In this document: in pieces, positions 1 through 24,067 of the stretch
Numbering within the stretch: position 1 is the first letter of the stretch
Layout of the letters: every line of letters begins with the position of its first letter
Origin: Capsulimonadaceae bacterium
GTDB lineage: Bacteria; Armatimonadota; Armatimonadia; Armatimonadales; Capsulimonadaceae
Direction: 5' to 3'
Assembly (NCBI GenBank): GCA_036504535.1
Contig: DASXUY010000059.1
Location: forward strand, 1-24,067
Length of the DNA stretch: 24,067 bases
Made by a program: the position numbers and the translations under genes
The notes under the pieces: generated by a model
Database searches by the model: none
What the model saw: only the letters and a program-made list of their open reading frames with translations
What the model was told of the DNA's origin: nothing

Positions 1-140
1 CGAAGAGCAGCATCACGGATGCCGACCTCGCAGCGACAGTTGTCCAGTACACGAAGGACCAGATCCTGGTTCAGTCGTCTACCTCGGCACTCTCGTATGC
101 TAATCAGCAGCCGCAGTCGATCCTGAAGCTTCTCCAGTAA
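1..140 (+). CDS. fliC: Flagellin, C-terminal end only (5' part lies outside the window)
   Basis: The frame starting at nt 3 reads KSSITDADLAATVVQYTKDQILVQSSTSALSYANQQPQSILKLLQ* (TAA at 138-140). This is the conserved flagellin C-terminal helix. It is followed by flaG-fliD-fliS. Confidence 0.85.
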   Translation, partial: KSSITDADLAATVVQYTKDQILVQSSTSALSYANQQPQSILKLLQ

Positions 141-178
141 GGAGAATCCCTGACTGGCTAAGACCCAGCCAACTCTCG

Positions 179-209
179 CTCAGCCCTTCGGTTCGTCCGG
201 AGGGCTGAG
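179..209 (+). terminator. Stem-loop just downstream of the flagellin stop (possible intrinsic terminator or attenuator)
   Basis: CTCAGCCCTTCGG (179-191) pairs with CCGGAGGGCTGAG (197-209): 13 bp including one G-U, loop TTCGT. Only a weak U-run (GGGACTTTGGG) follows. Confidence 0.35.
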
Positions 210-271
210 GGACTTTGGGACCGACCTGGTAGATTTGCCTGATAAGGTATAACCGGTATCGATGACCAAAG

Positions 272-700
272 ATGAAGGTGACGACTATGTCCATCCTGGT
301 AAACAACAATATAACGGCGCTCCCGGGGAGTGGCGGCCAGGCTACTCCGATGCCCACTCTCACAAAAGAAGCATCGACTCTTCCGCCGGTAGTGTTCGCT
401 ACGCACGAAGCTACCAGCTCGGAACATGGCCCCCCGGCCAAAAATTCTAAGACTGCAGCGCTTTCGCCCGAGGACCTAAAAGACCAACTCGACAAAGCCC
501 TACAGAAAACCGGTATAAAAGCCGAAATAGAACTTAAGGATACCGGGATAATGGTCGTCCGCTACAAGGATATGGAGAGCCAGCAAGTTGCCTTCCAGAT
601 TCCGACTCAAACGGTGCTCGACTTGATCGCTAGCTTGAAGCAAAGCGCAAAGTCAGCTCAACCAGCCGTTTCGGGAGCGATCATTGACCAGCAAGCTTGA
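272..700 (+). CDS. flaG: Flagellar protein FlaG
   Basis: The C-terminal part (LDKALQKTGIKAEIELKDTGIMVVRYKDMESQQVAFQIPTQTVLDLIASL) matches the FlaG family pattern. It sits between flagellin and fliD. An alternative start is ATG 287 (MSILVNNN...), 7 nt downstream of a GAAGGTGA Shine-Dalgarno-like motif. Confidence 0.7.
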   Translation: MKVTTMSILVNNNITALPGSGGQATPMPTLTKEASTLPPVVFATHEATSSEHGPPAKNSKTAALSPEDLKDQLDKALQKTGIKAEIELKDTGIMVVRYKDMESQQVAFQIPTQTVLDLIASLKQSAKSAQPAVSGAIIDQQA

Positions 701-757
701 ATGGTGACTCTGGCATGTGGTTTATTGCCGAGTCGCAGCTCAATCAGGTAATAAATC

Positions 758-3115
758 ATGGCTTCATCCGCAATTACAATCAGCGGACTCGCGTCTGGCC
801 TCGACACGACGAGTATTATCACGGCGTTAACGTCGGCTGAAAATACCGCGATCACGCGCCAGACAACCAAGCAGAGTGCCCTTAAGTCTAAGCTTGCCAC
901 GTGGCAAACTTACAATGCCAATCTGCTCGCGCTGCAGTCGGCCACCGTCAGCCTGAGTACCCAGGCCGCATACGGCAGCTCATCAGCAACATCATCGAAT
1001 GGTGGCGTTGCGACTGTGACCGCGTCAAGCGGCGCTGCGGCGGGTACGCACAACCTAAGCGTCACCACCCTCGCGCAAAACCAGCAAGTTCTGTCCGGCA
1101 GCCAGAGCGACTCGTCGACGCCCCTCGGGTTCGGCGGCACATTTGAGCTCAACGGAAAGTCCATCACAGTCGCCAACAGTGACACGCTTGCTTCCGTTGC
1201 CACCGCCATCAACAACGCCAACACAGGCGTCACCGCGAAGGTCATCACCGTATCCGCTGGAAACGTTAAACTCAGCCTCTCGTCGAACAACACCGGTACG
1301 CTCAATTCAATTTCGGCTGCGGACCTCGGCAGCGATACCGTGCTCAAACAACTCGGCTTTGTCTCAGCAGCCAGCACAACAGCCATCCGCCAGAGCGTCA
1401 CATCGAACACCGGCGCAACAGGGGCGGGTTCTCTCGCGTTGAACAGCTCCACAACCGCGCTCGGATCGCTGCTGAACGGCTCGACGTCAACAGTCACAGC
1501 CCCATCGGGCACCGTAAAGATCAATGGCACCGACGTAGCGCTGGATCTCAACACGATGTCGCTCAATGATGTCGCCAACGCCATCAACTCAGCCGGTATC
1601 ACGGACGTTACCGCGCAGGTCATTGGTGTGCCCGACTCTGCTGGCAATATCACAGCCTCCAGCAAGCGACAGATACAGATCGTTTCCGGCTCTGGGGCAG
1701 TCACAGCCAGCAGCTTTACCGATTCTAACGGCGTGCTTGCATCGCTGGGCATAACCCAGCAGTCGTTTACAAATCAGGTCGCAGGGGCGCAGGATGCCAC
1801 ATTCACCGTGGACAACGTTGCCTATACGCGCTCAACCAACTCGGTGAACGATGTCATTCCCAACGTTTCGATGACCCTGCTTTCGCAAGGCACCGTCGGG
1901 TCGCCCGTGACATCCACAATCACGGTCACGCAGGACACAAGCGCCGCGCAGAGTGCTATCCAGAATCTGGTGTCGTCCTACAATACGATCAACCAGTTCG
2001 TCAACGACCAGAATACTTTTACACCGCCAACCAACGCGTCATCCGGTGAAGCGACAGCGTCGCCCGACCTCTTCGGCGACTACACGCTCATCAGCATGCA
2101 GCAGCAGTTGGGCAAAACATTTTCCAATGCGGTCAACGGCAAGACCATGTCCGACATTGGAGTTACGATGGGAACCGACGGCAGCGTTACCATCGACTCC
2201 ACCAAACTGTCTAAAGCTCTCCAAGCAGACTCCAAGTCGGTCTATCAGCTGTTCGGCGTCTCTGGAACGACAACAAATACTGCCGTAACGTTCGCCAGCG
2301 CTACTAACGCCACAAAGGCGTCGAGCGGCGCCGGTTACCCTGTCCAGATCACGACACCCGCATCGCAAGGCCAGGTGACCGCTGGAACTGCGCAGACATC
2401 GGCCAGTACTGCAGCCGAAACGCTTACATTCAACGGCAAGGCGTTCGGTTCGACAGCGTATAAGCTGACCGCGCCCTCAGGCACAACCCAGGCCGCGCTA
2501 GCGAACCTGATCAACACCAACGTCACGCTCAGCCAACTCCTTTACGCCACCGTCGACTCCACCAGTGGCAAGATGTCTATCACGTCGAAAGCCTTCGGTA
2601 TCGCGGGCAGCTTCAATGTGACATCCAGCCTCACGGCGGCGACGGACAATTCAGGAATTGGCACAACCACAATTTGGGGAGCTGGCGCCGACGTCTCCGG
2701 CACCATCAACGGCGAAGCGGCGACGGGCCTCGGCCAAACCCTCACCGGCAAAGCTGGCAACGTAAACACCGAAGGGCTCGTGCTCAAGATTACGGCAACA
2801 GCCGCAGGCAGCTACGGTAGCGCGGCGGTCACGCACGGTATTGCCAACCAGCTAAGTAGCCTCGTAGATTCGTTCACATCCGGCAAGCTCAGCCCAATCA
2901 ACGCAGCCGAAGACTCAATCAACAGCCAGATCAACGACATTGATACGCAGGTGACACAAATGCAGACGTCACTTGAGAAATACAAAGCGCAGCTCACCGA
3001 CACTTTCAATAACATGGAAACCCAGATGTCGAAGCTGAAGGCGCAAAGCGATGCCTTCAACGCGCAAAGCGGCACGGTTTCATCGACGACTTCAACGAAG
3101 AAGACGTCTAGCTAA
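758..3115 (+). CDS. fliD: Flagellar filament cap protein FliD (hook-associated protein 2), unusually long at 785 aa
   Basis: The N-terminus (MASSAITISGLASGLDTTSIITALTSAENTAITRQTTKQSALKSKLATWQTYNANLLALQSA) and the C-terminal coiled coil (INSQINDIDTQVTQMQTSLEKYKAQLTDTFNNMETQMSKLKAQ) are the conserved FliD terminal regions. It lies in the flaG-fliD-fliS order. Confidence 0.9.
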   Translation: MASSAITISGLASGLDTTSIITALTSAENTAITRQTTKQSALKSKLATWQTYNANLLALQSATVSLSTQAAYGSSSATSSNGGVATVTASSGAAAGTHNLSVTTLAQNQQVLSGSQSDSSTPLGFGGTFELNGKSITVANSDTLASVATAINNANTGVTAKVITVSAGNVKLSLSSNNTGTLNSISAADLGSDTVLKQLGFVSAASTTAIRQSVTSNTGATGAGSLALNSSTTALGSLLNGSTSTVTAPSGTVKINGTDVALDLNTMSLNDVANAINSAGITDVTAQVIGVPDSAGNITASSKRQIQIVSGSGAVTASSFTDSNGVLASLGITQQSFTNQVAGAQDATFTVDNVAYTRSTNSVNDVIPNVSMTLLSQGTVGSPVTSTITVTQDTSAAQSAIQNLVSSYNTINQFVNDQNTFTPPTNASSGEATASPDLFGDYTLISMQQQLGKTFSNAVNGKTMSDIGVTMGTDGSVTIDSTKLSKALQADSKSVYQLFGVSGTTTNTAVTFASATNATKASSGAGYPVQITTPASQGQVTAGTAQTSASTAAETLTFNGKAFGSTAYKLTAPSGTTQAALANLINTNVTLSQLLYATVDSTSGKMSITSKAFGIAGSFNVTSSLTAATDNSGIGTTTIWGAGADVSGTINGEAATGLGQTLTGKAGNVNTEGLVLKITATAAGSYGSAAVTHGIANQLSSLVDSFTSGKLSPINAAEDSINSQINDIDTQVTQMQTSLEKYKAQLTDTFNNMETQMSKLKAQSDAFNAQSGTVSSTTSTKKTSS

Positions 3116-3123
3116 CCGCACAA

Positions 3124-3159
3124 CCTGATTTTGGCGGCCGCGTGGTGAACGACACGACC
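3124..3159 (+). terminator. Interrupted hairpin plus T-run between fliD and fliS
   Basis: GGCGG (3124-3128) pairs with CCGCC (3149-3153) and CGTG (3132-3135) with CACG (3044+100 = 3144-3147). TTTATT follows at 3154-3159. Confidence 0.3.
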
Positions 3160-3268
3160 GCCTTTATTGCAAAGGTCACGATGACCGATCGTTCACATTA
3201 AATCTCGTGAACCTGATGGAGTCCGCGAACCGGACAATTGGGTCACAACAATTGGATGCAAGAATACC

Positions 3269-3703
3269 ATGAGCTTACCTAACCCTTACGCCCAATATCG
3301 CCAAACTCAGGCGCAAACGTCCGGGCAGTTGAAGCTGATCATCATGCTTCACGACGGTGCGATCCGGTTCCTACAGCAGGCCTCAGCCGCCATTCAGGTC
3401 AAAGATTACTCGAAGATGTCTGAGAACTTCAACCGCGCAAACGATATCCTGATCCACCTCTGCGCCAGCCTCAAACCAGAAACCGGCGAGATCGCCGTCA
3501 ACCTCAACAACATCTATCTCTACTGCCAGGAGCGAACAGTGGTCGCCAACGCGACTGAAGACGTGAAGATCGTAGAGGAAATTATCGGCCATTTGCGCCC
3601 AATACGGGACGCGTGGGACCAGATCGAGCACTCCAAGGGCTCGGAATCGCATGCATCGGATGCACCCAGATCCGCTCGCAACGATTGGTCTTTCGCGGCG
3701 TAG
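3269..3703 (+). CDS. fliS: Flagellar export chaperone FliS
   Basis: PYAQYRQTQAQTSGQLKLIIMLHDGAIRFLQQA is the typical FliS N-terminal helix-bundle signature. It lies directly after fliD. Confidence 0.9.
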   Translation: MSLPNPYAQYRQTQAQTSGQLKLIIMLHDGAIRFLQQASAAIQVKDYSKMSENFNRANDILIHLCASLKPETGEIAVNLNNIYLYCQERTVVANATEDVKIVEEIIGHLRPIRDAWDQIEHSKGSESHASDAPRSARNDWSFAA

Positions 3704-3759
3704 TCGCGCAAACTACAGTCCACCGCCGAATGCGGTGTACAGAGGATTAGAGCCACTCA

Positions 3760-4155
3760 ATGACGGCTCAGGACGCCATGACTGAACGCGCGAAATACTC
3801 GTGCCTTCTGCAGCTCTCACGCGAGCAGCTGAAGGCCATCGAACACGCCGACACGCCTGCCTTCGAACGCATTTTGGTCGCAAAAGATGCGCTCATACGA
3901 AGCCTCGGCGACGCCAATGCCCTTATCGAAACAGACCCTTCCGTACGCGCCCTCATAGAAGCCATCAAACTCAGCGAAGCAGACGCCCAAACCGCGCTGC
4001 AGGCCAAGCTGGAGGCGATCAAAGGGGAGCTGAACGGGATGCAGCAGCAAGCAAGCGCACGGAACGCCTACGGCCGATTCGACGGCTTCTCCAAGCACGG
4101 ATACGACCTGCGCAAAGATAAAACGCTGCCACGATTCATCGACAACGCTTATTAG
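3760..4155 (+). CDS. Small all-helical protein of the flagellar operon (FliT/FlgN-like by position only)
   Basis: 131-aa ORF 56 nt after fliS on the same strand. It is helix-rich and Ala/Leu/Glu/Gln-rich (LQLSREQLKAIEHADTPAFERILVAKDALIRSLGD...). I recognise no diagnostic motif. Confidence 0.5.
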   Translation: MTAQDAMTERAKYSCLLQLSREQLKAIEHADTPAFERILVAKDALIRSLGDANALIETDPSVRALIEAIKLSEADAQTALQAKLEAIKGELNGMQQQASARNAYGRFDGFSKHGYDLRKDKTLPRFIDNAY

Positions 4156-4308
4156 CTTGCTCACGAGAATCATACGTTTGCGAGGATGGCTTATTTAGCC
4201 TACTGATCGGTGATCGCCGAATGGTACTAGCTGCTGAACGCGCAAAATTTCCTTCCCGTTGCGGGTCCCGAGTCCGCGAGGGGGATGGGTTCTTTGCTGC
4301 TTCGTCCC

Positions 4309-5391
4309 TTACGCGGCGAGGAAGCGCACAATCGGCGCATGGATCTTTGGCCAATCCGTGAGGAACGCGTCGTGCCCGAGGGGAGTCTCGATATCGATAT
4401 GCTGCGACGTCACGCCAACGCTCGCCAGCGATTCGTGGAGTTCGACCAGTTGACGCGTGGGAAACAGCCAGTCCGTGGAGAACGATAGCAGCAGGACTCG
4501 CGCCTTTACTGGTGCGAATGCTGCTTGCAGGCTGCCATACGACTTCGCAAGGTCGAAGTTTTCTATCGCCGCAGACAAGCACAAGAACGAGTTCGGATCA
4601 AAGCGCCCCACAAACCGCCCGCCTTCATCCTGCAGTTCGCATTGAACACCAAACGTCCCCGCGTACGCATCTATCGGCCGTCGGCCAAACTCCGCTTCCA
4701 GGTGCTCAGCGCTCACATACGTCAGGTGAGCCGCCATTCGCGCCAGTGCCAGCCCCTTCGCCGGAAAGCTCTTCCCGTAGTAATCCCCACCGTTCCAGTC
4801 TGCGTCGCTCAAAATCGCCGCGCGGCTCACTTCGGCCATCGCCAGGCTCATCGCGGACAGCCGAGCAGCACAAGCGATAGGGATTGCGGTTCGAACGAAC
4901 TCCGGATACGACACCAGCCACTGCAGCGCCTGCATCCCGCCCATGGATGCGCCCGTGACACTCGCCAGCGATTTCACCCCGAGGTGAACCAGCAGCCGGT
5001 ACTGCGCATCAACCATGTCGCGAATTGTGATAACGGGGAATTTGCTGCCGTAAGGCTTGCTGGTCGCAGGGTCGACGCTCGACGGCCCCGTGGAGCCCTT
5101 GCAGCCGCCGATGCAGTTTGACGACACCACGAAAAAGCGGTCCGTATCGAACGCTTTCCCAGGCCCGATCATATCGTCCCACCACCCCACCTTGCCGGTA
5201 TCGGCGTGGACTCCTGCCGCATGCGCGTCGGCGGTGAAACCGTGAACAATGAGGAGCGCGTTATCGCCAGCGGGGTTCAGCGTGCCATACGTCTCGTACG
5301 CCAGCGTCACCGGCGACAGAACATGACCGCTTTCGAGCGTGAACGGAGCATCGGTATCGGCAAACGTGTAGAGTTGTGTCTCAACAATCAT
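4309..5391 (-). CDS. metX: Homoserine O-acetyltransferase
   Basis: Contains LIVHGFTADAHAAG, WWDDMIGPGKAFDTDRFFVVSSNCIGGCKGSTGPSS and the GASMGG nucleophile elbow. The ORF-track start at 5424 is TTG. ATG 5391 (MIVETQLYTFADTDAPFTLESG...) gives the usual MetX N-terminal length. Confidence 0.9.
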   Translation of the reverse strand: MIVETQLYTFADTDAPFTLESGHVLSPVTLAYETYGTLNPAGDNALLIVHGFTADAHAAGVHADTGKVGWWDDMIGPGKAFDTDRFFVVSSNCIGGCKGSTGPSSVDPATSKPYGSKFPVITIRDMVDAQYRLLVHLGVKSLASVTGASMGGMQALQWLVSYPEFVRTAIPIACAARLSAMSLAMAEVSRAAILSDADWNGGDYYGKSFPAKGLALARMAAHLTYVSAEHLEAEFGRRPIDAYAGTFGVQCELQDEGGRFVGRFDPNSFLCLSAAIENFDLAKSYGSLQAAFAPVKARVLLLSFSTDWLFPTRQLVELHESLASVGVTSQHIDIETPLGHDAFLTDWPKIHAPIVRFLAA

Positions 5392-5448
5392 CTCGATACG
5401 ATGATACCTTGCCACGAAAGGCAAGCATACCCCCCGATCGCCTGATTA

Positions 5449-5503
5449 CCCGACCGCCGCTCGCTCGGCTCGCTGCCCCCATTCTGAAATGGGGGCTATT
5501 TTT
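5449..5503 (-). repeat. Partial, inverted-orientation copy (D) of the intergenic repeat family
   Basis: The + strand CCGCTCGCTCGGCTCGCTGCCCCCAT-TCTGAA-ATGGGGGC matches the minus strand of copy A (CCTGCTCGCATGGCTCGCTGTCCCCGC-AG-GCGGGGAC) and of copy C. It has an 8-bp hairpin at 5475-5496. Confidence 0.5.
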
Positions 5504-5583
5504 CCAGACATCGCGCCACGATTGCAGGTTCGTCCAAGAAACCAATTCGTGAATTAGGCTAAACCTTCGTATGCTCATTGTTT

Positions 5584-5652
5584 CCTTCCCGCCTCGGGAA
5601 GGTGTCATTTCGACGCGAGATTTCTCGCGTCGAAATGACGGATGGGCATCCG

Positions 5653-5653
<1 letters not shown>
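5584..5653. repeat. Three consecutive hairpins in the metY-metX spacer, including a 17-bp perfect palindrome
   Basis: Hairpin 1: CCTTCCCG/CGGGAAGG (5584-5602). Hairpin 2: GTCATTTCGACGCGAGA/TCTCGCGTCGAAATGAC (5604-5639, 2-nt centre). Hairpin 3: ACGGAT/ATCCGT (5638-5653), which overlaps the metY stop. Confidence 0.6.
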
Positions 5654-6981
<1,328 letters not shown>

Positions 6982-7151
6982 TCAGCGATTGACATCATCG
7001 ACAATCCAGCAGCCAACTCAAGGAACGAGGCGTAATTTTGTAAAGGTAGCCTAATTCTACCTAATTCCTATGGGAATAGCACGGTTACTAGGAAAAGATG
7101 TGGAATTATTTCTAGCAGGATGGATATAAGCGCCACGAATTGCAAGCGCAA

Positions 7152-7363
7152 CAAGCTCCACGCCACCCCTACACCGATCCAACGAAACGTTGGCACCCAG
7201 CCGGACAGGCTGCCCCTCGGCGAGCAGTCTTACCCGCCATCGTCGAGCCAAACATCCCCGGCCCGCCAAGCGGTGGTCGGTGACCTCGCTTCCGAGCGCA
7301 ACAACAGAGTCCCCGCCTGCGGGGACAGCGAGCCATGCGAGCAGGGGGGCGTTTGGGGCTATT
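7152..7363 (+). repeat. Intergenic repeat family, full-length copy A
   Basis: It shares its start (CAAGC..CCCCTACACCGATCCAACGnnnCGTTGGC) and its end (GCCAAGnGGTGGTCGG...ACAACAGAGTCCCnGC..GCGGGG....GGGGC.TATTT) with copy C. It abuts the vapC stop codon. Confidence 0.6.
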
Positions 7364-7810
7364 TCAGGAAAGGGCAAGCAGATCATCGAGGGCGACGACG
7401 GTAATGTCGGTAACCCGCTTGAGGTGAAGGTCATTTGTGACGAAAATGTCGCAATTCGCGGCGATTGCTGTAGCGATGTGAATGGCGTCCGGTGTCTTGA
7501 GGCCGTATGAAGCCCGTAGCCTCGCGGCTTGTGCGGCAATCGACTGCGAAACGTCAATGAGTTGAAAATGGCGGCTTGTCGTCAGTAACGCCGTGTACTC
7601 AGCAACGAGAGACGAGTTGTCCATTTGAATGGGCCTGACGAGCACCTCTGTCAGGGCTATCGCTGATGCGAACGCACACGCACTCGCGTCAATGTGCTGG
7701 AGAATGCGGCGAACGACGCCAGAATAGGTGGGATGCTGCTCAACGAAATAAATAATCGGAACGGTGTCGAGTCCGATTCGGGAAGCATTGAGTATAGCTT
7801 GAAAAGTCAT
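7364..7810 (-). CDS. vapC: PIN-domain toxin (VapC-type ribonuclease)
   Basis: The four PIN acidic positions are recognisable (LDTVPIIYF, LTEVL, TPDAIHIATA, VTNDLHL). ATG 7810 overlaps the antitoxin stop in an ATGA junction (7807-7810). The ORF-track start at 7831 is less likely. Confidence 0.85.
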   Translation of the reverse strand: MTFQAILNASRIGLDTVPIIYFVEQHPTYSGVVRRILQHIDASACAFASAIALTEVLVRPIQMDNSSLVAEYTALLTTSRHFQLIDVSQSIAAQAARLRASYGLKTPDAIHIATAIAANCDIFVTNDLHLKRVTDITVVALDDLLALS

Positions 7811-8046
7811 ACGCTGCTCGGCTCGTCCCACTCAGCCCGTAGCGCACTAACATACTCTGCGACATCGACACCTTTCCAAATCTCAGCCCCAAGTCCGTCC
7901 AGTTCAAGAAGACTTCGTTGGCCTGGTACGTCCTGTTTCGTGTCCAGCCCAAGATCCCGCGAGACGAGATCAAGCACTTTGCGCCGCTCCTCAACAGATA
8001 ACGGTCGCACGTAAGTTTCATACACGGTTTCGGCTATCGTCCCCAT
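7807..8046 (-). CDS. Antitoxin partner of the PIN toxin (79 aa)
   Basis: A small ORF immediately upstream of vapC and translationally coupled to it. ATG 8046 (MGTIAETVYETYVRPLSVEERRKVL...) aligns with the start of the paralogous copy at 8460. The track start at 8067 is TTG. Confidence 0.7.
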   Translation of the reverse strand: MGTIAETVYETYVRPLSVEERRKVLDLVSRDLGLDTKQDVPGQRSLLELDGLGAEIWKGVDVAEYVSALRAEWDEPSSV

Positions 8047-8129
8047 AAGGCTAACCCTTCTCTGCAACGCCGTCTATGTTCATTATACAATACCCAAACC
8101 GTCAATTTTATCGCCCGAATCCTGTATCC

Positions 8130-8220
8130 CAAACGCCTCACCACCCCTACACCGATCCAACGGAACGTTGGCGCCGTCCGCGCAGGACGCCCGCCCGGCG
8201 AGGGCATCTTCTCCCCAGTC
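8130..8220 (+). repeat. Intergenic repeat family, truncated copy B
   Basis: 8144-8214 matches copy C (11156-11226) at 68 of 71 positions by hand alignment. The half of the element that adjoins the gene in copies A and C is missing. Confidence 0.65.
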
Positions 8221-8460
8221 TCATTGCGCTTTTGGCGCATCCCACTCGTCACGCTCATCGTTGACGAACTGGTCCATGTCTCCACCCTGCCACAGCTCCG
8301 CCCCGAGTCCGCACAACTCGCTCAACTTTTGCTTCGCCTTCGGAGGAGCGTCGCCTGGGCTGGCTAGATCGTGCCTAGCAAGCTCGACCAACGCGGCCCC
8401 GTCCTCCGGTCACAGGGAACGAACATATGTCTCATAAACGCGAACCGCAGCACTAGACAT
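8221..8460 (-). pseudogene. Second copy of the antitoxin gene, interrupted by an in-frame TGA at codon 17, with no toxin gene downstream
   Basis: The minus strand reads MSSAAVRVYETYVRSL*PEDGAALVELARHDLASPGDAPPKAKQKLSELCGLGAELWQGGDMDQFVNDERDEWDAPKAQ*. That is 80 codons, the same length as the intact antitoxin and colinear with it (VYETYVR, LGAE[IL]W, EWD). GGGAGG lies 7 nt upstream of the ATG. The TGA is at 8410-8412. Confidence 0.65.
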
Positions 8461-8666
8461 CGCAGAACCTCCCGTGGTGTCGAGCAAGCTGTTTCAGGCA
8501 TTTGCGTAACCGTGTCCATCCTAAGTTCGTAACATTGCCATCATTCTCAGCAATATCGCAATGCCCGCCCCAGATGATCAACACTCTTGACTAGATGTTG
8601 TCCCCAATCTGCTCACGTCGTGAGGCAATATTGCCGTCGCGCGTGGGTAGTAGATGATGTAGTTAC

Positions 8667-10238
8667 TTACCTACTGTTAAGCCTCTGTGTTCGTATCAAC
8701 GCGATCTTGTCTGGAATACCAAAGCAATACTCGTCTTTCGTCACAGCAAGTTTTTCAATACGTTCTAGATCAGATTCGGTAAAGTAATTCGGACAGTACT
8801 GTAGCAATCCACTTAACAGCATGAGTACGTTGCTCAGACCAAACATCCGGTCGTCGCCTGCAGGCAGCGCTGAGCTAGCCTTCTCAAGCGCTTCACCCAA
8901 GAAGCCGAGCCTCATAAGTACGGTAACGATGAAATACGATATTCCTAAATATCCGTTCGCCGGGTTTAGCCTCTCCAGTAGAATAGCAACAATGCGGAGT
9001 TTGTCTGCGGATGACGATATTCGATTATAATACGCAACGAGACCCTCCACATTTTCAGATACTATGGTTGCTTCTTCCGCCGGGCAGCCCGCATTTGGCC
9101 GTGGCGGCGGAGTGATGGCGCCGCGTCCCAACACTGTGCGTCCTCCCTGGACCACGGAAATGCTTCCGAGTCCCCCAACTCGACGTCCGCAGCGCCTATA
9201 GTGATCTGCTTCCACTTTGAGAAAAGATACGACATCTCGTTCGACAGGATCGGCTATCGAATATAGGAACTCTTCAGGTTCTTTCTTAGCCTTGGGAGAG
9301 TCGAATGATCGGGACCTGAACGATACTCTTTTTAGGACATGCTTGTTTCCAAACTGGTCAAAGAGGATTACGGCATGAGCAATAAAGTGTGAATTAGCGT
9401 CTATTACTGGTGGCAGCAGCCAGAAATTAACTGAAACAGTCCGTGACTGTCCTGCGGGTATATCAAAAGTGCCCAAGATGGAATCCGATGCGTCCCCGCC
9501 AACCATTACGACGCCGACTTCGCGCTTAGTCCCCAAGAAACCGTGCGCAAGCACTGCCTTCGTTATCCTGATTGAATAGCTCGACACATTAGTCGCAAGT
9601 ACGAGCCCAGCGATTTGCATAGCAGGTCGATCGATGTTACCGCCCAAATGCCACCAGCACGAACCTAACGGCTTTTCGGCAAGTCGCAGGGTACAGGCGG
9701 GAACGGCTGAGGATACGTCTCTATGGCGAGAATGCTGCTCGCGCTGATGGTTTAGGCTTGAAGCATTAGGAAAGCTGGCCTGTTTTGTACCAGCACTTAC
9801 GAATTGCGCCGATAGGCCATGGCGGCCGTCGTGTACCCGTTCCAAAATCTTTCGTGCCACCTCGTCCACACCAGCCCTTGAATTCACCGCCACAGCGTCT
9901 GCGAGAGGAGGTGAATACTTGAGTACATCTTCCTTTTCTACTCCGTGCCAGATTGGAAGGATTATTCGTTCACCATCAATCATCTCTCGCGCTACGAGGC
10001 CGTCCAATTCCCGACGAGTCCATTTCTTTGCAAAGAAATCTTTGCTTAAGACCACAATACCGAAACGTGACAGAGAAAGGCCGTTATCTATTGATTCCGA
10101 AAGACTATCTCCAATCCGCAGCGAGATCTCGTCGTACCAAACTGAAAGGTCCGCTTCTAGCAGCTTTTTCGCGAGCGGACGTACAAAGTCGTTCTTGTCT
10201 TCCCATGCATGGCTAATGAATGTGTCGTAGATTTTCAT
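8667..10238 (-). CDS. TIR-domain protein with an unassigned ~370-aa C-terminal region
   Basis: From ATG 10238 it reads MKIYDTFISHAWEDKNDFVRPLAKKLLEADLSVWYDEISLRIGDSL...GIVVLSKDFFAKKWTRRELDGLV, the bacterial TIR layout with the W-x3-E segment. The ORF-track start at 10316 is TTG. Hand-counted lines in the gene are 40-45 % GC. Confidence 0.85.
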   Translation of the reverse strand: MKIYDTFISHAWEDKNDFVRPLAKKLLEADLSVWYDEISLRIGDSLSESIDNGLSLSRFGIVVLSKDFFAKKWTRRELDGLVAREMIDGERIILPIWHGVEKEDVLKYSPPLADAVAVNSRAGVDEVARKILERVHDGRHGLSAQFVSAGTKQASFPNASSLNHQREQHSRHRDVSSAVPACTLRLAEKPLGSCWWHLGGNIDRPAMQIAGLVLATNVSSYSIRITKAVLAHGFLGTKREVGVVMVGGDASDSILGTFDIPAGQSRTVSVNFWLLPPVIDANSHFIAHAVILFDQFGNKHVLKRVSFRSRSFDSPKAKKEPEEFLYSIADPVERDVVSFLKVEADHYRRCGRRVGGLGSISVVQGGRTVLGRGAITPPPRPNAGCPAEEATIVSENVEGLVAYYNRISSSADKLRIVAILLERLNPANGYLGISYFIVTVLMRLGFLGEALEKASSALPAGDDRMFGLSNVLMLLSGLLQYCPNYFTESDLERIEKLAVTKDEYCFGIPDKIALIRTQRLNSR

Positions 10239-10556
10239 GTTCGCTAAGCTGCCCGTTTGGAATTTAAGCCTACAAAGGATGCCGCTTGTGTAAGCTGGAA
10301 GTTTAGAAGCGCTCAAATTGTGGTGGTGTGAAAGACTCGTGACAATCCAACGACAACCTCGACAAATATGTGCTCACATTGAAAGATTGTACTCGCCTTT
10401 ACAATACCCTCCAGATAATGGCTATGTTGCAACGCAAGCGTTGACTACCTTATCTCGGGAGCCCTACTCCGCTGAAGTAGCAATGGGAACTAATACAACG
10501 AAAAACATTACGCAAGTTCGTCATTATTATATATTTTGAAATTTAGTAGTAATTAG

Positions 10557-10585
10557 TTCACACTAAGATATAAACGTGCTATAAT
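10557..10585 (+). promoter_or_regulatory. Near-consensus sigma70-type promoter facing away from the TIR gene
   Basis: TTCACA (10557-10562), a 17-nt spacer, then TATAAT (10580-10585). A very AT-rich UP-like tract lies upstream (10501-10560, about 22 % GC). The -10 box sits inside the inverted repeat GTGCTAT-AATA-ATAGCAC (10576-10593). Confidence 0.4.
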
Positions 10586-10889
10586 AATAGCACAAGCGAA
10601 TCACCCAAAGCGGCCGCCTAAATGCGTTCAAACGCATCAGCACCTTTACAACCTGACACAACACGTTCGCACGCAGTCACAACCATACGCGGGGGTCGCG
10701 GAATAATCCGCAACTAGCAGCAGAGATAGCTGGACCGAACACCCGAGACGGTAACAACTCGTGACCAGCTTCCGCGCCAGTCCTATGGGTCGTAGACCCA
10801 ATCCTCAATAACTAGCCATGGCTTTCAAGCCGTGGTGGCTTCGTCATCGACTAATTACCAACACCTGGTCAAATCCGCCCAATCCGACC

Positions 10890-10929
10890 GTCGCGCAAAA
10901 CCGTAACCTAACCCACAATTTTGCGCGAC
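10890..10929. repeat. 11-bp perfect inverted repeat in the non-coding tract
   Basis: GTCGCGCAAAA (10890-10900) and TTTTGCGCGAC (10919-10929) are separated by 18 nt. The AATTTTGC motif recurs at 10917, 10951 and 11014, and the palindrome GTTGCAATTTTGCAAC lies at 11009-11024. Confidence 0.6.
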
Positions 10930-11065
10930 CTTTGCAGCCACTATTCGCCGAATTTTGCGCACTTTCGCCATCACCACGCTCAATACGCAATGCAAAAAAA
11001 CGAATCGTGTTGCAATTTTGCAACGCAATCAGCCACCAACTCACCCCGCGATTACAACTCTGACT

Positions 11066-11091
11066 CCCCTCTCCTTATCGTAGGAGAGGGG
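11066..11091. repeat. GC-rich hairpin CCCCTCTCC/GGAGAGGGG
   Basis: 9-bp stem (11066-11074 with 11083-11091), loop TTATCGTA, followed by CTGGGGGTGAGG. Confidence 0.5.
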
Positions 11092-11141
11092 CTGGGGGTG
11101 AGGTCATCGTCAACAACATCAAGCATTAGGTGAAGTACTCC

Positions 11142-11314
11142 CAAGCCCCCCGCCGCCCCTACAACGATCCAACGACACGTTGGCGCCGTCCGCGCAGGAC
11201 GCCCGCCCGGCGAGGGCATCTTCTCCTCCAAAACATCCCGCTCGCCTCGCCAAGAGGTGGTCGGACAACAGAGTCCCTGCTTGCGGGGGCGGTGAGCTTT
11301 GAGCGAGCGGGGGC
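11142..11314 (+). repeat. Intergenic repeat family, copy C
   Basis: Same 5' block as copy B and same 3' block as copy A. It ends at the mutS stop codon (CTA at 11315-11317). Hairpin GTCCCTGC-TT-GCGGGGGC at 11273-11290. Confidence 0.6.
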
Positions 11315-13963
11315 CTATTTCTCCCCGATCCGCCGCTTCATATCGTACAGCAGCGTCAGCGCCTCGATTGGGCTGAGCGTGGCCACATCTAGCTGCTCGA
11401 TCTCGTCGATCACGGGGTGACGCTCGGTCTCGAACAGCGTCAGCTGAAGCTTCTTCTTCGTGGACTGGATATCGACACCCTTCTTACCGCTCTGCTTGTC
11501 GCGAGCTTCGAGGCCCTTGAGGATCTCGGCGGCGCGCTGCAGGACCGTCTCCGGGAGGCCGGCGAGGCGGGCGACCTGCACACCATACGATTTGTCGGTG
11601 CCGCCGGGCATGATCTTGCGCAGCCAGACAATGTGGTCTCCCTGCTCTTTCACCGCGATCCGGTAGTTCTTGGCCCCGTCCAGCTGCTTTTCGAGATCGT
11701 TGAGCTGGTGGTAATGCGTCGCAAACAACGTTTTCGCGCCGATTGCGTGCAAGTATTCGGCAATGGCCCACGCGAGCGCGAGGCCGTCGAATGTGCTGGT
11801 GCCGCGACCGACTTCGTCGAGGACCACCAAGCTGCGGTCGGTAGCATTGTTAAGGATATTCGCGGTCTCGTTCATCTCGACCATGAATGTGGACTGGCCC
11901 GACGCTAAATCGTCCTGCGCCCCCACCCGCGTGAAGATGCGGTCCACGAGCCCAATCGTGGCGCTGTCGGCGGGGATGAACGAACCCATCTGGGCGAGCA
12001 GCACACACACCGCAACCTGACGCAAGTACGTAGACTTGCCTGCGGCGTTGGGGCCGGTGATGATATGCAGCCGCTCCTTGTCGCCGTCCATGGATGCGTC
12101 GTTCGGCACAAACATCGTGCCGGAGTGCAGCTGTTCGACCACCGGATGGCGCGCGTTCTTCAAGATCAGAATCTGGCTGTCGTCGATCACTGGCCGCGAG
12201 AAACGAAGTTGGATCGCCGTCTCCGCGAGGCCGGACAGCACGTCGATACGCGAAATGGCGGCGGCAAGCTTCAACAGCGCGCCGGACCAGCGTTCGGCAA
12301 TCAGTTCGCGAAGCTGAGTGAAGAGCCGGTATTCCAGTTCCACAATCCGCTCCTCGGCACCAAGCACCTGCGCTTCGTGCTCCTTGAGGGCGGGCGTGAT
12401 AAACCGTTCCGCGTTAGCCGTGGTCTGCTTGCGGATATAGTCGTCGGGCACCGCCGCGATATTGATCTTGCTGACCTCGATATAGTAGCCAAAGACGTTG
12501 TTGTAGCCAACCTTGAGGGTGCGAACTCCGGTACGCTCCCGCTCAGCCTCTTCGATCGCGGCGATAAACTGCTTTCCGCCCGACCGAAGCACGCGCAGCT
12601 CATCGAGATCGGCGTTGAACCCGTCCTTGATCAGCCCGCCGTCGCGCAGCACCAGCGGAGGATCGTCGGCGACGGCGCGGGTGAGCAGGTCCAGCAACTC
12701 CACGGGCGCGGCGGCGATATTGTCCCGCTCGGCAGACAGCGACGTCCCTTCGCGAAGCCGTCCCAGCGACGCAGTCAGCGCCCCGGCCTGCTCGATTGAG
12801 TTCCGCAGGGCGATCAGGTCCCGCGCATTGGCCGCCCCGGAGCAGACCCGCGCCGTGAGCCGCTCAAGGTCGGACACCCCGCGCAGCGCATCCCGCGTGT
12901 CACCGCGCAGCAGCGAGTCTGCGGCGAACTCGCCCACCGCATCGTGGCGCTCACGGATACTGTCGATACTCAGCAGCGGCTGGTCGAGCCACTTACGCAA
13001 GAGCCGTCCGCCCATCGATGTGATCGTCTTGTCGACGATATGAATCAAGCTCTTGGTGCGAGATCCGTCAAGCTGAGACTGCGTCAGCTCAAGGTTGCGG
13101 CGTGTGGCGGCATCGAGCACCATAAAATGCTCCGTCGAATACGCGCCCAGGGTCCGAATATGGGTCAATGCGCTCTGGTGGGTCGCCTTGACATAGTCAA
13201 GCAGCAGCGCTGCGGCATCCACCCCAGCGCTGAGGTCTTCGCACCCAAACCCGCGCAGCGATTGCGTGCCGAAATGGTCCAACAACTGCTGGCGGGTCGA
13301 TCGGCGCTGCTCTTTGAATGCGTGCAGCGTGACCACGGCGGAACAGTTGGCACGGATGCCGTCGATCAACGCAGGGTCGGCGTCGGGGCTCACCAGGCAC
13401 TCGGACGGCTGCAACCGTACTATCTCCTCGATCACCTTCTCGATCCCGCGATCGTAAGGTATCTCGGTGGTTAGGAACTCGCCGGTACTCACATCGACGA
13501 CGCCCACTCCGCTGGGGACCCGTTCACCGGTCACCGCGGCGACAAGGTAGTTGTTGCGACGCGCATCCAGCATCGCGTCCTCGACCACGGTGCCGGGGGT
13601 GAGGACACGGGTTACACGACGCTTCACCAGGCCCTTGGCGAGTTTCGGATCCTCCACCTGATCGCACAAAGCGACCTTGAACCCGCGCGTGATCAGCCGC
13701 GCGATATACCGCTCGACCGCATGGTACGGCACCCCCGCCATCGGGATTCGCCCACCATGCTGCTTGTCCTCGCGACCGGTGAGCGTGATCTCAAGCTCCC
13801 GCGAAACGATTTCGGCGTCGACACCATACGCCTCGAAGAAGTCGCCGACACGCATCAGCAGGATGATATCAGGGCGCTCCTCCTTGACCTCAAAATACTG
13901 CCGCATCAGCGGCGTAAGGGCATCGAGAGAGTACTGGGAGTTGTCGGTGGCGGGTTTGGTCAT
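11315..13963 (-). CDS. mutS: DNA mismatch repair protein MutS (canonical MutS1)
   Basis: 882 aa. It has the GDFFEAYG mismatch-recognition Phe-x-Glu motif, GPNAAGKST Walker A, STFMVEM, and DEVGRGTSTFDG Walker B. Confidence 0.95.
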   Translation of the reverse strand: MTKPATDNSQYSLDALTPLMRQYFEVKEERPDIILLMRVGDFFEAYGVDAEIVSRELEITLTGREDKQHGGRIPMAGVPYHAVERYIARLITRGFKVALCDQVEDPKLAKGLVKRRVTRVLTPGTVVEDAMLDARRNNYLVAAVTGERVPSGVGVVDVSTGEFLTTEIPYDRGIEKVIEEIVRLQPSECLVSPDADPALIDGIRANCSAVVTLHAFKEQRRSTRQQLLDHFGTQSLRGFGCEDLSAGVDAAALLLDYVKATHQSALTHIRTLGAYSTEHFMVLDAATRRNLELTQSQLDGSRTKSLIHIVDKTITSMGGRLLRKWLDQPLLSIDSIRERHDAVGEFAADSLLRGDTRDALRGVSDLERLTARVCSGAANARDLIALRNSIEQAGALTASLGRLREGTSLSAERDNIAAAPVELLDLLTRAVADDPPLVLRDGGLIKDGFNADLDELRVLRSGGKQFIAAIEEAERERTGVRTLKVGYNNVFGYYIEVSKINIAAVPDDYIRKQTTANAERFITPALKEHEAQVLGAEERIVELEYRLFTQLRELIAERWSGALLKLAAAISRIDVLSGLAETAIQLRFSRPVIDDSQILILKNARHPVVEQLHSGTMFVPNDASMDGDKERLHIITGPNAAGKSTYLRQVAVCVLLAQMGSFIPADSATIGLVDRIFTRVGAQDDLASGQSTFMVEMNETANILNNATDRSLVVLDEVGRGTSTFDGLALAWAIAEYLHAIGAKTLFATHYHQLNDLEKQLDGAKNYRIAVKEQGDHIVWLRKIMPGGTDKSYGVQVARLAGLPETVLQRAAEILKGLEARDKQSGKKGVDIQSTKKKLQLTLFETERHPVIDEIEQLDVATLSPIEALTLLYDMKRRIGEK

Positions 13964-14041
13964 GGAACTCGGGTAGTTGGGTCGTTAGCAAGAGTTAGAC
14001 TGTGCATTGGTCGCGACGGGAGGCGAACGCTACGCACCGAA

Positions 14042-14050
14042 ATTGTAGCA
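14042..14050 (-). promoter_or_regulatory. Possible extended -10 element upstream of mutS
   Basis: The minus strand reads TGCTACAAT (TGn + TACAAT) about 80 nt upstream of the mutS ATG. I see no good -35. Confidence 0.25.
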
Positions 14051-14093
14051 CATTCGGGCAGGTGAGGGAGGAAGGGATTCAGGAGCGCTCCGG

Positions 14094-14122
14094 GCCGCGC
14101 GGCCTATTTTGGACCGCGCGGC
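14094..14122. terminator. 9-bp GC hairpin between the paralog array and mutS
   Basis: GCCGCGCGG (14094-14102) pairs with CCGCGCGGC (14114-14122), loop CCTATTTTGGA. No U-run follows on the minus strand, so its role as a terminator is uncertain. Confidence 0.3.
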
Positions 14123-14175
14123 TAAGGTGGCGGTGGTCAGCGAAACGGCGTCGACACGCGGCGATGGGTTCGGTC

Positions 14176-14997
14176 TTAGCCGGGAGATGGCTTTTGGACA
14201 AGCTTCTTAAGCAGGGACTCGATTGTCGTGTTGAGGATATGGACGCCGCCATCATCGAGATCGTGACGCTGCCCATATGCCATAAAGGCGTCTCCGTCGA
14301 TCTCTTCCGTATCGATGTCACGCTCCGCCGTCATAGGTTCGCCAAGTAGCGTTACCCCGAGGGGCATCCGGTGCAGCCGCGTATACGCCATGCTGAAGTA
14401 ATCATTGGGCCACATGTCATCATCGTCCTCATCCGTGTCGCGGCTCGACATTAACCCTGAGTCGACGGGCCAGTCTCCTGGCGTCCAGAGGAGACGCTTC
14501 TTTTCCAGCTCGAATACATGGATGACGCCGACATCTTCGTCATAAGCGATGGCGACGACACGAGAAGGGGCATAGGTTTCGACGGTAGCATATCCGTCGT
14601 CGATATACTGCTGGTAGTTGGGCTTCGAGCGCGTTGATCGAAATTCGTTTTCTTCCCACGCGTGAAACGAACTGACGATGGTGGCAATGAGTGCCGGTAT
14701 AACTAAGAGAAGCGCCGCTCCCGCGAGGTTCCCATTGTGATCTGCGTGGGCAATGCCGTCGTAGATACCATAACCGCAGGCTACAGCAATCGCGGCCCAA
14801 ATTGCCGGTTTAATCCATAAGGCACGCGACGGCGGAGATGGAGGCGGCTGGTTTTGAAGGTCCTGCAGTGCCGCGATCTCGCGGTCAGTTAGCGGCCGCT
14901 CGTGCGTCGCGAACGGCGGCACATCGCCGGGTCGGACATGCGGCTGCTTGACGGGCGGCGGCGGCCAGTTCTCGTGGGTATATCCAGAAGCACTCAT
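14176..14997 (-). CDS. Paralog 1 of a Pro-rich two-TM protein family, function unknown
   Basis: Start chosen at ATG 14997 (MSASGYTHENWPPPPVKQPHVRPGDVPPFATHERPLTDREIAAL) because it aligns with the N-termini of paralogs 2 and 3. The track start at 15084 is GTG. It shares DDGYA..ETYAP.RVV, WPNDYFSMAYTRLHR and ILNTTIESLL with the other two. Confidence 0.7.
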   Translation of the reverse strand: MSASGYTHENWPPPPVKQPHVRPGDVPPFATHERPLTDREIAALQDLQNQPPPSPPSRALWIKPAIWAAIAVACGYGIYDGIAHADHNGNLAGAALLLVIPALIATIVSSFHAWEENEFRSTRSKPNYQQYIDDGYATVETYAPSRVVAIAYDEDVGVIHVFELEKKRLLWTPGDWPVDSGLMSSRDTDEDDDDMWPNDYFSMAYTRLHRMPLGVTLLGEPMTAERDIDTEEIDGDAFMAYGQRHDLDDGGVHILNTTIESLLKKLVQKPSPG

Positions 14998-15083
14998 GCC
15001 GATGATTTCGCCAGCGTTACGATATATTCCTTCAATGGACGGCAATTTGACTGTGTGGCTAGTGGACGTTATGGCCACCAGCA

Positions 15084-15884
15084 CTACTTACCCGGAGAGC
15101 TAGCGAAACTGGCGAGCAGATCGTCAATGGTGGTGTTCAGAATACGGAAGTCGTCTGGGTCACAATCATCACTCTGCAGAAAAGCCGTGAACTTGGCGTC
15201 GTCTATGACGGATTTATCAGTAGCGTCAACCAGGCGCTCAGGATCCATATAGTCTCCGTGCCGCGTCACTGACATAAACTTGCGGTGAAGCCTTGAATAG
15301 TTAACCGAAAAATAGGTGTTGGGCCAACACGAATAGTCATCGCAATCCTCCTCCACAATGCCATATTCAAAGCTGTCGGGCGGACAATAGAGCAGCAGCA
15401 TATCGTCGAGTTCGTAGAGTTGGATTGGGTAAACGTCAAAGCCTAGATTTCCGTCAATAGTGATGACGCGACGCGGAGCGTATGTCTCCTCTATGGCATA
15501 TCCATCATCCAAGATTGCCCGATTACGCTCACGGCGGGCGGAAAAGGCGGGGGAGTTGATTTCAGAAACTTCGTAGAAGCATTCCTGAGCGTTAACCGCG
15601 CCATAGACCGCAAATAAAACAGCTAAGGCTACTGAAGCTACCGATTTGCTAGGATCAAAATAGCATGCCACCACGGCGAAAAGTGCAATCAGCGCGAATA
15701 CTATGCCCTTAATGCCTAACTGCGATGTGAGAAAGGGTGGCGGAGGAGTGGATCTTTGTCGCCAAGCTGCGGCCTCCTCAGGCGTGAATGGCCGCTCGTT
15801 AGTCACTATTGGTGGCGCATCCGGTGGGCGAGGACGCGGTGCAATTTCTGGTTCCGCCGGCCCGTTGTATTGAGTCTCATCCAT
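15084..15884 (-). CDS. Paralog 2 of the Pro-rich two-TM protein family, function unknown
   Basis: MDETQYNGPAEPEIAPRPRPPDAPPIVTNERPFTPEEAAAW, then two hydrophobic segments (GIVFALIALFAVVACYF and VASVALAVLFAVYGAV). The C-terminal domain contains AILDDGYAIEETYAPRRV, LYELDD, WPNTYFSVNYSRLHR and ILNTTIDDLLASF. Confidence 0.8.
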   Translation of the reverse strand: MDETQYNGPAEPEIAPRPRPPDAPPIVTNERPFTPEEAAAWRQRSTPPPPFLTSQLGIKGIVFALIALFAVVACYFDPSKSVASVALAVLFAVYGAVNAQECFYEVSEINSPAFSARRERNRAILDDGYAIEETYAPRRVITIDGNLGFDVYPIQLYELDDMLLLYCPPDSFEYGIVEEDCDDYSCWPNTYFSVNYSRLHRKFMSVTRHGDYMDPERLVDATDKSVIDDAKFTAFLQSDDCDPDDFRILNTTIDDLLASFASSPGK

Positions 15885-15968
15885 GGGGACGATTACGACG
15901 TCGCGAGACGGATTCCTCCATCGGCTCCGACCTTAAGGGTCTTATTTGAGCTAAATTCAGCCGCCAGG

Positions 15969-16754
15969 CTAACCGCTAGCGCGCTGCAAGAAACTGGCGA
16001 GCAGATCGTCCAGCGTTCCATTCAGAATGCAGAAGTCGCCGGGCTCGATATCATCACGCTCCAGAAACGCGTCGAACTTATCCGCGTCAACCACCGCCGT
16101 GTCGGTTGAGTCAACCAGGCGGTCGGGTTCCATCGCGTCGCCGTGGAGCGTCACCGACATCAGGACGCGGTCAAGCCTCGAATAGCTGACGGTGAAGTAG
16201 GTGTTAGGCCAAGGAGCGTCGGCACCGAGTTCATTTTCGAACAGCCCATCACAATCTATATAGGGAGGGCAATAGAGCACCCGGGTATCGTCCAGTTCAT
16301 AGAGATAGAAGTCCGATTCCCACTCGACGGTGACCACCCGCCGGGGAGCAAAAGTCTCCTCGATGGCATACCCATCGTCCAAAATCGCCTGGTTACGTTC
16401 GCGGCGAGCAGCGACAGTCGGGGAGTTGGCATGCGGGATCTGCGCAAAGCTTGCCCAGGCGTTGATGACGCCAATGACCATAAATAGGATCGCTGGACCT
16501 GCGGGAATTCCGGGCCGAGTGGGTTCCAACGAGATCGCGAGCAAACCGCACACGGCAATCATCGCCCAAACCGCGCCCTTGACCTTTAGGCCCCACGCGG
16601 GAACAGGCGGCGGCGGTGTGGCGAGCCGCTGCCACGCTGCAACCTCCTCGGCGGTGAACGGCCGTTCGATGCTGACCATTGGTGGCGCATCAGGTGGACG
16701 CATTCGCGGAGCAGGCTTCGGTGTCGGCGGCCAATGGTCGGCGGTTTCGTTCAT
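15969..16754 (-). CDS. Paralog 3 of the Pro-rich two-TM protein family, function unknown
   Basis: MNETADHWPPTPKPAPRMRPPDAPPMVSIERPFTAEEVAAW. It is colinear with paralog 2 over the full length (AILDDGYAIEETFAPRRV, LYELDD, WPNTYFTVSYSRLDR, ILNGTLDDLLASF). An in-frame TAA 12 nt upstream fixes the ATG. Confidence 0.8.
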   Translation of the reverse strand: MNETADHWPPTPKPAPRMRPPDAPPMVSIERPFTAEEVAAWQRLATPPPPVPAWGLKVKGAVWAMIAVCGLLAISLEPTRPGIPAGPAILFMVIGVINAWASFAQIPHANSPTVAARRERNQAILDDGYAIEETFAPRRVVTVEWESDFYLYELDDTRVLYCPPYIDCDGLFENELGADAPWPNTYFTVSYSRLDRVLMSVTLHGDAMEPDRLVDSTDTAVVDADKFDAFLERDDIEPGDFCILNGTLDDLLASFLQRASG

Positions 16755-16803
16755 GGATGACGATTACGCCAATTAGATGCGTATTCCTCCCGTCACAGCG
16801 AGC

Positions 16804-16830
16804 AGACCCCGCTGGCCGACAGCGGGGTCT
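16804..16830 (-). terminator. 11-bp perfect hairpin downstream of the catalase gene
   Basis: AGACCCCGCTG (16804-16814) pairs with CAGCGGGGTCT (16820-16830), 5-nt loop, 26 nt after the katE stop. There is no clear U-run. Confidence 0.45.
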
Positions 16831-16855
16831 TCGTAGGCGCATGGCTTGCGGTCCG

Positions 16856-19063
16856 TCAGGCTGTCACTTCGTCGACCAGCGGGCGGCCCCAGTGGCGCTT
16901 AGGGATCGACTCGACGAATGACGACACGTCGCCCGCCAGTTCGGTCACCCCAAAGGACGCCAGGTTGGCAATATCGGCGCCTGCGGGCAGAGCCTTGGCG
17001 ACGAGACTCGCTGCGTCCGTAGCATACGCGATTGCCTTGGCGTGCTTGTACGTCTCCGCGATAAACACGGCCGGGTCACCCATCTTGAGCAGCGCGGCAA
17101 CCGAGTCGGCGCCGCCGGGTACGTATACCGCGTCGTACAAGACCGACGCCGTATTGGCGTAAGTCTTCTTCGCCTCAAGCGTCGCCCCATTGGCGCCTTC
17201 GATTGCCCCCAGGTGTGGACCGACAACCTCGGCAACTCCACCCTCGTCGGCGATGGCTGCGATTACGGCGGCGACCTGAGCGGTGTCGACACCCTTCGCG
17301 ATGAGGATCGCCACCTTGCGCCCCTTGACGCTCGCCGGTTGACCCGCTTCCATGCTGAGTGCGCTTGACTGCTGAAGCCCACCCGACGCTGTCGTGTCGG
17401 AGACGGCATCGGCGAGCAGTTGCGTCTCGTCAGGCTTATCAGCGCTACCGCCCGGCTTGGCCTTCGCGGGTTCCGTGCCTATGGTCTCGCCTAGTGCAGC
17501 CGCGACCTGTGCGGCCAGCGTCCCGTTGATCTTCTCAAGGTGACCGAGCATGCGAACACGCACCTCGCGGGTCTCCACTTTGCTTAGTTCGAACTGAAGC
17601 GCCTTGACGATATGCTCCTTCTCGGGTGCGCTCATGCTGTTCCAAAACAGGCGCGCCTGGCCATAGTGGTCGCCAAAGCTGTTGCTTCGGACGCGTACTT
17701 TCGCCCCCGTCACCTGCTGCGTATGGCTCACAATGCCTGGACCGACAGGGTTCACCTCGTCGGGCGAGTGGCCGTCAAGCGACGCGGGAGCATACGACAC
17801 CCGCCCCTTGTTAATCGTGTAGCGCATCTGACCGTCCCGCTGGTTGTTGGAGAACGGACACACGGATCGGTTGATCGGCAGTTCTGTGAAGTTCGGCGTC
17901 CCGAGGCGGCTCAGCTGTGTGTCCTGATACGAGAAGTTCCTGGCTGCCAGCAGCGGGTCGTCGCTAAAGTCGATCCCGGGAACGATATTAGTCGTGCTGA
18001 ATGCCACCTGCTCCGTTTCCGCGAAGTAGTTGTCAGGGTTCCGATTGAGCGTCATCCGTCCGATGCGCCGTACCGGAATGAGCTCTTCGGGCCATAGCTT
18101 GGTGGCATCGAGCACATCGAAGTCGAACTGCCCCTCGTCGCCGTCGGGGATGGTCTGGATCGCAAGGTCCCACTCGAAGAAGTTACCCGCCGCGATCGAG
18201 TCCCACATGTCCCGGCGGTGGAAGTCCGGGTCCTTGCCCGCGATCTTCTGCGCCTCGTCCCACACGAGCGAATGAGCGCCCGCCACCGGCTTCCAGTGGA
18301 ACTTGACGAACGTCGCTTTACCCTCGGCATTGATGAGCTTGAACGTGTGAACTCCAAACCCTTCCATGGTCGAGAATGATCGCGGCAGAGTTCGGTCGCT
18401 CATGATCCACATCAGCATGTGCATCGATTCGGGGGTCAGCGAGATGAAGTCGTAGAACGTGTCGTGGGCGGTTGCCGCCTGTGGGATCTCGTTGTTAGGC
18501 TCGGGCTTCGCAGCGTGAATGAGGTCAGGAAACTTGATCCCGTCCTGTATAAAGAAGACCGGTATGTTGTTGCCGACCAGGTCCCAGTTGCCTTCCTGGG
18601 TGTACAACTTGACGGCAAACCCGCGTACATCTCGGGCGGTGTCCGCCGAACCGCGCGAGCCGGCGACCGTGGAGAAGCGTACGAACACGGGCGTCTCGAC
18701 CGACGTGTCCGTGAGCACCTTCGCCGTCGTCAGTTCGCTCAGCGACTCGGTCAGCTTGAACACGCCGTGGGCAGCGGCACCGCGTGCGTGGACGATCCGC
18801 TCGGGGATCCTCTCGTGGTCGAAATGCTGCAGCTTCTCGCGGAGCACAAAGTCCTCAAGAAGCGCTGGGCCGCGCTCCCCTGCCCTGAGCGTGTTCTGGT
18901 CGGTGCTAACAGGCTGACCGAGATTGGTTGTGAGCGGCGCATCATCAGTCGTCGTCAAGGCTGCCAGCTGCGCGTCCTTCGACGTTGCCTGCGGCGCGGC
19001 TCCAACTACATGCTCGGTGTTCTTGTTTGGCGGAGTGGTTGACAAGGTAAGGGTCTCCTTCAA
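16856..19063 (-). CDS. katE: Large-subunit (HPII-type, clade 2) monofunctional catalase with a C-terminal DJ-1/PfpI-like domain
   Basis: Contains FDHERIPERIVHARGAAAHG (distal His region), VRFSTVAG, and RNFSYQDTQLSRLG (proximal Tyr region). An extra ~150-aa C-terminal domain is present (KVAILIAKGVD...YDAVYVPGG). There is no in-frame ATG near the 5' end, so the start is TTG at 19063 or, more likely, TTG at 19045, 9 nt after AAGGAG. Confidence 0.9.
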   Translation of the reverse strand: MKETLTLSTTPPNKNTEHVVGAAPQATSKDAQLAALTTTDDAPLTTNLGQPVSTDQNTLRAGERGPALLEDFVLREKLQHFDHERIPERIVHARGAAAHGVFKLTESLSELTTAKVLTDTSVETPVFVRFSTVAGSRGSADTARDVRGFAVKLYTQEGNWDLVGNNIPVFFIQDGIKFPDLIHAAKPEPNNEIPQAATAHDTFYDFISLTPESMHMLMWIMSDRTLPRSFSTMEGFGVHTFKLINAEGKATFVKFHWKPVAGAHSLVWDEAQKIAGKDPDFHRRDMWDSIAAGNFFEWDLAIQTIPDGDEGQFDFDVLDATKLWPEELIPVRRIGRMTLNRNPDNYFAETEQVAFSTTNIVPGIDFSDDPLLAARNFSYQDTQLSRLGTPNFTELPINRSVCPFSNNQRDGQMRYTINKGRVSYAPASLDGHSPDEVNPVGPGIVSHTQQVTGAKVRVRSNSFGDHYGQARLFWNSMSAPEKEHIVKALQFELSKVETREVRVRMLGHLEKINGTLAAQVAAALGETIGTEPAKAKPGGSADKPDETQLLADAVSDTTASGGLQQSSALSMEAGQPASVKGRKVAILIAKGVDTAQVAAVIAAIADEGGVAEVVGPHLGAIEGANGATLEAKKTYANTASVLYDAVYVPGGADSVAALLKMGDPAVFIAETYKHAKAIAYATDAASLVAKALPAGADIANLASFGVTELAGDVSSFVESIPKRHWGRPLVDEVTA

Positions 19064-19195
19064 AGGTTTGGATTAGTGGCCCCGCAGGTTTACCCATATG
19101 AGATTAGGTCAACAACATCGACATGGCGAGCGGCGCAAACAGGTATCTAAACCGTTACCCAAGATGGCTCCGGAGGCAGGTGCCAGCAGCGTGCT

Positions 19196-19843
19196 CTACC
19201 CGCCGGACGTGCCCCGGTGAAGCTGATCGTACGCGACGAGGCTCATGATGGGGCGGCACGCGTGCCCCTTGTTGTAACGCCGGGTGACCGCGGCGATCTC
19301 GTCTGCCCGGATGGTTGGGTCGCGCCACTCACGCCGAGGGCGAGCCTTACTGGCGAGGCCGCGATAGCCGTGGATAAAGCTGCCGATCTGCTGCAGGTTC
19401 TCCGGGTTGCTTGTCGGCGTCCCGGGCCACACGCAGTGAATGTGCGGGCCAATGCCAGCAGGGCCGCCTGGAGCCCGTGGGCCGCGATGCCAGGCGGCGA
19501 TCCCCTGAAGGCGCAGCTTCCGCGTGTCGGCGTCGGCGTTTCGCAGCGGATCGATCAGGACGTCGAACGCGCATCCAAATGGGTGGCCATCAACCCTTCC
19601 CGATGCCCTGTGGGTTGAGCCGCTAAACCATGACGACTTGTTGCCCGCGCTCACCACCTGCCCCACCCGATCCAGTCCGCCGGGGCCAAGCGCGCGCACG
19701 ATAGCGTTCGCCGTGCCAGGCGGAAGCTGCTGTAGCATCGGATTGGGCGGCCCAACGCCAGCGCTACGAAACAGAATGACCAGTGCCACTGTACAAATGA
19801 CTATTGCGGCTATAAGCCATGGAGTTCGCTTTCGGTTTCTCAT
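19196..19843 (-). CDS. Membrane-anchored or secreted protein with LAS/M15-like zinc-peptidase motifs (putative cell-wall peptidase)
   Basis: N-terminal signal anchor (RKRTPWLIAAIVICTVALVILF). GHPFGCAFD fits H-x6-D / HxxGxAxD, and GPHIHCVW supplies H-x-H, the LAS-family metal ligand pattern. The call rests on short motifs only. Confidence 0.4.
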   Translation of the reverse strand: MRNRKRTPWLIAAIVICTVALVILFRSAGVGPPNPMLQQLPPGTANAIVRALGPGGLDRVGQVVSAGNKSSWFSGSTHRASGRVDGHPFGCAFDVLIDPLRNADADTRKLRLQGIAAWHRGPRAPGGPAGIGPHIHCVWPGTPTSNPENLQQIGSFIHGYRGLASKARPRREWRDPTIRADEIAAVTRRYNKGHACRPIMSLVAYDQLHRGTSGG

Positions 19844-19981
19844 AATGTAACCAAGACCCTACCAGCAGCCAATTATGGCCGCGATAGGCAATCCGATACA
19901 ACAACGCCCTAATGCGATACAATCGTTCCAGATGCGAGTTTGCTACACTGAACCGTGCACCACCTTGCCTCAGGAGCCGTT

Positions 19982-21682
19982 ATGAGCCTACCCCACGATA
20001 TCTGGCACACTATAGACACACCTTCCTCGGCGATCCAGCAGGCCAGCGGCACGCTGGTTGGCGGCGTCATTGGGCACCGCATCGACATTACGTGGCGGAA
20101 CAACCTCCTCCAGCTCGACTGGACCAACGACTTCCTTCGCCCGTTTATCGAAAAGCGCGGTACTGGCGGCGAGTATGTCGGAATGGGCAAGACCCTGGAT
20201 GGGCTTATCAAATTGGCCCACCACACGAACGCGCCCGAACTCGCCGCGTTACGGCACGACGTCCTCACAAAGCTCATTGGCGCACAGCTTCCTGACGGCT
20301 ACCTTGGCACGTACGAGCCAGCAGCTCGCGTGACGAAGGTATGGGACGTTCACGAAATGTCCTATGTCCTCTACGCCCTCATCACCGACTGGAAGCTATT
20401 CCATGAGCAATCATCACTCGACGCCGCCATTCGCCTGGGCGACTACCTTCTTACCTCGCTCACACCCGATGCGTTTTCGCAAATCGCCAGCAATGGTCTC
20501 TGCCCCGAATTGAGCCTTATCGGTCTCGACAGGGCGTTGTTGGCCCTGCACAGCGCCACGGGCGACACCAGACCGCTCCGTTTCGTGGTCGATACCCTGC
20601 ATCTGCCTACGTGGGACCTTCCCATTGTCGAAGGGCGCCACGGCAAAATCGAGGGGCACGCGTACGCGTTCCTGACTCGCTGCGTCGCCCAAATCGAGCT
20701 GTACCACCTGACGGGCGACGTGCGCCTTCTCGCCCAAACACGCGCCGCCATGAGCTTTCTGCTCGAGTCGGGCGGCCTGGTCATAACCGGCGCCTGCGGC
20801 ATGAGCGAATGCTGGCACCACGACCAAACCGGCTCCGGCGAGTTGGGCGAAACATGCACCACGGCGTACCAGATCCGTCTTTACGATAACCTGCTCCGGA
20901 TGGACGGTTCTGCGCTCTACGGCGACCTCATGGAGGTCGCAATCTACAACACCCTCTTCGCGGCACAGTCGCCCGACGGTCGGCAGTTGCGCTATTACAC
21001 CCCATTCGATGGCCAGCGCAAGTATTGGGACCGCGACACATACTGCTGCCCCAGCAATTACCGGCGCATCGTCGCCGAGCTGCCGGGCATGATCGCCTAC
21101 ACCGGCGAACACGGCGTCCTGGTCAATCTCTACACAGAGAGCAATATCAATGCCACCCTCGCAGGCAGTTCGATCAGCCTAACGCAAGAAAGCAACTACC
21201 CGGCGTCGGGAGATGTGCGGCTCGTCATCGGCACCGAATCCCCGCAGCTGTTCGCAGTCAACCTCCGCATTCCATCCTGGTGCAACTCGTTCACAGTGTC
21301 TGTCAACGGCGACAGCGTCGCGTCCACGACTCTCGATGGCATCGCTCAAATAGAACGGACCTGGCAAGACGGCGACGAGATCACGCTCCGACTGGATATG
21401 CCGTGGCGGACCGTTGAAGGCTTCGCGACCCAGGCGGGCAAGGTCGCCGTCATGCGCGGCCCTGTGCTATACGCCCTGGATCCGGCGGCGAACAACCTCT
21501 CAGAAACGGATATCGCCAACTTGCGTCTCGACACTCAACCCCTGCAGTCGCTTCCTCAGACCGATTTGCTCGTAGAGATTCCTGCAGCGAGCGCAACCAT
21601 GTGCGTTCCCTCGCGCAGACAAGTTCTCCTCACTCCGTTCACCGCCCCGAGCAACACAATCACCTACTTCTCGCCTATTTAG
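19982..21682 (+). CDS. Glycoside hydrolase family 127-like protein (DUF1680, beta-L-arabinofuranosidase family)
   Basis: GETCTTAYQIRL (Glu-x-Cys) and TYCCPSNYRR (Cys-Cys) resemble the Zn/catalytic cysteine cluster of the HypBA1 family. The start is set at ATG 19982, 5 nt after AGGAG. The track start at 19955 is GTG. Confidence 0.65.
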   Translation: MSLPHDIWHTIDTPSSAIQQASGTLVGGVIGHRIDITWRNNLLQLDWTNDFLRPFIEKRGTGGEYVGMGKTLDGLIKLAHHTNAPELAALRHDVLTKLIGAQLPDGYLGTYEPAARVTKVWDVHEMSYVLYALITDWKLFHEQSSLDAAIRLGDYLLTSLTPDAFSQIASNGLCPELSLIGLDRALLALHSATGDTRPLRFVVDTLHLPTWDLPIVEGRHGKIEGHAYAFLTRCVAQIELYHLTGDVRLLAQTRAAMSFLLESGGLVITGACGMSECWHHDQTGSGELGETCTTAYQIRLYDNLLRMDGSALYGDLMEVAIYNTLFAAQSPDGRQLRYYTPFDGQRKYWDRDTYCCPSNYRRIVAELPGMIAYTGEHGVLVNLYTESNINATLAGSSISLTQESNYPASGDVRLVIGTESPQLFAVNLRIPSWCNSFTVSVNGDSVASTTLDGIAQIERTWQDGDEITLRLDMPWRTVEGFATQAGKVAVMRGPVLYALDPAANNLSETDIANLRLDTQPLQSLPQTDLLVEIPAASATMCVPSRRQVLLTPFTAPSNTITYFSPI

Positions 21683-21811
21683 CCCTTCCACATCGATCCA
21701 AAGACTGCGTTCAAAAAAACCTCAGTAATACACTTGAAGTTCGGCTGCTAAATGCCCGATAATTAACGTAGAACTGGACAACGCAGTCCCGATGGAAGTG
21801 CCCCCGAAATA

Positions 21812-24067
21812 ATGGCCAGCCTCGCACAGAACGAAACAGAACGCCTTGCCACCCTTCGCAGCTGCAACATTCTCGACACCAACCGCGAGGAGGTGTTCGA
21901 CGATATTACCCAGATGGCGGCGGCACTCTGCGGCACCCCCATCGCAGCAATCACCCTCATTGATCACGGTCGATTCTGGTTCAAGTCTACTGTGGGCATC
22001 GAGGTGCAGGAAACAACCCGCGATATCCCCTTCTGCGCTCACACGATCCTCAGCGAGGACATCCTTGTCGTACCTGATGCCAGCCTCGACCCTCGCTTCG
22101 CCGAGAGCGACCTCGTTTCCGGCAAGCAGCATATACGCTTCTATGCCGGCGCCCCTTTAGTAACGTCTGACAGGCAGGCGCTCGGCACCCTGTGCGTCGT
22201 CGATGTGGTTCCGCGCAAGATTACCCCTGATCAAGAACGAGCCCTACGCACGCTTGCACGCCATGCGACTGCGATGATCGAACTTCGGCGGTCCATGAAC
22301 GCCGAAAAGCGTCTCGTTGACGAGCGCGCTAAGATCGAGCGAGTCCTTGAAGGCACCGAAGGCAAGTTCCGCGCGGCTATCGACTCCATGCAGGAAGGCT
22401 TCACCATTGTCAACAGTAGTGGCGCCATTATTCTGTGCAACCCGCAAGCCGCAGCCATCCTGGGCCTTAGCGAGGCCGAAATCACAGGCCGCACCACCCG
22501 TGACCATCGCTGGCAGCCAGTCACCGAGCATTTCGAAGAGCTCCCGCCGGATCGTCACCCGTCGATGCTTACACTTGCCGATGGCCAGCCCTGCAACGGC
22601 TTCGTCGTCGGCATGAACCACCCAAGCGGCGAGCTGCGCTGGATCAGCGTTAACACATCCCTTGTTCAGCAGCCGTCAACAGCCCCAGAAGACCGACTGG
22701 TGGTTTGCACATTCAGCGACATCACGGACCGAAAACGAGAAGAGTTCGATCTGGCGCGACTGGCGGCAGTCATCGAGTCTTCGAAGGACGCGATTGTGAC
22801 CACGACGGTTGACGGCATGATCACCTCGTGGAATGCAGGCGCCGAAGCGCTGCTGGGATACACAGCCGACGAGATGATCGGCACTCAAATGTCCAATCTC
22901 TCCCCCGACGACGAGCACCGCTCGTTCATTCGCGGTGTCCGAATATCGCTTGCCAAAGGCGGCAGTGAGCCGCCGTTTGTCAGCCAGCGTCGCGCGAAGG
23001 ACGGAACGCTGATCGACGTCTCCGTTCAGATGTCCCCGGTCCGCGACAGCCTTGGCCGGATCATCGGCATCTCCGGAGTTGTGCGCGATATCCGTGAGCA
23101 AAAGGCACTAATGGAAAGCCTGCGCAAAAGCGAAGACATGCTCTCGGAAGCCCAAATGCTGGCTGGACTCGGCTGCTGGGACTACAATGTGGCGACTAAG
23201 ACGCTCATTTGGTCCGATCAGATGTATACAATTGTCGGCGGAGACTCTGCCAGCCAAATACCAAGTCCAGAGTCATTCTTCGCGATGATTCACCCCGACG
23301 ACCAGGCTCTCGTTCGCCGTCAATGGAAGCACGCAGTCGAAAGCGGGACGGGCTACGACTCAGAGCGTCGTGTTATCCTGGCCGACGGTACTGTTATTTG
23401 GGTTCATGTGCGCACAAAGGTCGACAGGGATGACGGTGTCGTCAGCCGCATTTACGGCACCATGCTCGATATCACCGAGCGCAAGCGCAACGAACACGAG
23501 ATCGCCGACTATACTGTGGCCCTGCGCTACCAGATGGGTGCGCTCGAAGTGGTCAACAAGAAGCTCGCGGAGCTTTCCGTGACCGACGGCCTTACTGGCC
23601 TTAGCAACCACCGCGCCCTGCAGGAACGGCTACTGAGCGAGTTCCACCGCGCGCAACGCCACAAGACGCCGCTATCGGTGGTGATGATCGATGTCGACCG
23701 GTTCAAGGACTACAACGACGGTTTCGGTCACCCTGCTGGCGACGAGGTACTTAAGGACGTCGCCGCGATTATCCACAGCTGTACCCGCGAGACAGACATG
23801 GCGGCCCGTTACGGCGGCGAAGAGTTCGTCCTGGTACTTCCACACACTGACGAAGAAGGCGCCTACGCCCTCGCTGAACGGATCCGCCACAAGGTGGAGC
23901 AGCATACGTGGAAGCGACGCACTGTGACGATCAGTGTAGGGTGCGCGTCCCTCGACGAGTATACAGCGGAGTATTCGACGCTGATCGCCGAAGCCGATGC
24001 CGCCATGTACACGTCCAAGCAATCCGGCCGCAACTGCGTGTCGGTAGCCGCGAAAGCTGCGGCGTAG
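21812..24067 (+). CDS. GAF-PAS-PAS-PAS-GGDEF diguanylate cyclase
   Basis: N-terminal GAF-like region (ERLATLRSCNILDTNREEVFDDITQMAAALCGTPIAAITLID). Three PAS-like segments, two followed by DITDRK/DITERK. The C-terminal GGDEF domain has RYGGEEF and an RETD (RxxD) I-site five residues upstream. The TAG stop is at 24065-24067. Confidence 0.9.
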   Translation: MASLAQNETERLATLRSCNILDTNREEVFDDITQMAAALCGTPIAAITLIDHGRFWFKSTVGIEVQETTRDIPFCAHTILSEDILVVPDASLDPRFAESDLVSGKQHIRFYAGAPLVTSDRQALGTLCVVDVVPRKITPDQERALRTLARHATAMIELRRSMNAEKRLVDERAKIERVLEGTEGKFRAAIDSMQEGFTIVNSSGAIILCNPQAAAILGLSEAEITGRTTRDHRWQPVTEHFEELPPDRHPSMLTLADGQPCNGFVVGMNHPSGELRWISVNTSLVQQPSTAPEDRLVVCTFSDITDRKREEFDLARLAAVIESSKDAIVTTTVDGMITSWNAGAEALLGYTADEMIGTQMSNLSPDDEHRSFIRGVRISLAKGGSEPPFVSQRRAKDGTLIDVSVQMSPVRDSLGRIIGISGVVRDIREQKALMESLRKSEDMLSEAQMLAGLGCWDYNVATKTLIWSDQMYTIVGGDSASQIPSPESFFAMIHPDDQALVRRQWKHAVESGTGYDSERRVILADGTVIWVHVRTKVDRDDGVVSRIYGTMLDITERKRNEHEIADYTVALRYQMGALEVVNKKLAELSVTDGLTGLSNHRALQERLLSEFHRAQRHKTPLSVVMIDVDRFKDYNDGFGHPAGDEVLKDVAAIIHSCTRETDMAARYGGEEFVLVLPHTDEEGAYALAERIRHKVEQHTWKRRTVTISVGCASLDEYTAEYSTLIAEADAAMYTSKQSGRNCVSVAAKAAA

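Follow-up and report, generated by a model that had tools for sequence, protein, structure and literature searches.

Introduction

In CBASS, effectors are found as TM-SAVED and TIR-SAVED and as TM-STING and TIR-STING, a pattern that identifies their N-terminal part as an exchangeable killing module. A comparable effector exchange in Pycsar, PycTM/PycTIR, was reportedly described by Tal et al. in 2021. Thoeris type II combines a ThsB TIR protein with a membrane-anchored ThsA that has a Macro domain. Two other TIR proteins, TcpB and PdTIR, are treated in the literature as host-interference proteins.

A TIR NADase defence consisting of a single protein is known from Bacillus subtilis ICEBs1, where SpbK is activated by the phage portal through clustering, and TIR NADases depend on self-association (PMC12847820, PMC11984713). 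In the NADase AbTir, the E208A mutant is inactive, G174A and S176A lose activity, and W204 is needed for ADPR cyclisation (bioRxiv 10.1101/2022.05.07.491051).

The window analysed here is a stretch of 24,067 nt from an environmental Capsulimonadaceae MAG. One of its genes encodes an N-terminal TIR domain fused to a body that belongs to a large unnamed protein family, most members of which have membrane helices in the place of the TIR. Our best explanation, to which we give an even chance, is that the gene encodes a single-polypeptide abortive-infection anti-phage protein, in which a body from a widespread defence-island family has had its N-terminal membrane module swapped for an AbTir-type TIR.

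Like SpbK, the window protein is one polypeptide, encoded on foreign DNA with no partner gene, and the model proposed for it is also alike: a non-TIR domain would recognise a phage component, clustering would switch the TIR on, and loss of NAD+ would lead to abortive infection. In SpbK the recognition domain is N-terminal and the TIR C-terminal, the reverse of the order in the window protein, and neither in size nor in predicted fold are the two recognition modules related. The two TIRs are also distant from each other, since a search of PDB sequences with the window TIR gave no SpbK entry at E<=1e-3. AbTir, BtTir, PdTIR and TcpB (PDB 8g83, 7uwg, 7uxr, 3h16, 4lqc) are about 250-300 aa long and carry their TIR at the C-terminus, behind a coiled coil or other domain, whereas the window protein begins with the TIR and continues with a 385-aa region of another family. 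The unnamed family resembles the Pycsar and CBASS effectors in that the same C-terminal body occurs with membrane helices or with a TIR at its N-terminus. It differs in having no accompanying cyclase or other signal-making gene; the body of the window protein is not a cNMP-binding, SAVED or STING fold, and the TIR version is a single known case.

The original prediction could not assign the architecture to Thoeris, CBASS, SPARTA or TIR-STAND and saw no known TIR partner gene next to it. Both statements stand, and the protein does not fit Pycsar or RT-TIR either: required domains or partners are missing for each system, and searches of the 24 kb with Pfam and PADLOC gave no gene resembling those of Thoeris, CBASS or Pycsar and no Argonaute-like one. 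For Thoeris, a ThsB-like TIR is present (ThsB1, E 1.1e-37, TIR part only), and the same searches found no ThsA effector (SIR2-SLOG, TM-Macro or other signal-binding effector) in the 24 kb. For CBASS and Pycsar, the window protein has no SAVED, STING or cNMP-binding domain and the window has no nucleotide cyclase. The Aga_TIR model of SPARTA and short pAgo TIR-APAZ systems matches residues 7-79 only, and there is no Piwi gene in the window. The TIR-NLR model, representing TIR-STAND and TIR-NLR proteins (Avs, bNACHT), covers residues 5-92 only, with no NTPase profile or fold found in the protein. For retron/RT-TIR type XII, NCBIfam Retron_TIR scores 86.9 bits against a cut-off of 600, in the TIR part only, and the window has no reverse transcriptase and no upstream Rfam match. 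The likeness to PADLOC PDC-S66 and ThsB1 is confined to the TIR, and the rest of the protein matches nothing in PADLOC. A literature search found no paper on the combination of a TIR with this C-terminal family, and it found PDC-S66 mentioned in genome surveys only.

The gene and its TIR domain

The gene is real as judged from the ORF list and a check of the translation. Its features, with the residues shared with AbTir, are:

8667..10238, minus strand: coding sequence of the TIR fusion protein, 523 aa from an ATG plus the TAA stop at 8667-8669 (ORF list, translation, JGI gene call)
10239..10316, minus strand: in-frame 5' extension of the maximal ORF from a TTG, probably not translated (start usage of gene calls and homologues)
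9828..10229, minus strand: TIR domain, aa 4-137, of the AbTir/PdTIR/TcpB type (Pfam, PDB sequence matches, PADLOC)
10101..10112, minus strand: BB-loop G43-D44-S45-L46, corresponding to AbTir G174-L177 (HMMER alignment)
10020..10022, minus strand: codon of W73, corresponding to AbTir W204 (HMMER alignment)
10008..10010, minus strand: codon of E77, corresponding to the catalytic AbTir E208 (alignment WTRRELDG / WTNYELDG)

The maximal ORF spans 8667-10316 on the minus strand and would give 549 aa from its TTG start. The ATG at 10238 is preferred because the JGI gene call on the 140-kb source contig (523 aa) and an NCBI-sourced database entry, also of 523 aa, use it, and because the closest homologous TIRs begin at residue 2-4. 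A separate Logan assembly contains the sequence on a 2,650-bp contig, identical to the source.

The TIR fold and the W-x3-E stretch with the catalytic Glu, both read from the bare sequence in the original prediction, were borne out. Pfam TIR_2 (69.6 bits, cut-off 28, E 4.4e-19) and TIR (43.1 bits, cut-off 21.3, E 5.1e-11) both score above gathering, and phmmer against PDB sequences finds AbTir 8g83 at E 3.6e-45, PdTIR 3h16 at E 1.3e-39 and TcpB 4lqc at E 1.5e-35. Residues 4-137 are about 60% identical to AbTir. The W-x3-E stretch aligns to AbTir W204/E208 as W73/E77; the BB-loop residues are identical, with G43 and S45 at the positions of G174 and S176, and T74 and K72 are likewise shared. The best PADLOC matches are PDC-S66 (E 1.2e-60) and ThsB1, which cover residues 2-133 of the window protein and the C-terminal third of those models only. 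By this alignment the TIR is probably an NAD-cleaving one like AbTir. The presence of W73 hints at a cyclase product, and such a product could act as a signal instead of reflecting plain NAD+ depletion.

This leads to an alternative in which the C-terminal part senses infection, the TIR then produces a cyclic ADPR isomer in the manner of ThsB and AbTir, and an effector elsewhere in the genome reads the signal, as in a dispersed Thoeris-like system. The conserved W73 and the ThsB1 match speak for it, as do two relatives found directly after other TIR genes, one behind a PDC-S35 TIR protein (L134) and one overlapping the end of a coiled-coil TIR_2 gene (L164); in both, a TIR gene is followed by a membrane-anchored family member, resembling Thoeris type II. 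The family, however, has no Macro or SLOG domain, most members stand alone with no TIR nearby, and the window protein holds both parts in one chain without membrane helices. The 24 kb contain neither a ThsA-type gene nor another candidate receiver, and AbTir-type TIRs deplete NAD+ effectively unaided. We consider this alternative unlikely and keep the self-contained abortive-infection protein as the preferred explanation.

The C-terminal body

The remainder of the protein was modelled with AlphaFold2 and compared with its relatives. It consists of a linker, a beta-sandwich and a helical domain:

9690..9827, minus strand: linker, aa 138-183, rich in S, A, Q and H, in place of the relatives' membrane helix and without a homologue; the profile match begins at residue 173
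9312..9689, minus strand: Ig-like beta-sandwich, aa 184-309, the family's fast-evolving part (model, Foldseek, pairwise identity)
9162..9248, minus strand: long helix, aa 331-350, that runs into the loop CGRRVGGLGS (aa 350-359) with invariant R and GGLGS (alignment A1 columns, model)
9087..9128, minus strand: loop GRGAITPPPRPNAG (alignment block and mismatch list)
8673..9056, minus strand: TPR-like bundle of seven helices, aa 395-522, the family's most conserved part (models, pLDDT about 90-98)
8895..8951, minus strand: conserved hydrophobic helix YLGISYFIVTVLMRLGFLG, aa 430-448, of borderline hydropathy (1.59) and modelled inside the bundle
8802..8843, minus strand: conserved hydrophobic helix FGLSNVLMLLSGLL, aa 466-479, with nearly invariant FGLSN-LMLL-GLL columns

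The two AlphaFold2 models have pLDDT 89.9 and 87.4, and the first agrees with the beta-rich middle and helical tail described in the original prediction. The end of the linker is less certain (pLDDT 65 for residues 173-182), while the eight strands of the beta-sandwich exceed 90. Two hydrophobic stretches had also been pointed out; they are present at aa 430-448 and 466-479, and the model makes them helices of the helical domain. The second has a hydropathy of 1.84 over its 14 residues, and no 19-aa window of the protein reaches 1.6.

Foldseek with the beta-sandwich gave generic sandwich matches only (ApaG, PmoB/PCuAC, DUF4352/DUF5067), and with the helical bundle it gave only designed helical repeats and TPR proteins, at E>=0.014 and TM<=0.40. 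The absence of a known module, as predicted, was confirmed by searches of Pfam, NCBIfam and PADLOC, which were negative beyond residue ~135; the C-terminal ~350 aa match nothing in these databases or the PDB by sequence or fold, and a PDB sequence-profile search gave no match below E 0.66. One Pfam hit, Phage_TAC_14, had E 0.016, below the cut-off, and among the 85 alignment members only the window sequence gave it; it was set aside as chance. The C-terminal fold appears to be novel and is confidently predicted. Going by the models, both parts would be of the protein-binding kind, with no enzyme-like match. Against our preferred explanation, the highly conserved charged and Gly-rich residues of the helical half resemble a ligand or catalytic site more than plain scaffold.

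An unnamed protein family

The region had been called unassignable, and here the original prediction has to be corrected. A profile search at E<=1e-3 places the C-terminal body in a large uncharacterised family of at least 1,213 clusters, and the family profile matches residues 173-522 of the window protein at E 3.9e-117. The family is built from an Ig-like beta-sandwich and a TPR-like helical domain with an invariant R-x2-GGLGS loop (columns R180 and G183-S187 in alignment A1), and the window protein has all of these parts, keeping the GGLGS loop and the hydrophobic helices. It lacks the family's N-terminal feature. N-terminal membrane helices, one or two in number, are found in 128 of the 151 full-length-like members (~85%), K/R-rich segments come after such helices in the relatives, and the TIR and linker occupy that place here. 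The K/R-rich segments following the membrane helices imply that the family body is cytoplasmic.

The fusion is a singleton among the matches listed: it was seen in 1 of 85 relatives, 0 of 79 metagenome loci and 0 of 149 other representatives. No further N-terminal fusions were found in the 79 metagenome loci, nor among the long representatives scanned with Pfam. In the tree, the window protein is nested four nodes deep as sister to a 24-member membrane-anchored clade, so replacement of the membrane helices by the TIR is the parsimonious direction. Median pairwise identity is 24% in the beta-sandwich against 54-59% in the C-terminal half, and the faster evolution of the sandwich fits the expectation for a recognition module.

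The window protein has also diverged. It is off consensus at 16 of the 80 highly conserved positions, where the family median is 3, and it has H for R at a 99% conserved site (A1 position 174). The loop GRGAITPPPRPNAG stands in place of the family's nearly invariant G-x-G-x-DSW-x-P-[ND]-SP-x-NQ; the protein reads AIT-PPPRPNAG at DSW-x-P-[ND]-SP-x-NQ, with a deletion that makes the loop 4 residues shorter, and this region is the least confident part of both models. The protein sits on the second-longest terminal branch of the tree. Together with its singleton status, the divergence at 16 of 80 positions makes a decaying or re-purposed gene possible.

The locus

The following features surround the gene:

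10239..11138, no strand: low-GC (47.8%) gene-free stretch upstream of the gene (composition; no gene call; no Rfam family at gathering score)
11139..11314, no strand: repeat copy C, directly 3' of mutS, the upper boundary of the inserted segment (repeat comparison)
8127..8214, no strand: repeat copy B, directly 3' of the vapB remnant, the lower boundary of the TIR-gene segment; 91% identical to copy C over 88 nt
8221..8391, minus strand: remains of another vapB-type antitoxin gene that has no toxin partner (36% identical to residues 31-85 of vapB, E 9e-12)

The composition of the gene is foreign to its surroundings, as had been predicted: its GC3 is 0.49 against 0.69-0.80 in the housekeeping neighbours. 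The prediction had contrasted 40-45% GC in the gene with 60-67% in mutS; the contrast is there, with mutS at 62.3% GC and GC3 0.80, but the figure for the gene was too low and is 49.9%. GC3 is uniform across the modules (TIR 0.49, sandwich 0.51, helical part 0.48), which indicates that the fusion arrived as one unit. The low-GC stretch upstream was probably acquired together with it. Once repeat copy C is included, the gene-free stretch is 1,076 nt long (10239-11314), not the 0.8 kb first given. A structured RNA or retron-like element in it was considered and rejected, as no Rfam family reaches its gathering score and a eukaryotic miRNA family, at 27 bits against 84, is a chance match.

The vapBC module said to lie alongside is confirmed by its PIN toxin (E 4.7e-15), and the dead antitoxin gene is indeed a remnant, matching the C-terminal 55 aa of vapB. 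vapBC is the only conflict-type neighbour in the window, and the locus is no classical defence island. A search for islet remnants (TIR N-domain, integrase, family neighbours) gave nothing beyond one chance-level match. A MutS-based contig scan was swamped by universal MutS motifs and returned distant taxa only (<=57% identity), at loci that encode no relatives of metY, vapC or the TIR protein. No family relatives were found in IMG/VR, INPHARED phages or PLSDB plasmids, and a phage or plasmid origin was rejected on this basis.

These data bear on a second alternative, as unlikely in our view as the signalling one: that the gene is an evolutionary accident, a chimeric ORF created when deletion or recombination joined a TIR gene to a family member, with selection for a joint function lost or not yet established, in a decaying islet. 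The singleton architecture, the excess of changes at conserved positions, the lost loop and the long terminal branch would all fit, as would the truncated antitoxin gene immediately downstream and a promoter and terminator scan that gave counts no higher than shuffled sequence, with no significant promoter prediction. Against it, the reading frame is intact over 1,572 nt, all checked catalytic and interface residues of the TIR are conserved, the invariant GGLGS loop and hydrophobic helices are retained, GC3 does not differ between modules, and the C-terminal part folds confidently in silico. A dead chimera would still document how effector exchange happens in defence genes.

Genomic contexts of relatives

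Relatives of the window protein are found near anti-phage genes. Some family genes are flanked by type III mod and res (L131, L136/L139, L138), one has a ResIII helicase on one side and a C5 methylase on the other (L172), and one precedes hsdMSR (L157). Others follow integrases or belong to ICE or plasmid cargo (L001/L002, L010, L109, L008). BrxC, SAVED and reverse transcriptases are further members of the 150 nearest ORFs; the neighbour counts are based on home-made ORF calls and summary HMM tables. There is no conserved partner gene: the upstream and downstream neighbours of family members are mutually unrelated, with no conserved synteny. The role of the family in defence is suggested by association only, and the restriction-modification and mobile-element contexts lend indirect support to the sensor-effector defence idea of the original prediction. 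With a TIR joined to the body of a family that sits among anti-phage genes, the window gene is a plausible new single-gene phage defence.

The contexts also argue against a third alternative, quite improbable to us, that the protein is not involved in immunity at all, the family being a membrane-associated regulatory or housekeeping factor and the TIR an interaction adaptor or Tcp-like effector against eukaryotic hosts. TcpB and PdTIR are among the closest solved TIRs, and some family members do stand among housekeeping genes (L004, L006, L011). Yet the source is an environmental MAG, the window protein shows neither a signal peptide nor a membrane segment, genes for restriction-modification, TIR proteins, reverse transcriptases and integrases abound in the contexts, and the family is patchy across contigs of very different composition from many metagenome samples.

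Proposed mechanism

For the abortive-infection protein that we prefer, we infer a trigger, oligomerisation, NAD+ depletion and a defence phenotype in the following sequence. The beta-sandwich would recognise an infection cue, most likely a phage protein, and recognition would cause the conserved helical half to drive self-association. This would bring the TIRs into the two-stranded assembly needed for their active sites, NAD+ would be converted to nicotinamide and ADPR or a cyclic ADPR isomer, and the infected cell would be stopped. In the membrane-anchored relatives the same switch would cluster membrane helices instead. If functional, the protein would be a single-chain TIR NADase defence with a sensor unlike any described.

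A wider reading, possible but in our judgement rather doubtful, is that the exchange of membrane helices for a TIR marks the whole unnamed family as a new single-gene immune family of wide distribution. The helical half, which carries the invariant residues E..E..R-x2-GGLGS..S..R..Y..Y, would then be a new activation switch, which could act by ligand binding or oligomerisation, and would link a hypervariable Ig-like receptor to killing modules that can be exchanged, these being membrane helices in most members and a TIR NADase in the window protein. On this reading the family also seems capable of inserting itself into type III restriction-modification operons. The fusion may in this sense serve as a "Rosetta stone" for more than 1,000 clusters of membrane-anchored proteins with no Pfam, NCBIfam, PADLOC or PDB match, whose genes are located in restriction-modification operons and on mobile elements of uncultured bacteria. 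Because NAD+ loss is readily measured, a soluble, enzyme-reporting member should give much easier access to the trigger and the activation switch of the family than the membrane forms would.

It is very improbable that the helical half is itself the killing module, a latent membrane-inserting hairpin of the colicin or Bcl-2 type with the N-terminal membrane helix or TIR as an anchor or extra module: the two hydrophobic helices are very conserved, with a short amphipathic helix and loop between them, and the equivalent of YLGISYFIVTVLMRLGFLG passes the membrane-helix threshold in 40 of 151 relatives, but Foldseek shows no pore-forming fold, only TPR-like proteins and designed repeats, the 14-residue second helix is too short to span a membrane alone, the model puts both helices in a soluble bundle with high confidence, and the idea gives no reason for a TIR replacing the anchor.

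The clade of the TIR itself appears from its homologues to be modular: within the 120 best TIR homologues, about 41 domain matches have the TIR at the N-terminus and unrelated domains C-terminal to it.

TIR gene and its TIR domain

A single unbroken open reading frame covers window 8667-10316 on the minus strand, and its longest form, from a TTG at 10316, would encode 549 aa. The likely start is the ATG at 10238, which gives the 523-aa product first proposed, with a TAA stop at 8667-8669. The same ATG was chosen by the JGI gene call on the source contig, the NCBI-sourced database entry of the product is also 523 aa long (NCBI names the identical protein as a TIR domain protein of a Capsulimonadaceae MAG), and in the nearest TIR homologues the TIR starts at residue 2-4, so the gene was taken to be 8667-10238 (-). 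The Logan pipeline, working from run SRR11794808, produced the same sequence for the 2,650 bp around it, and the fusion is therefore no artefact of one assembler.

Residues 4-109 match Pfam TIR_2 (E 4.4e-19) and TIR (E 5.1e-11), both over the gathering score. The best PDB sequence matches of the domain are the bacterial TIR proteins AbTir, PdTIR, BtTir and TcpB, and AbTir aligns over 134 residues with E 3.6e-45 and ~60% identity. AbTir positions E208 (E77 here), W204 (W73), T205, K202, G174, S176 and L177 are conserved, and the W-x3-E stretch had been read correctly from the sequence, since W73 and E77 align with W204 and E208. In AbTir, E208A is inactive, G174A and S176A give no or very low activity, and W204 is required for cyclisation to 2'cADPR (bioRxiv 10.1101/2022.05.07.491051). 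Judging by this conservation, the domain looks catalytically competent, and by every sequence criterion tested it ranks as a member of the AbTir-type TIR NADase group. Its PADLOC and NCBIfam matches (PDC-S66, ThsB1, RT-TIR, Aga-TIR, TIR-NLR and Retron_TIR) are confined to the TIR residues.

Of the domain matches in the 120 best TIR homologues, about 73 show the AbTir-like layout (N-terminal extension, C-terminal TIR); in about 41 the TIR is N-terminal and at least 60 more residues follow it. The closest homologues, database proteins P0246 and P0247 (66-67% identity to the window TIR), share with P0263 and P0299 a C-terminal domain unlike that of the window protein; it is ~220 aa long with the motif VVTDEWWLD. 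Because these four have no PADLOC match beyond the TIR, they are another uncharacterised family of N-terminal-TIR fusions. P0267 and P0282 carry yet other C-terminal domains after the TIR, and none of the C-terminal domains of these six homologues is in PADLOC. Since N-terminal TIRs of this clade occur with such diverse C-terminal domains, the window protein is one of many joinings of the clade to variable partners.

C-terminal body and its family

Residues 138-523 have no significant Pfam, NCBIfam or PADLOC match. The original prediction had called this region unassignable; the libraries agree, yet it has relatives: a profile run exhaustively against 1.84 billion cluster representatives matched 1,213 clusters at E<=1e-3 (183 at E<=1e-30). 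A search with residues 136-523 returned 85 proteins, all unnamed and with no Pfam domains except in the window protein itself; the 85 aligned members gave no PADLOC match and no meaningful Pfam match, and a profile search of PDB sequences with the family gave nothing below E 0.66. As far as the annotation libraries and published literature searched show, the family is undescribed.

The AlphaFold2 model of the body on the family alignment (pLDDT 89.9, pTM 0.79) has these parts, in order:

Residues 184-309: eight-stranded Ig-like sandwich
Long helix, then the loop CGRRVGGLGS at its end
Small hairpin and a poorly predicted loop
Residues 395-522: seven-helix bundle

The modelled sandwich and bundle match the beta-rich middle and helical tail that had been recognised by eye. 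The two hydrophobic stretches reported in the tail are also real and are conserved bundle helices; as membrane segments they fare less well, the first being borderline (hydropathy 1.59) and the second just 14 residues long. Foldseek against PDB and BFVD returned generic sandwiches alone, such as ApaG, PmoB/PCuAC and DUF4352/DUF5067. The helical half modelled alone (pLDDT 87.4) matched only designed helical repeats and TPR proteins, at E>=0.014 and TM<=0.40. The charged and glycine-rich residues that are invariant in this half are a hint that it holds a site for ligand binding or catalysis and is more than a passive scaffold.

Usual family members are 380-450 aa long, with one or two N-terminal hydrophobic helices followed by a K/R-rich segment; 128 of 151 full-length-like members have at least one such hydrophobic segment, and 53 have two. 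By the positive-inside rule a basic flank marks the cytoplasmic side, so the sandwich and helical body would be cytoplasmic. A few members have C-terminal coiled-coil extensions, and some are the helical half alone. No TIR or other recognisable N-terminal domain was found in the other 149 representatives listed (of the 1,213 clusters), in 79 metagenome loci with a family gene, or in a Pfam scan of ten long or atypical representatives, and among the relatives examined the TIR fusion thus appears unique to the window protein.

A neighbour-joining tree puts the window sequence four nodes from the midpoint root and makes it sister to a membrane-anchored clade of 24 members; the parsimonious reading is that a membrane anchor was replaced by the TIR and a 46-residue low-complexity linker. 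Its terminal branch is the second-longest in the tree (0.335, against a median of 0.099). Across the family the sandwich evolves fast (median pairwise identity 24%), and the helix-loop (54%) and bundle (59%) are the conserved parts. At 16 of 80 positions that are highly conserved, the window protein departs from consensus (family median 3); the nearly invariant loop DSW-x-P-[ND]-SP-x-NQ is lost, and an Arg conserved at 99% is His. Such divergence could mean that the protein has adapted to its new N-terminal module, or that an accidental chimera is decaying.

Genomic context of family genes

Family genes were examined in 80 metagenome loci, which form 68 groups once redundancy is removed; in 42 of these groups the flanking DNA is at least 3 kb long. 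No neighbour gene is conserved across members, so the family seems to be a single-gene unit. Pfam and PADLOC summary scans of the 150 nearest neighbouring ORFs found six integrases, two DDE transposases, three ResIII helicases, at least five DNA methylases and a type III Mod/Res pair, BrxC, a SAVED protein, a CAP12/PCTIR TIR protein, reverse transcriptases of defence types, and PIN and DUF4238 proteins. The individual loci include:

L139 and L136: mod, an unassigned gene, the family gene, an unassigned gene and res, co-directional and never more than 12 nt apart
L131 and L138: family gene in the same mod/res theme
L172: family gene flanked by a ResIII-type helicase and a C5 methylase
L157: family gene ahead of hsdM-hsdS-hsdR
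L134, 6891-9023: membrane-anchored family gene 55 nt after a PDC-S35/CAP12-PCTIR TIR gene
L164, 6508-9029: membrane-anchored family gene whose start overlaps the stop of a 440-aa coiled-coil and TIR_2 gene
L001/L002: family gene beside an integrase in a conjugative element
L010: plasmid-like DNA with RepA, ParA and a PIN toxin-antitoxin pair
L008: family gene near a methylase, Fic, ArdC and ResIII
L004, L006 and L011: family genes amid housekeeping genes

In L139 the three genes inside the type III operon (1267-8564) are a 292-aa ORF, a membrane-anchored family member and a 252-aa ORF; neither flanking ORF has a Pfam or PADLOC match. The TIR genes directly before the family genes in L164 and L134 belong to other subfamilies than the window's; with the window fusion counted in, the family has three independent TIR associations. 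Searches of IMG/VR, INPHARED phages and PLSDB plasmids turned up no relatives. The pattern is that expected of defence genes, read as guilt by association from our own crude ORF calls rather than from a formal defence score.

Proposed mechanism

Interchangeable killing modules on one sensor are familiar from PycTM and PycTIR and from TM or TIR versions of SAVED and STING effectors. The hypervariable Ig-like domain, the conserved helical half and the exchangeable N-terminal module match this logic, which leads us to propose that the sandwich would sense an infection cue, the helical half would drive assembly, and the assembled TIRs would cleave NAD+. TIR NADases are active only on self-association, and in SpbK, the single-protein TIR defence of Bacillus subtilis ICEBs1, the phage portal clusters the TIR domains of the one defending protein (PMC12847820, PMC11984713). 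SpbK has the working mode proposed here and is related to the window protein in the TIR fold only. We give the whole mechanism an even chance; family contexts and conserved catalytic residues back it, and we infer the trigger, the assembly step and the phenotype.

An accidental chimera in decay is unlikely, though the fusion is a singleton and its losses at conserved positions would fit. Equally unlikely is a TIR that generates a signal for a distant effector: the retained W73 fits a cyclic-ADPR product and the TIR genes adjoining family genes in L134 and L164 fit a Thoeris-like relationship, but no receiver gene lies nearby. A family role other than immunity is less probable still, and a latent membrane-inserting function of the helical half is very improbable.

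The original prediction could map this architecture to no known TIR system, and the comparison agrees: ThsA (Thoeris), the cyclase and SAVED/STING/cNMP domain (CBASS and Pycsar), APAZ or Argonaute (SPARTA), the NTPase (TIR-STAND) and the reverse transcriptase (RT-TIR) are all absent. The window protein is rated a candidate modular single-protein TIR defence. A further suggestion, tentative and rather doubtful, would make the membrane-anchored family as a whole a new immune family whose activation switch is also new. The protein is a testable lead into a large unannotated family, and the effector logic itself is already familiar.

Locus in the window

The features around the TIR gene are, in minus-strand order:

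11315-13963 (-): mutS
11139-11314: repeat copy C, directly 3' of mutS
Between copy C and the TIR gene: 900 nt of gene-free DNA, 47.8% GC
8667-10238 (-): TIR gene
8221-8391 (-): vapB-type antitoxin remnant, 56 aa
8127-8214: repeat copy B, directly 3' of the vapB remnant
7364-8067 (-): vapB-vapC, PIN E 4.7e-15
7149-7350: repeat copy A, directly 3' of vapC
5653-6945: O-acetylhomoserine sulfhydrylase-type gene

The gene had been placed on a low-GC islet. The contrast with its neighbours stands (GC3 0.49, against 0.69-0.80 in housekeeping neighbours), but the 40-45% GC first counted was too low, the gene having 49.9%. GC3 is uniform across the TIR (0.49), sandwich (0.51) and helical (0.48) parts, which argues that the fusion arrived as one piece. 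As first noted, no known TIR partner is adjacent, and neither a partner nor another known defence protein occurs elsewhere in the 24 kb. A MutS-based scan for related genomes returned distant taxa only.

The vapBC module and dead antitoxin described beside the gene are both there. The vapBC pair is intact, a PIN toxin with an overlapping 86-aa antitoxin that has no Pfam match; the remnant is 36% identical to the C-terminal 55 aa of vapB (E 9e-12) and lacks a toxin. This truncated copy next to an intact vapBC suggests a second toxin-antitoxin cassette, partly deleted beside the TIR gene.

In the interval from mutS to the sulfhydrylase gene, the repeat copies mark off two cassettes. Copies B and C share 91% identity over 88 nt, and A and B 65%; the repeat is ~90-200 nt long, and its core is found three times, where chance predicts no occurrence. 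It includes the palindrome CCAACGnnACGTTGG; in copies A and C there is a GC-rich hairpin too. Either duplicated insertion sites or an intergenic repeat present throughout the genome could account for the copies.

A near-consensus sigma-70-like site (10557-10585 (+); TTCACA, 17 nt, TATAAT, with TG upstream; 11/12 matches) lies in AT-rich DNA upstream of the TIR gene and faces away from it, towards the 3' end of mutS; overall, such sites are no more numerous than in shuffled sequence. Another gene that may be foreign lies upstream of mutS: a 266-aa ORF at 15084-15884 (-) with no Pfam or PADLOC match, whose GC3 of 0.53 is below the 0.64-0.80 of the genes on either side.
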